Origin: Hyphochytrium catenoides | Lineage: Eukaryota; Protista; Hyphochytriomycota | NCBI GenBank assembly: GCA_900088475.1 | Contig: FLMG01000549.1 | Span: forward strand, 62,001-126,000 | DNA: 64,000 nucleotides | Direction of reading: 5' to 3' | In this document: positions 1-64,000 of the stretch, one piece after another | Numbering within the stretch: position 1 is the stretch's first letter | How the letters are laid out: each line of letters starts with the position of its first letter | The notes under the pieces: generated by a model | The model's input: only the letters and a program-made list of their open reading frames with translations | Databases searched by the model: none | Told to the model about the DNA's origin: nothing | Translations under genes and position numbers: made by a program

Positions 1-67
1 CAACGCTCGCTCGATTAAGTTAACGAACGGTTGGCACCCTTGTGAAAGCTACGTGATTCTGCAAGCA

Positions 68-1541
68 ATGGTACTTTCCGGTTTAAAGATCAAAAAGAAG
101 ACGATTCTGGATGCGGAGGGAAAGCCAGTGGAGGTAGCGGCGAAGGCAAAGCTCGTTAAGAGCAAGAGTCGGCTGAAAAGCGGGTAAGCACTTTGGTACG
201 ACGACATAAGCTACTAGAGCGTTAAAAATAGTGTCACTTGCTTAGCGGCAAGAAAAAGCTGAAAGCGAGGACAGTCAGACTGCAGAAGAAGAAGGAGACA
301 CAACTTGTGGAGGACGTAAAGAGCGCTCTAGTGCTCAGAGGCAATAAGACTTCCCAAACAATTAATGAAGTTCTCAAAGACCTGGTAAGCCAAGTCTCCG
401 GGGCCCTGTCTGCCACCTCATTTCTTGCGCAGTGCTGATCAATTTACCTGCAGAAGCTACTTAAGGCACCGGATGCGAAGATCTTGCAGAAGAAGAACGA
501 CATTCATGCATTTGAAGATGAGAATTCACTTGAGTTCCTAACGACTAAGAATGAATGCCCTCTCTTTCTTATCGGGAGCCACACGAAGAAGCGACCTGAC
601 AATCTGATAATGGTACGTGTGCATACGAGCCTACGCAAGTGCAGACGTCATGCATTCACTGACTGTTCACGCTTAGGGGCGCACGTACGATGGTCATATT
701 CTAGACATGATCGAGTTTGGAGTAGACAAGGCAGTTTCAATCGCAGAGCTGAAGGTATGTGACGGCCAACAAGTATCCCGAAAGAGCTGTGGTGCGCTGA
801 CGCTCCTGCCTAAAGGGCAAGACAAAGCAAGTGGGGTCCAAGCCATGCTTTATCTTCCAGGGAGATGATTGGGAGCGAGATGAGACCTTGAAGAAGGCCA
901 AGAACATGCTGTTAGGTACGTCATCGTCTGGCATTAAGCTGTCGTTCTAGCTGCAGCCATAGGACATGCTATCTTGGCCTTCTATGCCTTGCTTCGTTCG
1001 GGGCTTTTATACGTCTGCTGAGCCTCACGCCCAACTTGTTACCACATCCAATAGATTTTTTCCGGGGAACTGTTGTCAGCGCTATCAACCTCGCGGGCTT
1101 AGATCACGTCGTCTGTTGCACCTCCGCCAATAGCAAGATTCTTCTCCGGTGCTATGCTATTCATTTCAAAANNNNNNNNNNNNNNNNNNNNNNNNNNNNN
1201 NNNNNNNNNNNNNNNNNNNNNNNNNNNNNNNNNNNNNNNNNNNNNGAGGTTTGCTGCGACAGACTTGCTCAAGGAGGCTCTGCGAAAGCCAAAGGGGTAA
1301 GTCGGAGCTGGTGTGGAGTTCCGTTCACTGCCGACTTTCTTATATACTTTTCTGCAGCTTGGCACCGAAAAAAGTCAAGAACATCACTAGAGACGAGCTT
1401 TCTGGTGACAAGTTTGGTCGCATCCACATGGAGAAACAAGATCTGAGCACCATGCAAGTGAAACGAATGAAGGCTTTGCGAGCTTCAAAAGATAAGGAGG
1501 CGCAGAAAGGTAGTAAGGTCGCAGAAAGCACCGCAGACTAA
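68..1541 (+). CDS. RPF2: Ribosome production factor 2 (Brix domain), multi-exon; contains an assembly gap
   Basis: Spliced translation: MVLSGLKIKKK...VEDVKSALVLRGNKTS...KKNDIHAFEDENSLEFLTTKNECPLFLIGSHTKKRPDNLIMGRTYDGHILDMIEFGV...GSKPCFIFQGDDW...KNMLLDFFRG...LAGLDHVV...KVKNITRDELSGDKFGRIHMEKQDL; these are typical RPF2 motifs. Confidence 0.93.
1172..1245. other. Assembly gap (74 N) inside an RPF2 exon
   Basis: Run of N. Its length roughly fits the missing conserved RPF2 segment of ~24 aa. Confidence 0.99.
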
Positions 1542-1697
1542 CCGACCTATCATTATTTTGCCACTTAGCTCTATCGCTCATGTACACATACCAGCAATGT
1601 AAGTAATGAGAAGAAGCGTTATCTGAAACCAGCACTAGCTAGAAGGTCCACATTCTATTGTATATCTCTCGGTCCCGATGTTCGTTACAAGGTTACT

Positions 1698-3078
1698 TCA
1701 AGCCACTGGCTCCTCTGCCTGTTCTGGAGCATCAGGGGACTCTACTTTGCCACTCACTGGTGCATTAATGTCTGCTTGTGGCGAATCCTCGTTCTGCTGA
1801 TTGTTGGCAGGGAGTCCCTCATTTTGATTTTCAATGAAGTAACGCACGTCTGCCAAGATAAGAGTCTTTTCCTGGTCCGTGGTCAAACCGTACATTCTCT
1901 CGAGAACACTCAGCTGATAGCCCTTTAGTCAGTCATCATCCGTCATTTAACGCGGAGTACATAAGTCACCGTACCTTGGACTCCAGGGGCAGTCGATTGT
2001 AGAACTCAAGCCAAGGCTTTGGCATTTCAAAGCCCTCATAGTTGTGCAACGGCAACGCCTTCATCATCTCCTCTGGATAGCCATCTGGACAGCTTTTCAC
2101 TGTCAGAACGTAACCAGGATTGGACATAGATTCTAACGTACCGCCCTCAACGTTATTCCCTAGAAGGCCGCGGAACCGAAGGAAAACTTTCCGCCTTTCC
2201 GACGGGGAACTGTTATTCCAAAAGTAGACGAAGCTTCCTAGTCTGTCGCGGATATCTGCCCAGACTTTGTAAATAGGTTGCCATCCTCGAACTCATGCCC
2301 CCGTCATCAGTAGTGCCTCTGGTACTTACCATCCAGCTCACGGTAGAGGTTTATCCACGCATCCATACTGGCAATTGGGCGCTGGATACGAGCAAACAAG
2401 CGATTGTTTATCGGTGGCGCTTTCAAATACGACCAGTCCTGCCACCCAACGAGTATACCTTTTTCTCCAGTTCATTAGCAAGCCTTCGATTACGATTAAC
2501 GCTACCCATGACTGTCCTTGCTCGGGGATCAAGCTTCGCAACGTTTTCAAAAGAGCGCTGAGCATCCCTGAACTTCTCAAGCTTTTCCAAGCATAGGCCG
2601 CGACGGTAATGGCCCTGCCGCAACGCTTAGGAGGTTTTCCGTTACAACTCTGGCTGAGTTCGTACCTTACTCCAGCTCGGAGCGAGTTGTATGGCTTTAT
2701 CCGCATCCTAGACATAGGACCCCTTAGTTAAGCACTGCTTTAACTATGGAGTTCGTTCCGTATTACCTCCAAGGCTTGCTTGTAATCCTCCAGGCCAAGG
2801 CGGGCAGCAGAGCGATTCCCATAGAGAATCTGTGGAAAGCATCAATAATTGTAATGGACCAGCGCCTATGAAGAGTGACTCACATGATTCTCTGGATCCA
2901 GCGCCAGAGCCTCCGTGTAAAGGTTCTCCGCTTCGTCAAAGTCGTGACGGATAAAGGCCATTTTTCCTTTCATCTTCAAGTCGTCCACTGAATTCCCACG
3001 ACGTCAGTGATATGTCCACGCGCCTATAGCTTAAGACTTACCGCATGATTTCAAATCGTTTCCACTAGCATCGCTCAT
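1698..3078 (-). CDS. TPR-repeat protein (Hsp70/90 co-chaperone-type TPR) with an uncharacterised helical C-terminal domain, multi-exon
   Basis: MSDASGNDLKSC..LKMKGKMAFIRHDFDEAENLYTEALALDPENHILYGNRSAARLGLEDYKQALEDADKAIQLAPSWSKGHYRRGLCLEKLEKFRDAQRSF gives three TPRs; then IRDRLGSFVYFWNNSSPSERRKVFLRF...PKPWLEFYNRLPLESK...; canonical splice sites. Confidence 0.8.
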
Positions 3079-4180
3079 CTTTGCTACGCCTGCTTATCTG
3101 GATGCAACTCCTTAGCCAATCCCTTATCGGCAATTGCCAGATTAACCGATGTCTGTTACTGCTTCGCACACAGGAAGATCTTTCGACCCAGCAATAACTC
3201 GCAGTGCTGCTGGCTTTTGGTCCGGTGAAGGGGCAGCTCGAAGCGACGGATTACACTTGGGTCTCAGCGTCTCAGCTCGTGGTATGTGTCATGAACTCAG
3301 AGGCAAAGAGAGAGATGGTACGACTTGCATCCACCGGACAATGGGCAGGCAATCAAGAAGAGCGTGACCCAGAACGTCTCGGTGGGGTGGTTTGGCTGTC
3401 ACGAACAACTGTTTACAGCGCCCCAGTGTAACAAGTCAAAGCTTCACCCAGAACTGAAACGACGTTTTGAGACATCGGGTTGGCCTAGAATAAGTCACCC
3501 TCAGTACATTAGAGACGAGCTTTTCGAGAGGATCTGTCCGAAATTATTGAGACAAAAGTCAAGACCCACAGTTACGTTAGAGAAAGATTATCAAGACCTC
3601 AGTTCTGTTATTAGTAACCACTCCTTCATCTCCCATCTTGCCATCATTGGAAATTCTTCTCTCGAGGTCTTGAGCTTGGTTCTTGGTTCTTGGCCCAACA
3701 AGTAGAATCTACATTGTCGGAGCGATGATGGCGATGAAGGCGATGACAGGTCAGCTCGATTGCTGTTCTCTCGATGATTGCAGTGCGGAATGATAAAGGA
3801 GAGGTAAGTTAGTGAAGCTTGTGCAACAGCAAGCGGACACAGTCAACAAGGCCGAGGTCAGTTAGTCTGTTAATTTCTATCATCAGACAAACGTAGGAAA
3901 CATGACTTCCTGGTAGAGGACTCTACCCCGGGACAAGAATAGACTACCAGGTGAAGGATAGGGGCCGTGATCGGAGGGTCAGTGCCTTTGAGTAGTCGAG
4001 CTGGCATTGCGACGCTTGTCTCAGATCAGGGAGCCAGCAAAAGCTCCTAGATATTTTACTTCGCAAACGCTGGTTCCAACATCGCGGCGCACGTATAGCT
4101 GTATATGTGGGGTTTGGGAGGTGACTTTCTTGGCCTGTCTGACGTCCCAAAGTTTTATCTGAAGTCTGCTACAAGCACCC

Positions 4181-4929
4181 ATGGAGAAGAGTTCCGGAAA
4201 AGATGATGGCTCAGGCGGCAACTCAGCAGGGCTAGCAAGGGAGGAGCTGCCTGATGGAGAGCCCAGTACAGAATTGGGGTTTAAATACGGCTTCAAAGCC
4301 TGTGGCAATTGTAACCTCAAGCTGCCACTTGATGAGGAGGTAAGCGTACCTACAATGATGCTAATATCTGAATGCTTAAGAGTTATCTGGCCTCAGACAT
4401 GTCCAGATTGTGGCCAAGCACTGCACCTCCATTCGAGCGTCGCCAGATTATTAGAACAATTTTCAAGAGTAATGGCGCCGGAGCTGCAGATGGCTGTGGT
4501 TGCCGCCTCATCAGCGATGTCTTCTGAGGCCGCAGAAGAGTTTGTGGCAACAACTTTTAACATCATCGCAACAAAGATTGAGGAAGATCCGCTTGAATAC
4601 AACGTAGCCATAGTGAGAGGGAAGGAAGGGCTAGGGCTTAAGGTGAGCATGGTTGCTCCAGCATCAAGGTCGTAACCCCTTCATTATAGTCTCATGCGTC
4701 TCGCTTCATACAGCTCGGGGTACAGAAGAACTCTCGAGTCGTTGTCCTCAGCTTCAAGGAGAGCTGTGTCGGCATCAGTCCTGCCCAGAAGAACCGCCTC
4801 ATATGTCCAGGACATGAGCTTTTGTCTGTAAATGGCAAGCGGATCGTTGGTGCAGCCTTTGAACAGGTTGTCACTGTCCTAGGTAAAGCAGAATCGCCGC
4901 TCTTCCTGCGGTTACGGCGACTGCCATAA
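4181..4929 (+). CDS. Small zinc-ribbon (CxxC...CxxC) + PDZ domain protein, 3 exons
   Basis: After removing intron 4340-4396: ACGNCNLKLPLDEETCPDCG. After the second intron: YNVAIVRGKEGLGLKLGVQKNSRVVVLSFK...SPAQKNRLICPGHELLSVNGKRIVGAAFEQVVTVLGKAESPLFLRLRR, a PDZ signature (GLGL loop, SPA, LLSVNG). Confidence 0.8.
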
Positions 4930-5039
4930 TCTCAGAGAGGATAATAAAGATAATATTTATGGGGCATCGTCCTAACTTATTTGCTGTGGGCCTAGGCTAT
5001 CCATAGGTATTCCACTCCTAGTAGTATTTGAACTAACAC

Positions 5040-8000
5040 TTATGATGCGGAGACCTCGTGGTATGCCCATGATAGCCAAGGCATCAGCGCCTCCAAATCT
5101 TCCTTCTCCACGGTGGCGCCACACCAAATCCTCAGTCCTGCAGGAGCATCACGGTATGCACCAATATCCAGTGCCACGCCTTCCTTTTCCAGTAGTGCCA
5201 CCATAGCCTTTACCTGACATTGATGGGGAAAAGTTAGCCGCTTTCCGACGCCTCGCTAGATACTAGCGAAGAACAAACACTTTGGACTAACAAATGGGAT
5301 AGAACAAACTAACCTTCTCAGGTGCCAGCTTCAAAGTCAAGCATACAGATGTGTTGGATCTCGTTGCCTGATCCTTCGCAAGGAAATCAATCCAGTCATT
5401 TTCCTGAACAAAGTTCTCCAGAACGCGGAAGTTAGCCTGACTGCGGCCAATCAGTCCATCCAAACCACCGATAGAGTCGGCCCATCGCAGTGCGTCAAGA
5501 TAGTCCTCCACACAGAGCATTGATGGGGTGTTGATCGTGCTGCCCTCAAAAATTGCACGGTCAACCTTGCCCTTTTTCACCATACGGAAGATCTTGGGAA
5601 GTGGTCTACAGGATCGATAGCAGATACAATGTAAGGGTTGGCCATGTCAATGGGTATACGATGGGGACGAGAAAAGGAAGAGAACGCGCAGATAAGAATG
5701 CAAATGAACGGCACCGGAAACATTGACAAAGCACATATTCCCTTTGCTCGTTAGGACACGCTCACGCTGTAAATCGATCAGTGTCTTTTCACTATCTCCT
5801 ACCTGGGTGGCGTGTAAGTCTCGAGTCTTTCAACCGCTTTAGGGGAGAGGATGAGCACTCCGTGTGCACCCTCTCCACCCAGAACCTTCTGCCAGCTGTA
5901 GGTGGTGACATCTACCTTAGGCCAGTCAATAGGCATAGCGAAAGCAGCGGAGGTTGCATCGTTGAAGGTCAGGCCTGTCCGATCCTCATGAATCCAGTCT
6001 GCGTTGGGAACCTTTACGCCACTGGTGGTACCGTTCCAGGTGAAGATGATATCGTGGTCCTTGTTGGTCTTCTCAAACGCGGGAAGCTCACCATAGTCCG
6101 CCTCAAGCTTGGTGACGTTCTCTAGTTTAAGCTGCGTAGAGATGTCTCCGAACCAGCCCTTTCCAAAGCTTTCCCAGTAGCAAACGTCGACAGGCTTGGC
6201 ACCAAGCATAGACCACATCGCCATCTCGAAAGCCCCAGTGTCCGAAGCCGGGACAATACCGAGAAGATAGTCCTACACATGTTGGAGACGCAACAGGATA
6301 ACAGATGGAACCAGTGAGAGGATCTCTCAAGAAAATTCGCAGTAGTTAATACGGCAACTAGACGTAGGCTTTCCAAATTTGCAGAGCTCGAGGTAGATAG
6401 ACCGAGAAGTCCAGCAACAAAAGATGGAAAGGCGTAAATAGCTCCGCTAGAGTATCTGACCTTAGGTAGCCCGAGAATGCGTTTGCTTTCCTCGATTGCC
6501 AGCTTAAGTTGGGACTTTCCAAGCTTCGACCGATGTGAGCGGCCGAGGGTCCAGTCGTTGAGCTTAGCAAGACTGTAGCCTGGACGCTTTTTGCATGGTC
6601 CAGAGCTGAACTCGGGGTTTGCCGGTCGGACGGCAGGCTTGGGGTTGACGCTTACGTAAGCAGATGCCTGAAGAGGCACATTAGAGTGCAGGTTAGCCCA
6701 GGGTACGGGAAAGACGAGAGAATGACAACTGAAGCATGCTTACAGCGGTGCCCTTCTGGTCGTTAAAGGTGTCAAGGCCAAAGTTCGCTGGCAAACTCAT
6801 TAAATGGCAGGTTCTAGGGTTGTGCACAAATGGGAGGGAGCGGATCTCATCCAAAACGTCTTCTGGCACAGGGTCATCAAGCGTAATGACACCTAGCGCC
6901 TCTCCTCCAGCACCTATGAGAAGAAGTGAGACTCTGCCACTTCCAAAGGAAATTCCTTGAAGGTGGCACTGCTAAGACGGAACTGCTCGTAGTTCTTCAG
7001 CTTTGTGTACCTGTCCTGCCGAGCTCGAATGACTCAATGTTGATGCCTGCCTTGGCGAGGATAGAGGTGACCTCTCTCAACACTCCGGGCCTGTCATCGT
7101 TTCTGAAAAGGAGCATCTCGCCCTTTGGCTGGATGTCCGTCTGTATAAGAGTGGAGAACGATGGGGAACTGTTAACATACCTGGTGAGTCAGATTCTTGC
7201 AGCCACGACCATAAAAGTTATAGACGTAATAAATAAAGGTGAAAACCGCACATAGCTATGAGAAGGTCAAGTGCGTCACTTTCAGCCCCCATGTCCAGTG
7301 CTGATGGTCGCACGGGAGAAATTGGGCATACCTTAAAATTATCAATCTGAACCAGGCGAAGTTGATCCGTCCCGTAGATAGTGCCGGAGATTCTGGTTGT
7401 TCCCTTCTCAGTTTCGAATGCGATAGTCAGCTGGTTGCTATAGTTGGCGCCCTCAACGGTTGCCTTTCTCTGCTCCTCCACAGAAAGACCCATATCCTCT
7501 GCCAGAGAGAGGGCATTTACAAAGTTTACTTCTTCCTCTAGGAGGTTCGAAAGCACGCCCTTGACTACTGAGGTGGTCAGAACCTCGGACATCTCGGGCG
7601 CGGATATGCTTTTTCCCTATAATAAGATTGAGAGAAAGAGCGATGAGATGCAGGACTGAAAGAGCTCTCTTGCATACGTGGACAGGAGGAGCATGTTCTT
7701 CCAGCAAAAAGGGCCAGTTGATGGTGTTTTGCAGAGAGGACCCTAAGATATGTCGAGTTTCGCAGCTGGACAGGAGTGTGCCCACACTTGAACGTTATTA
7801 CCTCAGCGATAATATAGATTTTCTTCAGCTTCTCTCCCCCTAGTAGCTGCGCCTGCATGCTGCCTAGCTTCTCTGCTAGCTCGAGGTAGGGCATGAGCTT
7901 GCTCCTCTTGGCGAAGTCAATATTAGGAGCGTTAACAACACCAACAAACTCCTTCCCTTCCATGGCGTTGACGAATTGCTTGGCGATATCGTGCGCAACA

Positions 8001-9778
8001 CGGACTTGAGCGTCTTTGGTGGATGCACCTAGAGTGACATGTTACCAAGAATGGGGAGACCGAGAGAGAAGCAACTGGGAGAAAACATGGATGATTGAGG
8101 AAGAAGAGGAAAGATGTTCAAAGCACTAGAAGAGGAATCATTGTAGCCCTACTTACCCAGATGAGGTGTTGCAATGATCTTAGGGTGCTGAATAAGGTCG
8201 TAGGTATCATCTGTTGGTGGTTCCACGCGATAGACATCCAGAGCAGCACCCGCCACCTACATATTGTATGGACATCAGTTGCTGCAGATGGTCTATCTTC
8301 CTTGGCATTGGCAACAATCCAAGAAGCATCTATCCTTGACTGTTCATAGCAATAACAAAATATGATGTCTACCTTCCCACTGTTTAGACCTTCCAAAAGT
8401 GCTTCCTCATCAATGACGCCTCCTCTGGCACAGTTGATAATCCTTACTCCATCCTTGCACTTGGCAAGCGAGTCCTTGTTGATTAGGTTCTTTGTATCGG
8501 CACTATGATTAACAGCCTGTTTAGCTTCTTCTTTCGATACTTATGTCTCTCAAGAAGACTTCTAAAGCACTCACCTGAGCGGTACATGAAGACTGATAAT
8601 GTCACTCTGTGCGTAGAGCTCATCAAGGGTGACAGGGGTAATGTTCGACAACTTGGAAGCAGACTCTGAAAGGATCGGATCATAGCCAATGGTGGTCATG
8701 CCAAAGGATTGGCACCACCTCGCAACCTAATCACAAAGCCAGAAAAGATATTTAGTTGACAGTCAGCTTCAATTTCCTAATTTTCTCCCTTAGAGAATTC
8801 CCGCAATGCACCATCTTCCCATATGTTCGCAATCAGGACTTACCTCGCGACCAATTCTGCCCAGACCGACGATGCCAATAGTCTTCCCGCTAAGTTGTCT
8901 ACCCATGAAGCTCTTACGATCCCACTTGCCGGCCTATTACGCAGAGAAAGTTAGTATACACAAGAACGAAAAGGCCTCCAAGCTTAAGAGCTACCTTCAC
9001 ACTAGCATCTGCCTGTGGTATGTTTCTCATAAGAGACATCATAAGGGACATGGTGAGCTCGGCTGCGGACATTGTGTTGCCACCGGGCGTATTCATGACT
9101 ATGACTCCGCTAGTAGTGCAGGAACCAAATGAAAGAACAGGGAAACGACCAACGTAAGCTGCCTGTCCAACTCTCTGAATGAAAATCTCCATGTTGCCAC
9201 TTACTGCCTAGTCGCCGCAGCCACATCAATGTTATCTGTTCCTGTGCCTGCTCTACCAATAAGCTTCAGATTGGTACCTGCCTCGATGACGTCCTTCGTC
9301 ACCTGGGTACCACTACGAGTGGAAAGAGGTCAGGTTGAGACAAATAGAAGAGCCTACGTAAATTCCCTACCTTCTAACGATAAGACCGTCGTATTCCTTG
9401 ATCTCCTTAAGCAGATCCTTAGGGTCCTTGAAAGTCTTCTGCACCACATCATGGCCGTGGGCGCCAAGTACATCCACGCAGACCTATAAGCAGAGCATTA
9501 GTGCACTTGAAACAGCAAAAGTAGATGACATTGTTCCCCCTCGCATAGCTACGAAGGAGGAAAGTGCAACAACAAGGCTGAGAAGAATACACCTGGACTA
9601 TAAGTGAAATCGGGCAGCGGAAACGGCTACGGCACGGTACCTGGTCGATAGGATCTGAGCATAAAATCCTCGCCAGGGCTGCAGTAGAAGCATGAAACTG
9701 ACGTCCCTGCGAAACTCTCAAGCTCTGCTCAATGGACTTGAGGGACAAGCGTGAGGCTAATGAAGCCGTCTTCAACAT
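5040..9778 (-). CDS. serA-serC: Bifunctional D-3-phosphoglycerate dehydrogenase (type I, ASB+ACT) - phosphoserine aminotransferase fusion with mitochondrial-type presequence; ~16 exons
   Basis: PGDH motifs [45 protein letters not shown] motif NDDRPG...GINI. An open linker runs across phase-0 intron 6668-6743 into PSAT: [44 protein letters not shown] (PLP Lys), [26 protein letters not shown]. Stop TAA at 5042-5040. Confidence 0.92.
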
Positions 9779-11296
9779 GTTTTACTATTTACTGCGCTGA
9801 TTAAAGCAGCTGAGCGATGTATTCAATCAACGGTGTCTATTGACAGTCTCCGACCGCTGCCAACAGAGGATAAGAAGCTTCACAATCTATGGAGATGGGA
9901 ATTGAGAGGATGCCCTTGCTTTGCAGGCCCGATGGAGATAGAGGAAGCAACAGAGACAATGTTCTCTTCCCTTAGTCAAGCAGGTGGGCATCCGGAAGAA
10001 AAGCTTTGCTCTTTATAGAGGCATTATTAGGGAAGGGATTGAGCCTGAGAGCGTTCTAGTAGGTTAGATGAAGGTAACTTGCGGACCAGATAGGGAGAGA
10101 CAGAGATCTGAGAGATACCAAGAAGATTCACTTACTCCGTCTCTATGACAAGGATTTACCTTCAGTAGCGAAGACAGAGAGAGCCACAAATATCAGCAAA
10201 CTGAGGTAGAACACATATAAGGTTCGCATCTAAAGGAGAGGAAGGAGGGAAGCAGCATCACGAAGCAAAGTCCTCTCGCTCTTCTGATGCTCTCTTTGAA
10301 GAGGAAAGATATGAAAGCTACAGAAGGAAGCTTTCAGTTATACTTTCCGAGTGGAGGAGTCCACCCAGCCAGAGGCCTTACTCTTCAATATTCTGGTCAG
10401 ACCGGATAAACAGGCCCACCCATCTTCTTTGAAGCAACCAGCTTAATTGCCGAGAAAATACCCAATAGAAGCCTGAAAGCTTCAGAGCGTTTATTTGAAT
10501 GTTTCAAAGCTTTCCACACACAATCGGCCTACTCTATGAACCGATGGATCCTGCGAAAAGTACTTTTCCTGTTTCTCAGAGGGGAGGTCAGAGGTGGTTG
10601 GCTCTGGTAGCTTCAACATTTAGCGGGAGCAGAGCGTGTGCGGGATGAATCATCATCATCTCAGTCCCCCACACCGCCGAGGATGGGACGATGGGCCCAG
10701 CCATTTGCAGTACAAACCTTAGGCAAATCTAGGAAACTGATCGAGCCAGTTCTAGATCCCCTCCAGTACTGGACATAGGACCATAAACTGTGCCAGAAAG
10801 ATCGCACCAGGAAACACGCCCAGCCGTCGTAACCATGACCAAGATGACCAGCCCACTGCTCCCAGCTGAAGAGCTGATGGATCCTTGAGAACACAGAACT
10901 TCAGATCTTCCCCAGGAGTTGTATCGACGTATTCCGAACAAGCGCATTGACTATCCCTGATGATTTCTTTGAGAAGTGGCAATCATAGTGCTGATCGTGG
11001 CACAGAGCAAGAAGCTGAGGTTTCCTATTGCTGAACAACAGAAAGACCATAAAGAGGATCAACACCGATGCAGCGGCGTCAGAGAGTGGAGCCAAGACTG
11101 GAGAGAATGCAGCAGGCTCCAACTTGTTGAGCGCGGCTATCGTTCTACTTTTCATAAGGGGAAGCTGAGTGTTGAAGCTTCACAGTGAGGTATCTCCTGC
11201 AACGGCACCTACTTCTTTGTCAGCATAGTGAAGTGGCTACTGCTTTATCATCTTTATAAGCCCCAGGCCTTAGGCGCTCATAGGTCATCTTCCACA
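9779..11296. promoter_or_regulatory. Divergent intergenic region, putative bidirectional promoter of the two serine-pathway genes
   Basis: Lies between ATG 9778 (- strand) and ATG 11297 (+ strand). No credible intact gene inside. Promoter function is inferred from geometry only. Confidence 0.45.
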
Positions 11297-13364
11297 ATGT
11301 TTATCAGCAAGTCACAGCGGGTTGCATCAAGGTTAGAGCCTGAAATAGCTTTTCTTTTATCTATAGCCAGTGCTTTGCTAACTAGTCCTTCGAGTTTAGT
11401 CTGCTACGTAGTGGCAAACGGCTTCAGCCCTCAGGACAGCGGGCAAACCAGTTCCATCAAAGTGCATCTTTGGCTGCTAGGATTCTCTGCAGCGATCCCA
11501 TTGAACCTGTCTGTCGTGAGGTTTTCACTGCTAGGGGCCATTCGGTAGATGAAAAGAGCAAGCTGTCTGAAGAGGAGCTATGCGGCATCATTGGCCAGTA
11601 TGATGGCCTTGTCGTCAGAAGTGGCACCAAGGTTACGCCCAGAGTCTTGGAGGCAGCCGGCAAGCTTAAGATTGTCGGTAGAGCAGGCACAGGAGTCGAC
11701 AACATTGATGTCAAAGCTGCCACCAAAAATGGGGTTCTGGTTATGAACACACCTGGAGGGAACACTCTTGCAGCGGCTGAGCTCTCTTTCTCCACACTAT
11801 GCGCTCTCTCCCGTAACATTCCAGCAGCTGTAGCATCGATGAAGCTCCGCAAGTGGGACAGAAAGAAGTACACTGGCGTAGAGCTTAATTCAAAGACAGT
11901 TGCCATTATTGGTCTAGGGAACATCGGACGGCAGGTGGCAGAATGGGCCAAGGCGTTCAACATGCGAGTGATTGGGTTTGACCCCGTCATGAGCGCTGAG
12001 GTTAGTGCGGCTATAGTGGATAGGTTACCTCTTCGTTCCAACCTTGCTTACCACCCCTCGCGTAGGATGCTGCCAAGTATGGCATCGAAAAGCTAGAACT
12101 GGACCAGATCTGGCCACAGGCTGACTTTATTAGCTTGCACACGCCCCTCAATGATGGCACTCGTGGGCTTATCAATGATGAGACCATTGCCAAATGCAAG
12201 AAAGGGGTTCGCATTGTCAACTGTGCTCGTGGAGGTAGAGTCATTTCAAGACGTCGTCCACTTCTGTTTGACAAGGTTTTTCTTCATTAATGTTCCGGTT
12301 CTTCGGCCTGCTCCGTCAAGTCGGTTGTTCTGTGGTAACAATGTTCCTTGCAAAGAGCGAAAGGATCCCTCGCTATGTCCCGCAGCCCATGGTGTGTGCT
12401 TTCCATGCCGTGACCTAACTCACTGTGACCTCTAGGTGTCGTTGATGAAGCCGCTTTACTACGGGGATTGGAGAGCGGACATGTTGCTGGAGCTGCGCTT
12501 GATGTCTATAGCCAGGAACCTCCTCCAGAGTCTCTTAAACCCTTACTGACCCATCCCAAGGTCATTTGCACCCCTCACATCGGCGCCAGCACTGTGGAAG
12601 CGCAAACCAAGGTGGCGGAGCAGATTGCCGTTCAGATTTGCGATGTCTTTGACGGAAAGGATTTCTTCGGAGTCCTTAACGCTTCGCATATGGAACTCGC
12701 CAGCAACCCCGATCTTAAGCCTTTCCTCAGCCTGGGCGAGTCTCTTGGCTCTCTGCAGGCTCAGCAAATGGACGGCGGTATCTCTAAGGTCGTAGTCTAT
12801 ACCAGTGGTGGCCGGGACATTGATATCACCACTCGCAAGGCCAGAGATGCTCTCAAGGCAGCCATTCTAAAGGGTGTTGTCGCAAACTTCATCGAGAATC
12901 CTGCCGAAGCCAATCTCATCAACTCTCCCTCGACGGCTTCGGAACTGGGCATTGAGTTCGAGTTCTCGGACCAGCTGCCGGTCGCAGTACCGCGATTGGG
13001 CGCTTATCGCAACCTATTGGCTGTCAGCGTAGTATCAAAGGAAGGCAAGAGCTCCTTCATCGCTGGCAGTGTGTTTGGTACGGAAGGAAAGGTGGTTCAA
13101 ATGGGCGACTTCAAGGAGTTCCCCATCTTCACACCTCAGGGTACCCTTCTGTCGTTCAACAACGAGGACAGACCTGGCGCGATTGGTGAGGTGCTGAAGA
13201 TTGTGAGCGATGCTAACCTTAACATCGCTAGTATGGGCGTCGGCCGCCAGGAAGGTACCAAGGCCTTGGCTTTCCTGATTCTTGATGACGAAGTTGACGA
13301 GAACACGCTGGCGAAACTCCGCCAGCTGCCAGATTTGGAGAATGTAAAGACTGCATCTTTGTAA
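11297..13364 (+). CDS. serA: Stand-alone D-3-phosphoglycerate dehydrogenase (type I, ASB+ACT) with mitochondrial-type presequence; 4 exons
   Basis: ATG 11297 plus intron 11332-11399 gives [48 protein letters not shown]. Motifs [35 protein letters not shown]; ACT NEDRPG...NLNI; stop directly after the ACT domain (KTASL*). Confidence 0.93.
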
Positions 13365-13600
13365 GGTTCATAAAGCAAACAATTCATGGAGGAGGGAAGC
13401 CATATCGAAGTGCCAAGGATCCAAGTCAATAGTTAGCGATAATTTATTGAGTTGTGGGGGCACTTCTCGTCTGTCTACCCGTGGTGTTTGCGAGAATCAC
13501 CCTCATTAAGAGGCTGACAACGCCATAGCTAGATCACGAGCCGTTGAGGGCCTATCCTGATAATGGTTATAAAGACTTGCCTTTCACCCGCATCTTGTTT

Positions 13601-16600
13601 CTAAGCCAAATAGTTATAGACCTGAGGGTTGTCTTCATCTCTTTCCAGATACTCGCGCTCAATCAGACTCTCTATCCGCTTCTTCAGGTCCGCAGGCTAC
13701 AAGGGAGTAAACCGGGAGGGGAAGGAGAAAGACGGTGCATCAGACCACGTTTGAATCGCTCAAAGAGCCAAGCTTCGAAGGCCCAAGACGTGTAGAATGA
13801 CCACGATTGGTAACCGGGTGAAATCTTCGTTTTACCTTGGCTGGGAACTTTAGCTGACTGAATAGCTCTGACATGAGCATATTATGAGTCAAGGTCTTCC
13901 GCGCCTTCATCGTTCTTACTATTGCTGCATCAACCTACAGTCCTTCATCTTAGCATTTCCAGCAGGAGAGGAAGAGAATAGAGAGAACCACGTGTACGTG
14001 CAGCCATACTCTCACACGGCAGCCGTATAAGAGAAAGAGAGGTGTTCGGACGGGAGAGAGGGGAGCGCCTTCTACCTGGTACTGTCTATCCCGGAAAACT
14101 CGTTCATGAGTTTCCTCATTCTCCTCCACAGTCTCCTTGATTTGGATCTGGTTGATTTTAATCCTCATTAACTTGTTTGAAAAATCTTTGTTGAACTCAA
14201 AGCGATCACCGTCCTCCACATCTTTTCCCTGTCGAACCACCGGTCTAAGTATCGAGATCGCCATAAGGAGATGTAGAAACAGGAATCAAACAGTCTAGGG
14301 AAAGATGGAGAGGCATAATGCAGTTCTGATTGGATGGCAGCAAGGAGAGGATATCTGGTGGACCATGAGAGAGAGAAGGGGCGTCTGTCATAGAGGGTTC
14401 TCATACCCTAGGTATCTTTTGTAGCACTCTAATCTTGCCACAAGCCAGACTCTGCAATGTTCTCCTTAACTCTTTATCCTCTGATTGGTGAGCCCCGGTA
14501 AGTTCAACGATAGCAATTGATGAAAGCTACTGTTGAGAAAAGGTGGTCGTCTGACTAAAAATTACAAGGGGACGTATGATGGTGGCAGTCCGTAAAAACG
14601 GGAGGATTGAGTGCATTCCTACCTAGTCCTGTAGTCTCCTTTATATACTTGAAGTCTAACACATCTGCGTTATTGAAGCAGAGGAGAACAAGGGTCTGGT
14701 ACAGCGACACCTGAAGCTCTTTCCGGCCCTGCATGTCAAAACGTAAGGCTCTCAAACGATTCACCTGCATTCAACCCCTACAGCAAAAAAGTGTGTACCT
14801 TCGGGAAAGCAGTTTTCACCACGCACTGCCCAAGAGAGTGCTGCCAAATGAGCTGCCTGCCACTATATTTGCTCAGATAGAACTTGCGAAAGACCTCCTA
14901 TAAGGATCAAATTGGTACATCCGGTCGAGTCCAGGTCAGAATAAGCAGAACAAGCGGTTCAGCAGAAAGAAACAGGTACAGCTTACTTGGTACTGAGCCA
15001 TCTCGGAAGGAAGGTTGATCTCCAGAGCTGGATAAGGTGGCCAGTACCCCGTGGTAAGCACCTGGACGCTCATGTCTATGTTGTTACCTAGTTGCTCCAA
15101 CTGGGCCCTGCCAGATCCAGCAAAATAGAACATTATCGATTAGGTGCAAATCGGACGGCTGGTAGGATTTTCCAACCTGCTTGGAGCGTGCTGCTCAAAG
15201 GACGTCATGATATCACGCGAAAGGTCAATATCCTTGAACATGCCCTCCAACTGCCAATATACCGTGGGAAGGGATAAAAAGTGATAGAGGAAGGGATGAT
15301 GAGTGTGGCCGAAATACGATATCCCTGTGGGAGAGGACCACGTAGATGCCCAAGAGAGACAAGCTGAGCAGCATCACGCAACTTGACAACAGAGGTGAGA
15401 TACGGCAACAGAGGAGGGAAGACACCTTATTTGTGAAGGAGTTTCCGCATTCGGTTTTCAGTTTCGATATCATTGACTTCTCAGCATCAAACGATGCGCT
15501 CTTGCCTATGAAAGCAGATGAAAGAATGTAACCAACCGAGGCCTTGTAAGGATGCAGCTGAAAGACAGAAAACTGGGGTTGAGCCGTACCCAAGAGTAGC
15601 CGTTTTGCGAGGTCTTTCTTGTAGAATGCTTCAAAGACATCCTTGCCCTGTTGCGGGCCGAACAGTGAGCAGCAATCGGCGCCCGAAAAGGTAGTTCAAG
15701 GATAGATAGAGTCATGCACAGCTTCTTTTGACACCCAAGACTTCTGCGCACCTGAATGTATCGAAACAGGACCATAACCTTATCAAGAAGCCCTTCGAGT
15801 TCATCGTCACTTGTTCCTTTCTGTCCTGCCCTGAGCTTCATGTCAATAAATTTTGCAATGAGCTCAGCTGGCCGATTCTGGCGAGCGTTTATGAAGTACT
15901 CAAAGCCCTCCTAAATATAAGATAAAGGCGTTAGATATGGGTTAACAGGCAAGGTGTAAGTCCCAGGAGAAGGCCAAGTGCAAGAGGTAAGCAAGACTAG
16001 TGACTTCGACAGGGTCAAACGCAAATGGTCCCTGTTCACAATAAGAGGATGTCTGTAGGTTTGTCATTCAAAGAAGACGAATCTTCGCGTGCGTCAGAGC
16101 CGCACAGGATGGCAAGGAAGAATCCCATCACAGAAAGAACCGAACCTTTAGTGCGTAGGTGTATTTCTCGTTAAGATCGAAGGACTGCTCTAGAATCTTG
16201 TCCAACCGAGCCTTAAACTTGAGCAAGTTGTCAACCTACTCATAGTGAAAGCTTAACATTAACGTAGCGCTTGCGGACGGAAGAAGAGCATATTACCATA
16301 TCCTTTTCATTTTCTTGATCGTTGATGATCTCGAGCCCCTTCCTTCGAATATAGACATTCCATGCTGCCTTCAGCTAAAAGGAAAGTAAGAGGGTAAGAG
16401 CACTATACTGATAAATGTCATAAGAGAGAAGGATGCGCTATACGTAGAGGAGAGGGACCGATATGGAGAGCCAAAAACAGGTGGCAGTAGTGCACGGGAC
16501 AGCTGCTCACCTCCTCCAAGGCGTCGACTCTGCTGAAGAGATAGTACATCCTTTTAAGGTCTTCTTGCGCATCGCCATCCATTAAGCCATCGAAGCCCTT

Positions 16601-17982
16601 TTCAACTACAATAGATGTGTGCGGGCGCAGAAGATGTTGCTCCACGCAGGTAATTAGAGGCTTGCGCGTGGAAGGGTCCAGATATTGTGTCACTCGATCG
16701 CTAGCCTGCTGAAGCCTGCATAGCCAAGCCAGTGAGCAAGAGCCATCGTCAATGCACCTTCCTAGAATCCCGAATATCGCGCAAGTCCAACTAAGGCTCT
16801 TTGGTACGGACTCCCAACCTCCTTACCTGTTTTCAACATGGATAAGGAACTCCCGCACGTTGCTCTGGTCCATGTACTTTTCCCCCTCTGCCTGGTAGAA
16901 AATCTCTGTCCCCGCGATGAACGGGCCTTCAAATTTCTCATGGTAAAGCTTGACAGCGCGGTTAGAACTGAGCGACTTTATGCTCATTTCTATGATTTGC
17001 GCTAGTCACATTATACTGCTGCAGCTACTGAGTTCGCCCCTTCCCTTAGTAAATCTACCATGACAACGCGTCTCCCTCTTCGCCTACCTGCAGAGATACT
17101 AGCATGCGGATCAGGTTCCGTACGAGCAGACGGTTGATGGCCTCACCCCGGCGTTCCCGCTCAATGAGGGCGAGAATTCCATGGACAAGCTTGTGCTCGA
17201 TCTACACGGAGGGCAGCATGAGGAGTGAGCCCAGGCTTTTCGGTCCACCTCTTCTTCAAAAAAGGCCATGGACCACCTATATTTGACCTCAAACTCACCT
17301 CGGACTTCGCTAGAATATTTCTACGTAGCAATTGTAACCCCATGTCCCATAAGGACTTGACATTAGCTGTCTGCAGGACATAGGTCCTGTCAAGATAGAG
17401 GAAGATACTTCTTATAGTGAGCATGTGCTCGCAATGGTCCTGCCAAACTCGGTCGATCATCTCCAAGAACGATTCTTGGTCCGGAGAGGCCGCTGTTAGA
17501 CCTTCAAACACCAATGAAACGTGCTGGGTGCATACTTCTTCCAATCGAGAATATAAGCTGAGTGAGGGAAATGTCAGACAAAACTATGCTCCAACCCTTC
17601 GGAAGGTGATGACGGGACATTTTCAATCGCCTACCTGGCACTCATCTTATGGATACACATCTCTTCTACAGCGCGGTATAGCTCCTCCCTATTGTAAGCC
17701 ACTGGCTTCTTTTGATGAACTGCCACCACAGCTTCCCGCAACCTTTCCCAGGTTACATCTTCATAGTTATCTGGAAGCTTTGGGACACTCTTGAAGATCC
17801 AGTGAAGGATATGGTGGCAACAATCATTAGAGACCTTGGCAGAACCCTGCGATTTGAGTTTGATCTAGAGTTACCTTTAGTGTTTTTATTACAAGCTTCT
17901 TCTTGGGCTGCTGTGAGAGCGAGCCGCTGGGGCGAGCTGAGACGCCCTTGCCAGCACGAGCACTTGCACTCCCAGATATCAT
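13601..17982 (-). CDS. CUL4: Cullin-4, multi-exon
   Basis: N-terminus [30 protein letters not shown]; [13 protein letters not shown]; [39 protein letters not shown]; VLTTGYWP; [18 protein letters not shown] (neddylation site); ends [23 protein letters not shown]. Confidence 0.93.
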
Positions 17983-18805
17983 ACTCTCTTCTTACCCCTG
18001 TCACGTGACGGGGGGGGCTCGGTTCGTGTTCCTAGACTCTAACTTAGGCTTCTTGCAGTAGGGAGGGAAATGGGGTCGGGGACGCCGTCCGAGGGGTTAT
18101 CTTGCTAGCACACTTTCCTCGGCCTTGCCTCTCCCTCCTTCAGTCGTTGGTAGTTCCCACCGAGGACATTTACTGGGTATAGCGCGGAATTGGCACACAC
18201 GGGCCTGCTTGAGGGCCAAGAAGCCCCCAGCGCTGACTGCACTTCCCACCTTCACAAGCCACAGAACGTGGTAAACTGACCGATAGACAGACAATGGATG
18301 AAGGAGCGCCTTCAACTGATCCGTGCCACTGTCAGCCTTGAGGCGTTCAGAACTATGAGCTCAGCAAAGCATTGAGATTCTTCGCATTGGCGCCAGAAAA
18401 GAAAGGGCAAACCTTTGTGTTTGTTCAGAGATATCATGCAACTGGATCCGGAACCTCTTTCTCCTTATGCGGAATACTTAACTCTGTTGTTCCTCCTATT
18501 CGTAATAAGGCTATTTCTCTTCACTGTACCAACTTTCCCAGCCAAGCTGAGATCACCCCCAGGATAAATGTGACAGACAAATCAACAACCTCCGTCACGC
18601 CCACTCTCCCATCATTATGCACTTTCTTGCCTGTGCTGCCACCTCCTCCCCGAATGATGCTATGTTATGAATCGCTGGGCAGCTAGCTGAGGGAGACGAC
18701 AAGGTATATAAATCGACATCGTCATTCAGTGATACACCTTAAGAATAGTGCCTACTGTTCTTACAAATGTCACTTAGGTTAGAGCCTACTGTCCTGCATT
18801 GGGGT

Positions 18806-21048
18806 TCAGTGATGCACCGCGGCTCTGGGCTGAGGAGGTCTGTCCAGCAGAGCAGGGACAGGCTTTTCAGTATAAAACTCAATGAGTTCGTTGGCACGGT
18901 GTACGATGTTGGCAGCAGTGATGCCGAACTTGGCATATACATCGGCTAGCTGGCCTGAGGCGCCAAAAGTGGTCATTCCTACATGAGCATGAGCATACCT
19001 GCTCCAGCCAAAGATATGCAGCGCTTCGACGCTGAGAATGGGGATGCCCTCAGGAAAGACACTGGTCTTATAGTCATCAGAGGTCTCCTCGAAGAGTGAC
19101 ATCGATGGCATGGAGACAACCCTTGACTTCTTGCCTTGGTTCTTCAACAACTTTGCGGCTTCCACCGCCAAAGCAACTTCAGAGCCCGTAGCCACAAGGA
19201 CTACGTCGAGATCCTTCCCATCAGTTGTCCCATACTCCTTTAGTACATAGGCTCCTTTATAGACCTTTTCTGCAGAGCTGCCCTCCAGCTGCGGGAGACC
19301 CTGTCTAGAGAGGGCTAGTACTGAAGGTTTATGCCTGTGCTCCACAGCCCACATATAGGAGCCTGCAACCTCATTACCATCAGCAGGCCGGAACTCGTAC
19401 ATCTCCGGCGTAGCGCGAATGAGAGCCAGAGTCTCCACAGGCTGATGGGTAGGACCATCCTCACCGAGACCAATGGAGTCATGGGTCATAATGTAAATGA
19501 CTCCAAACTTTGAAAGAGCGCTCAAACGGGCAGCTCCCCACGCGTACGTGATGAAGTTAAGGAAGGTGGCGCAGAAAGGTATGATGCCACCCACGGTGAA
19601 GAGCCCGTTGCAGAAGGCTGCCATAGCGTGTTCCCGGACCCCGAAACGGAAGTAACGGCCCTCGGGTGTCTTTCTTTGAAAGTCTCCACTGCATTTCAGG
19701 GCCGTGAGGTTGGAGTGCGTTAGGTCTGCCGAGCCACCAATGAGTTCAGGAAGGATGGGCGCAAGCGCGTTTAGGCACATTTCAGAGAGCTGCCTCGTGG
19801 CCATGGCCTTGTCGCCAGGCTTGAAGCGTGGTAATACCTTCTTCCAGTCCTGCGGAAGCTCCTTGCGAATCACACGACGGGTGAACTCCGCAGCCAGGTC
19901 GGGATACTTTTCGGAGTACTTAGCGAAAAGATCATTCCATTTCTTCTCGGCATCTGCGCCTTCCTTTTCATGGTTATAATAAGCACCAACGTCTGCAGGA
20001 ATCTGGAAGCTCTTCTCAGGGTCAAATCCAAACTTCTTTCTGACGTTGGCTAGGTCTTCGCCGGTCAGGGGAGCACCATGGACGCCAGCAGTGTTCTCCT
20101 TTGCGGACCCGAAGCCAATGACGGTCCTGATCTTGATAATAGACGGCTTATTCTTAACTGCCTTCGCTGCTTCTACAGCCTTGAAGATAGCATTTGCGTC
20201 GTGGTTACCGTCAGTCACAGTTTGGGTATGCCATCCGTAAGCCTCATAGCGCTTAAGCACATCCTCTGTAAAGGAGAGATCTGTGCGCCCATCAATAGTG
20301 ATCTCGTTATCGTCATAAAGGACGATAAGTTTGCCCAAGCCCAAATGGCCCGCAAGAGAACCGGCCTGCAGAGGACATTCAAGATTAAGGGCGTCATGAC
20401 ATGAATCTTTCCACCGTGAGATCTGAGCCTCACCTCCGCAGAAACGCCCTCCTGGAGACAACCATCACCGCAGATGACGAAGGTGTAGCTGTCAATGATA
20501 GGGAACCCTTCTCTGTTAAAAATGGCAGCCAAATGGGCCTCTCCCGCAGCAGCGCCTACTGCATTAGAGATACCTTGACCAAGGGGCCCTGTGCATACTT
20601 CGATTCCAGGGGTGCAGAAGTTCTCGGGGTGGCCAGGGGTCTTGGAGTTCAGTTTTCTGAAGCTCTTGAGGTCGTCTAAGGTGACATCGTACCCAGTAAG
20701 ATGCAGCATGGCGTACTGCAGCGCACAAGCATGGCCATTTGACAAAATGAATCTGTCACGGTTTACCCAGTCTGGGTTCTTGGGGTTATACCTCATCACC
20801 TGCATTCGACCTCTAGTTAGGTCCCTTATTGAGCAATTTTCCTGAGCAAGTTCACGAACCTTCTTCCATAGTACATGTGCCATTGGCGCGCAACCCATTG
20901 GCGCACCGGGATGGCCCGACTTCCCCGCAGAGGGCATCTCAGCACCCAAAAGCCTTATGGTGTTGATGCAATGGGCTTCATCTGGAGTTGCCTTCATCCG
21001 CTTGGGAGAGGATGCCTTTGGAGACAGGGGCGCCGTTTTGGTTGCCAT
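18806..21048 (-). CDS. TKT: Transketolase, probably cytosolic (no targeting peptide); 2 coding introns and a probable 5'-UTR intron
   Basis: [42 protein letters not shown] (ThDP motif), [30 protein letters not shown]. Confidence 0.96.
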
Positions 21049-22192
21049 GGCTGTAGCGAATGAATGATTAGCACGTGTCTAGTCAGCGAAGGGGTCATCT
21101 TTGATAACCTGCTCACCTGCTATTGGAACAGACCTCAAGAGCTTCAAGCGGTGGTGAGTCAGGAAGTTGATGGTGAAGTGCTGTCGTCTGACAACTGGCT
21201 GGTACTCTTACTGAACTCTCAGCCCAGGATAGATCAGGTCTGAAAGTGCACCCGCTAAGAGCGAACCCGAGGAGATCTTCGTCCAATCAGTCTCGTCTCT
21301 CTCGTCTCTTCCTTGGATAATAATTGAAGCGATAGACCAACCACGTCCTCCTTGCTGTTCATCCTAATCAGGAGGCGGGCCGGGCCAGCTGGACGACTGT
21401 GAGGGACAAAAGATCTCATCAGACAATCCACGGCACTGTCTGGCTGAGTGGTGTTCCCTCGTCCGCTGTACTACACGATACAAGTACAACATCTGTCTGT
21501 TCTCACACTCCTCTGTCATAACACCTGTACTGCTATAATAACATGCCATGTTTTTGGCACCCCAACCAGTCATAATACCCTATGAAGAGCGCTTAGTAAT
21601 GACGTCGTATTCTCGCTTGACATTTCGTTTTCGACTGAAGTTCGACAGTGGTACCGCTATTCCCGATATATATGGATATTATCTTTAATAAAAGGTACTT
21701 CTCCTCAGTACCCGCCTACTGTATGTATGTGGATTCTGAACCTTGCAGATCATACAATAATACTTGAAAGCTTACCTCTAAGGTTATCAATAAAGCACGT
21801 ACCTTCAGTAACTAGAGACCATCGCCGACATCTTGAAGGATCCATAGTGATAAAGTGGATGATGGCGCTCGATGAGAAGTAGTTCCTACAGGTACAGCTG
21901 TTCCTACTCCTTCGTAGGAATGAGATAGACACTGTCAGGACTGCAGAGAGGCGAGAGGACTTTCATTCAGCCTTAAGCAAACTGGGCATACAAAGCGCTA
22001 CGAGTAGCTCTGGCGTTCCTGTCTTGCAGGCGAGGGCCCTTCCCTGAGATCTGCATTGCAGCGACTGCAGGGATCCCCTCATAGAAGGAGAGAGACGCTG
22101 TTTAAGATATTTTATCTGTAAGGCCCATGGAGGCCTTAGGAGCTAGTGCTGGGCCCTCATTCCACCCATCTAAACCAAAGAGGTAGCTTTTT

Positions 22193-23886
22193 ATGGAGCT
22201 TTTGGCTGAATATCTATCCTCAGATGACTCTGCCAAGGAAGAGCAGCTGCCGAAGCCGGTTGTGCCGGAATCCCACACAGGGGTTCAAGCAAAGCCCTCG
22301 ATAAAGCGTCGCCCTTTAAGCACATCCGCTTCTGGCTGCCGTCCTTATGTCTCAAAGCGACAGAAAGCCTTGGTGGAGGATATACAGAAAGAATTCAAGG
22401 CTCTATCTTCCGATAGCAGAACTTATATCAGCCCATCACTGACAAAAGATAATGTGGAACTGGTCACCACAATCAAGGATGTCAGTGGAATTGGCCCTGG
22501 GCTTCGAGCCCTATTGCGGAGCAACAACAAGCATTGCGGGCGGAGCTGGCCCAAGAACGTTTCATTCAGGGAAGCGACACCTTCAGGAAAGCCAATCAGC
22601 TCCCTGCGTTGGTCCACGGGCAAGGGATCGTTGCTGGCATCCGCCTCGCATGGGGGGGAGGTAGTTCTCTGGGAGACCTTTGAGAGGCGCCGTATGGTCC
22701 GGTGTTTTACTGACCATACAGGGGGAGTGCGGGCCCTAGGGTGGAGCCGCGACAGGTAATATCGAAGCGTTATCGGTCCAACTTCCCCACGTTGACCTAA
22801 TGGTACATATTGGGGTATAGTTCTATCATAGCTTCAGGAGGCTATGACAAGCAGCTTCTGTTCACGAACGTGGAGACTGGGCGTCTGGCTGCTCACTATG
22901 GGCAGACCGAGGGCATCACCGCCATTGCATCTGTGCCTAATGCCGATAATCTCTTTGTCGTCGGCATGGAGTCTTCCGGTACAGAGTCATTAGCAAACTC
23001 TTAATTCCTGTAAGCTAATCTTCGCATAAAAAGGCCTTTTCTGTCTTGACAGAAGGTCAAAAGCAGTGATTAGGGCTTTCAAGGGCTGCTTTGGAGAGGT
23101 TCAAGACATCGCATTTTTGCCGGATGCGGAGTACTTCGTCTCCTCTAATAATGTTAAGAGAAAAAGTGGCATTGACCGCTCCTTGCTTGTGTGGAGTCTG
23201 AGCACGGTACGGTCACTTAGCACCTTTTGCAGACGGTACGAGAGCTAAAGACGTCTCCATAGGGTGCAATCGTCTCAAATCAGCTTTACATGGAAGCCTT
23301 CACATGCCCATCCATACGGGTGAGTCCTGTTGTCTGTTGCTTCCCGATACGTCCTTTAGCGGTCGACAAACATTTACAGCATTTTCATAGGTCTCACCTG
23401 CGAATGAGGCTCTCTACGCTCAGTCTCACGGCAACTATATCGCAGAGTTCTCCATCCACCCTCCATATCGCATGAACAAATTCAAGGTATATGCAACCAT
23501 TATACACATTATGAATGGAGTGAGGGCCCGAGTGAAGGCAACAGGGAACGTACTGTGTTAGCGTTACTAAGGGTCTCGCTGCCAGCGCTTTGAAGGTCAC
23601 AGTGTCGGAGGCAGTGCTATTCAAATCAGTTTAAACGCCTCAGAGACGGTGCTTGCGAGTGGCTCTGTGGATGGCGGCATTTTCTATTATGATGTCAGGT
23701 CTGTGAGATGATCCTTGTTTATAGGCTCCCCGCCTTACGCCGTTCCTGTTGCCCAGGTCCGCTCAGCTCTTGCATAAACAGTCAGGACTGCACCAATCAA
23801 TCTGCACGGCTGCAGAATTTCACCCGATTTTAGAAACTACTCTGGCAACGGCAGACTGGGCCGGCAACGTTACCATCCAAATGTAG
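22193..23886 (+). CDS. WDR25: WD40-repeat protein, WDR25/PRP17-related, multi-exon
   Basis: N-terminus MELLAEYLSSDDS and RPYVSKRQK; WD repeats LLASASHGGEVVLWE, DHTGGVRALGWS, ASGGYDKQL, SNQLYMEAFTCPSI, KRFEGHSVGG, LASGSVDGGIFYYD, FHPILETTLATADWAG. Confidence 0.75.
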
Positions 23887-24209
23887 CGGTCATGGAGCGG
23901 GAGCTCGCATTTTATTTATTTAGCTATTTATAGCGCTATTTGGTACTAAGAGAGGGTTCAGTATCCGTCGGTCCACCACAGTCACCTTTGCGCATTGACC
24001 CAGTCACCTATGCTGAGTATTGGCCGGCCAACTGCCTGGACTTCAGACATAGCACCTTCCCGTGCGGGCTCAAATTCCCTTATTAGGGAAGAAGCAAAGA
24101 AGGCCGGCCCCACAAACTAGTAGCGCGGAGTCCTAGTAAGGTGACTTCCTGGAGCCATGGAGCAGTGGAAGAGGGAATCTTTACTGATGAGCACTACCAC
24201 TGCGCCCAG

Positions 24210-27200
24210 CTATTTGAAAGTGTTGAAGTCTCTGACTTCGTTAACGATCTCCATTGCCCGCCGTAGCAGAGTTCTCATCTCCATACACGTCGCTCGACGA
24301 GATGAGATGTCGTCAGTCTCTCGGAGCAGATCCCCCAATATCTCCTCTTTGTACAGGCTCGACACCAGTTCATTCTGGACATTGTCTATAGAAGCAAGAA
24401 AATAGACCTTAAGAGTGGATAAGTCTGAACATAGCCTCGCAGAATACCTTTGGCGTAGTTGACCAAGAAGTACATGATGGTCTTAGGCACGAGGTCCATG
24501 AAGTTCTTTCTTACAATGTCGAAATATGAGCTCATTAATGACTCTGGCGAGGGAAGAGCAAGCGACAAGATGTTATCCTCGGCAGAGAGCTAAACTAATA
24601 AAAGCCTTCATCTCTTTTCCTCGTTTAGCCCCTTTCCCCATGTCGGCGGGAATGAAGAGCAAGGCATACAAGAGCCGGGAAGAGAGGATAGGAACATGAG
24701 GACAGAAGCTGCGAGTTCCATTGGAAAACCAGCTGAAAGAGAGCGTATCTGTGTACTTACTGATGATCTCTGTCTCAATGCGCTCTCTATCTGTCGGGTT
24801 CTCCACTTGCCGCATGGTAGTGGGGACTTGAGGAAGACGAACTATTGTGTCCTTGTCCTTCCGCTTGGACCTTCCAAAGACTGAGGAGATGAATGACCGG
24901 TCTTCATCTTCGCTAGGCTGTGGTATGGGAGGAGGAGGAGGCGGTGATCGTGATGGGACTCCTTTTGGGTTGACTCCGCCCTGTACATGAACGAAATGGA
25001 TTGCTTTATACGGCGAAAGAAAAGGGCTCTGGTAGAAGAAGGCATCAACTGACCCTAGTGGTTCGACTAGCGTCCCTCTCGTCGTGCTGCATCTTGTCCA
25101 TCAGTTGGGCTACGGCACGACTAGCGATGGAAGAATAAGGGTCATAATAGCTGGCTCGGGTACAGAATCGCTGACTAACTAGACAGTACCTGCCTCCAAT
25201 AAAGTCTGGATGGTTTGTGTTGATGTAAGCAAGCTCGATCTGCACCAGATTAGAGATTGTGCTACATAGAAGAAAGGGTTTATGAGTTAGAGAGCCGGGA
25301 AGGGTTCAGAAGAGATGGTCCAGGCCGAGGGATAAATTGATTGAAAGACAGTGTAGAGGGAGAGAGTCCTACTTTCAAGGCTGTTACTCAATTATATACT
25401 TCGCATTACCTTTGGGTTGGTCCTAGGCGCTTCCTCAGCATAGCATATACGACGTCGATAACTCTATCCCTCAAATCTGCGAAGCGAGTCAACTCCATAG
25501 TCTCACATTGTGCAGTTACGCGCTGGAGCTCGTCGAAGACTAGATCGATACATTGCAGGCCCTGCCGATCCAGTTAGCACGTAGGACAAATGAAGGTAAA
25601 ACGGAACGAAGGACGGCAACAGTTGCGGGGTAATATGCACCAGAACGACGCAACTTTATATTGGCATTATATCGTGGGATGCTCAGTAAAGAGTAAGAAG
25701 CCTTGCGGCCCTACCGGCTGTTCCAAACGAGCAATTTGTCGTCTAGACAACAGTTCAAACGAAACTTCGGGCACGAATAGTGAAGGTCGTGGTCCATTTG
25801 CATTACGGATGGCTGTCCTAATGTCATCGTCTGATAGTCCATCGAAAGGGTTGACGCCCATCAAGCTCTTTGCGAATATTTCACTGAAGATGTAATTGAT
25901 CCGAGCACCTCCATAGAGCTCCGTCATCTCTACACCGTTCGAAGAGTTATACCGCCCCTCGAGAGAGTTCTGAAAATTAATGGCAAACTATGATGCGAGT
26001 GGGGAAGGGATCACGTTAGTCTTAGAGAAGGATAAACGTACCGAGTGGGTAAGACTTCGAGTTGAACAAGATAACAAGATACACAAAGGCGGACGGAGGA
26101 AGCTCCACCAGTATTTAAGAGAACCAGCCCACGTCGGCAGAAAAGACAAGTCATGTCACTGGCCAACAGGTTGAGGTCCAGGACAGGCGAAGCATGGGCA
26201 AAATTGCGTGGTACCTTTGAAATAATGTTAAGCAACACAGCCCCAAGTTCTGTCTTGCTCATACTAGATGTAGATTCTCCAATCTCTTGTAGCTCTTCTT
26301 CTATCTCAAGAATCATGGCACTGATCTTCGCTTTGATTTCAGGCAAACAATCGCGAATGTGCGCCATTAGGATCTGAAGCCAAAAGAGTAGCGTTTAGCG
26401 TGGATGGCGGAGGAGGTAATAGTGATGATGCCGGAGGAACGGATGTCAAAGGAATAGATCGTCCAAGGAGTCCAAAAATAAGGCACGTAACACTTAACAG
26501 ATTCCTCTTCGAGTCACGAGTGCGCGGATGAGAAGAACACGCTTGATGAGCTGAGAATTGACCTGATTGAGATTTTTGGAGAGAAACGGTGTTCCCATTC
26601 GCTGCGACATTCCTCTATAAGCAGGATGCTGTTGAAAATATTGTGCTTCCTTCTTGAGACTGTCCTTAATGCTGACGTCATTTATAATATCTTGCTGGCT
26701 TCTGCAGACCACACCAACAAACCCTCTACGAAGCGGAATTATACGACCCTATCATAGGAGAGCAGAAAACATCAGCGATGGACAAGGCGTGACCGGAGTC
26801 CTGAAACAAGGTTAGCCAACAGCAGACGGACCAAGTTGAACGGCGAAGTGAGAGGTGCCAAGCATATGCGTTTCACTGCAGATATCTGACCTGGAGCATT
26901 TCCAAAGCATCCGTGCCCTGGTCCATGAGGTCTAGCTTTGTCAGTACCCCAATCGTCCTTGCGCCCTGTTAGAGCGAACGTTAGATTACCACCAGGTCGA
27001 AGGCACAAGAGCGGGCAAGTACCTACCTCGGCGTCCACCTTCCGTGCCATTTTTAGCGCATCACTTCATCAAAGAACATAAGGGTATCAATGGAGAAGAC
27101 AAAGAGCCCGACAAAGAGCCCGTGCGTTAAAGAGAGCTACGAGCGGGAACCTAGCGACTATTGTTGAAGAAAGTGCAATGATGACGCAGACTAGAGTGGC

Positions 27201-28159
27201 GAACCAGGCAGCTGTAGATCGAAGAGAGTCTGGTCCAGCTGGAACGGTGAATAGACGATGAAGATGATAGATTGTTATCCCTTAAACAATAAACACACCT
27301 GTTTGCAAGGTCTGTGTTGGCAGCCGTGACCGCTAGAATGATTGAGTTAGGATTCGAGATGAACTCAAAGCACATTTCTGCGATCTGCTCTTCAATGTTC
27401 ACAGGCTGGTCCCCTACGGGAACCTGGCAGAAAATTGTTAGGTGGCAGCATAAGACACAGCGCAAGCTTAAACCAGAGATAGAATCACGTAGGATGGATG
27501 AAGAAGGGGGAGGGAACAGCGTAAGAGGAAGAATCCTCTTCCTCTTCAACGAGGTGAGAGAGGATGACAGTACGTCCCGACCTTAGTGATCCCAGGCAAG
27601 TCAACTAGGGTCAGGTTCAGGACGTTGGGAGAATAGATCCGAAGGTTAATGCTCCGATTGGAAATGCCTTTATTCTTGCCGGTCAGTCGCTCTGTCTCGC
27701 GCTCAATTTCCCTCCTGATTTCCTGAAAGTCCGTGAACTTCTTGTCCGGAACGTGGAGGAATTCGCCCCACTCATCACCTTCTGCAACTCCTGAGACACC
27801 AATAGATGAGTCTCCATCTTTTTGTGCCACTAGAGACAAATAGTACCGCACCTCCCTCTTCAGCGCCTTTCGCAGCGGGGACATTGTAAAGCTGGAGCAC
27901 CAGGGGTCGACGAGTAACTACACCTACTCCCCGAGGTAAGAAGTCTCTGTTTGTAAGGAGCGAGACTGTTAGGTTGAGATAGGGATGAATGACTTCTGGG
28001 CGAAATCTACCTTCCCACGATGCTTTCAAGAACAGAGCTCTTGCCGCTACTTTGACTCCCAATGACGACGATCTGTGGCAAGTCTATAGGCGACTGTCCA
28101 ATGGCGTTGAAGACATCTTGCAGCTTGTTGATGATTGGGATAAGCTGTTTCATCGTCAT
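24210..28159 (-). CDS. DRP1: Dynamin-related GTPase (DRP1/Dnm1/Vps1 class; GTPase, middle and GED domains, no PH), multi-exon
   Basis: [101 protein letters not shown]; ends [11 protein letters not shown]. Confidence 0.92.
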
Positions 28160-29194
28160 CTGATCCAGGCCTTACCCACAGGGACAAAATGACCCTTGCA
28201 GCGCTTTGAGAAGTGATAATCCTCCGTTCTCAAAAAGCAAGGTACAGATTCTATCCTGCAGCAGCCTGCGGAATGATAGCACGTCGTGTTCCCGGATCAG
28301 GTTCACGTATAGTCGGCGATCTCACGATATCTTAGTGGAGGTGATCTATATTCAAGCGTGGCAGCAGACTCTTTTGGACCAGCTAACGAAGCACTGCGCA
28401 AAGGCTGGCCGTTGAGGCTCTCAGGGATCAAACGAAGTCGAGTATGATCCTAGGGGTCCTAGCGCTGTTAGTCTGCTGCTTATGACGCCGCTTTGGTCAA
28501 TCAATCAATGGGATCAGATGATCAGACAAATGAAGATCGTTCGGAAGCTCTGTCCGCCCTCCCACTATGAAAGCAGTCGATAGAATGGGTTTACAAACGC
28601 AGTCATTTATGCTTAGGACGGCTCTCACACAGCTCGTTCAGGCAAAATGAACCGACACTTGGGAAACAAATCGGCCATCATCGTGTTCCAGAGTGTGATT
28701 ATTTATGATAGGCACATTATTCTCCCAGATATTCCTGAAAAGGCGCGTTAAAAGCCATACTGATCTGTAACGTCGGTCCGAACCTGAAAGCTCCCTCTCT
28801 CTCTCATGGCATCCTCCGCCCCAGCACAGGCCTGCGAGCTTTATTATGAGATGCTGCTGACTGATGGTCAAGTCTATGATGTGTACCCATCGGAGGGTCT
28901 TCAATCTTCAAGCTTCTCAGCTCCCAGGCCAGAAGGTCCTTGAGAGGTTATGCAGAGACTGGCATTGTAATCACCATCAGAAGACAGGTCCAGCTGCATT
29001 GCCACTTTCGTATGCAGCAGAATCCTCATCAACAGCTTCTGTGTATTGATGATACCACCGTCACGTCGGCGAAGAAGTTGCCGTCACGACTGGCAAGGCT
29101 GTAGGGCCCATAGGACGAGAGCCAGGCCCAGGAGGTAGAGGTGTAGTCTTCTCTCCCCCAAATAGTGTTGGGCGGCAAAGGAGTATGGTTCCGT

Positions 29195-31699
29195 CTATTT
29201 GACCTTGAAGCTCTGATAGAATTGCAAGGTTTCCTTCGTAATCTGGGGTTTGATCACTTCCAGCGCCTTTTCAAAATGGCGCAGGCTGACGTATGGAATA
29301 CTGAAGTCCTCCTCCAGCGCAAACATAGAGGCTTCCCGGCAGAGGGAGGCCAATTCCGCTCCTGAAAAGTTAAAAGTTCTAAAGGCAAGGTCCTTGGATG
29401 AAACATCTGGACCACAGGGCACCCGTCGCAGATGTATAGATAGGATCTCCACTCGGGCCTCGAGGTCTGGCGGTGCCACATAGATTAACCTGTCAATCCT
29501 CCCGGGACGGAGCAGGGCTTGGTCAATGATATCTGGTCTATTAGTGGCAGCGATGACCACAACTCTCTTCAATGACTCTATTCCGTCCAGCTCTGACAGC
29601 AGTTGGCTCAACACTCGATCGGCTACACCTGAGCCTCCTCCTGCCCCACCACTGCCACCTCTTTGAACGGCTAGGGCATCTATTTCATCGAAGAAGACGA
29701 TGGTGGGAGCTGCAGCCCTTGCTTTCCGAAAGATACCCTGCACCGCCTTCTCTGAGTCCCCCACCCATCTCGAGAGAAGCTCTGGCCCCTTCACTGCAAT
29801 AAAGTTCATTGAGCTCTCTGTGGCCAGTGCCTTTGCCAGAAGAGTCTTGCTGCAACCCGGCGGGCCGTAGAGAAGGACCCCTTTTGGAGCACGTATCCCC
29901 ATACGGACAAACGCCTCTGGATGCTTCAACGGCCACTCCACGGCTTCTTTGAGCTGCTGCTTGGTCTCTGCCTGGCCCCCAATGTCTCCCCAGAAAACCT
30001 TTGGCACCTCCACACTCACATCGCGCAGCGCACTAGGTCGCGTCTTGCTAGTCGCCAATACTAAGTCTTCGAAGGAGATTAAGGGGCTTACATCTATTGC
30101 AGGGCCGGCCGAAGTGGAGAGGAAAGCCCTATGAAGCGCTACCAAGGCAGCTTCCTTGGTTACCTGTAGCAGATCTGCGCCAACAAAGCCATGTGTCCTA
30201 GCGGCCACCGCTTTTATCTCCTCCTCAGTGATAGCCGTAGGAAGCTTTCTCAGATAGATCTTCAAAATCTCAGCTCGACCAGCTTCAGAAGGAATGCCGA
30301 TCTCGATCTCCCGGTCCAATCTCCCAGGCCTTCGAAGCGCCGGATCCAAAGCATCTGGACGGTTCGTAGCAGCTAGGACGACCACGCTTGCGCTGGAATT
30401 CGTGCCATCCAAGAGTGTTAGGAGTGTAGCCACGACTCTCTTCTCCACCTCTCCGGCAGCCCCGTCTCTCTTTGGGCAGAGGGAGTCGATCTCGTCAATA
30501 AAGACGATGGAGGGAGCGCTTCGGGCAGCCTCCTGAAAGATGGAGCGCAGTCGAGCTTCGCTTTCGCCTACGTACTTGTCCATAATCTCTGGCCCATTGA
30601 CGATGTGAAAGGCAGCATGAATTTCCTTAGCAATGGTCCTTGCGATCAGGGTCTTCCCAGTTCCTGGCGGCCCATACATTAGCACGCCCCGTGGTGGTCG
30701 GAGGCCGAATGAAAGAAAGCACTCTGGGTTTATAAGTGGCAGTTCAATGAGCTCCCTAATAGCTGCTACCTGATCCGCCAGACCGCCAATATCTGTAAAT
30801 CCACCTCCCTCGCTGGCCACTTCCGTCTTGTACTTTCCCATCTTCTTCTTCAAGGCATCCTCCGTCCCAGCAAACACGAACACTGTCTCAGGTCCGACGA
30901 GGGAGACCAACGTTCCAGGACCATCTCGCCCTGCTAAAGCCTCATTAGAAGGTTGAACTTTTAAGACATTTAGTTGTCTAGTTTTGCCATATGCAGGAGC
31001 TGTGAGGATGGCTCCCTCGAACACGTATGATCCACGCAGAACAAACTTAAGATATGCTTGGAAGAGCGTCGTTTCCTCCTCGTCGAGGTTACCCTGCTGT
31101 AGAGCCTCTACGTTGCCCACAGATAGAGTCACCATCTCCGCGTAATCACCGCCATTGAAACTCTCTAGGAAGCGGTCAGCCCAGAAAGACCTATTCTGCG
31201 AGAGCTCTTGCAGTTTACTAGACCACACTTTAGATATCGAGGCCTTCCCCGCTTTCAACTCCCTCAGAGGCCACGCCCTCCCTACCATCAAAAGCCTTTC
31301 GCTTGTTTTTAGGGCACCATTGTTACTAGTGGTTTCCATCGAGACGAGCTTCAGCACATCGCCAGAATGAATGCCATAGGTACGCATGTCCTCTAAGGAT
31401 AGACATATCCGAGAGCCATCCCCATTTCCGTGTCCTTTGTCCGTATTCACCGACACAGCCAGAGGCAGTCGCCGACCACCGTCATCTCTGACGTTGTCTG
31501 GGCACTCTAGGCGTAAATTAGAGAGAAGGTCTGCAGCATCCAAAACATCCGAGAGGCTGGTCCCACTAGTCTGAGCTTTCTCCCTCAAGACAGGGGTTGC
31601 TCGCGGGGGTTTCCCGGTTGATGACTCCGCTCTCCTTTCAGCTTTAACAAGAGGAGAGGGTGTCTTTGCTTTACCGGGTTTTTTCTTTGATGATGGCAT
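29195..31699 (-). CDS. AFG2: Double AAA+ ATPase of the AFG2/SPATA5 (Drg1) family; intronless
   Basis: Two Walker A/B modules (GPPGTGKT/IFIDEID and GPPGCSKT/FFDEID), SRH ALRRPGRLDRE and ALLRPGRIDR. GPPGCSKT in D2 is typical of AFG2/SPATA5. First ATG at 31699. Confidence 0.88.
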   Translation of the reverse strand: MPSSKKKPGKAKTPSPLVKAERRAESSTGKPPRATPVLREKAQTSGTSLSDVLDAADLLSNLRLECPDNVRDDGGRRLPLAVSVNTDKGHGNGDGSRICLSLEDMRTYGIHSGDVLKLVSMETTSNNGALKTSERLLMVGRAWPLRELKAGKASISKVWSSKLQELSQNRSFWADRFLESFNGGDYAEMVTLSVGNVEALQQGNLDEEETTLFQAYLKFVLRGSYVFEGAILTAPAYGKTRQLNVLKVQPSNEALAGRDGPGTLVSLVGPETVFVFAGTEDALKKKMGKYKTEVASEGGGFTDIGGLADQVAAIRELIELPLINPECFLSFGLRPPRGVLMYGPPGTGKTLIARTIAKEIHAAFHIVNGPEIMDKYVGESEARLRSIFQEAARSAPSIVFIDEIDSLCPKRDGAAGEVEKRVVATLLTLLDGTNSSASVVVLAATNRPDALDPALRRPGRLDREIEIGIPSEAGRAEILKIYLRKLPTAITEEEIKAVAARTHGFVGADLLQVTKEAALVALHRAFLSTSAGPAIDVSPLISFEDLVLATSKTRPSALRDVSVEVPKVFWGDIGGQAETKQQLKEAVEWPLKHPEAFVRMGIRAPKGVLLYGPPGCSKTLLAKALATESSMNFIAVKGPELLSRWVGDSEKAVQGIFRKARAAAPTIVFFDEIDALAVQRGGSGGAGGGSGVADRVLSQLLSELDGIESLKRVVVIAATNRPDIIDQALLRPGRIDRLIYVAPPDLEARVEILSIHLRRVPCGPDVSSKDLAFRTFNFSGAELASLCREASMFALEEDFSIPYVSLRHFEKALEVIKPQITKETLQFYQSFKVK

Positions 31700-34600
31700 C
31701 GTGCAGTGCAAGAACGGTCATCAAGTTCGACCACGGTTCCGCAATGATCACCCTCGAGCCGCCGTCATAAAGGTTACCTTGACCTCAAAGTCATTGCTCT
31801 AGCTGTCTCAATGGCTCTGGACCCCAGTACCTAGACTGCCCGATCGACCTCCTGGCGCTGCTTGTGTTACCCTGGCAGGCTGGCCCAGACTGAAGGCAGA
31901 GATCGGTTGATGCTTGGACTGATGATGGATCTCAACAATTCCACGATACGAAGACAGCCTTCATTGTTTCACGCTGCGTTCAGATAACCAAGAAGTGTCA
32001 AAAGTGCTAATTCACGGCTTATTTAACGACGCACTGCCAATGTAGGTACTGTAAATATACAATGTCCCTTCATCAGCCAAAGAATCGTATTATTGTACTT
32101 GACAGGAACAGAGTCAATTATGGAGACGCAAGGTCAATAATGGTAGAATTGTGAAGATTGGATGAGATGAGCTCTGAATTTGATGTGATGAATAGAAAAA
32201 TGGTGATGACACTCTGGAGGAGGAGGTGGAGGAGGTACTACACAGAAGTTATAATAAAGAGGCTCTCTTTACTATGGTGGGTGCCTCACAGACTTCCCTC
32301 GTCCTCTTACGCAGGAGCTCCTCATTAGAGAAGAAGATTGATGTCGTTGCCTGGGCCCGACCAGCGAGCTGCCCGCACCACAGCTTTTAGCAGTGCAGGC
32401 CGATAAATATTCTTATTGATGTCTCGAGCCAAGACCAACCGAATAATAGTCTATCAACTAGCTTGAGGATAGTATGATAATAACTGCATGGAGGCATGAT
32501 GGTGCTTGTTTACCTATGTAGTAGCACACGCAACACACCTGGTACCCAGGTATCTGCTAGTTCTGTTCTACCCGATAGACAGAACTGTTCACAAGGATAC
32601 TACCACCGCTTATCATCCTCCTCCTCTAATCCCTGTCTCCATGTTTGGCCTTCTTTTTGCTGTAAGAATCGTGCATCTCTGCGCTAAGCCTTCTTTTGTC
32701 GTACCAAGTGACCCCATCACTATAGAGGTATTTCTCTCATCATCACCCCGCCCTATTACTCCCCCAACCGCCAATTGTTAGAGTCATCAACATATAATAG
32801 GTTAGGCCAATTCATTTTTAAATTGTGTACATAGGCGCAGCACGCCGCCCCCTTGGTGCCATGATAAGGATAGCAGACATACACCAATAGCTGCTCTTTG
32901 GCATAGTTGACAAACGAGAAAGAACTCAGTAAAGGACAACCAGTGACATTGCCATAACCTCACAGCAGCATAAGAGTGCTTAGGTTAACAATTCGATGGG
33001 AGACTGGCTTCACATCCTCGGACGAGGGCAAAGACATATACGGAGTAAGTTGTGAAGGGGAAGCAGGAGAAGGGACAAGGGTTTGCAGTATTATGCGGAC
33101 GAGAAGGGCACAATAAGTGTCGCCTGTGGGACTTTCTGAGCTGCTTTCGTGATAATAACCAATCACGACGGGCAGCCCGAATGATGACTTCTTATTAACC
33201 ACTTTGCTATAAATGCTATGTACTGGTATAATCGCAGACAAGCCTATGTGTACCTCGCTATGCTTGCTTCAATGTCTTGCTGCTTTTTTGTCTCTTCCTT
33301 GACAAGGGCCAACCTCCACCTGACTGGTTAGGGGTTTTTGACTCAGGAGGACAGGACTGCAACGCCTTGCAGCTTGGCCCTCCTGAAAGCACTTGTTTAT
33401 GGTTGGTTTGAGCTTAGCGCCACAATAGCATTAAATTTGTTCTTGGAAGTAAGTGCCTCCTCCTTCTTTCTGAACTCCTCTCATCTATTACAGTCTGGCG
33501 ATCTCTGCCCTCCTTTCCTCTATTACAGTCAGACTATCATTGCAGATCACTCGTCTGGTCCAACTCATGTTGGATGGTGAAGGTTTGTTGCCTGTTGCCT
33601 GCACCTCACCCGAATCAGTCTCCATAATAAGGGTAGCCCGGCTCTAAGAAATAACGGCTTCTGGTGATCATCAGCCTCTCCAGATGCCACAACAAACAAG
33701 GGCAACAGGGGAGGAAGGACCAAAGGAAGGTCGTCAGAGAGTGGGAAGTGTAAGTAGTACTCGTAGAACCCTATAGAAAGTCCTACTAGGCTAGCCACAG
33801 CAGATGCAACAGATGATTCATCACTGAGATAATGCTTGATGGGGGACTCAGCACCCGCTGACCGTGCTGCTTGGTCAGCTTACAGACAGACAGCAGGGTG
33901 CGACAGACAGAGTGAGGGGAAGGGGAAGAAGCCCACAAGAGGCCTAATCAATATGAGAGGAAGCGGCAGCACATCGTGACAGAGAGAGAGAGAGATAGAG
34001 AGTCAGTCATAGCTTTGTCAGTTATTATTATTATCGGTGCATCTACACAAACAGGAAACGGACAGCTCCCAGAAAAGGATAGGAGAGGTGATGTCCGAAT
34101 CCTACGAGTACTATTTTCCCCTCACACTGTATCTTGGACTTGCAAGGTTCCGTTGTTGTAGTAATATTTTGTGCATCATCTCGAATGTACCTCTTCGTTC
34201 TTTCGGAAATTCTTATGGTTGGAAGCAGGGACCACGTTTACTACTTCTCTCTGGAGTTAGGCTCACATACCTTCAATACATCTTGAGTGTGCTCCAGGGT
34301 TACTAGAACCCACTCTTACTCGCTTCGCTCTCTCTCTGTCTCGTCCGTTCTTCCCCTTCTGTCTTTGAGGGGCTGTTAGCCAGCCATCAGAGGTAGTGAC
34401 ACACGCCTTCACCTATAGGCAGGTGAGAGAACACGAAAGAAACCACGAGAGACAGAGGCGCTACAGAGATTAAATGTTCTTGCAAAAGCACTGGACACCT
34501 TGAGACAGAGACAGGTGAAATAGAAAACTTGGTACCTGGTCAGTCAGTTCAAAGTACAGAACTCGGTCATAACACCAACACTGAGACAGAGGCGGAGAAT

Positions 34601-35140
34601 GCGAGAGAAAGAACGCCCCCTATGCGGTCTATTATGTATACCAGTAGCGATGAGGAGAATAAGGAGGTAGAGGAAAGAGATATGCAGACACACCAGAGGG
34701 GTGTTATCACTGGCTAACGCCCAACTTCCCAGACTCTTTTGACATGCACACGCGAGCCCTCCACGTAGTTTTCCCAGGTTTGGCAGGGAATTGTGCCGCC
34801 GCTGCCGCTGCCTCCGGCTCTTCGCTTCTTCTGCCCACAACCTTTCTCGAACTTGGAGCTCATTGCTCCCTTGTGTCCAAAGACCAGAAGGAGCTTTTGC
34901 TGGAGTTCCTTGCGCTCTAGCGCAGTACAGCTAGAGCGAGAAGCACCTAGGAACAACTAGAGTGCCAATGAACAAAGGAGTTCGTGCTGTTGTCAATTTA
35001 TTTATTCAGATGCCAAGCGTGATACAACGGCCTTGGTGTTGCTGTTAGCTTTTCATACTTGGAAGCAGCGGTCTCAGCGAGCTTTGCCACCGATTAGGCC
35101 TTACGTGATAATACTCTAGAACAACCGTGCCTCTCCCGCC

Positions 35141-37390
35141 ATGTCGAATATCATTGCCACCTCGGCCAGGGGGGCTGTAAGGCATGCTCAAAGGGCGACA
35201 CGCCACCAGCGCATTTTGCATTCGTCGGTCAGCAGGCAGCCAACATATGCCTGTCCCCCGTCGATCCGCCATGGATGTCTGCAGCAGACCGCCACCCTCC
35301 CTGAGAAATACAGCCAGAGCCAGAATCCAAATCGTATTCGGCGGCTGGCCTGGCTCGTCATGGCTGCTGCCAGTGTGGCAGGGCTCAGCGTGTACTCTCT
35401 AAACGAGCAGCTATATCAAGACGAGTCATTACCGAAGCTGCCTTCGTCGCCGAGGAGACGCCAATTGTACAAGGAGAATTCTAAACTGGAGACCGACTAT
35501 GTGATTGTCCAGCGAATCGCCTATGGTGGGTTTGGAAAGGTCCTCGCCGGTAGACACATCAGATCCGGCACTGCGGTTGCCATCAAGCAGATGCCAAAGA
35601 AGAAAGTCAGCAGGCGGAAATTTAAGGAGGAAGTGGACATTTTGACAGATGTTGGAGGAAAGAGGAATATTATCGAACTGAGGGACGCGTTTGAGACGAA
35701 GGACCATTGGGTGATTGTCACCGAACTCGCGCGAGGAGGAGAGCTCTTCGACCGCCTCGTCGAGAAAGGTGCTTACTCTGAAGGTGAGGCAAGGGACTTC
35801 ATGAGGGAGATATCTAAAGCCGTCTCTTATCTTCACGAGAACAATGTCGTACACGGAGACTTAAAACCGGAGAACGTGGTTCTGTCAGCTAAGGATAGAC
35901 CTACCAGCATCCGCTTGGTAGACTTTGGGATGTCGTTCCGGTTCACAGCGCAGCAGGGCAAGGTGTGCAAGGATGGGCAGCAAGGGAGTGGGACTTTGGG
36001 CTACTCATCTCCTGAGCTCTTGACAGGCGGGAAAGTGGGTGCTCCCACCGATATCTGGTCCCTAGGTATCATCCTCTACATCGTCCTCACTGGGATACAT
36101 CCTGTGTATCGTTCAGAAGAGCCTCCTGACTCAGAGGTGGTGAACAGAATTCTAGAGGGAAAGTTCGACTTCAGCAGCCCTTCACTGTGGGGTTCAATAT
36201 CTTCAGAGGCCAAGGATTTGGTCCAGAAGATGCTTTCTTGTGATCCTGCTCAGCGTCCGACTGCTGAGGGTTTGATGGCTCACCCCTGGTTTCAAGTTGA
36301 CGATGCCTCTTTGAGCAAGCAGCCTCTGTCGTCTACCGCTGACCATCTGGCTCAGTATCAAAGAGGAAAGAGAAGGCTCGAGGCGACGGTGTGGGCGGTA
36401 CTGTTGGATGCAGAGGGTGATGCATGCCCTGAGAAGTCCTGGTTGACCGATCTTCTGGATGGGAAAATTGAAGATGATGTTGATCTGGTGTTGGATGCCT
36501 TTGACAAGGATAGGAAAGGCTACATTGATCGCAATGACATCTGTCGTGTGCTGAAAAGTATCGGAGAAGATTATCTGGAGCCTGAAATAGAGGACATACT
36601 ACATGTCGTGGATTCGGGAGAATGCAAGCCAGAACACCTTCAGTACTCTGACATCGTTAAGGTCATGAAGAATATCCGAAGAGGTACCTATAAAATGGGA
36701 CAAGTTATCATTGAAGAGGGAGAGCGCTCGGAAAAGCTGTACAAACTCCTGGATGGAGAGGTAGAGGTTTCTCTGAACGGGGTAGTTGTGGACAGAATCA
36801 AGGCAGGAGATTGCTTTGGCGTTCATGAGCTCTTGCGGGCCGACGGGGACGTACATAAGCGCTTTTGCACTTATCGTTGCGTAAGTGGCACATGCCGTGC
36901 CCTGGAGCTTACGAAGAGAGAAGTCGACATGGTAACGGACGTCCTTGAAGTTGCAGACAGGAAGCTGAAGCGGAAAGCAAGGGAGGAGATGAAGAAGATG
37001 CTCCTCGATTACGTTACGCGGCTGCCAGAGGACAAAGAGAATGTACGCGTGCGGAAGTTTAGCAGTGGTCAGCTGGTGTTTGGGGAAGGCAACAAGGATG
37101 ATCTCCTTTATGTCGTCAGAGACGGAGAGATCGAGATAGTGAAGACGCTACCTGATGGGAAGAAAGTGACGGTGGAAAGGATTGGAAAGGGCGGATGCTT
37201 CGACCCACAACTCTGTCTCGCCACATCCGCTAAATGCATCTCACCTGCCAGTGTGGTGGAGGTCGCAGGAAGAAGTGTCAGAAAGTTTCTTCGAGAATGT
37301 GACTTGCTGATGCAGAGCCTTAGTGATGACAGAGATGAACGGAGCTTTGAGCACCAGCAAATATTAGGCACAGCCACGTCGGCGCAGTAG
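35141..37390 (+). CDS. CAMK/CDPK-like protein kinase + EF-hand(s) + two cyclic-nucleotide-binding-like domains, with N-terminal mitochondrial-type presequence and a TM segment; intronless
   Basis: Kinase motifs AYGGFGKV, VAIK, GGELFDRL, HGDLKPEN, DFG, GTLGYSSPE, DIWSLG. EF-hand FDKDRKGYIDRND. cNMP-like YKMGQVIIEEGE..LYKLLDGEVEV..GDCFG and FSSGQLVFGEGN..LYVVRDGEIEI. Confidence 0.88.
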   Translation: MSNIIATSARGAVRHAQRATRHQRILHSSVSRQPTYACPPSIRHGCLQQTATLPEKYSQSQNPNRIRRLAWLVMAAASVAGLSVYSLNEQLYQDESLPKLPSSPRRRQLYKENSKLETDYVIVQRIAYGGFGKVLAGRHIRSGTAVAIKQMPKKKVSRRKFKEEVDILTDVGGKRNIIELRDAFETKDHWVIVTELARGGELFDRLVEKGAYSEGEARDFMREISKAVSYLHENNVVHGDLKPENVVLSAKDRPTSIRLVDFGMSFRFTAQQGKVCKDGQQGSGTLGYSSPELLTGGKVGAPTDIWSLGIILYIVLTGIHPVYRSEEPPDSEVVNRILEGKFDFSSPSLWGSISSEAKDLVQKMLSCDPAQRPTAEGLMAHPWFQVDDASLSKQPLSSTADHLAQYQRGKRRLEATVWAVLLDAEGDACPEKSWLTDLLDGKIEDDVDLVLDAFDKDRKGYIDRNDICRVLKSIGEDYLEPEIEDILHVVDSGECKPEHLQYSDIVKVMKNIRRGTYKMGQVIIEEGERSEKLYKLLDGEVEVSLNGVVVDRIKAGDCFGVHELLRADGDVHKRFCTYRCVSGTCRALELTKREVDMVTDVLEVADRKLKRKAREEMKKMLLDYVTRLPEDKENVRVRKFSSGQLVFGEGNKDDLLYVVRDGEIEIVKTLPDGKKVTVERIGKGGCFDPQLCLATSAKCISPASVVEVAGRSVRKFLRECDLLMQSLSDDRDERSFEHQQILGTATSAQ

Positions 37391-37679
37391 AGGAGAGCGC
37401 TGGTGGAGGAGTCTCTTACCTCGCACTATATTTATTCGATGGAGTAGATATTAGTCTCACTTTTTTTTTTATTATATTAGGCCTTGAGCCGTCAGGAGCT
37501 GGAGTGCGACTCAGCTACTTATTTGGTATTAGTAACGCATCATGAGATCTCACATACAATCGTTGGCCTAACTCTACCTTCTGACTTCTCGTTGGCAGTT
37601 CACGCCACCTGGAGAGCATATAAAATGGCGCTACCGCTCTCTCTCTCTGCTGACCAAGTCTCTGTTGCCATTGCCATTA

Positions 37680-39632
37680 TTACTTGCCCAATGGAGGAAA
37701 CGACTGGTCATACGCATTGTTTGGCAGCACCACGCCTTGTCCTCTATCGGCGGCTTCACTTTGATTGTAGCTGTATTGATCTCCTCCGCGTCGCCATCCT
37801 CCACCTCCTCCTCTGGGCCCAGACGGTTGTGGGTAGCTGTTGCTATCAGCGAATGAGTCTCCCGCTCCTCCTCGAGCGTAAGAGTCCCCAAGTCTAGGGT
37901 CGTACCCTTGGGAATAATCATGCATCTGCCGCGAGTAGCGATATCCCGGGTTAGGTGTGCCATAGTCCATTGCTTGTGGTGGCGAATGCTGGGGGTACTG
38001 ATACTCTTGATGGTGTGGCACGTACTCAGGGTAAGGTGGCATGTGGGGATGTGGCACAGGATGTTGATAATATCCGTGCTCCATCATTGGCTGGCCGTAG
38101 CTCTCCATAGGAGGAAGATAACTTGCTTGTGAGCTTTCTACCATTCGGTAAGGAAGAAAAGTGGGCCGGTACATGTCATAGTTCCTCGCAAAGTCTGGAT
38201 CATTCATCTCTGCCTCCCGGTTGCGCCATGTAACTTTGCTCTCTCGCCAATTCTTCTTCGCCTCTGCATTTAGCTTCCTAGCTGCTCTGCTATCTGGCCG
38301 ATCAAAACCCCTTCCGCTGCCCTCTGTCTTGGCGATGATTTTAGGCTGAGCACTCGCTTGTCCTGCTACCTTGCCCCGTCCGCCACCAAACCCTACGCTG
38401 CCATCTGGTCCCTTTGCCATGCCATTCTCTATCTTCTGCTTCTCCTTTAGGCTATCGCTACCGCCTTTCGATCCATCTGTACTCTCGGTTCCGAAAATAC
38501 GGGCTCGAGCCTCTGCATACGCTCTTTCTCTGTCTTCCACCGATTTCTTCTCAGTGGCAGCGGAGGGCTTGGCCCCCGCGTTGCCGGCCCCTTGTCCTGC
38601 TCCAGCGGTGCCGGTTCGCTTTTTCATGAGAATCTTAGGCGCTTGAGGTGTCGGTGTTTCTTGCTTGGTCTTCTCTGTCACTAGGTTGATAAACAAGGTC
38701 CGAGGGATCTTGGAACTCTCCGTTTTGAAGAGTACGATGCCCCTTCCAGTGCCTACTTCGAAGTGTTGCTTGGGTATGAACACGGGTTAGTAGGCAATTT
38801 TGATAGGTCCCTGCCTCTGGGAGAAAGTAGACTTACCTCTGCTGCCATTCCCATGTCTAGTGACTGATGTTCCAAGTGGAAGCGTTCGGCCAATCTATGG
38901 ACTAACAGCCGGTGAAACGAGGACGCCGGAGGAAACTCTAACCGCGTCTCCCTACGTGACGAGACCGATGAAGTCACTTGTTGGTCACACCTTTTCTCCT
39001 CAAATCAATGCAGAGCTCCGAGGTATAGAGTGAACAGAAACAGCAAGAATAGGAGGAAGAAAGAGACGAGTCGGGTATAGAACCATCTATCCTCACTTAT
39101 ACAGATGGGGAGAATAGCTTGATCAACAGGTAGAGAATGACTGATGGCTAAATATAGCGAACAGCAACGAGCGCCTTGCCCGTGTGGTGGAAGGAAGGAG
39201 GTAATACTGAGCTCACGGGTAGCATCGCGATGATAGTGATAGCTCTAATGTCCTCTACCTTTCATTTCTCATAAATCGTAGAATCGTATCTTCAAACTTC
39301 AGCAGTGCCAAACGCTCACGGGGATTGTCCATAGCACCTAAGAAGACAGGATCGATGGGCACGTCGTGGTGCGAGGAGGCTACAGCTGCAGTGGTCGCTG
39401 CACTGAGATTCATATATACGCTTGGCTGCTCCACTGGGCGCCCTGCTGCAGAGTCCCCTTTCGCTCCTTTGCTCGAGGCGGCTGCTGGTTGTGAAGATGA
39501 TTTTCCGGACTACGGCCCACATAAGTATTAGTGGGGATCCCTTACGTCCGCTGATTCAGAGCAAGAGTAACTTACCAGTTTAAGCTGTGCCATCTGCACG
39601 GCGGCGGTCGACTCCCAATCATCGTCTGCCAT
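37680..39632 (-). CDS. R3H + SUZ domain RNA-binding protein with Pro/Tyr/Gly-rich tail (R3HDM/ARPP21-like), multi-exon
   Basis: Start MADDDWESTAAV; R3H LEFPPASSFHRLLVHRLAERFHLEH; SUZ KILMKKR...KSVEDRERAYAEARARIFG; ends FPPLGK*. Confidence 0.85.
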
Positions 39633-40700
39633 CTTCTCAAAAATCGCCGGAAATAGAGACTCCTAGGGCGCCAAAGAGATTCAGGATATAGCGCAGCTCA
39701 CTTCTCCCGGACGCCCAGCATGCAGAAACGAATCCTCGTTACTTGAGCCGTCAGAGGGCAGATATCTTAGCTGGTAATGTATCGCAGCCTGCCAGGACGG
39801 GCCGTTTTAGATATCCCACAATATGACGGCGAGTGGAGCTATGCCGACGACCAGTTTGGCCTCATAACCCAACGCATGCAAGCGAATCTTCCAAGCTCCT
39901 TCCCGGAGTGACCAACCCGAACCTCCGCCGTTAACAGCCTGTTTACGCCCAGCGTTGCCGGTAGTCGATCTCCAAAGATCCTGACCTCCGCGTCTGGCCT
40001 CTATCAAGCCGATAACAAGCAAAGATCTATCAATTGGCGGTCTGGAGGGTTGCAGGCAGTCTGGCCTTTCGGGGCACACCTTGGCCTTTCCTCCGACTAC
40101 GGCAGTTGCCCACCTCTTGCGCTTGGCGCCATCAAGCTGTCAGTCTCTCAATCATAATGTGCTTGGAGACCGTAAGCCCGTCTTAATATATTAGACCAAG
40201 CATTGTGTTAGTCCGTACAGTACTGTAGGAGAGAATCATCAACTCGTTCCTAATAACGGCCATTTTTATCGAAAACAGCGCTGGTCCGAGGGGACTTCTA
40301 TCTCCCAAACCCAAGCATTCTTGTTCAAACCCAATCTGTTCAGGTAAGTATCACAAGGATAATATTAGTTCTCCACCAGGCCCACACCTTTAGGTCAAGC
40401 CCACACTACTGTTTGGGAACAGGAATAGCTTTCGCCCTCCACCACAGATCTGATGGTGTGGGTGGATGCGCTCTCCGCTCTTGGCTCAATCATCCTACAG
40501 CTACAGACAGGCAGCCCAAGACGAGAACTCCCGCTCGCGTTCGAGCTTGAGAATCATCGACATCTCAAGGGCACGCTGAGGTTCCACGATCTCAACGGTC
40601 TAGAGACCAAAGCACCAGCTCAGCAGCGGCAATCTTCTTGTTGGTCCTACAACCGACTGTAATATCTGTGATAGTCTGAAAGAGTACATCTTTACACACC

Positions 40701-42320
40701 ATGACCATGAAGGTGAACGTCGGGATCTCTGAGCTTGCCTCAGACCTGTCTGGTTATATGACTACCATTTCTGGCGATCGTAGTGGCGCTCAGTACGGAG
40801 CAGATCTCTTAGAATCACAGGACTACCCGGAGTTTATTCGGAAGTGCTTCCAAGACAAGAACTCGATTATCAATCAGGAGAATGACGCAGGTGTGTTGGC
40901 TACCGCCTGTTCCGATCATCAATTTGCGTACCCACATCACTGTTCCTTGAAGATGTGGAAGGCTGCTTCAATGTACTTTGTGCCTTGGTAAGCCGTGTGA
41001 CGAGCAGCAACGCGCGAAGACAGCTTGTCAAGGACTTCATAGCAGATTTGGTCGACGACACTGAAGATAAAGCCCTTATGCGGCTCAAAGTGTAAGTCAC
41101 AGCAATTATGGTGCGCAGGAAGATGCCATTGAGCTGAAACACATCTTTTCTTTAGGCTCACAAACCTATATAACTTCCTAGAAGAACCCCATGAAAGACT
41201 AGAGGTTCTTCTGGCGGCTCTGCGCTATGCCTCTGCCACTCAGAACTTGAAGCTTCTCAACAGTTATCTGCCAAAAATTTACGAGAGCATCGAATCATGG
41301 AACGTATCGAATGAGGAAAAGAGAGAACTCTATCACACAGTGTTTCAGGTTCTTAACGAAGCCGACGAGAAGAGGTAGGGCACTGCCATGCTGACTTCAT
41401 TAGGTGACCTTAGAGCTGAGAGCCTTCGTCGACTCTTCCTGTAGTGCCCTGTCTCAAGAGTATTTGAGGAAGTATCTATTGACCTTTCAGGACGCCAGCG
41501 ATGAAGATCTAGCGGCGGCTAAGGAAAACGTTGCTCACGGTGCCGTTGCCTTTATCCGCCAACCTATTGAAGTGTTTGCCCATCATGACAGCGTCTTAGA
41601 GCTGCCCGTGGTTAGACAGGTCAGCATGGGTCTGGATTAAGCTAGACTTAGAGATGCAGCCATTGAATTGACAGTTTATTTTTTCTGTTCTAGCTAAGAG
41701 ATGATCCTGAGTATGCCAAGCTCTTCAGACTTCTCCAGATCTTCTCAATTGAGAGGCTAGCCAACTACATGGAGTTCTATAGCAAGAACAAGAGCGTTAT
41801 CAAGCAGTATGGTATGCGCATGCTCACACATAGCTCGAACAACAAAGTTCTCATGGTGTACCCGGCCTTTTATCCTCGTATCAACTTAACATCTCCAGGT
41901 CTTGATCATGAGGCCAATGTCAAGCACATGCGACTCCTTTCCTTGTGCTCGTTGGCTGCAGACCACACCGAAATTCCCTACAGCGAGGTGGCTGAGACCT
42001 TGCAAGTGGATTTGGAAGAAGTAGAGAATTGGGTGGTGGAAGCTATTACCTCAGATCTGATGGAGGCGAAAATGGACCAGCTGCGCCAGGTTGTCTCTGT
42101 GAGGTAAGTCTCCGCCTACATCTCAGATCTAGTAGTTAGGGCAAGGAGTCGCTTCGAAGCCCTTACTAATTGCCCTTTTGCTTATTGTGTCAGATGGTTT
42201 GCTTGGAGAGAGTTTGGAGACAAGGAATGGAGGCATCTGGCCTCGAAGTTGAAGACTTGGACCGCCAACGTAAGGGGCTTACTACAGAAGATTGAAGAAA
42301 GCCGGTCGAAGCGGCCCTAG
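40701..42320 (+). CDS. EIF3M: Translation initiation factor 3 subunit M (PCI domain), multi-exon
   Basis: DVEGCFNVL, MRLKVLTNLYN, KYLLTF, LFRLLQIF, GLDHEANVKHMRLLSLCSLA, EVENWVVEAITSDLMEAKMDQL, REFGDKEWRHLASKLKTW. Confidence 0.9.
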
Positions 42321-42437
42321 AGAGACACTGATGACAATAGATTGTTAACAGTTTGTGTCACATTGTCCCAGCCCACCACCAACCTATAATCCCAAAATGA
42401 ACTCTAAACACGCTTTTAGGGTCAGTCAGCACAGAGT

Positions 42438-42475
42438 CTGATGGCTGTGCCTCCTCCTGATGGCTGTGCCTCCTC
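42438..42475. repeat. Perfect 19-bp tandem duplication (ctgatggctgtgcctcctc x2)
   Basis: Read directly from the sequence downstream of EIF3M. Confidence 0.9.
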
Positions 42476-42940
42476 CTTCCGTCACATTCCATCCCCTTAG
42501 TTGCTCTTCGTCTTCTTGCTTGGCCGCTGGCATGTGAAACGTACTGCTCTTTGCCCGGTCATGTCCTGACCTGCTTCAAACAAGTCGTGCAGCTTCATCA
42601 TGGGAAATGCCCAGTGCCTGTGCGTGATGGCTCTTCAAAGTTGGACTGATAACTTCCTACAGTTGTATCAAGAACTGTTGCCTCTCTTTGTGTAAACTGT
42701 AAACGTAGCTATCCTTCGACCACAGCCCCTCCAGGAGTTCGCAGGCGCCGTTTGTGTGAGCGGCGGCCTAACAACTGTACAGGTAGAAAGCCAAGTGGAG
42801 AAGTACAAGACAGCGAAGAGAAGTTCACAACCTGACGTTGGGTCATCGTTATCTCTCTCTGCAAAGAAGCATTTCTCGTTCAGCATAGCGGTGGATGGCA
42901 CAGATTCTCAAGAGTGGACGTTATGTGAGTCCGAGAGCTC

Positions 42941-44461
42941 ATGGCTGCCCGCTTTGGGCCGCCTGACGCTATTTTCAGCAGGATGATGATAATCCGGCTT
43001 CAGAGTCAGCTGTCACGAAAGAGTAATCTCTCTAACCTTCATGGAGTGTCTGTGCTAGAAGTAGGGGTCCAGTGCACTATAGCGGCACTTATTGCCATCT
43101 GCTTTGCGGAGAATGGTGGAGACCTTGCCCAGCAAACCTTATACGAGGGGTTAAGGTTTACCAGTAATCTCTACCAGCTATTGCTCCACGCATTCTCACC
43201 GATCTATGGTAGCACTGAACGTTGGATCAGCGCTGAAAGGGCTTCTGCAGTGTATTTCTGGTCAATCGATTGCTGGAATGTTCTCTATGTTGCTCTCCTT
43301 GGGCCTACACTCAAGGCCACCATCTCGTTTCTACCGCTGGTAGGCTATGGGCTATGGTCCGCTGTAGATGTTATCCAGGTACTTTTTGGCAGGCTACTGG
43401 TGGCCACGTTACTGCCTATAGCGTCAACGGCTAAACTGCTTTTTACAGAGGCCATCTTCTTGTTCTTGGCCCTGAGGCCCCTAGAAGATGAGCTGCCAGA
43501 GCAGCACGTGCCATCCGCTTCTCTCAGAAGTAAACCGTCTCTGCTAGATGAAGCATTCGATCCGCACAAGCTCTATTCCCAAGCGGTTGCGTTTCTACTG
43601 GATAACATGGGATCGTATTATATGGTCCAAGAAGATGACAACTTATCGGCTAACTCCAAGCACTACGTGCCCACTCTGCTCATAGACCCAGAGCATGGCG
43701 GAAGCTCTACTTTGCCTTTTGTTTTTGGGGCTGTTGTTGGGGTCCTCCTCACCGTAGTGTTCCTCGGCAGCGCATCTGGGCGGCTGTTAGAAGGGTTTCG
43801 ATGTTCTACACGCCACACTCTGCCGTCTCATGACTTTGAGGAAGTTGCAACGAAAGAAGCAGGTAGGGCTGTGAAGCAGTCGAATCGAAGGAACTATGCA
43901 CCACTCGTTAGTGGACGAAAGCTTGAAGCCTGCTCTGCCTGCATCTCTGGAGAGTCGGTGCCCACACCTTGGGAGGGCGGAACACCTCCTACTTCAATGG
44001 TGTTGCCTGCTAGCAAGCTCTCCGCCGTCCATCGCGTACTGGAAGGTATGATCAGGGAGAGGTTCGCTTTCTATGGCCTCGAGCATGGAAGTATCAAGTA
44101 TCTAATAACGTCGAGCACACGGTGGAGCAGCGTCTTACAGAGGCACCCGACAAGTCGATTTGAACTGGTCTTCCATGGAACTGCCTGCGGGAACCTAGAT
44201 GGCATCGTCAGAAAAGGGTTTAGCGTGAATAGAAGGTCCAAGCAGCTCTTTGGCCCTGGGGACTACTCCTCCATTGACCCTCGTGTGAGCGTAGATTACT
44301 GTTGCCAGAGGAAACGATTGCTGGTGTGTCTGCTGATAATAGGAGAGGAAGGCTTTGACACATTCTATCATCAAGAGACAATCCGACGGAGTTTGGGCGC
44401 TAACCAGCTAATTCCTGTTGCCATCGTGGATTCTTTACCGAAGAAGACATTGGGTCAGTGA
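42941..44461 (+). CDS. Membrane protein with C-terminal PARP/ADP-ribosyltransferase-like domain; start may be ATG 42983
   Basis: 506-aa open frame; hydrophobic segments such as LPFVFGAVVGVLLTVVFLG; C-terminal LVFHGT..NLDGIVRKGF..LFGPGDYSS..VSVDY..RLLVCLLI..NQLIPVAIV follows the PARP catalytic-domain motif order. Confidence 0.72.
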   Translation: MAARFGPPDAIFSRMMIIRLQSQLSRKSNLSNLHGVSVLEVGVQCTIAALIAICFAENGGDLAQQTLYEGLRFTSNLYQLLLHAFSPIYGSTERWISAERASAVYFWSIDCWNVLYVALLGPTLKATISFLPLVGYGLWSAVDVIQVLFGRLLVATLLPIASTAKLLFTEAIFLFLALRPLEDELPEQHVPSASLRSKPSLLDEAFDPHKLYSQAVAFLLDNMGSYYMVQEDDNLSANSKHYVPTLLIDPEHGGSSTLPFVFGAVVGVLLTVVFLGSASGRLLEGFRCSTRHTLPSHDFEEVATKEAGRAVKQSNRRNYAPLVSGRKLEACSACISGESVPTPWEGGTPPTSMVLPASKLSAVHRVLEGMIRERFAFYGLEHGSIKYLITSSTRWSSVLQRHPTSRFELVFHGTACGNLDGIVRKGFSVNRRSKQLFGPGDYSSIDPRVSVDYCCQRKRLLVCLLIIGEEGFDTFYHQETIRRSLGANQLIPVAIVDSLPKKTLGQ

Positions 44462-45373
44462 TGAGAAGAACCGAGAATAATCTTATAACTAGCCAGACTA
44501 TATGGACTGCATCAGTAAACCATTGAACGTTTCCATAGCTTGTCATGTCGTCACTAGAACATCCTTGTTAGGCAACGTCCTAAGGCAATAATCATTGAGT
44601 TCTACAATCTGCACGTAAACATAAAGCCCGTAGATCACATAGTTCTATCAATGTACTACTTACTACTGTACTACTGTATGAGTTGAAAGCTAGCTCCAAG
44701 GAAGGGTCATAGCGTTGCTAGCGGAAGTATGGCTTCTCCAGTCTGGCAGGAGACTGGCCCTAGGAGTTCTACAGCTTGGAATGATACAGCACTTCACCTT
44801 ACAACGGGAAGTTCAGACAACAATAGAAGTCTGGCTCTGAAGATTCAACAACCAAACAGATTTTCCATCCTGGACTAAGTGAAGGGACTAAGGGGCTGGT
44901 GATTCGTGTAGGAACTGTATTATTGCAGGAAGGCCAAGGCATCATGATGCCTGCGTGAGGAAGAAAGTTGAACCTACACAAATCCGTCACAATACTGGTG
45001 TGAAATCTGCCAATCCCTGTGAATAACTTTACTTTAAAAATTCTGTTATTTAACAAACTCCGTCAGTTTTGGAATTAGCTTCGAGGGGTTACCTGACAGA
45101 TTGTTTTTTACAGCTATTTTGTTGGTTAATTCAACTTCTTTTGAGATTCTCAGAATAGACATGATGGGTGAGGCTTTCGCTGTGTTTGTCTAATATATCT
45201 GTGAGAGCATGATGCTCTGTGTTTGTGGCGTGAGTAAGCTTGTTGAGTTGACATGTTCTGATGGAAGGAAGGAAGCACCCGACCATCAACTCTCCAACAG
45301 CAGTAAGCTCTTGCGGTGTTACATAGTTCTATATACTATACTGGGTAGAGGCCAGCAGGTCCTGGAGGCAGGA

Positions 45374-47093
<1,720 letters not shown>

Positions 47094-48480
47094 GACTTAT
47101 AAGTATCAGTCGGTCGTCCAGTAAATACTTGAACAATAAAATAGACTTGCCGTCCTAGACTTGTACTTTCTACTTGCTCAATCAGCATACACAAGTGGCA
47201 TTACCTCGATAACGGCCCACACGAAGGCCTTATGGTTCCCAAAACCGATTGGACTTGGACTTGTACTTGCTCAACAAGGCTACCTTCACACAAACGGTCA
47301 TCAGGCATCATGGATTGGTCAAGATAGGACATTGAGGTTGAAAACTAGTCGTACTATTCTGGGGGCGGTGGGAAAAGAATCTGGGAGACGAAAGCACCAT
47401 GAATGCTAAGAACAACCAATCACATTCAACCGCCGAGACCAGATTAGCTCCTGATTGGCGGATACGAAGACTGGGATCAGCACACTTAGCTGGGACACAA
47501 CGAAATTAACACTGTCTTGGACCTTAAACAGTGGAACTCCTAGAACTATTTGGCTCTGAAAGCAATCACAACTGTGGATCCTAACAGAATGTACCCCAGT
47601 TGATGTACAAGAGAGTCCTTACAAGAGGGAATCCGCCTAGTTTTCACTAAATAAGGCCAAGAACACGAGAACTGTTGCCTGTCTGTGCTCACCCTATTTC
47701 TTAGGTACCTTGTGACTTTGTGTATTTTTTGGTTGTGAGGTCAGTTGGCGCCGCAGCTAATAAGGGAGCACGGGACTCGCACAACAGCGAGACAGAGCGA
47801 TGAGAGGAAACCAGCTAGAGTGGCTACTGTGAAGTCATTAAGCCTGTAAACAAGATGAGGAGATGAGAACTTGGAAGCTCGCGAGACGAAGCTGGCAGGC
47901 GAAGAGATGTGATGCTGTTTCTGGCTTGAACGACAACGTTAGAGAGGAAGGGGCACTCCTAAAAAACACATCTGTTGGGGCCTTCACTACCCCTAATACG
48001 AGGCCACCCCTACCCCTTCACAATGCATACTATCTCCTAGCTATTGGGGGCGGCTTCCATGTCATCCATCCCGGGACAAGGAGCTTCTACGGAAGTGTTA
48101 CTTCTTTGTGATGATAAAAGTCTGGCGCCAGAGTCGCCGTGGGCCCTGGCGTCTTTCTGCCTTTGTCATGAGAGACCGAAAGAGACAGTGCAGAGCAGTT
48201 CCACCAGCTCCCAGCACCCAGCAGCAGCGGCACCACGGCTGACAGTGAAGAGGGCGCTCTCTCGTCTAGCTCATCAGTCTACTTTCTTCCCACCAGAGCC
48301 TCCTGTTGCACTCAGCATAGGCTCCATTCATCTTTCCCATTATTACCAGTTTGCTGTTACGGGTGCAGACGTTCGACATCCTCAGCGGTGTGGAGCTTTG
48401 TCCACGCTTGAGCCTTTGCTTATCGTTGCTACCTGTTTAGGCAAGCAGAGAGAGTGAGATCAGTAAGGACAGCGGGAGCC

Positions 48481-49980
48481 ATGGCAGCAATGAAGCTTGC
48501 CCTGGGGCTCGCGGCGCTAGCAGCCAATCTCCTTGCCGTCAGTGCAGCCACACCTCCTATAATCATCAAGGGGAGTCAAATGTACAACTCAGAGACGAAG
48601 GCTCGATTTTTCGTCAAGGGACTGACTTATGAGTATGCTGTGGATGACGCATTTTATACACAATATGGACAGAAGGCCTTCAATGACCTCATCGAGCCGC
48701 TTGGCGTGAACGCCATTCGTCTCTATCAAATCAACCCGGATAAGAGCTATGAAAAGTTTATGCTGGATATGCAGCAGCGGAATATGTATGTTATGGTGAC
48801 AGCCACTCCCGGCGGAGATGACTACTTCGGTGACTATAAAAACTGTGTGTTGAACCGCTTTCTAATGCCGCTTGACAATGGCGGGTGCTATCCTGCGTGC
48901 TTGCTGGAGTATGGCAAGAAGGTGGCTAGCATGTTTGCCAAGTATGACAACAGCCTGGCATTGATTGTGGGCAACGAAGTAATGCAGTTCAATGCTACCT
49001 CTGCACCCTGCATCAAACAGTACGCTAAGGATCTGAAATCGTGGATGAGGTCTGCAGAGGGTGTAAAGTCGATGAGAGTTCTTCCATTGGCATACGCTGA
49101 AGCAGACACAGCTCCTCCAACTGCAGCAACCACAAGCACCCCCAATGACTGGCACACCCTCCGCAACCAATTTTTTGCCTGCGATGATCCTCCAGTTGAA
49201 GGCAGCCTCCTAAACTCTATAGATATCACCATGGTCAACACCTACAGATATTGTAGCGACGCTACCGGAAAAACCTCTTATGAGAAACTGAAGGCAGCTG
49301 TGCAAGGATATCCAGGCGTCAACATCTTTGGAGAGTACGATTGTCCCGAGGTTGGACCTTCTGGTACACGCAGTTGGGGCGCTGTGAGCTACCTCTTTTC
49401 GCCAAGTATGACCGATGTTTTCTCCGGTGGATTTGCCTACACCTATGGCTATGCGCTGCTGGATGCCAACTCGCCTTTCCCTATTGTAAGCGGTGGCGGT
49501 ACCAAGGCAACGGACAACCCTGGTTACCAACCCACTGCTGCTTACACAGCATTGAAGCAGGCGTATAACAACGTGCAGTTCCCAGCAGAGTCTGGGACTT
49601 GGTCGAGTAAGTCGGCCATGTGCACCTTCAAGGGGACTGTCCCCAAGGGTACCCAGAGCTTTACGCAGACGTGTGCTGAGGTAACCAAGCGTATGTCCGA
49701 TCTGACGGGCACAAAGGTCCAGTGGCCGGTCCAGAGCAGAGAGGGGGCAGTTTGTAACAAAGAAGGCACTACCTGTGACGTCGCATATCCTACAGGCTTG
49801 AAAGTAACTCAGACCACTCTCTGCGGCGGCCAAGTACCCAAAGGCACAGTGAACAACGGCGGCACTGATAGCGGCGGCAGTAACGGTGATGGTAACAGCT
49901 CTAGCGCACCCGAACTTTCCTCTGTCTCAGTTCTTGCGATTAGTGCTATTCTATGCCTATGCTCACTTGTTGCCTTGTAG
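48481..49980 (+). CDS. GH72 beta-1,3-glucanosyltransferase (Gas/Gel-like) with signal peptide and GPI-anchor signal; intronless
   Basis: Signal peptide MAAMKLALGLAALAANLLAVSA; RFFVKGLTYE, LGVNAIRLYQINP, FAKYDNSLALIVGNEV (acid/base Glu), FGEYDC (nucleophile Glu), MTDVFSGGFAYTY; Ser/Gly spacer and hydrophobic C-terminus. Confidence 0.88.
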   Translation: MAAMKLALGLAALAANLLAVSAATPPIIIKGSQMYNSETKARFFVKGLTYEYAVDDAFYTQYGQKAFNDLIEPLGVNAIRLYQINPDKSYEKFMLDMQQRNMYVMVTATPGGDDYFGDYKNCVLNRFLMPLDNGGCYPACLLEYGKKVASMFAKYDNSLALIVGNEVMQFNATSAPCIKQYAKDLKSWMRSAEGVKSMRVLPLAYAEADTAPPTAATTSTPNDWHTLRNQFFACDDPPVEGSLLNSIDITMVNTYRYCSDATGKTSYEKLKAAVQGYPGVNIFGEYDCPEVGPSGTRSWGAVSYLFSPSMTDVFSGGFAYTYGYALLDANSPFPIVSGGGTKATDNPGYQPTAAYTALKQAYNNVQFPAESGTWSSKSAMCTFKGTVPKGTQSFTQTCAEVTKRMSDLTGTKVQWPVQSREGAVCNKEGTTCDVAYPTGLKVTQTTLCGGQVPKGTVNNGGTDSGGSNGDGNSSSAPELSSVSVLAISAILCLCSLVAL

Positions 49981-50153
49981 AGAAGAACAGTGCAGACGCT
50001 AGAAGCAGTACTCATTAGGCAAATCACGTTAAATCATCTAAATAACTAAAGCAAACAACTCCTTGACATAAATAACTTTTGGCTGTCTTGGATCCTCTGC
50101 CCTTTTGCTTCTCCGTTCTTCTCTTCTGCTGGGAACCCCACGGATGGGACACC

Positions 50154-53100
50154 TCACTTGGTGCTGTTGAGAAAGGAGAAGTTTAAATGCTTTTTGAGGA
50201 AGCCCTTCTTTGGAGGTTCATCGGTGGCGCTGCAGGAGACGAATGACGAGGTAGTCAGCAACATGCCGCTTCAGTTAGGACGATATCCCCAGGCAGCCCT
50301 CCCTCTTCTCCAGTCTCTCTCTTTTATCTTTTTGTCTCTCTACCACTTATCCTATATGCGCAAGCCTCCCTCCCCGTTGTCCCCCTTTCGTTGGTGCTTG
50401 GCTATACTGATCCCATCCTCCGCACGTTGGCCAATTTAAGTTGATTTGTATGTCAAGGAAAGCATACGAACCTCTGTCCAGACGCAATCATCTTGGAGTC
50501 TATGACTGGGACAGAGTTTGACCGCGCTCGTTGCAGCATTTCCCTCTTTGCTTTCAACTTTTCCTCTGCAAAATCTCGTCAGAATCAACACACAGCAAAA
50601 TAGCACATTCGGTGCGAAATAAGGATCTCCAATTGGCTAGATAGGACCAACGGGACGAAAGAGGAGGCGACCTGGGAGAAATGGACTAGACGCGGGCACC
50701 CCTGGACAAAGAGAATAGGAAAGCAAGGAGGCAGTAGGATGAAGCTGTAGTGGGCTAAGCACCTTTATCCTGTTGTCTGACAATCTGACTATACATCTCT
50801 AACTTTAGGTTTTCGAGAGGAGGAGCTCCAGCACTAATCTTTGATGGCGGCTGCTGCTGCTGCTGAAGAGCCTCCGCCAGCTGTCCCAGCTCTAGCTCCA
50901 CCACCTCAGAGCTGGCTTCCGATTGGGAAGATGGCGATGCCCTAATCAGTGAGGAGAGAGTCGCAGTCACAGACGGACACAGTGTAAGTCGAGAGAAAGG
51001 CAGATTGAGGGAAACGTATCATACCTCTTAGAGCCGTGAAAGCCATTGAGAGAGCTGCCCGCCTGGTTATGAACAGAGGACAGAAGGAACTCAATAAAGG
51101 GTCCGGACTAGGCACACCAAGAACATTGAATACCGGAATAAAATTGGTGATAGACCACTGGCGAAAGATGATAAAGGATAGAGAGTAACATCTATAAGCC
51201 ACTGCTAATGACAAAGATGACTGAACATTCACAGATAAGGAGCTCGATCCCACCATCGTTTTCGCCTTCCAGCTCCTGCTTCCCCCTCTCTCAGGCTCCA
51301 TTGAGCCAAGATGATTTAGTGCCGTGAGATCTCTCAGTCGTCTCTCGAGCTTCTGAGCTCTTTCCTGTCTCAGTGAGTTAGTGATAGTGTGCCAACGTAT
51401 GTTCCAGGCAGAGCCTCTTTACAAGTCTCTGGCCTGATCAACTTCTCTTCATCCCCATTGAGTTACCCTCCGCCTGTTCCTATCGGTCGCTTAGGACCTA
51501 CCAGGAGCTTTTCCTTCTCCTTCTTGAAAATCGCTTCCTTCTCTTCATATTCTCTTCGCAGTTCCAGTTTGGCCTCCATTAGCTTCCTATCATACTTATC
51601 CACGAGCTCCGATGCCTCTTCCAGCGCCCGGTCCGCTCTCACTCGCCCTGTTTCCTCCACGACAAGCAATTGCTCTTCCGAGATCCGGCGAGCTACTTCT
51701 AACTCCTGCCGTAGAACCTGAGAGACAAGAGAGTAAGGAAAGAGCAAATGACTAAGAGGCAGAGTGATAGACAGAACGCGCAAGCAAAACACTAAGAGCT
51801 AATTGTGTGCCTTTGGACAGGAAGAGATGGATATAGACTGTCAGACAGAAAGAGGGCGTAGGAAGTTCCAAAAAGTAAATGACTCGTGTCACACCTCCAC
51901 ATCCCGTACGGCTTCTTCCTCTCTTATCTGGGCGCGCTGCAGGTCTGCTCTGTGCTGCAAAGACTCTGCCTCCTTCTCTCTGTTGACTCGTTGCAACTCC
52001 GCGTTGGCTGTCTCTAATGACTTGATACGAGCCTGCATCTTCTTCACTTTCTCATTGGCCTGCTGCAGCAGAACATGCTGCTGCTGGTTTTGCTGCAGCA
52101 CCTGTATATCTCCAGCTGCGGGCCCCAACGCACTTTCAAGCCCACCATTGAGTGTCTTTGAGCTGTCTAAAGCCTCGTATCGCCGCCGTTGAGTGACTAG
52201 TTCCGCTTCTAGCTGAGCGCATCGCGCCGTCTGCTCCTCAAGTTGTCGGTTCAAAGCCTCAAGCTTAGCAGAGCCTTCAAGCAGAAGGTTGTCGTGATGT
52301 AGCTGCAAGGTATCATGGTGGCTTTCCATCTCTTGCAGTTGCAGCTGAAGATCTTGAAAGCGCTGCGCATCCTCTCCCGAGCTTGGAAGCTGCGCCCGCT
52401 GTTTCAGCTCAGAGTTCTCATCACGAAGCTTGTCTCGCTCCTCCTCGGCCTCCTTAAGCCTGTCACACTTTGCATATGGGAGAAGGGAACGGATGAATGG
52501 AGCACTTTTAGAGCCAAAGCAAAAAAGAGTTGGAGTTGCAGGCGGCCATATGGTTAAAGCTTAATAGATCACAGAGAGGGCCCATGCTAGCGATCACTTG
52601 ACTCTTCTAACAAGGAGGAAGACCGTAGAAAATGTGATGGAGAGTGAAAGACTGTAAGAAAAACGAAGATGAGAGAAAGCAGGATGATGAGCCAGGCCTT
52701 GAAAGAGGTATCCAAATGTCCGAAAGGACAAGAGTAGCGGTTTACCACTCTCTGCATGGCCGAAAGGAACTCCTTTAGCTTCGCCTCCTGCTTTGAAATC
52801 CGCGTCTCTAGGTCCTGAATGGTGGTCTGGGCCTGCTGATAAGCTTTGGATTGGCTCTCGAGGTTCTCAGAGAGTTTTCTTCTCTCTTCTTCGCTCTTGC
52901 ACAGAGCTTCTGCCGCCGCCTCTTTCTCTGAAAGGCGTGTATGGAGAGAAAGGTGGCTACGTGCCTCTACCTGCTTGAGGGCCGCCTGCAGCTGCTCGAT
53001 CTCTTGAAGTAACTGGGCACGATCTCTCTGTTGACTATCGTCCGCAGAAGAAGGTTGCACAGGGCGTGAGAATAGCTGTTCCTTCTGTTTGTCCATCTGC

Positions 53101-56100
53101 CTCTCGAGCTGCTGGATCCGATATTTTAGAGCTTGATTCTCTTTGCGCGACTGCGCTAGAGAGTTCATTGTCAGCTTGATGAGACGCTGCGAGCCACTTT
53201 GGCCCTGCAATGCATTAATGCCAGAGGCGGTAGTAACGCCTTCCTGGTCTTCTTCAGCAGCAGTTTGACCCACTAAGCCTCTGTCTTCAGGGCTTTCTAT
53301 GGAAGAGCAGGCTTGCCAGGAGTCACTGCTCGGATCAGTTACGTTCTTCTGCGCGCCTTCTATGCCAAGCAAGAAGTTCTCTAGCTCATCCAAAGATTCT
53401 TCTGTTCCTCCAGGTGTACGTGGCGAGGCAGTCGGAGACTGGGTGTTTTGCCTTGCTCCTCTTGATCTTCTCCGGCTATTTCTCCTTTTCTGTCTACTTG
53501 TCGATTTGGGACTCTTGCTGCCCGCGGCATGGCTGGCGTTGCTCCGATCCGTTCGATGTCCGTCTCGATCATAGTTGCGGGGATCTCGGTTTGATGGAAC
53601 AGCCTCCCTGGGACGTGAAGAGGCAGGAAGTCGCAGACAAAACGAAAGAGAGAGAAGAGGCAAAGTATAAAGTCAGTTGTCGTAATAAGAAAGTAACCCC
53701 GGCGCACCCGTGAGGATTGTCAGTCAAGCAAGAGAAGGACTGCTACCAAACATATTTCTCCCTTCCGAGAAGTGATGCAACGAATGGAGAGAGATCTACA
53801 GGGAACATGACGATCACGCCGTGGAGCCGACTACAGACCATCTTGTGTCTACTTTGGCTTGAGTGATTAGCCCTTTGGTGATGGCTCCGTACTTCAGAGT
53901 GTTCAGCATCTCGTCGTAACAGTCATTCTCAGGGTTAGCATTCAGGATCATTACCGTGCGCCCGCAGTCTTGACCGACCAAAGACTCTTGAAAGAGCTGT
54001 CAGAGAGATAATGCAAAGAAGGTGAGCGAAGACACATAAATAGCAAGAGAGTAGGAGAGAGAGACAGACGTCACCACTCTCCAAAAGAGGGCGGTCTTTA
54101 AGTAGTTAGACAGAGGAGGAAGTGGAAGCCTGGTACTAACCCTAGTAAGCTTCGAGTGTCTAAAGGGCACCACCAGCTTCTTCTGACTAGCGAGATGCGA
54201 TTGATTGAATCGCAGCGCCTCGATGCAGCGCATAAGGTTCATCAGGCTGCTGTTAATATTAGACGACTCCTTGAGGCGCAAGCCACGAGCCCCGGTCTTT
54301 GCCCATCTCTCACTCCCTGCTAGATCTACGATGTGAAGCTGAATGGAGCTTTGATTAGAGAAAGGTTGGGAACAACAGTCAGCTCTTGTACATCGCTAAA
54401 AGGGCTTACACGAGCTTCTCTAGATATCACAGCGTCTTCATCCGCTATATCTTTCGTGAGCTTAATGGTGAAGACCGAGTGACTGCGGCTAGAGTCTGTG
54501 TTGCAACGAGTCTCTGCCACCTGGGAGCGATATGAAAGTGAGGGGATGGGGACCGCTATAGAGGCCGCAACGTAGGTGAGAGTCATACCTGGCGACTCTT
54601 GGTTCCCACTTCCATAAGGTTCAAACCTTCTTCTGCGGAGCTGATGGGCTCGTCTCTTAGTCCTTTGATGAGCACCCGTCCATAGTGATCTAGAAGCTTC
54701 AACTTCTGCCTAGGCCTGAGTGAGGAGGATTATGAGCGAATGACCACGGATGAGGGCCAGACCATTGGCTTGCAAGCGATGCGTACTGACTTTCCCTTAT
54801 CGGGTAGAGGAGCCAATAGATCATAGACTTCCTCATTGTAGACTTCCAAATACGATACTGAGGCCTGGGAGACAGAAGTCTTAGCAATTGCGCTCTCTGG
54901 CAACGATATCTATTCTAAGTCTGCCGGTTCTTGACTTTACTCTCTTATTCTCTTTTCTTCTTCTTCTTCTCTCTCTCTCTCCTCATTATTTCTCCATCTC
55001 CTTTTTTGTTCCTGTCTCACTTTCTCTTATCTCCCTAACCATTGCCTTGCCCCGTGCCCCTTTCGGACTTATCCTTGAAGCTGCAATATCCCAAGGCAGC
55101 GCCGTGTCCTTACCTTATATGATACCTGCCCTATCCGAGTGCCTTCTCTATATCCATCGTTAATCCCTCTGAGTGGTTCCTCCTTGGGCTGTTGAATATT
55201 GAAGCAGCCCAGTGAGGGCGATAGCCGCACGTATTGTGCAATTGATAAGACCTCACCTTGGCCTTGATCACTTCGAAGAGCATGCGGAGAGCTTGAGGTA
55301 GCACCCCTGGTTTGGTCTCGCTCCCTTTGTAGGTAAAACGTAATGAGTTGACTGAGGGTTTCATCTTTTGAAAGTAAAGAAGCACAATACCTAGGATGGT
55401 GAAAGTCTTTCCTGAGTTCGTTATACCGTAGGCAAAGACGAGCCCATTGTCACCCTCAAACAGCGCGGCGAGGAGCTGCTTGCACGTAGCATCAAAGAGC
55501 TCCTCTTGAGCGGTCGTTGGGCCGAATACACTAGTATCGGTGGCGTAGCACAGGTCAAGGGTGAAGAAAGCGAGAACAAGAGGAAAGACACTAGAAAACT
55601 TAAGAAGACGTAAAGCTAGCAGGAAAAGTCGAGGCACATAGAGTGGGATCAGTTAACTCCTTCTGTGGTTCTGGCCTTCCAATCGAAGGCTCCTGAATTC
55701 TTACCGGTTGAAGGTGAAAGTGGCTTGGGTTTCCCCAATGGTCGCTGCTTTGGATTTCTAAAACATGCCAGGCTCAGGACTAAGCTGCTAGCAGTGAAGA
55801 CGCTAAGACTCTTACCGGTGGGGCGAATGAGCGAACTGTGGTGTCATTCTCTATAAGAATGGTCTCAGAAGCGCGCCCCGGCTCGCGAGATGTGAACGTC
55901 TGAGAGTCTCCTTGTCCTCGGACTAGCAGGGGCCGCACGCGAAGGTAGATCTACAGAACACAATCAGGACACAAAATGGAGGGGTAACATGCTATGGACC
56001 GCCCCAATTTACCTGGACGTTTTCCTTCCTCCCCTTCTGACTCTGAGTTGGGGACTCTGTGCCTGACCTAGCCTTAGTCTCTTCTTTGTCTAATGAGACG

Positions 56101-56268
56101 TCCACTTCCGCCGCATATCCATTATTTTCCAGGAGAGAAGGGGGCTAATGTCGGCCAGTGAGCTTCCGATTAGTGCTACAGAGCCCTAGCTCACGTCCCT
56201 ACCTTCAGTGGGCTCTTCTTGGCTTGAGGACTCCAGTTGCTGGACTGGTTAACATTACCCCTCCTCAT
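50154..56268 (-). CDS. Kinesin-6 family (KIF20/KIF23-like) motor with long coiled-coil tail, multi-exon; start approximate
   Basis: [81 protein letters not shown]; coiled-coil exons 50.5-53.6 kb; last exon ends FLNSTK*. Confidence 0.85.
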
Positions 56269-56797
56269 ACTTGTCACAAAGGCGGACACAGACTACCAAC
56301 TCCAGGAATGGGCTGCAAGTCAAGCTCACCTCACCAGACCTGGGAAGTCGCCACGGAAAGAGCTATTGGGGAAGGAGAAGCATCTTTCGCGCTTCACGAA
56401 TTTCAACCGTTCACCATCTGCCCAGCTTTCGGTGCGTCAATCTCTCTCAATCGCCCAGTCATCTACATAGAGATACCTGCGATCAGAAACAGAAACACAT
56501 CCTCAAGCGAGCTCAATTCACAGCCAGCACTTTCGGGGAGGACAACGACGGCAAGTGGAAAAAGCTCAAGCAACATAAAGAGATTTACATGGCCATGCGA
56601 AAGAAGAGAGTGAGGGAGGAGAAGAAGAGGAGGAGGAAGGGGCCGAGGCAATCAAGCCAGAGCAGCAGCTTGGCTGCTCCGTCTCGCCTCGTAAGCAAGC
56701 TTGGCTCTCCTCCTTCGCCAACACCATCATTCTGACCTGATGGGCGGTTACTGGTCTGTCCGTTAGCGGCCGACAAAGTTGTTGCTGTTGTTAGATG

Positions 56798-56920
56798 AGG
56801 ATTCTGAATTCCAAAGTCAAATACCAGATATCCTTTTGGTTCTGTATAGTGTAGATCAACTACGAATGATAGAGATCCAGAATAGGATATTTGATATTTG
56901 ACTTTGAAATTCAGAATCCT
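56798..56920. repeat. Imperfect inverted repeat / long stem-loop (arms 56798-56847 and 56869-56920)
   Basis: Left arm aggattctgaattccaaagtcaaataccagatatccttttggttctgtat versus reverse complement of right arm aggattctgaatttcaaagtcaaatatcaaatatcctattctggatctctat: 45 of 52 aligned positions match. Confidence 0.9.
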
Positions 56921-57489
56921 GCAACCTTTTCCTGGAGGATGTCTGAAACTTCCTAACAGGAAGTACGAGGTCTATGTACCCCCATCAGTATCAGCGACTC
57001 GAGACAGAGTAGACGCCTTCTGTGTTATATAAAATTTATACGCTACAAAAGCAAGCGTAGGTGAGGTACAAAGGTTTGGAAGACAGGGAGAAACGGGGCT
57101 AGATATATTTAGAGACAGGCTAAGCTGAGAAACGAGACAGAGAGAAGACAGAGAGGACGGGAGAAGGAGACTTTTACATAGATACAAGGCTACAACGAGC
57201 GAGACGACTAGGCAGAAAGAGAAGGAAAGAGATAGCAGGGAAAAGCAAATAAAAAGAAAGGTATGAAGAAAAGAACGAAGGAAGCCAAAAGGAGATGCTT
57301 ATCGCCGCATTGGAGTGCACGTCTTTCCCGTCACAATGTGGAGCTTATGAGCTGGAGACGCCGACAAGCATTGGCAGTCCAAATCTCTGTGAGCTTTCAG
57401 GTCTTCATTGCCTAAAGAAAGAAGGAAGCAGCAGTCTCAATCTTGTTGGAAGAGGCCCATAATAGAGACTTTGAATCCTGAGCGCAACG

Positions 57490-58124
57490 ATGGGAAGGAA
57501 GCTTCCAGCAAACGCGAACCGCAATACAGAATGGATCGATTCCATGTATTTCTACTGGTTTTATCTCTTCCTGATCGCCGTAGCTTTTCTGGCTGTTGAG
57601 CTGCTCCCAGCACAAGCCAAGGTTCTCGGCTGCGCTTGGACTACCATAAACGTCATTCACGGCGTGGTAGGTGAACTGCTTGGTAAAGACAGGGCTGGCG
57701 GACGTGAGGTTAACCTGTTGTTTGCCATAGATTTCTTTCATCATGTTCCACTGGATGAAGGGCTCACCTGATCAGGATGCGCAAGGAGCGTATAACCATC
57801 TTACATTCTATGAGCAGATAGATGCGGGTATCCCATGGACGCGCACCAAGAAGTTCCTCATGCTAGTTCCCACATTCTTGTACGTCCCATTGCGGTGTCT
57901 CACTTCACCCAGGGTGGTCCTCATAGTTGTGCTGTCTCCACTTCAGGCTCATTATTGCTTCCGTGGTCACCAACTACGAGTCCCAGAATCTTATGGTTAA
58001 TGTTCCCATCTGGGCCATCCTAATTATCGCGAAGCTTCCAGAGCTACATTTAGTCCGAATCTTCGGTATTAACGCTACCGTCGGCATTGACGATGAGAAG
58101 TATCAAAAGATGAAGCTCTCATAG
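57490..58124 (+). CDS. ORMDL: ORMDL/Orm sphingolipid-synthesis regulator, 3 exons
   Basis: NRNTEWID, AWTTINVIHGV, FIMFHWMKGSP, GAYNHLTFYEQIDAGIPWTRTKKFLMLVP, IAKLPELHLVRIFGIN. Confidence 0.92.
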
Positions 58125-58535
58125 GAACTATCGACGGGTAATTCTTTTCTCCTTTACCTGTGACTCTTCAATGCATTGGCTCCAAGGAAGTAGGGGCTAG
58201 GTTAGCACATTCAGTCCATTCATTGCGTGTAGGTTAGCTCTTTATCCGCTCCGATTGGAGTCTGGCCCCATAATGTGATAGTAAGAACTATTTATCTTGA
58301 AAAGCGCAGTCAACTTAGCTAGTACGCCCTATGGGTTCCCCTTACGACGCCTACGCTGCCAAGGTTTCCAGTACCCCTCACTTTGTCGTCCTTTTATCAA
58401 TTATAGAGCTCGTGTTGGACAGCCCTGTCCGAAGTAAACATGAGCTAGGGGCTGTCGTTCTTGTCAATAGCTTGGCCTTTGACCGAATGTAAATATTGCA
58501 CATGACGCCGGCGTCTCCCTTGCGCTATCGTGTGG

Positions 58536-59820
58536 TCACCAATTCTGGCGCCGCTGAGTCGAGTTACCCATTTGTGGGGGTTGCGGTTGGCCCTTCTGCT
58601 GTTGCATTTTACCTGAGTTTGAGCCAGTAGAACTTGTTGAACCCATGCCTTCCCATCTTAAGTCGGCAAAGCCTGCCATTCCGCCCCCCAAACCACCACT
58701 GCCTGGCCCTGCTGTCCTGATCGAATGGCTCATATTGGGTGGAGAATGACCACCTGGTCTCATAGCCATCCCACCTGTATTGCCCATGGTGTTATTCATG
58801 GCGTTTAGAGGGGGAGGTGGGGTAGCTGTTCTATGCATACTCATCCCCATCGCCGGAGATTGTGATCGTTGGGGGCCAGCGCCAAAGGCGGCGTTCATTG
58901 GCTGCTGAGGCGCCGCATTGGCGGCAAAGACGTCAAAGGGGTCGCGCTATTGAGACAGAGCGTTATCAGACCAAAAATCCAAGCGGACCATGCCACGCAT
59001 TGGCACATACCTGAGGCATACTTGGAGCCTGTGCCATACTTGGCGCTTGACTCTTAATGGGCATCGTGGGCGGTGTTGCGGGTACTGGCTTGGATAACTT
59101 CAGACATAACAACGACGTTAACATCAAGTAGTCAGCTCAACGTCCAGGGAGCAACCGCTTCGATAGCGTACCAGCGAGGCAAGATCGTCCGTGATGGTAG
59201 TGGGTGGTGCTCGACGGCTAGGCTCTGTGCATAGAAGTGAACGGGTTATTCTAGGATGGTATTCAGGGTCAAGTATGAATGGATGAAATACCTGAAGCGT
59301 GGATCTCCGTTTTAGGTGAGGAAGGCGGAGTTTCGTGAAGGAGATTTGCAGTTGGCGCTGTCTCAGGCACGGCAGGCGCAACAGGGTCTGGCTTGATTCT
59401 ATCCTTAGCATAAAGGGATCCCCCTATTCTTGCGATCTTTGCCACAACTGCACCGTCAAATATGGGTACAGTCTCCTCATCCCGTGTTATGTCTAACCAA
59501 ACTATGGCGTGTGGAAGGTCAGGGAAGGCGTCTCAACAATAAAAAGTTTCCTGGGCCACTAACCGTAGGTGCTCTCAAAAGTATGCTTGAATCTAAAATG
59601 GTACTTGCCCGGAAGAGGGAATGCCTACTCAAGATAGAGTTTTTAGCTACCTACCAAGATGAGGGAGTAGAGACATTGACCGGCATAAGGCCCGAACCTG
59701 CTTGATGTCCGATAGCGTGGGCCTTGTAACCGCCTTGGGAAGAGGAAAAAGGTTCGGATGGTCAAAATCGTCACCATCGTCTGGGATGACATAGTGGACG
59801 CTGATTCCTTCAACCTCCAT
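58536..59820 (-). CDS. N-terminal DIX-like (ubiquitin-fold) domain protein with Pro/Met/Gly-rich disordered tail, ~6 exons
   Basis: Spliced: MEVEGISVHYVIPDDGDDFDHPNLFPLPKAVTRPTLSDIKQAFPLPGKYHFRFKHTFESTYVWLDITRDEETVPIFDGAVVAKIARI, which matches the DIX pattern (TLxDxK...YxFxFK...VxxxIxxDxxxLPxxxGxI). Confidence 0.78.
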
Positions 59821-60486
59821 CGCACCCAACTCTCACAAAACTCCAATGGGTTTTCCCTTCGGATCGTAGCAGATAGCGGAGACCCCGTAGCTACAGAGAG
59901 TAACCACACATAGACTCGTGATTGGCATGCGCCTCCTGGTGGCTGCTGAGAAGTGTAGGGGCCACTTGAAGCTGTACTCTTCGACTCGGATCTAGCCTAC
60001 AAGTAGACACCGGAGTTTGTATATCTGACGGCGCTCACCAAAGAGGAGAGGAAGGCTTCAGTTAGCGCTGATCCGTGTAATGAACCTACGATGGCGCGGG
60101 ATGAACAATCGATGTAAAGCAGTTGGAAAGTGTACTTGTAAGCTCCTCATAGAGAGATCTGAGCCCAGCAGCAGGCAACACTAACCCCTAAACCCCAGTA
60201 TATTTCGAATCCGTACGTCTATCTACACTGTATTCGGGGAGATATCTATTTTGCACAGTTCTTATTCAGCAGAGGATGACCAGCAATGAGTAACGAAATG
60301 AGGGATGCTCTGGATCTATAAAAATCACCTTGGAACGACATCAGTCAACCCTAGGAATGACCAACTCATCAGACGACGAGCTTCGTATGACCAGGCTCCA
60401 AAATCTATCGGCTGAGGAGAAGAGGTTAGACGTTAGCTTGCTCGGCTTTCAGAACTCTGTCTGGAGGAGCCTCTTTAGACGTGGCC

Positions 60487-60911
60487 ATGAAGTACACTCG
60501 ATTATATACTGGAAGTGATGGTCAGTCGCACTTTGAGGACGTTGAAGTGCCGTTGATAGACAAAGGTGATATCGGAAGGCTCTCCAAGGCCTTCGGCGCA
60601 ACCGGAGTAATCTTTCGAGAAACTCCAGGTAGCTATAACTTTCAATGGCATCATGCGCCCCAAAGGCAATTCGTTGTGATGCTGGATGGGAAGGTAAGCT
60701 TTGCCTTTGACTTTCCCCAGGGTTGGAGGTAGCTAGGTAATCATCGTCACTTTGTCTGCAGGTTGAGATAGAGGTAGGAGACGGCACCAAACGGACGTTC
60801 GAAACCGGTGACATCCTTCTAGCAGAAGACACGACGGGGCAAGGTCACATATCTAGAGCCGTGGATGGCCAGCCAAGAAAGTCGTTATTTATAACACTAA
60901 GCAACCCTTAG
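60487..60911 (+). CDS. Small cupin-fold protein of bacterial type, 1 intron (60694-60761)
   Basis: MKYTRLYTGSDGQSHFEDVEVPL...GVIFRETPGSYNFQWHHAPQRQFVVMLDGK|VEIEVGDGTKRTFETGDILLAEDTTGQGHISR: cupin motif 1 (HxxPxxQ) and motif 2 (GD..EDTTGxGH). Confidence 0.85.
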
Positions 60912-61038
60912 TACTCAGTACTCGGGGTGAGCATATCAGAACCAAGATCTTTAGTAGCGGGTTGTATGGAAAAGGAACAGAGCGGCTATGGTAACAGATG
61001 CTCAGATCTTTGAACGTGCAGCTAACTCTGCGATCACT

Positions 61039-62530
61039 CTAGCCCCATTTTTTCCACGTCATACCATCTGGAGCGACTCTCTCCTCTTCATAGTCCTTCT
61101 CCTTAACTTCATTCCAGTTAGTTGACAGCACCGTGCCTCCTGATGTTTGCTGTTCAAAACATGTGATTCATGCAGATCGAACACAGAAAGGATGGAGAGA
61201 ATCTATGACTTACGAATGACTTGATCATTGCTCTCCTCGTATCTTCATTTGCTTTCGAGTAAATGTCCTTGAAGAGCTTCTGCAAAGCCTCTTCTCCTTC
61301 GGGCTTCTCTGCCTCCAGCTCCTTCTCTATCTCATGGTCTATGCGTTCCCAGTCGCGATGCGTGGCGTATGGACGCGGAAGAGCCGGTTGTGATCCCGCA
61401 CCAGCCCCAGAATCTGCTGCTTGAGATAGTGGTGACACTAAGTTGTTAAGCGGTTACTCCCATGTCTTTGCGAGAGTTACCTTTCCTGGCATTCCCCACA
61501 AGATCTGTCCAATGTTTGGGGCTAGATTTTTTGAGTCGTAGCTCTACCTTTAAGGGGGTGAAGCGGACAGTACTCTCTGAAGGTTTGATAGTGTCAAAAA
61601 GCCGAACACTTAGTGCCTTCACAAGTGCTCCATCCTTTGGAACCATCACCAAGACCTACGCCCGTCATCAGGTTAGGTGCCAGACAGGGAGAGTCACACG
61701 GATAGAGTCACTCACCGTATCTTCCTCAATTTCGACTTTAGACTCAGCCTCAGCGACGTTCTTCTGCAAAATGGACACAGTTACGACTGTGTCGCTCTGA
61801 TACCAATTATACCTACACCAGTCAGCGTTAGCGAACAAAATCAATGACGTGCCGCAAGTTGCGGAGCCCTACTTTATGGAGGATGGCAAGGAAGGCGCTG
61901 CGGGTGCCTTATTGGGTGGCTGCCTGCTGTTAGATGAAGCAGAAGGTGGCACAGAAGTGGGTGCGACTGGTGCTGCAGCTGCTCTCGCAGGAGCTGTGGT
62001 TGGGCCTAGATCTAGAGTGCTAAGTTAGATACCAAAGCTGTGGATATCTACAAAGAAGTTCAAACTTGCCTTCCAGTTCCGCATCACACTTCCGAATCCA
62101 CTTCCTTACACTAGCTTCCAGGGTCTTCTGACTAGCACTGGATGCGTCCCACGCCGTCACCTGGGCGAGTGAACTCTCAAAGGACGCCTTCGCTGATCTA
62201 TAGTTTTCTAATGAAAAAGCCGCAAGGCTGCGGGCACAAACAGATGTCAGGGATACGCCCTTAATGGTAAACCATGCATGCATACCCTTGTCGATAAAGA
62301 GTGAGGGTATCATTGGGAATTATTTTCAGGGCTTCGTCGCAATCCCGGAGGGCTTCTTCGTACAGCTGCGACTGAAGATATGCGGCCGCCCTTCTACTGT
62401 AAATGGCTGCATCAGCAGGCTGAAGTGAGCCGGAAAGGTTTGCTGTATAGTCCGCGATGGCTTCGTCATATCTGCCGTCAAGAGCCAGAGCGTCTCCACG
62501 GTAGTAAGGAATCTGCGTGCTGCCCTCCAT
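61039..62530 (-). CDS. SGT1: SGT1 co-chaperone (TPR + CS + SGS domains), multi-exon
   Basis: TPR ([30 protein letters not shown]); CS ([23 protein letters not shown]); SGS ([58 protein letters not shown]). Confidence 0.93.
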
Positions 62531-63261
62531 GATGGCAGTGGTGAAATGGGTCTCTTTCGATGGATGGGTGTCTTCTTCACGAATAACACACAGCTACGCA
62601 ACTAAGTAGCCTCACCTCTGGGGCAATGCCAATCTCACTTTTATCGTCCCCAGTGCGCTTCCCGATAAGCAGCAGCTATATGGAGATTTGTGACCCGGCG
62701 CCGCTGTGATCGCGACGGTTGAACAAGTCAAGAACGACCTCTGTCTACACTCTCATCCAGAGCTCAGTCATCAAAGGACAGGGAGGAGCTCTTACCTTCC
62801 AAGACAGAAAGAAAGAGCCTTGGATTTCTCGATGTTTCTCTTCCTTTCTCACAACTCCAGCAGAAGATCACCATGTGGATCTATGAGGATTGGTTACTAC
62901 ATCAAAAGGATTATGATCTTCCTGGTCAAGATCCAGCTGCTCTCACATCAGAACACATGCCAGAACCCAGAACCCACCCCAAACTCTTGAAGATCTCTAG
63001 GACTTGTAAGTTGCTGAGGTCGATTCTGCCACTGCAACAGCAAGCTCCGAGTAGCTTATGAAGAGTGGTTTAGAGTTGCCCTGCGATGCTAGCTTCACCT
63101 CTCAGCAACAGCGCCACAGCCAAGGGCGAGCATCATAGGTCTTGAAGCCTTGGTCCCATTATCTCCCCGGGAGGCTATGGCAGCCAGTAGTAGCCATCCC
63201 CAGCCAACGTCGAACCCCGACTTGAGTTACTACCAAACAGCAAGAAGCGTGAGAGTGGAGA

Positions 63262-64000
63262 ATGGGAAGATCTTCCAGTGGAGTGCCAGCTATCCTTGTT
63301 GGCTCTATCGCACTCCTTGCTGTATATACTTTGCATAGTTTCTTGACTGATTGGAATGTAAAGTCATCAATCTCCCGAGAGGACGAGGATGAAGAACAAG
63401 GAGCGGGGGCAAAAGAAGTCGAAGAGGCATCAAACACCGATCCTGCGGAGCCCCTCACTTTGGAAAGAGCTTCTGAAGCGCTAAAGGATGATGATCACGC
63501 ACTAGTGAAGGAAGCGCTCATGAGATTGGTCACGTTGTCCAGCTATGGTGAGCTCAAAAGCTAGCGGTTCTGCTTCCATAGGGCTTATGTACTAACACGA
63601 CGTGGTTTTAGTTAAGATACAGGAATATTTGAGGGACTCTGGACAGCTTGAGCAGCTGATACGTCTACAATCATCAACTGATATGACCATCTCATATAAT
63701 GCTGCTTGGGTGTTGGCTAACTGCACCATGAACGGTGAGTGCGATGTCGATTGAGTATCTTTCATACTGCTTAGGGTCGCACTGGTCAGCAAAAAGCCAA
63801 GCGTATCTTATGGAGCAGACGCCTTATGGCAAGAGCCTAATGAGGATCATATTGAAATATCCCCTGGACAGACGGCAACTTAGTCTTTCACCAGACAGTG
63901 AGCTGCTGAGAAAGAGAATGGAAATGGCACTTCGAGCCACAGGGAACCTCTGTATGACCGGTACTATTTTATAGACCTTCCTTCTCTATCTTTCGATGAG
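63262..64000 (+). CDS. Signal-anchored armadillo-repeat protein (ARMC10/Arm_2-like); 3' end outside the window
   Basis: N-terminal TM VPAILVGSIALLAVYTL, acidic linker, then ARM-like helices EALMRLVTLSSYVKIQEYLRDSGQLEQLIRL..SYNAAWVLANCTMNAKSQ..MALRATGNLCM. Confidence 0.65.

Follow-up and report, generated by a model that had tools for sequence, protein, structure and literature searches.

The window analysed here, 64,000 nt of Hyphochytrium catenoides DNA, carries at 5040..9778 on the minus strand what we are confident is a single gene for one bifunctional polypeptide of the serine pathway, in which phosphoglycerate dehydrogenase (PGDH) and PSAT are joined in one chain. A preliminary description of this DNA had placed PGDH, ACT and PSAT in one polypeptide, and this is now supported by spliced contigs of relatives, by colinear full-length orthologues and by uninterrupted ORFs in intron-poor relatives. 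The spliced 16-exon model gives a CDS of 2901 nt with no internal stops. The predicted product of 966 aa, with a mass of about 105 kDa, is composed of a putative presequence, a type-I PGDH, a 27-aa linker and a SerC_2-type PSAT, in that order. A stop codon lies immediately 5' of the ATG, and exon 1 is covered by a contig of a relative that extends further upstream. The gene is made up as follows:

5040..9778, minus strand: PGDH-PSAT gene, ATG to TAA; 16 exons, 15 GT-AG introns of 58-197 nt; 966 aa
9641..9778, minus strand: exon 1, start codon and putative mitochondrial presequence; PGDH domain from RILCSDP
8157..9483, minus strand: exons 2-8, PGDH substrate-binding and NAD-binding domains
7332..8028, minus strand: exons 9-10, PGDH intervening (ASB) domain
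6801..7140, minus strand: exon 11 and first part of exon 12, ACT domain, split by intron 11 (7010-6914)
6744..6800, minus strand: first part of the linker, residues 568-586, end of exon 12; past the C-terminus of stand-alone PGDH
6668..6743, minus strand: intron 12, the fusion intron; 76 nt, phase 0, GTAAGC...CTCTAAT...TTCAG
6461..6667, minus strand: exon 13, last 8 linker residues, then the PSAT N-terminus (...GRSHRS); without an ATG
5040..6272, minus strand: exons 14-16, remainder of the SerC_2-type PSAT; stop codon 5042-5040

In its richness in introns the gene is in line with published reports on H. catenoides. At the linker intron, automatic annotation might readily break such a gene in two, and the correct 16-exon model is supplied here. 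Database searches were run exon by exon and the full protein model was compared locally.

Splicing at the PGDH/PSAT junction

The linker begins and ends where the stand-alone proteins have their boundaries. In the alignment stand-alone PGDHs stop at ...NPRTCHL, where the ACT domain part of exon 12 ends, and exon 13 lines up with the very N-terminus of stand-alone PSATs. The details of the junction given in the preliminary description hold on re-examination. The frame stays open past the ACT domain, up to 6744 at the end of exon 12, and the phase 0 intron at 6743-6668 contains the in-frame stop ascribed to it, a TAA at 6695-6693 that would end translation after 16 extra codons if the intron were retained. 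PSAT was also said to begin with neither a stop nor a new ATG before it; in its frame the closest upstream stop is at 6742-6740, within the intron, and reading by hand from there to exon 13 revealed no ATG. Because PSAT is without its own start codon, intron 12 must be spliced for PSAT to be produced.

Is the intron removed in transcripts? Contigs of relatives show the splice across the 6744/6667 junction. These contigs come from two runs, X5, whose library type is not on record, and X1, a metatranscriptome; they derive from relatives of ~92% identity (about 90-95%) and not from the RNA of the source organism. In a 166-nt X5 contig intron 12 is spliced out, with 41 and 125 nt on either side of a joint 6666->6743. 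An X1 contig that ends at 6667 carries a 25-nt overhang, shorter than our 31-nt bridging rule; 23 of these 25 positions agree with the end of exon 12. Over the whole gene, relatives' spliced contigs provide exact joints for 13 of the 15 predicted introns, the junction intron included, an agreement that is far beyond chance. Of the 36 listed exonic differences to relatives, 33 fall at third codon positions of the predicted frame, as do all 11 of those listed in exon 13, and the half-depth indels seen in DNA runs all lie within predicted introns. Run searches for the source organism returned DNA-like runs only, and three 1-million-letter runs were without any sampled word.

A variant of this scheme, in which the fusion is real but some transcripts retain intron 12 and yield a PGDH-only isoform that tunes the PGDH:PSAT ratio, seems unlikely to us. 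The premature stop, 16 codons past the ACT domain and linker, would indeed leave a complete PGDH, and the intron is not common to the Ascophyllum fusion; however, intron 12 is covered by no contig of X1 or X5, such transcripts are usually degraded, and an unfused PGDH paralogue already adjoins the PGDH-PSAT gene. This neighbour was considered as a recent duplicate of the fused PGDH and rejected as such, being only 40-56% identical.

Domains and catalytic residues of the two halves

The N-terminal half is a type-I PGDH in which 2-Hacid_dh, ASB (PGDH_inter) and ACT domains were detected with Pfam and NCBIfam profiles on exons 6, 7 and 9-11. Pfam 2-Hacid_dh_C matched on exons 6 and 7, PF19304 PGDH_inter on exons 9-10 (E=2.6e-16) and PF01842 ACT in the exon 11/12 region (E=9e-11). 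Exons 9-10 match positions 280-444 of the TIGR01327 profile, and the three exons tested together span positions 280-487. A PDB search with exon 9 gave no match. The PGDH motifs are GLGRIG at residue 181, CARGG with the catalytic Arg at 264, VEP with the Glu at 289, and TPHLG with the catalytic His at residue 312, the codon for the final Gly of which runs into exon 9. Compared with stand-alone type-I PGDH (TIGR01327; the bacterial 525-aa SerA), the match is end to end.

The PSAT half is of the SerC_2 type, with negligible serC_1 scores in NCBIfam, and it likewise matches stand-alone SerC_2 PSAT (TIGR01365/NF002841, about 380 aa) from end to end; what distinguishes the window protein from these separate enzymes is that its halves are covalently joined and that the PSAT start codon has been lost. 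Exons 13-16 match positions 1-373 of TIGR01365 and 4-385 of NF002841, and exon 13 opens both profiles (positions 1-55 and 4-65, respectively). Exons 14-16 contribute 282.7, 144.1 and 87.7 bits to NF002841, and the sum over exons 13-16, 593, exceeds the cut-off of 477. Pfam was nearly blind on single PSAT exons, where Aminotran_5 remained below its cut-off, and it was NCBIfam that resolved this half. An Atlas search with exon 14 returned mostly fragment clusters, together with one 951-aa oomycete cluster matched by structure. The PLP lysine is residue 784, in SWQK, and aligns with the QK of PDB 3FFR and 2FYF.

All known catalytic and cofactor motifs are present in both halves, as the preliminary description had maintained, and both enzyme activities are predicted to reside in the one polypeptide on the basis of the catalytic Arg, Glu and His, the GxGxxG motif, the PLP Lys and the conserved columns. 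Might one half nevertheless be catalytically dead, and act as a scaffold or regulator of a real fusion? We consider this very improbable. Two substitutions could be read in its favour, Q171 in place of a Glu that is invariant in 68/68 orthologues and T109 in place of a near-invariant Val, but the window protein conforms to 193 of the 195 near-invariant columns, nearly every difference to relatives is synonymous in either half, and the window holds no second PSAT.

Residues 1-38, which precede the conserved start of PGDH, include 6 basic and 1 acidic residue and 15 S/T/A. This composition, together with localisation work in P. infestans, suggests that the PGDH-PSAT protein may be imported into mitochondria.

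Orthologues and descent of the fusion

The PGDH-PSAT fusion was published in oomycetes in 2009 and 2017 (PMC2705460, PMC5715807) and is also on record for brown algae and Thecamonas; according to the literature it is expressed, and a 2026 preprint describes its knockout in Phytophthora infestans. The earlier caveat, that stramenopiles or oomycetes might already be known to have this fusion, was right (PMC2705460, PMC5715807, 2026 preprint), and the window fusion is one more case of the published one. No literature that pairs Hyphochytrium with phosphoglycerate dehydrogenase was found, and the supplementary files of the genome paper on H. catenoides make no mention of PGDH or PSAT domains.

Some 70 proteins, 920-1000 aa in length, are colinear with the window protein over residues ~30-962, at 54-60% identity. 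The oomycete enzyme (PITG_00133 of Phytophthora infestans, Ps142688 of P. sojae; here Pythium oligandrum P0211) has the same domain order and an N-terminal presequence, which is putative in the window protein. The Pythium protein, the nearest neighbour in our tree, is 980 aa long against 966 and colinear over the full length at 56% identity; its linker is longer than that of the window protein and not alignable in detail. The 15 introns of the window gene, of which intron 12 falls in the linker, have no counterpart in oomycetes, where the fusion is encoded by a continuous ORF, 2943 nt long in Pythium oligandrum; a continuous ORF for the fusion is also present on an ENA contig. The brown-algal and chrysophyte fusions (Ascophyllum, Undaria, Nemacystus, Cladosiphon, Ochromonas, Mallomonas and others) share the architecture of the window protein and show the highest pairwise identity to it, reaching 60% for the whole protein and 75% for the PSAT half. 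In Ascophyllum the introns are long (12.7 kb in total) and the linker lies inside a single exon, so that the linker intron of the window gene is not shared. The linker stretch P-x-N-F-x-L-D (PANFGLD) of the window protein is similar to DPxFRxD, the motif in the linkers of ochrophyte fusions. As described in PMC5715807, the Thecamonas trahens fusion has the same domain order. The remaining alternative, that two adjacent genes were misjoined, with PGDH ending at the intron TAA and PSAT starting from a non-AUG codon or a separate promoter, draws on the in-frame stop within 6743-6668 and on a GTG at 6679 in the PSAT frame, yet we give it almost no credence, since relatives' contigs join exons 12 and 13 exactly at the predicted sites, PSAT has no available ATG, intron-poor species encode the orthologue in a single ORF, and the window linker is a homologue of the linkers in other fusions.

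How did H. catenoides come by this gene? In the tree the window protein is sister to the oomycete fusion of the Pythium clade (SH-aLRT 93). Together they have the ochrophyte fusions as their sister group and lie inside the Gyrista clade (95*), and the PSAT half of the window protein falls inside the clade that holds all fusions (96*). Judged by its sequence, the window gene is an orthologue of the published stramenopile fusion (Phytophthora PITG_00133, Ps142688) and vertically inherited. It stands between the fusions of oomycetes and those of ochrophytes, which supports a single fusion handed down vertically among the stramenopiles. A PSAT tree from 2017 suggested separate acquisition of the oomycete and ochrophyte versions (PMC5715807); the window gene bridges the two, which argues for orthology instead.

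Full-length fusions were also found in Cafeteria, chrysophytes, Chrysoparadoxa, Diphylleia (CRuMs), Ancoracysta, Fabomonas (an ancyromonad) and a ciliate, and the PSAT halves of the fusions form one clade among SerC_2 enzymes. Thecamonas trahens was the only non-stramenopile fusion reported in 2017 (PMC5715807), and what is new here is only the occurrence in Diphylleia, Ancoracysta, Fabomonas and a ciliate (Pseudocohnilembus). The full joint reading, namely that the fusion is present in several deep lineages, that its PSAT halves are one clade, and that the oomycete and ochrophyte versions are orthologous and not separately acquired, is put forward tentatively, as we rate its chances at slightly below even.

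Proposed role in serine synthesis

What are the implications of such a fusion for serine synthesis? We propose that one nuclear gene would provide a bifunctional enzyme that catalyses both opening steps of the phosphorylated serine pathway. The PGDH half would oxidise 3-phosphoglycerate to 3-phosphohydroxypyruvate, and the PSAT half would transaminate this product with glutamate to phosphoserine. The covalent link would impose 1:1 co-expression of PGDH and PSAT, and kinetic coupling or channelling may pull the unfavourable dehydrogenase step forward; channelling is offered only as a hypothesis in PMC2705460, PMC5715807 and the 2026 preprint. The mitochondrial TPI-GAPDH fusion of stramenopiles provides an analogy, and only that: there too, in the same lineage, two consecutive pathway enzymes stand behind one presequence, although the enzymes themselves are unrelated to PGDH and PSAT. 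In Phytophthora an mtPGK gene is reported as a neighbour of the fusion, whereas a crude motif scan of the window in six frames, which is a weak negative, detected no signatures of PGK, TPI, GAPDH, enolase or SHMT in the 64 kb.

A pseudofungus of the H. catenoides type would make serine as oomycetes do, through this PGDH-PSAT fusion enzyme, which is probably mitochondrial, and the database matches place the fusion in several deep eukaryotic lineages beyond those in the fusion papers.

One spliced frame for both enzymes

The minus-strand PGDH-PSAT gene at 9778-5040 is one gene with one spliced frame and two complete, conserved enzyme halves. Its spliced model, built from sequence reading, has 16 exons and 15 introns (all GT-AG, 58-197 nt), and its 2901-nt coding sequence specifies 966 amino acids without an internal stop.

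Exons and linker intron of the PGDH-PSAT gene (spliced model, all minus strand)
9778-9641, exon 1
9483-9371, exon 2
9312-9205, exon 3
9109-8995, exon 4
8933-8844, exon 5
8726-8575, exon 6
8502-8373, exon 7
8256-8157, exon 8
8028-7802, exon 9
7616-7332, exon 10
7140-7011, exon 11
6913-6744, exon 12; 3' end codes ...NDQKGTA at 6744
6743-6668, linker intron, GTAAGC...CTCTAAT...TTCAG, 76 nt, phase 0
6667-6461, exon 13; opens with [24 protein letters not shown] at 6667
6272-5803, exon 14
5605-5314, exon 15
5213-5040, exon 16

The preliminary description had proposed a frame that stays open past the ACT domain and crosses an intron with an in-frame stop into PSAT, with no stop and no new ATG before it; each of these points was borne out. 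If the linker intron is retained, a TAA at 6695-6693 ends translation after 16 codons. In the PSAT frame the closest stop 5' of exon 13 lies at 6742-6740 and no ATG follows before the exon, so PSAT lacks an independent start; the earliest in-frame ATG within PSAT is M672 (...FEMAMWS), and starting there costs about 75 N-terminal domain residues. Retention of the linker intron might yield an additional, PGDH-only isoform, which is possible but improbable; nothing supports it.

The splicing data come from a relative about 90-95% identical to the window organism, not from its own RNA, in runs X1 (a plant metatranscriptome) and X5 (library type off record). Compared over 5040-9778, the X1 and X5 contigs omit 13 of the 15 model introns exactly at the predicted sites, and none of these splice joints was seen there in X2 and X3, the DNA-like runs of organism A. 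The predicted 6744/6667 junction appears in both runs of the relative: an X5 contig of 166 nt connects 6666 to 6743 (a cut shifted by +1, equal to 6667/6744) with flanks of 41 and 125 nt, and an X1 contig ending at 6667 extends by 25 nt that match 6744-6768 at 23 positions. A hand count of the 36 listed exonic differences that separate the window from X1/X5 places 33 at third positions of codons in the model frame, including all 11 in exon 13, directly past the junction; outside the 33, the difference at 7077 is synonymous (AGA/CGA). Half-depth indels in both X2 and X3 (7212, 7286, 8058, 8563, 8772, 8795-8798) all fall within introns of the gene and point to two haplotypes, that is, a heterozygous diploid, in organism A. 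Together, the contig joints, third-position differences and intron-confined indels show the frame, exon borders and junction to be genuine and kept by purifying selection, the RNA being the relative's. Elsewhere in the window, a stretch of N at about 1170-1245, rendered as X when ORFs are translated, marks an assembly gap.

Two enzyme halves and their linker

Searched exon by exon, Pfam matched 2-Hacid_dh_C on exons 6 and 7, PGDH_inter on exons 9 and 10 and ACT on exon 11, and NCBIfam aligned exons 9-11 to the type-I PGDH model TIGR01327 (profile positions 280-487). In NCBIfam exons 13-16 also fit two models for SerC_2 phosphoserine transaminase, TIGR01365 across positions 1-373 and NF002841 across positions 4-385; added up, the exon scores for NF002841 reach 593 bits, where the cut-off is 477. 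The PSAT match opens within 8-14 residues of the exon 13 start. Bacterial stand-alone PGDH C-termini align opposite ...NPRTCHL (residue 567) and stand-alone PSAT N-termini opposite PKPAVRP (residue 595), which leaves a 27-residue linker containing the linker intron. The catalytic motifs, described earlier as intact, were all located.

Motifs in the fused protein
Residue 181, GLGRIG, NAD-binding motif
Residue 264, CARGG
Residue 289, DVYRVEP
Residue 312, TPHLG
Residue 606, FSSGP
Residue 628, GRSHRS
Residues 781-784, SWQK; its lysine falls opposite QK in the solved PSAT structures 3FFR and 2FYF

Across 195 near-invariant columns (at least 95% identity among 68 full-length orthologues) the window agrees at 193. 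The exceptions are T109 (elsewhere Val) and Q171 (Glu in 68/68 orthologues; codon 9268-9266, minus strand), the latter within a G-x-E-L-x-GKT stretch directly N-terminal to GLGRIG. Could one half be catalytically dead? The unusual Q171 would speak for it, but the catalytic motifs are present and the substitution pattern is almost wholly synonymous, making a dead half very improbable.

Relatives, phylogeny and neighbourhood

A phmmer search with exon 14 against a 50%-identity library returned several proteins whose PSAT match begins well downstream of the N-terminus, for example the database protein P0012 (948 aa). Used as query of a word index, P0012 gathered about 70 proteins of 920-1000 aa bearing 2-Hacid_dh, PGDH_inter and ACT, with which the spliced window model is colinear across residues ~30-962 at 54-60% identity.

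Organisms with fusions
Oomycete: Pythium oligandrum
Bigyra: Cafeteria
Brown algae: Ascophyllum, Undaria, Nemacystus, Cladosiphon
Other ochrophyte: Chrysoparadoxa
Chrysophytes and synurophytes: Ochromonas, Epipyxis, Chromulina, Chlorochromonas, Mallomonas, Spumella
Non-stramenopiles, full-length (proteins P0157, P0161, P0290, P0214): Diphylleia rotans (CRuMs), Ancoracysta twista, Fabomonas tropica (ancyromonad), the ciliate Pseudocohnilembus persalinus

Whereas the window gene has 15 introns, the Pythium gene is a single unbroken ORF of 2943 nt, as is the gene for a 1008-aa fusion on an ENA contig. The Ascophyllum gene has at least 18 exons, with linker and PSAT start inside one of them (aa 463-515), so the window's linker intron is not a trace handed down from the fusion event. 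The H. catenoides genome paper puts introns at 3.64 per gene, and an intron-rich fused gene would fit such a hyphochytrid. With spliced contigs joining both halves, no ATG ahead of PSAT and orthologues that are colinear and include single ORFs, two separate genes can scarcely be entertained, and the proposed single PGDH-ACT-PSAT polypeptide stands.

In a maximum-likelihood tree of 69 full-length fusions the window groups with the Pythium clade (SH-aLRT 93), the two together being sister to ochrophyte fusions (95*) and Cafeteria-type sequences branching outside, which matches the order of organisms to be expected if the gene is from a pseudofungus. The tree lends no support to a fungal source of the gene. 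In a PSAT-domain tree of SerC_2 enzymes every fusion, those of Diphylleia, Ancoracysta, Fabomonas and Pseudocohnilembus included, belongs to a single 96* clade, inside which the stramenopile fusions, with Pythium and the window, cluster (SH-aLRT 93). Both trees are quick ones with several long branches. Reverse-order fusions (PSAT N-terminal, PGDH C-terminal) occur on transcript-like contigs (database contig L005, 42-2855; proteins P0068, P0027/P0152 and P0098, of 937, 681 and 670 aa), and the PSAT halves of these nest in the forward fusions' clade. The 735-aa protein P0001 is a tandem pair of SerC_2 PSAT domains (3-365, 372-734), each ~49% identical to the window PSAT half.

An unfused type-I PGDH lies head-to-head with the fused gene at 11298-13364 (plus strand). 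Its ATG is at 11298, exon 1 is short, a basic presequence of its own ([11 protein letters not shown]...[17 protein letters not shown]) is present, and the C-terminus, ...ENVKTASL, comes directly past the ACT domain. Identity to the PGDH half of the fusion is just 40-56%, which marks the neighbour as an old paralogue, not a recent copy. Between the two PGDH start codons, ~1.5 kb apart, the minus strand has several ORFs of 72-84 aa that overlap one another (10661-11155); should they mark a small gene, a single divergent promoter may not simply be common to the pair. In Phytophthora a mitochondrial PGK adjoins the fusion gene (PMC5715807), whereas a crude six-frame motif scan of the window, a weak negative, found no phosphoglycerate kinase near it.

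A known fusion in a wider family

What does the window gene add? The earlier suspicion that the fusion might be an oomycete or stramenopile trait proved right: it was described as a bifunctional oomycete enzyme in 2009 (PMC2705460), reported in 2017 as a mitochondrial PGDH-PSAT fusion with a SerC_2 PSAT in oomycetes, brown algae and Thecamonas, the sole non-stramenopile case known to that paper (PMC5715807), and was knocked out in work described in a 2026 preprint. Judged by its sequence, the window gene agrees with the published family in PGDH type, PSAT type, single spliced frame and full-length homology and is thus a further member, not a new architecture. Our literature search found no paper mentioning the fusion for hyphochytrids. 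The observation is confirmed and its interpretation supported; the feature is real and of a known kind, and the additions are modest: a correct 16-exon model with its linker intron, and a position between oomycete and ochrophyte fusions.

The ~38-residue N-terminal extension (6 basic, 1 acidic, 15 S/T/A) would, in the light of the literature, be a mitochondrial presequence. The products of all three P. infestans PGDH genes, the fusion PITG_00133 included, were predicted to be mitochondrial, and tdTomato tags confirmed this location for one unfused PGDH and for PSP (PMC5715807). Knock-out of PITG_00133 halves growth (2026 preprint). Because 3-phosphoglycerate oxidation is thermodynamically unfavourable, PSAT tethered 1:1 to PGDH would hold 3-phosphohydroxypyruvate low near the active site. 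Channelling and co-regulation are hypotheses in published papers (PMC5715807 among them), and we found no kinetic test of channelling by the fusion in the literature. The place of the window gene between oomycete and ochrophyte fusions favours one vertically inherited fusion, and the database evidence gives the fusion a far wider spread across eukaryotes than was visible to the 2017 paper.

What the first reader, a model, noticed from the sequence alone, without database searches (positions are those of the whole stretch)
5040..13364. Head-to-head serine mini-cluster: a fused and an unfused PGDH share a divergent promoter (possible hetero-oligomeric complex)
Seen: two catalytically intact type I PGDH genes point away from each other 1.5 kb apart. 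Both catalytic domains begin ARILCSDPI; one continues into PSAT and the other stops right after ACT. Established: type I PGDH is typically a tetramer and PSAT an obligate dimer. Inference: a homotetramer of the fusion would carry four PSAT modules and could cross-link into polymers. Co-expressing an unfused subunit from the shared promoter could give a 2:2 heterotetramer with one PSAT dimer, or tune polymer formation and serine feedback. This is the best candidate here for an undescribed system.
Basis: partly seen in the sequence, partly recalled or inferred. Interest (0 to 1): 0.8.

Follow-up and report, generated by a model that had tools for sequence, protein, structure and literature searches.

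The report
Fused and unfused PGDH gene neighbours
Two ancient copies of the first serine-pathway gene lie head to head; one is the already described stramenopile fusion with the second enzyme, and nothing shows that the two proteins form a joint complex.

Summary
Gene A (minus strand, 5040-9778, 16 exons, 966 aa) encodes a type I PGDH joined in frame to a SerC_2-type PSAT. Gene B (plus strand, 11297-13364, 4 exons, 577 aa) encodes an unfused type I PGDH. Their ATGs are 1518 bp apart. Spliced RNA contigs from a close relative confirm the fusion junction and most introns, and show both genes expressed in the same three samples.

The "undescribed system" reading does not hold. The mitochondrial PGDH-PSAT fusion and a co-existing unfused PGDH are published for stramenopiles (PMC5715807; bioRxiv 2026.07.27.741032). 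The library search returned about 100 near-full-length fused relatives.

A and B are old paralogues, 46% identical. A groups with oomycete fusions and B with ochrophyte unfused PGDHs. An AU test rejects them as sisters (p about 3e-30).

The head-to-head pairing appears in none of 11 relatives' loci or 69 metagenome loci, but no close relative's genome could be examined.

The hetero-tetramer idea is untested. Its rationale is weak, because ACT-domain pairing should let a homotetramer close two PSAT dimers internally.

Most likely these are two known isoenzymes in a lineage-specific neighbourhood, possibly co-regulated. Low interest.

The parts
5040..9778 (-). Gene A: PGDH-PSAT fusion gene, 16 exons, 966 aa. 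Exons (high-low): 9778-9641, 9483-9371, 9312-9205, 9109-8995, 8933-8844, 8726-8575, 8502-8373, 8256-8157, 8028-7802, 7616-7332, 7140-7011, 6913-6744, 6667-6461, 6272-5803, 5605-5314, 5213-5040.
   Evidence: Hand-built model with no internal stop and all introns GT-AG. Ten introns were seen as spliced joints in RNA contigs of a close relative.
6744..9778 (-). Gene A, exons 1-12: presequence (first 36 aa, 9778-9671), type I PGDH (substrate, NAD, ASB and ACT domains) and a linker of about 25 aa.
   Evidence: Pfam hits to 2-Hacid_dh, 2-Hacid_dh_C, PGDH_inter and ACT on exon pieces. 46% identity to gene B over 555 aa.
6668..6743 (-). Intron 12 (76 nt), the fusion junction between the linker exon and the first PSAT exon. 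If it were retained, a stop would follow after 17 codons.
   Evidence: A joint 6666/6743 skipping 76 nt was seen in X5, X9 and X11. X9 record 10 bridges it with 167 and 77 nt on the two sides. The frame was read.
5040..6667 (-). Gene A, exons 13-16: complete SerC_2-type phosphoserine aminotransferase with no ATG of its own in its first exon.
   Evidence: The four exon pieces cover NF002841 positions 4-385 of 389 and TIGR01365 positions 1-373 of 374. The piece scores add up to about 593 bits against a cutoff of 477. The SWQK PLP-lysine motif aligns to the 3FFR lysine.
9779..11296 (.). 1518-bp region between the two start codons. It holds both 5' UTRs and presumably both promoters.
   Evidence: No ORF longer than 84 aa, no Rfam match, no repeat or second copy in the window, and no RNA contig of the relative on 9900-11100. 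In the relative the 5' UTRs reach at least 92 nt (A) and about 100 nt (B) (loose ends).
11297..13364 (+). Gene B: unfused type I PGDH, 577 aa. Exons: 11297-11331, 11400-12000 (alternative acceptor gives 11412), 12066-12234, 12436-13364. The presequence is the first 38 aa or so (11297-11331 plus 11400-11478).
   Evidence: Model. Introns 2 and 3 appear as GT..AG joints, and the loose end at 11331 continues into 11400. Pfam and NCBIfam hits to 2-Hacid_dh, 2-Hacid_dh_C, PGDH_inter, ACT and TIGR01327.

Best explanation
The locus holds two long-separated paralogues of mitochondrial type I 3-phosphoglycerate dehydrogenase. Both belong to enzyme classes already described in stramenopiles. Gene A is the bifunctional PGDH-PSAT, one polypeptide that carries out steps 1 and 2 of the phosphorylated serine pathway. 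Gene B is the stand-alone PGDH that co-exists with the fusion in the oomycetes and ochrophytes named here. Shown: the gene structures, the intact domains and motifs, the spliced fusion mRNA, expression of both genes, the ancient paralogy, and the absence of this pairing in every relative available. Inferred: both proteins are imported into mitochondria through R-x-F-H-S type presequences, and each forms its own homo-oligomer. The fusion would be a PGDH tetramer whose paired C-terminal ACT domains each carry one closed PSAT dimer. Gene B would add PGDH capacity or a differently regulated isoenzyme. The head-to-head position is a lineage-specific neighbourhood. It may allow co-regulation from the 1.5-kb upstream region, but it is not a sign of a new system. 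The organism is probably a hyphochytrid-like pseudofungus, possibly Hyphochytrium catenoides (inference only).
For: Gene models and 46% identity. Domains. Fusion intron and most other introns spliced in RNA contigs that are 90-97% alike, with both genes at similar depth in X5, X9 and X11. About 100 near-full-length fused relatives were found, including Phytophthora, Pythium, Aphanomyces, Cafeteria and Chrysoparadoxa. An unfused clade includes Ectocarpus, Chrysoparadoxa and chrysophytes. In the careful tree, A is sister to the oomycete fusions (99/94) and B is sister to the ochrophyte unfused clade (100/100). The AU test rejects A+B as a clade, p 2.8e-30. The presequence motif is shared across both families. 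The literature reports mitochondrial localisation of the pathway enzymes (tagged unfused PGDH and PSP), three predicted-mitochondrial PGDH genes in P. infestans of which one is the fusion, and a knockout of the fusion. No second PGDH lies near the fused gene in 9 loci, and no fused gene lies near the unfused gene in 2 loci. None of the 69 metagenome loci shows the pairing.
Against: A priori, adjacency of two pathway paralogues in a genome of many thousands of genes is unlikely by chance, so selection for linkage cannot be dismissed. No genome of a close relative could be examined: the nearest proteins are about 60% (A) and 53% (B) identical. The synteny test therefore says only that the pairing is not ancient and widespread. 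Homo-oligomeric states are inferred, not measured. Mitochondrial targeting was judged from sequence features and orthologues, not by a predictor or an experiment.
Confidence: 0.68

Rival explanations
1. One reading: A and B are made in proportion from one bidirectional promoter and assemble into mixed PGDH tetramers, for example A2B2 with a single PSAT dimer. This would prevent polymerisation of the fusion or tune serine feedback.
For: The genes lie head to head 1.5 kb apart. Both have similar mitochondrial-type presequences. Both are present at similar contig depth in three RNA samples. Fused and unfused forms co-occur in the named lineages checked: oomycetes, brown algae and Chrysoparadoxa.
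Against: There is no physical evidence. The paralogues are only 46% identical and split before the oomycete/ochrophyte divergence. Linkage is absent in all 11 relatives' loci that carry the same two gene classes. If stoichiometric co-production mattered, linkage would be expected to recur. The geometric need is doubtful, because PGDH tetramers pair their ACT domains (PMC6300728), so two PSAT dimers could close within a homotetramer. An independent fusion in the reverse order (P0068) suggests that joining the two enzymes is tolerated in either order.
Confidence: 0.1
2. The pair is a relic. The unfused stramenopile PGDH arose by an inverted partial duplication of the fused gene (presequence plus PGDH part), and only this lineage has kept the original head-to-head arrangement.
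For: In both trees the unfused clade sits inside or beside a paraphyletic series of fused sequences when rooted on bacteria. The presequence motif is shared by both families. B branches at the base of the unfused clade.
Against: No other lineage keeps the arrangement (the same synteny calls). A and B share no intron positions. No non-coding inverted repeat remains; the only inverted match is the homologous coding stretch at 74%. The early-branching fused sequences come from unnamed organisms, and the deep nodes have only moderate support (87/52, 89/89). Neutral retention over such a time span is unlikely.
Confidence: 0.12
3. The neighbourhood is a chance result or an assembly artefact with no regulatory meaning. 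The two genes have independent promoters, or the contig is misjoined in the intergenic region.
For: The 1.5-kb gap is long next to the 0.4-0.6 kb 3'-3' gaps on either side. No RNA or relative's contig spans it. The finding came out of a very large scan, so a look-elsewhere effect applies.
Against: DNA runs of the same organism hold 82-97% of gene B's sampled words, and nothing repetitive in the gap would cause a misjoin. I did not check reads across the gap.
Confidence: 0.1

Closest known systems
Oomycete mitochondrial PGDH-PSAT fusion (Phytophthora infestans PITG_00133; Abrahamian et al. 2017, PMC5715807; knockout in Mendoza & Judelson 2026 preprint)
   Same: The domain order is the same: presequence, type I PGDH with ASB and ACT, linker, SerC_2 PSAT. 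The R-x-F-H-S presequence motif and the ARILCSDPI start are shared. Gene A's PGDH part is sister to the oomycete fusions (99/94). Identity over the whole protein is about 55-57%.
   Different: Gene A has 15 short introns; the Pythium, Phytophthora-like and Aphanomyces orthologue loci fetched here (L008, L078, L081) read through as single ORFs. Its upstream neighbour is an unfused PGDH. The linkage reported in some oomycetes is with mitochondrial PGK.
Unfused stramenopile type I PGDH (e.g. Ectocarpus siliculosus P0439, Chrysoparadoxa australica P0442, chrysophyte sequences)
   Same: It has the same four-domain type I architecture and N-terminal presequence, and a length of about 560-580 aa. Gene B falls in this clade with 100/100 support.
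   Different: Gene B is the earliest branch of the clade and only 47-53% identical to its members. In Chrysoparadoxa the unfused and fused genes lie on different contigs.
Mycobacterium tuberculosis SerA1 (PDB 1YGY, 3DDN, 3DC2), by Grant's 2018 review the only complete type I PGDH structure determined
   Same: Same four domains. The catalytic Glu and His align, as do the ACT residues equivalent to Asp463 and Asn481.
   Different: It is a bacterial homotetramer with no PSAT attached. The match is distant (E 2.5e-21 over the C-terminal 290 aa). The Tyr461 equivalent is Asn in both A and B.
Human 'serinosome' (proposed non-covalent PHGDH-PSAT1-PSPH assembly; PMC12318971, PMC10452355)
   Same: It brings PGDH and PSAT together physically, presumably to pull the unfavourable first step forward. 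That is the likely benefit of the covalent fusion here.
   Different: It is a non-covalent, cytosolic assembly of separate gene products, and its PSAT is of the common SerC_1 type.
PGK / PGDH-PSAT gene linkage in Phytophthora and Hyaloperonospora (PMC5715807, section 12)
   Same: It is another case of the fused gene lying next to a gene that feeds the same mitochondrial pathway, also patchy among relatives.
   Different: The partner gene there is phosphoglycerate kinase, not a PGDH paralogue. The authors read it as a trace of joint acquisition or of a shared chromatin domain.

Membership tests
Type I D-3-phosphoglycerate dehydrogenase (TIGR01327) | Substrate-binding and NAD-binding domains of the D-2-hydroxyacid dehydrogenase fold | tested here: met
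   PF00389 and PF02826 hit exon pieces of both genes. TIGR01327 scores 218 and 219 bits on the two large gene B pieces.
Type I D-3-phosphoglycerate dehydrogenase (TIGR01327) | ASB (intervening) domain followed by a C-terminal ACT domain | tested here: met
   PF19304 and PF01842 hit gene B exon 4 and gene A exons 9-11.
Type I D-3-phosphoglycerate dehydrogenase (TIGR01327) | Catalytic Arg/Glu/His and the GxGxxG NAD motif | tested here: met
   NCARGG, ALDVY..EP, TPH[LI]GAST and GLG.IGR.VA are present in both. In gene B the Glu and His align to the M. tuberculosis Glu and His.
SerC_2-type phosphoserine aminotransferase (TIGR01365 / NF002841) | Full-length match to the family model | tested here: met
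   Four exon pieces cover NF002841 positions 4-385 of 389. Their bit scores add up to about 593 against a cutoff of 477. This is a rough sum, because the spliced protein could not be submitted whole.
SerC_2-type phosphoserine aminotransferase (TIGR01365 / NF002841) | PLP-binding lysine | tested here: met
   The SWQK motif of gene A aligns with SVQK of the solved SerC 3FFR.
Stramenopile mitochondrial PGDH-PSAT fusion protein | PGDH and PSAT on one mRNA and in one reading frame, with PGDH N-terminal | tested here: met
   The frame is open across the junction, and there is no ATG for PSAT in its first exon. Intron 12 is spliced in RNA contigs from three runs of a close relative. RNA of the window's own strain was not examined.
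Stramenopile mitochondrial PGDH-PSAT fusion protein | Phylogenetic placement among the stramenopile fusions | tested here: met
   Gene A is sister to the oomycete fused clade at 99/94, inside the clade that also holds the Cafeteria and Chrysoparadoxa fusions.
Stramenopile mitochondrial PGDH-PSAT fusion protein | Mitochondrial location | not testable with these tools
   Only sequence features are available. The 36-38 aa extensions have 5-6 Lys/Arg, 0-1 acidic residues and the family-wide R-x-F-H-S motif. In P. infestans, fluorescent tags placed the unfused PGDH and PSP of the pathway in mitochondria.
Bidirectional-promoter gene pair | Head-to-head genes with transcription start sites less than about 1 kb apart | tested here: inconclusive
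   The genes are head to head with ATGs 1518 bp apart. The 5' UTRs of the relative cut this to at most about 1.3 kb. No transcription start site is mapped.
Bidirectional-promoter gene pair | Correlated expression | tested here: inconclusive
   Both genes are present at similar contig depth in three RNA samples. Three samples of assembler depth do not make a correlation.
Hetero-oligomeric enzyme built from paralogous subunits | Physical association of the two gene products | not testable with these tools
   No multimer prediction or biochemistry was available. Neither of the two papers in the library that name the PGDH-PSAT fusion was seen, in the passages read, to deal with its oligomeric state.
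Conserved metabolic gene cluster | The same gene neighbourhood in related genomes | tested here: not met
   The pairing is absent from 9 fused-gene loci, 2 unfused-gene loci and 69 metagenome loci. All of these relatives are distant.

The most novel reading that the evidence does not exclude
The pair is kept together because the two paralogues are produced in fixed proportion from one bidirectional control region and assemble into mixed PGDH tetramers that carry fewer PSAT modules. Alternatively, or in addition, the arrangement is the surviving footprint of the inverted partial duplication that created the unfused stramenopile PGDH from the fused gene.
Probability: 0.1. Interest if true: 0.55.

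Novelty: new member of a known kind. Interest (0 to 1): 0.24.

Why it matters
If the two proteins did form a defined mixed oligomer, this would be an unusual way of setting the ratio of two catalytic activities in a fused metabolic enzyme. It would also help explain why the stramenopile lineages examined here keep an unfused PGDH beside the fusion. As the evidence stands, the locus adds one lineage, sister to the oomycetes, to the known distribution of the mitochondrial PGDH-PSAT fusion and its unfused paralogue. It also shows that both paralogues predate the split of pseudofungi and ochrophytes. That is useful for the evolutionary history of mitochondrial serine metabolism, but it does not surprise.

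Tried and rejected
- **RNA run search.** A search for RNA runs with the 5.9-kb stretch listed none. A second search with gene B alone found usable runs.
- **Submitting the spliced proteins.** They could not be given to the database tools by reference. I worked with exon pieces, with full-length relatives found through a PSAT exon, and with a profile that contained gene B's exons.
- **Gene B's last exon as a query.** The search tool's length filter limited hits to proteins of 539 aa or less, which excluded full-length eukaryotic orthologues with presequences. The top hits were short eukaryote-like fragments, followed mainly by bacterial PGDHs.
- **Metagenome scan for close relatives.** It failed once. 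On the second try it returned nothing above 58% identity, so it could not test synteny in near relatives.
- **Gene B intron 1 acceptor.** My first model (11411) was corrected to 11399 from the RNA loose end.
- **Recent tandem or inverted duplication.** Rejected: 46% identity, no shared intron positions, and the AU test.
- **Gene conversion at the 5' ends.** Rejected as the cause of the similar presequences. The DNA differs at synonymous sites, and the motif is family-wide.
- **A hidden gene, RNA or repeat in the gap.** Nothing found.
- **A wider serine cluster.** Rejected. The other ORFs scanned in the window encode a transketolase, an AAA ATPase, a kinase and others, with no PSP, SHMT or PGK among them.
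- **Structure prediction.** Not used, because a single-chain model cannot address the oligomer question.
Full report
**What is there.**
The region holds two intron-containing eukaryotic genes.
- Gene A runs on the minus strand from the ATG at 9778 to the stop at 5040. It has 16 exons, and all 15 introns are GT-AG and 58-197 nt long. The product has 966 aa.
- Gene B runs on the plus strand from the ATG at 11297 to the stop at 13364 in 4 exons.
- The two start codons are 1518 bp apart. The finding's end points are exactly the two stop codons.

**Domains.**
- Exon pieces of both genes hit the D-2-hydroxyacid dehydrogenase catalytic and NAD domains, the PGDH intervening (ASB) domain and the ACT domain.
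- Both large pieces of gene B hit the type I PGDH equivalog TIGR01327.
- The last four exons of gene A cover a SerC_2-type phosphoserine aminotransferase almost end to end: NF002841 positions 4-385 of 389, with piece scores that add up to about 593 bits against a cutoff of 477.
- Both genes keep the catalytic Arg, Glu and His motifs and the NAD motif. Gene A keeps the PLP lysine.
- The PSAT part has no ATG of its own in its first exon, and the frame stays open across the junction only when intron 12 (6743-6668) is removed.

**RNA evidence.**
I laid contigs of four runs, found with gene B alone, on 6500-12499. Three of them held spliced contigs 90-97% identical to the window, so they come from a close relative rather than the same strain. 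These were X5, of unknown library type, and two plant metatranscriptomes, X9 and X11.
- All three skip exactly the 76-nt junction intron. One contig bridges it with 167 and 77 nt on the two sides, so the fused mRNA is real.
- Ten of gene A's introns and introns 2 and 3 of gene B appear as joints.
- A loose end at 11331 continues with the sequence that starts at 11400. This moves the acceptor of gene B's intron 1 twelve bases upstream of my first model and gives a protein of 577 aa.
- No contig lies on 9900-11100.
- Gene A and gene B have similar contig depth in all three runs. That shows both are expressed in the same samples, but it is not a test of correlation.

**How the two PGDHs are related.**
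- They are 46% identical over 555 residues and share no intron position.
- Gene A is 55-60% identical to many fused proteins. Gene B is 47-53% identical to unfused PGDHs of ochrophytes.
- In a careful maximum-likelihood tree of 46 sequences rooted on bacteria, gene A's PGDH part is sister to the oomycete fusions (99/94). Gene B is sister to the whole ochrophyte unfused clade (100/100). A quick 80-row tree agrees.
- Forcing A and B together costs 104.6 log-likelihood units, and the AU test rejects it (p 2.8e-30).
- They are therefore old paralogues, not a local duplicate pair.
An R-x-F/Y-H-(A/S)-S motif followed by A(R/K)(I/V)L recurs in fused and unfused relatives alike. It looks like a mitochondrial presequence with its processing site. 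The extensions have 5-6 basic and 0-1 acidic residues.

**What is already known.**
- Abrahamian et al. 2017 (PMC5715807) described the PGDH-PSAT fusion in oomycetes and brown algae, and one in Thecamonas. They showed by fluorescent tagging that enzymes of the pathway (an unfused PGDH and PSP) sit in mitochondria. They noted that P. infestans has two further PGDH-only genes, one of which clusters with the fused PGDH domain. They assigned the PSAT part to TIGR01365.
- A 2026 preprint knocked out the fusion gene and suggests the pathway may run towards 3-phosphoglycerate.
- My library search returned about 100 near-full-length fused proteins, including Phytophthora, Pythium, Peronospora, Aphanomyces, Cafeteria, Chrysoparadoxa and a ciliate.
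- A large unfused clade includes Ectocarpus, Chrysoparadoxa, Ochromonas and Phaeomonas.
- Both gene classes, and their co-existence in one genome, are therefore not new.

**Is the pairing conserved?**
- I fetched up to 10 kb on each side, as far as each contig reached, of the fused gene in nine loci: Cafeteria, a Cafeteria-like metagenome contig, Chrysoparadoxa, Pythium oligandrum, a Phytophthora-like genome, Aphanomyces stellatus and three other metagenome contigs. I did the same for the unfused gene in two loci.
- No called gene and no tblastn hit shows a second PGDH or a PSAT beside them.
- In Chrysoparadoxa the two genes lie on different contigs.
- Of 69 metagenome loci found with gene B's exon 2, none pairs two PGDHs.
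- The only linkage reported in the literature is with mitochondrial PGK in some oomycetes.
- All these relatives are distant, so the test shows that the pairing is not ancient and general. It does not show that the pairing is absent from sister species.

**The gap.**
The 1518 bp hold no ORF above 84 aa, no Rfam family, no repeat and no second copy in the window. The relative's transcripts extend at least 92 nt upstream of A's ATG and about 100 nt upstream of B's. The start sites are therefore at most about 1.3 kb apart if the spacing is the same. A shared bidirectional promoter is possible but not shown.

**The hetero-oligomer idea.**
Nothing available here can test it. Its rationale is that a homotetramer of the fusion would polymerise through four PSAT modules.
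[quoted passage not shown] This is stated for the E. coli type II enzyme; the type I M. tuberculosis enzyme is also a tetramer.
- My inference is that each ACT pair brings two C-termini together on a two-fold axis. The two attached PSAT modules could then dimerise within the same particle, giving a closed tetramer with two PSAT dimers.
- Fusions are widespread, and an independent one in the reverse order exists (P0068). This also argues that joining the two enzymes is not structurally hazardous.
- Fused and unfused genes do co-occur in the named lineages I could check. That fits the idea, but it fits ordinary isoenzyme specialisation equally well.

**Organism.**
The evidence points to a hyphochytrid, possibly Hyphochytrium catenoides, for which 3.64 introns per gene, a mean intron length of 208 bp and early 454 data are reported (PMC5795050). 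The pointers are:
- gene A's position as sister to the oomycetes;
- the intron-rich genes with short introns;
- matches in soil and rhizosphere metagenomes;
- runs from 2011 and 2017 under one study.

This is an inference, and the verdict does not depend on it.

**Verdict.**
The genes are new members of known enzyme classes. The head-to-head neighbourhood is a lineage-specific curiosity that may allow co-regulation. The proposed mixed complex remains an untested speculation with a weak premise.

Noticed in passing
protein library hits P0068 and P0001: P0068 (937 aa) is a fusion in the reverse order, PSAT then type I PGDH. Its PGDH part groups with bacterial sequences on a long branch, so it looks like an independent fusion. 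P0001 (735 aa) is a tandem PSAT-PSAT protein.
   Followed up: partly
window 6668-6743 (-): If the 76-nt junction intron of gene A were retained, translation would stop after 17 more codons and give a PGDH-only product. Only the spliced form was seen in the relative's RNA contigs.
   Followed up: partly
window 11398-11411 (+): Gene B's intron 1 has two in-frame acceptor AGs 12 nt apart (ending at 11399 and at 11411). The relative's transcript uses the upstream one. Alternative use would add or drop four presequence residues.
   Followed up: partly
window 10901-11155 (-): This is the longest ORF in the gap (84 aa, ATG start) and has a hydrophobic stretch. No RNA contig or family match supports it, so it is probably a chance ORF.
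   Followed up: no
None is a serine-pathway gene.
   Followed up: partly
window 13950-15841 (-): ORF fragments just downstream of gene B, on the opposite strand, read by eye like a cullin gene. No family search was run on them. The first of these ORFs ends about 0.6 kb from gene B's stop, tail to tail.
   Followed up: no
L006 18699-21068 (Chrysoparadoxa australica): In Chrysoparadoxa a PALP-family (pyridoxal-phosphate enzyme) gene lies directly downstream of the fused gene, in convergent orientation. It could be a serine or cysteine metabolism neighbour.
   Followed up: no
protein P0257: A 708-aa partial PGDH-PSAT fusion is labelled as coming from a Chlamydiae metagenome-assembled genome. It may be eukaryotic contamination of the bin or a bacterial fusion.
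   Followed up: no
run X3: X3 holds 0.82 of gene B's sampled words, close to the exonic share of the stretch (about 0.84). X1, from the same sample, holds 0.97. X3 may be a cDNA run of the source organism and could give same-strain RNA evidence.
   Followed up: no
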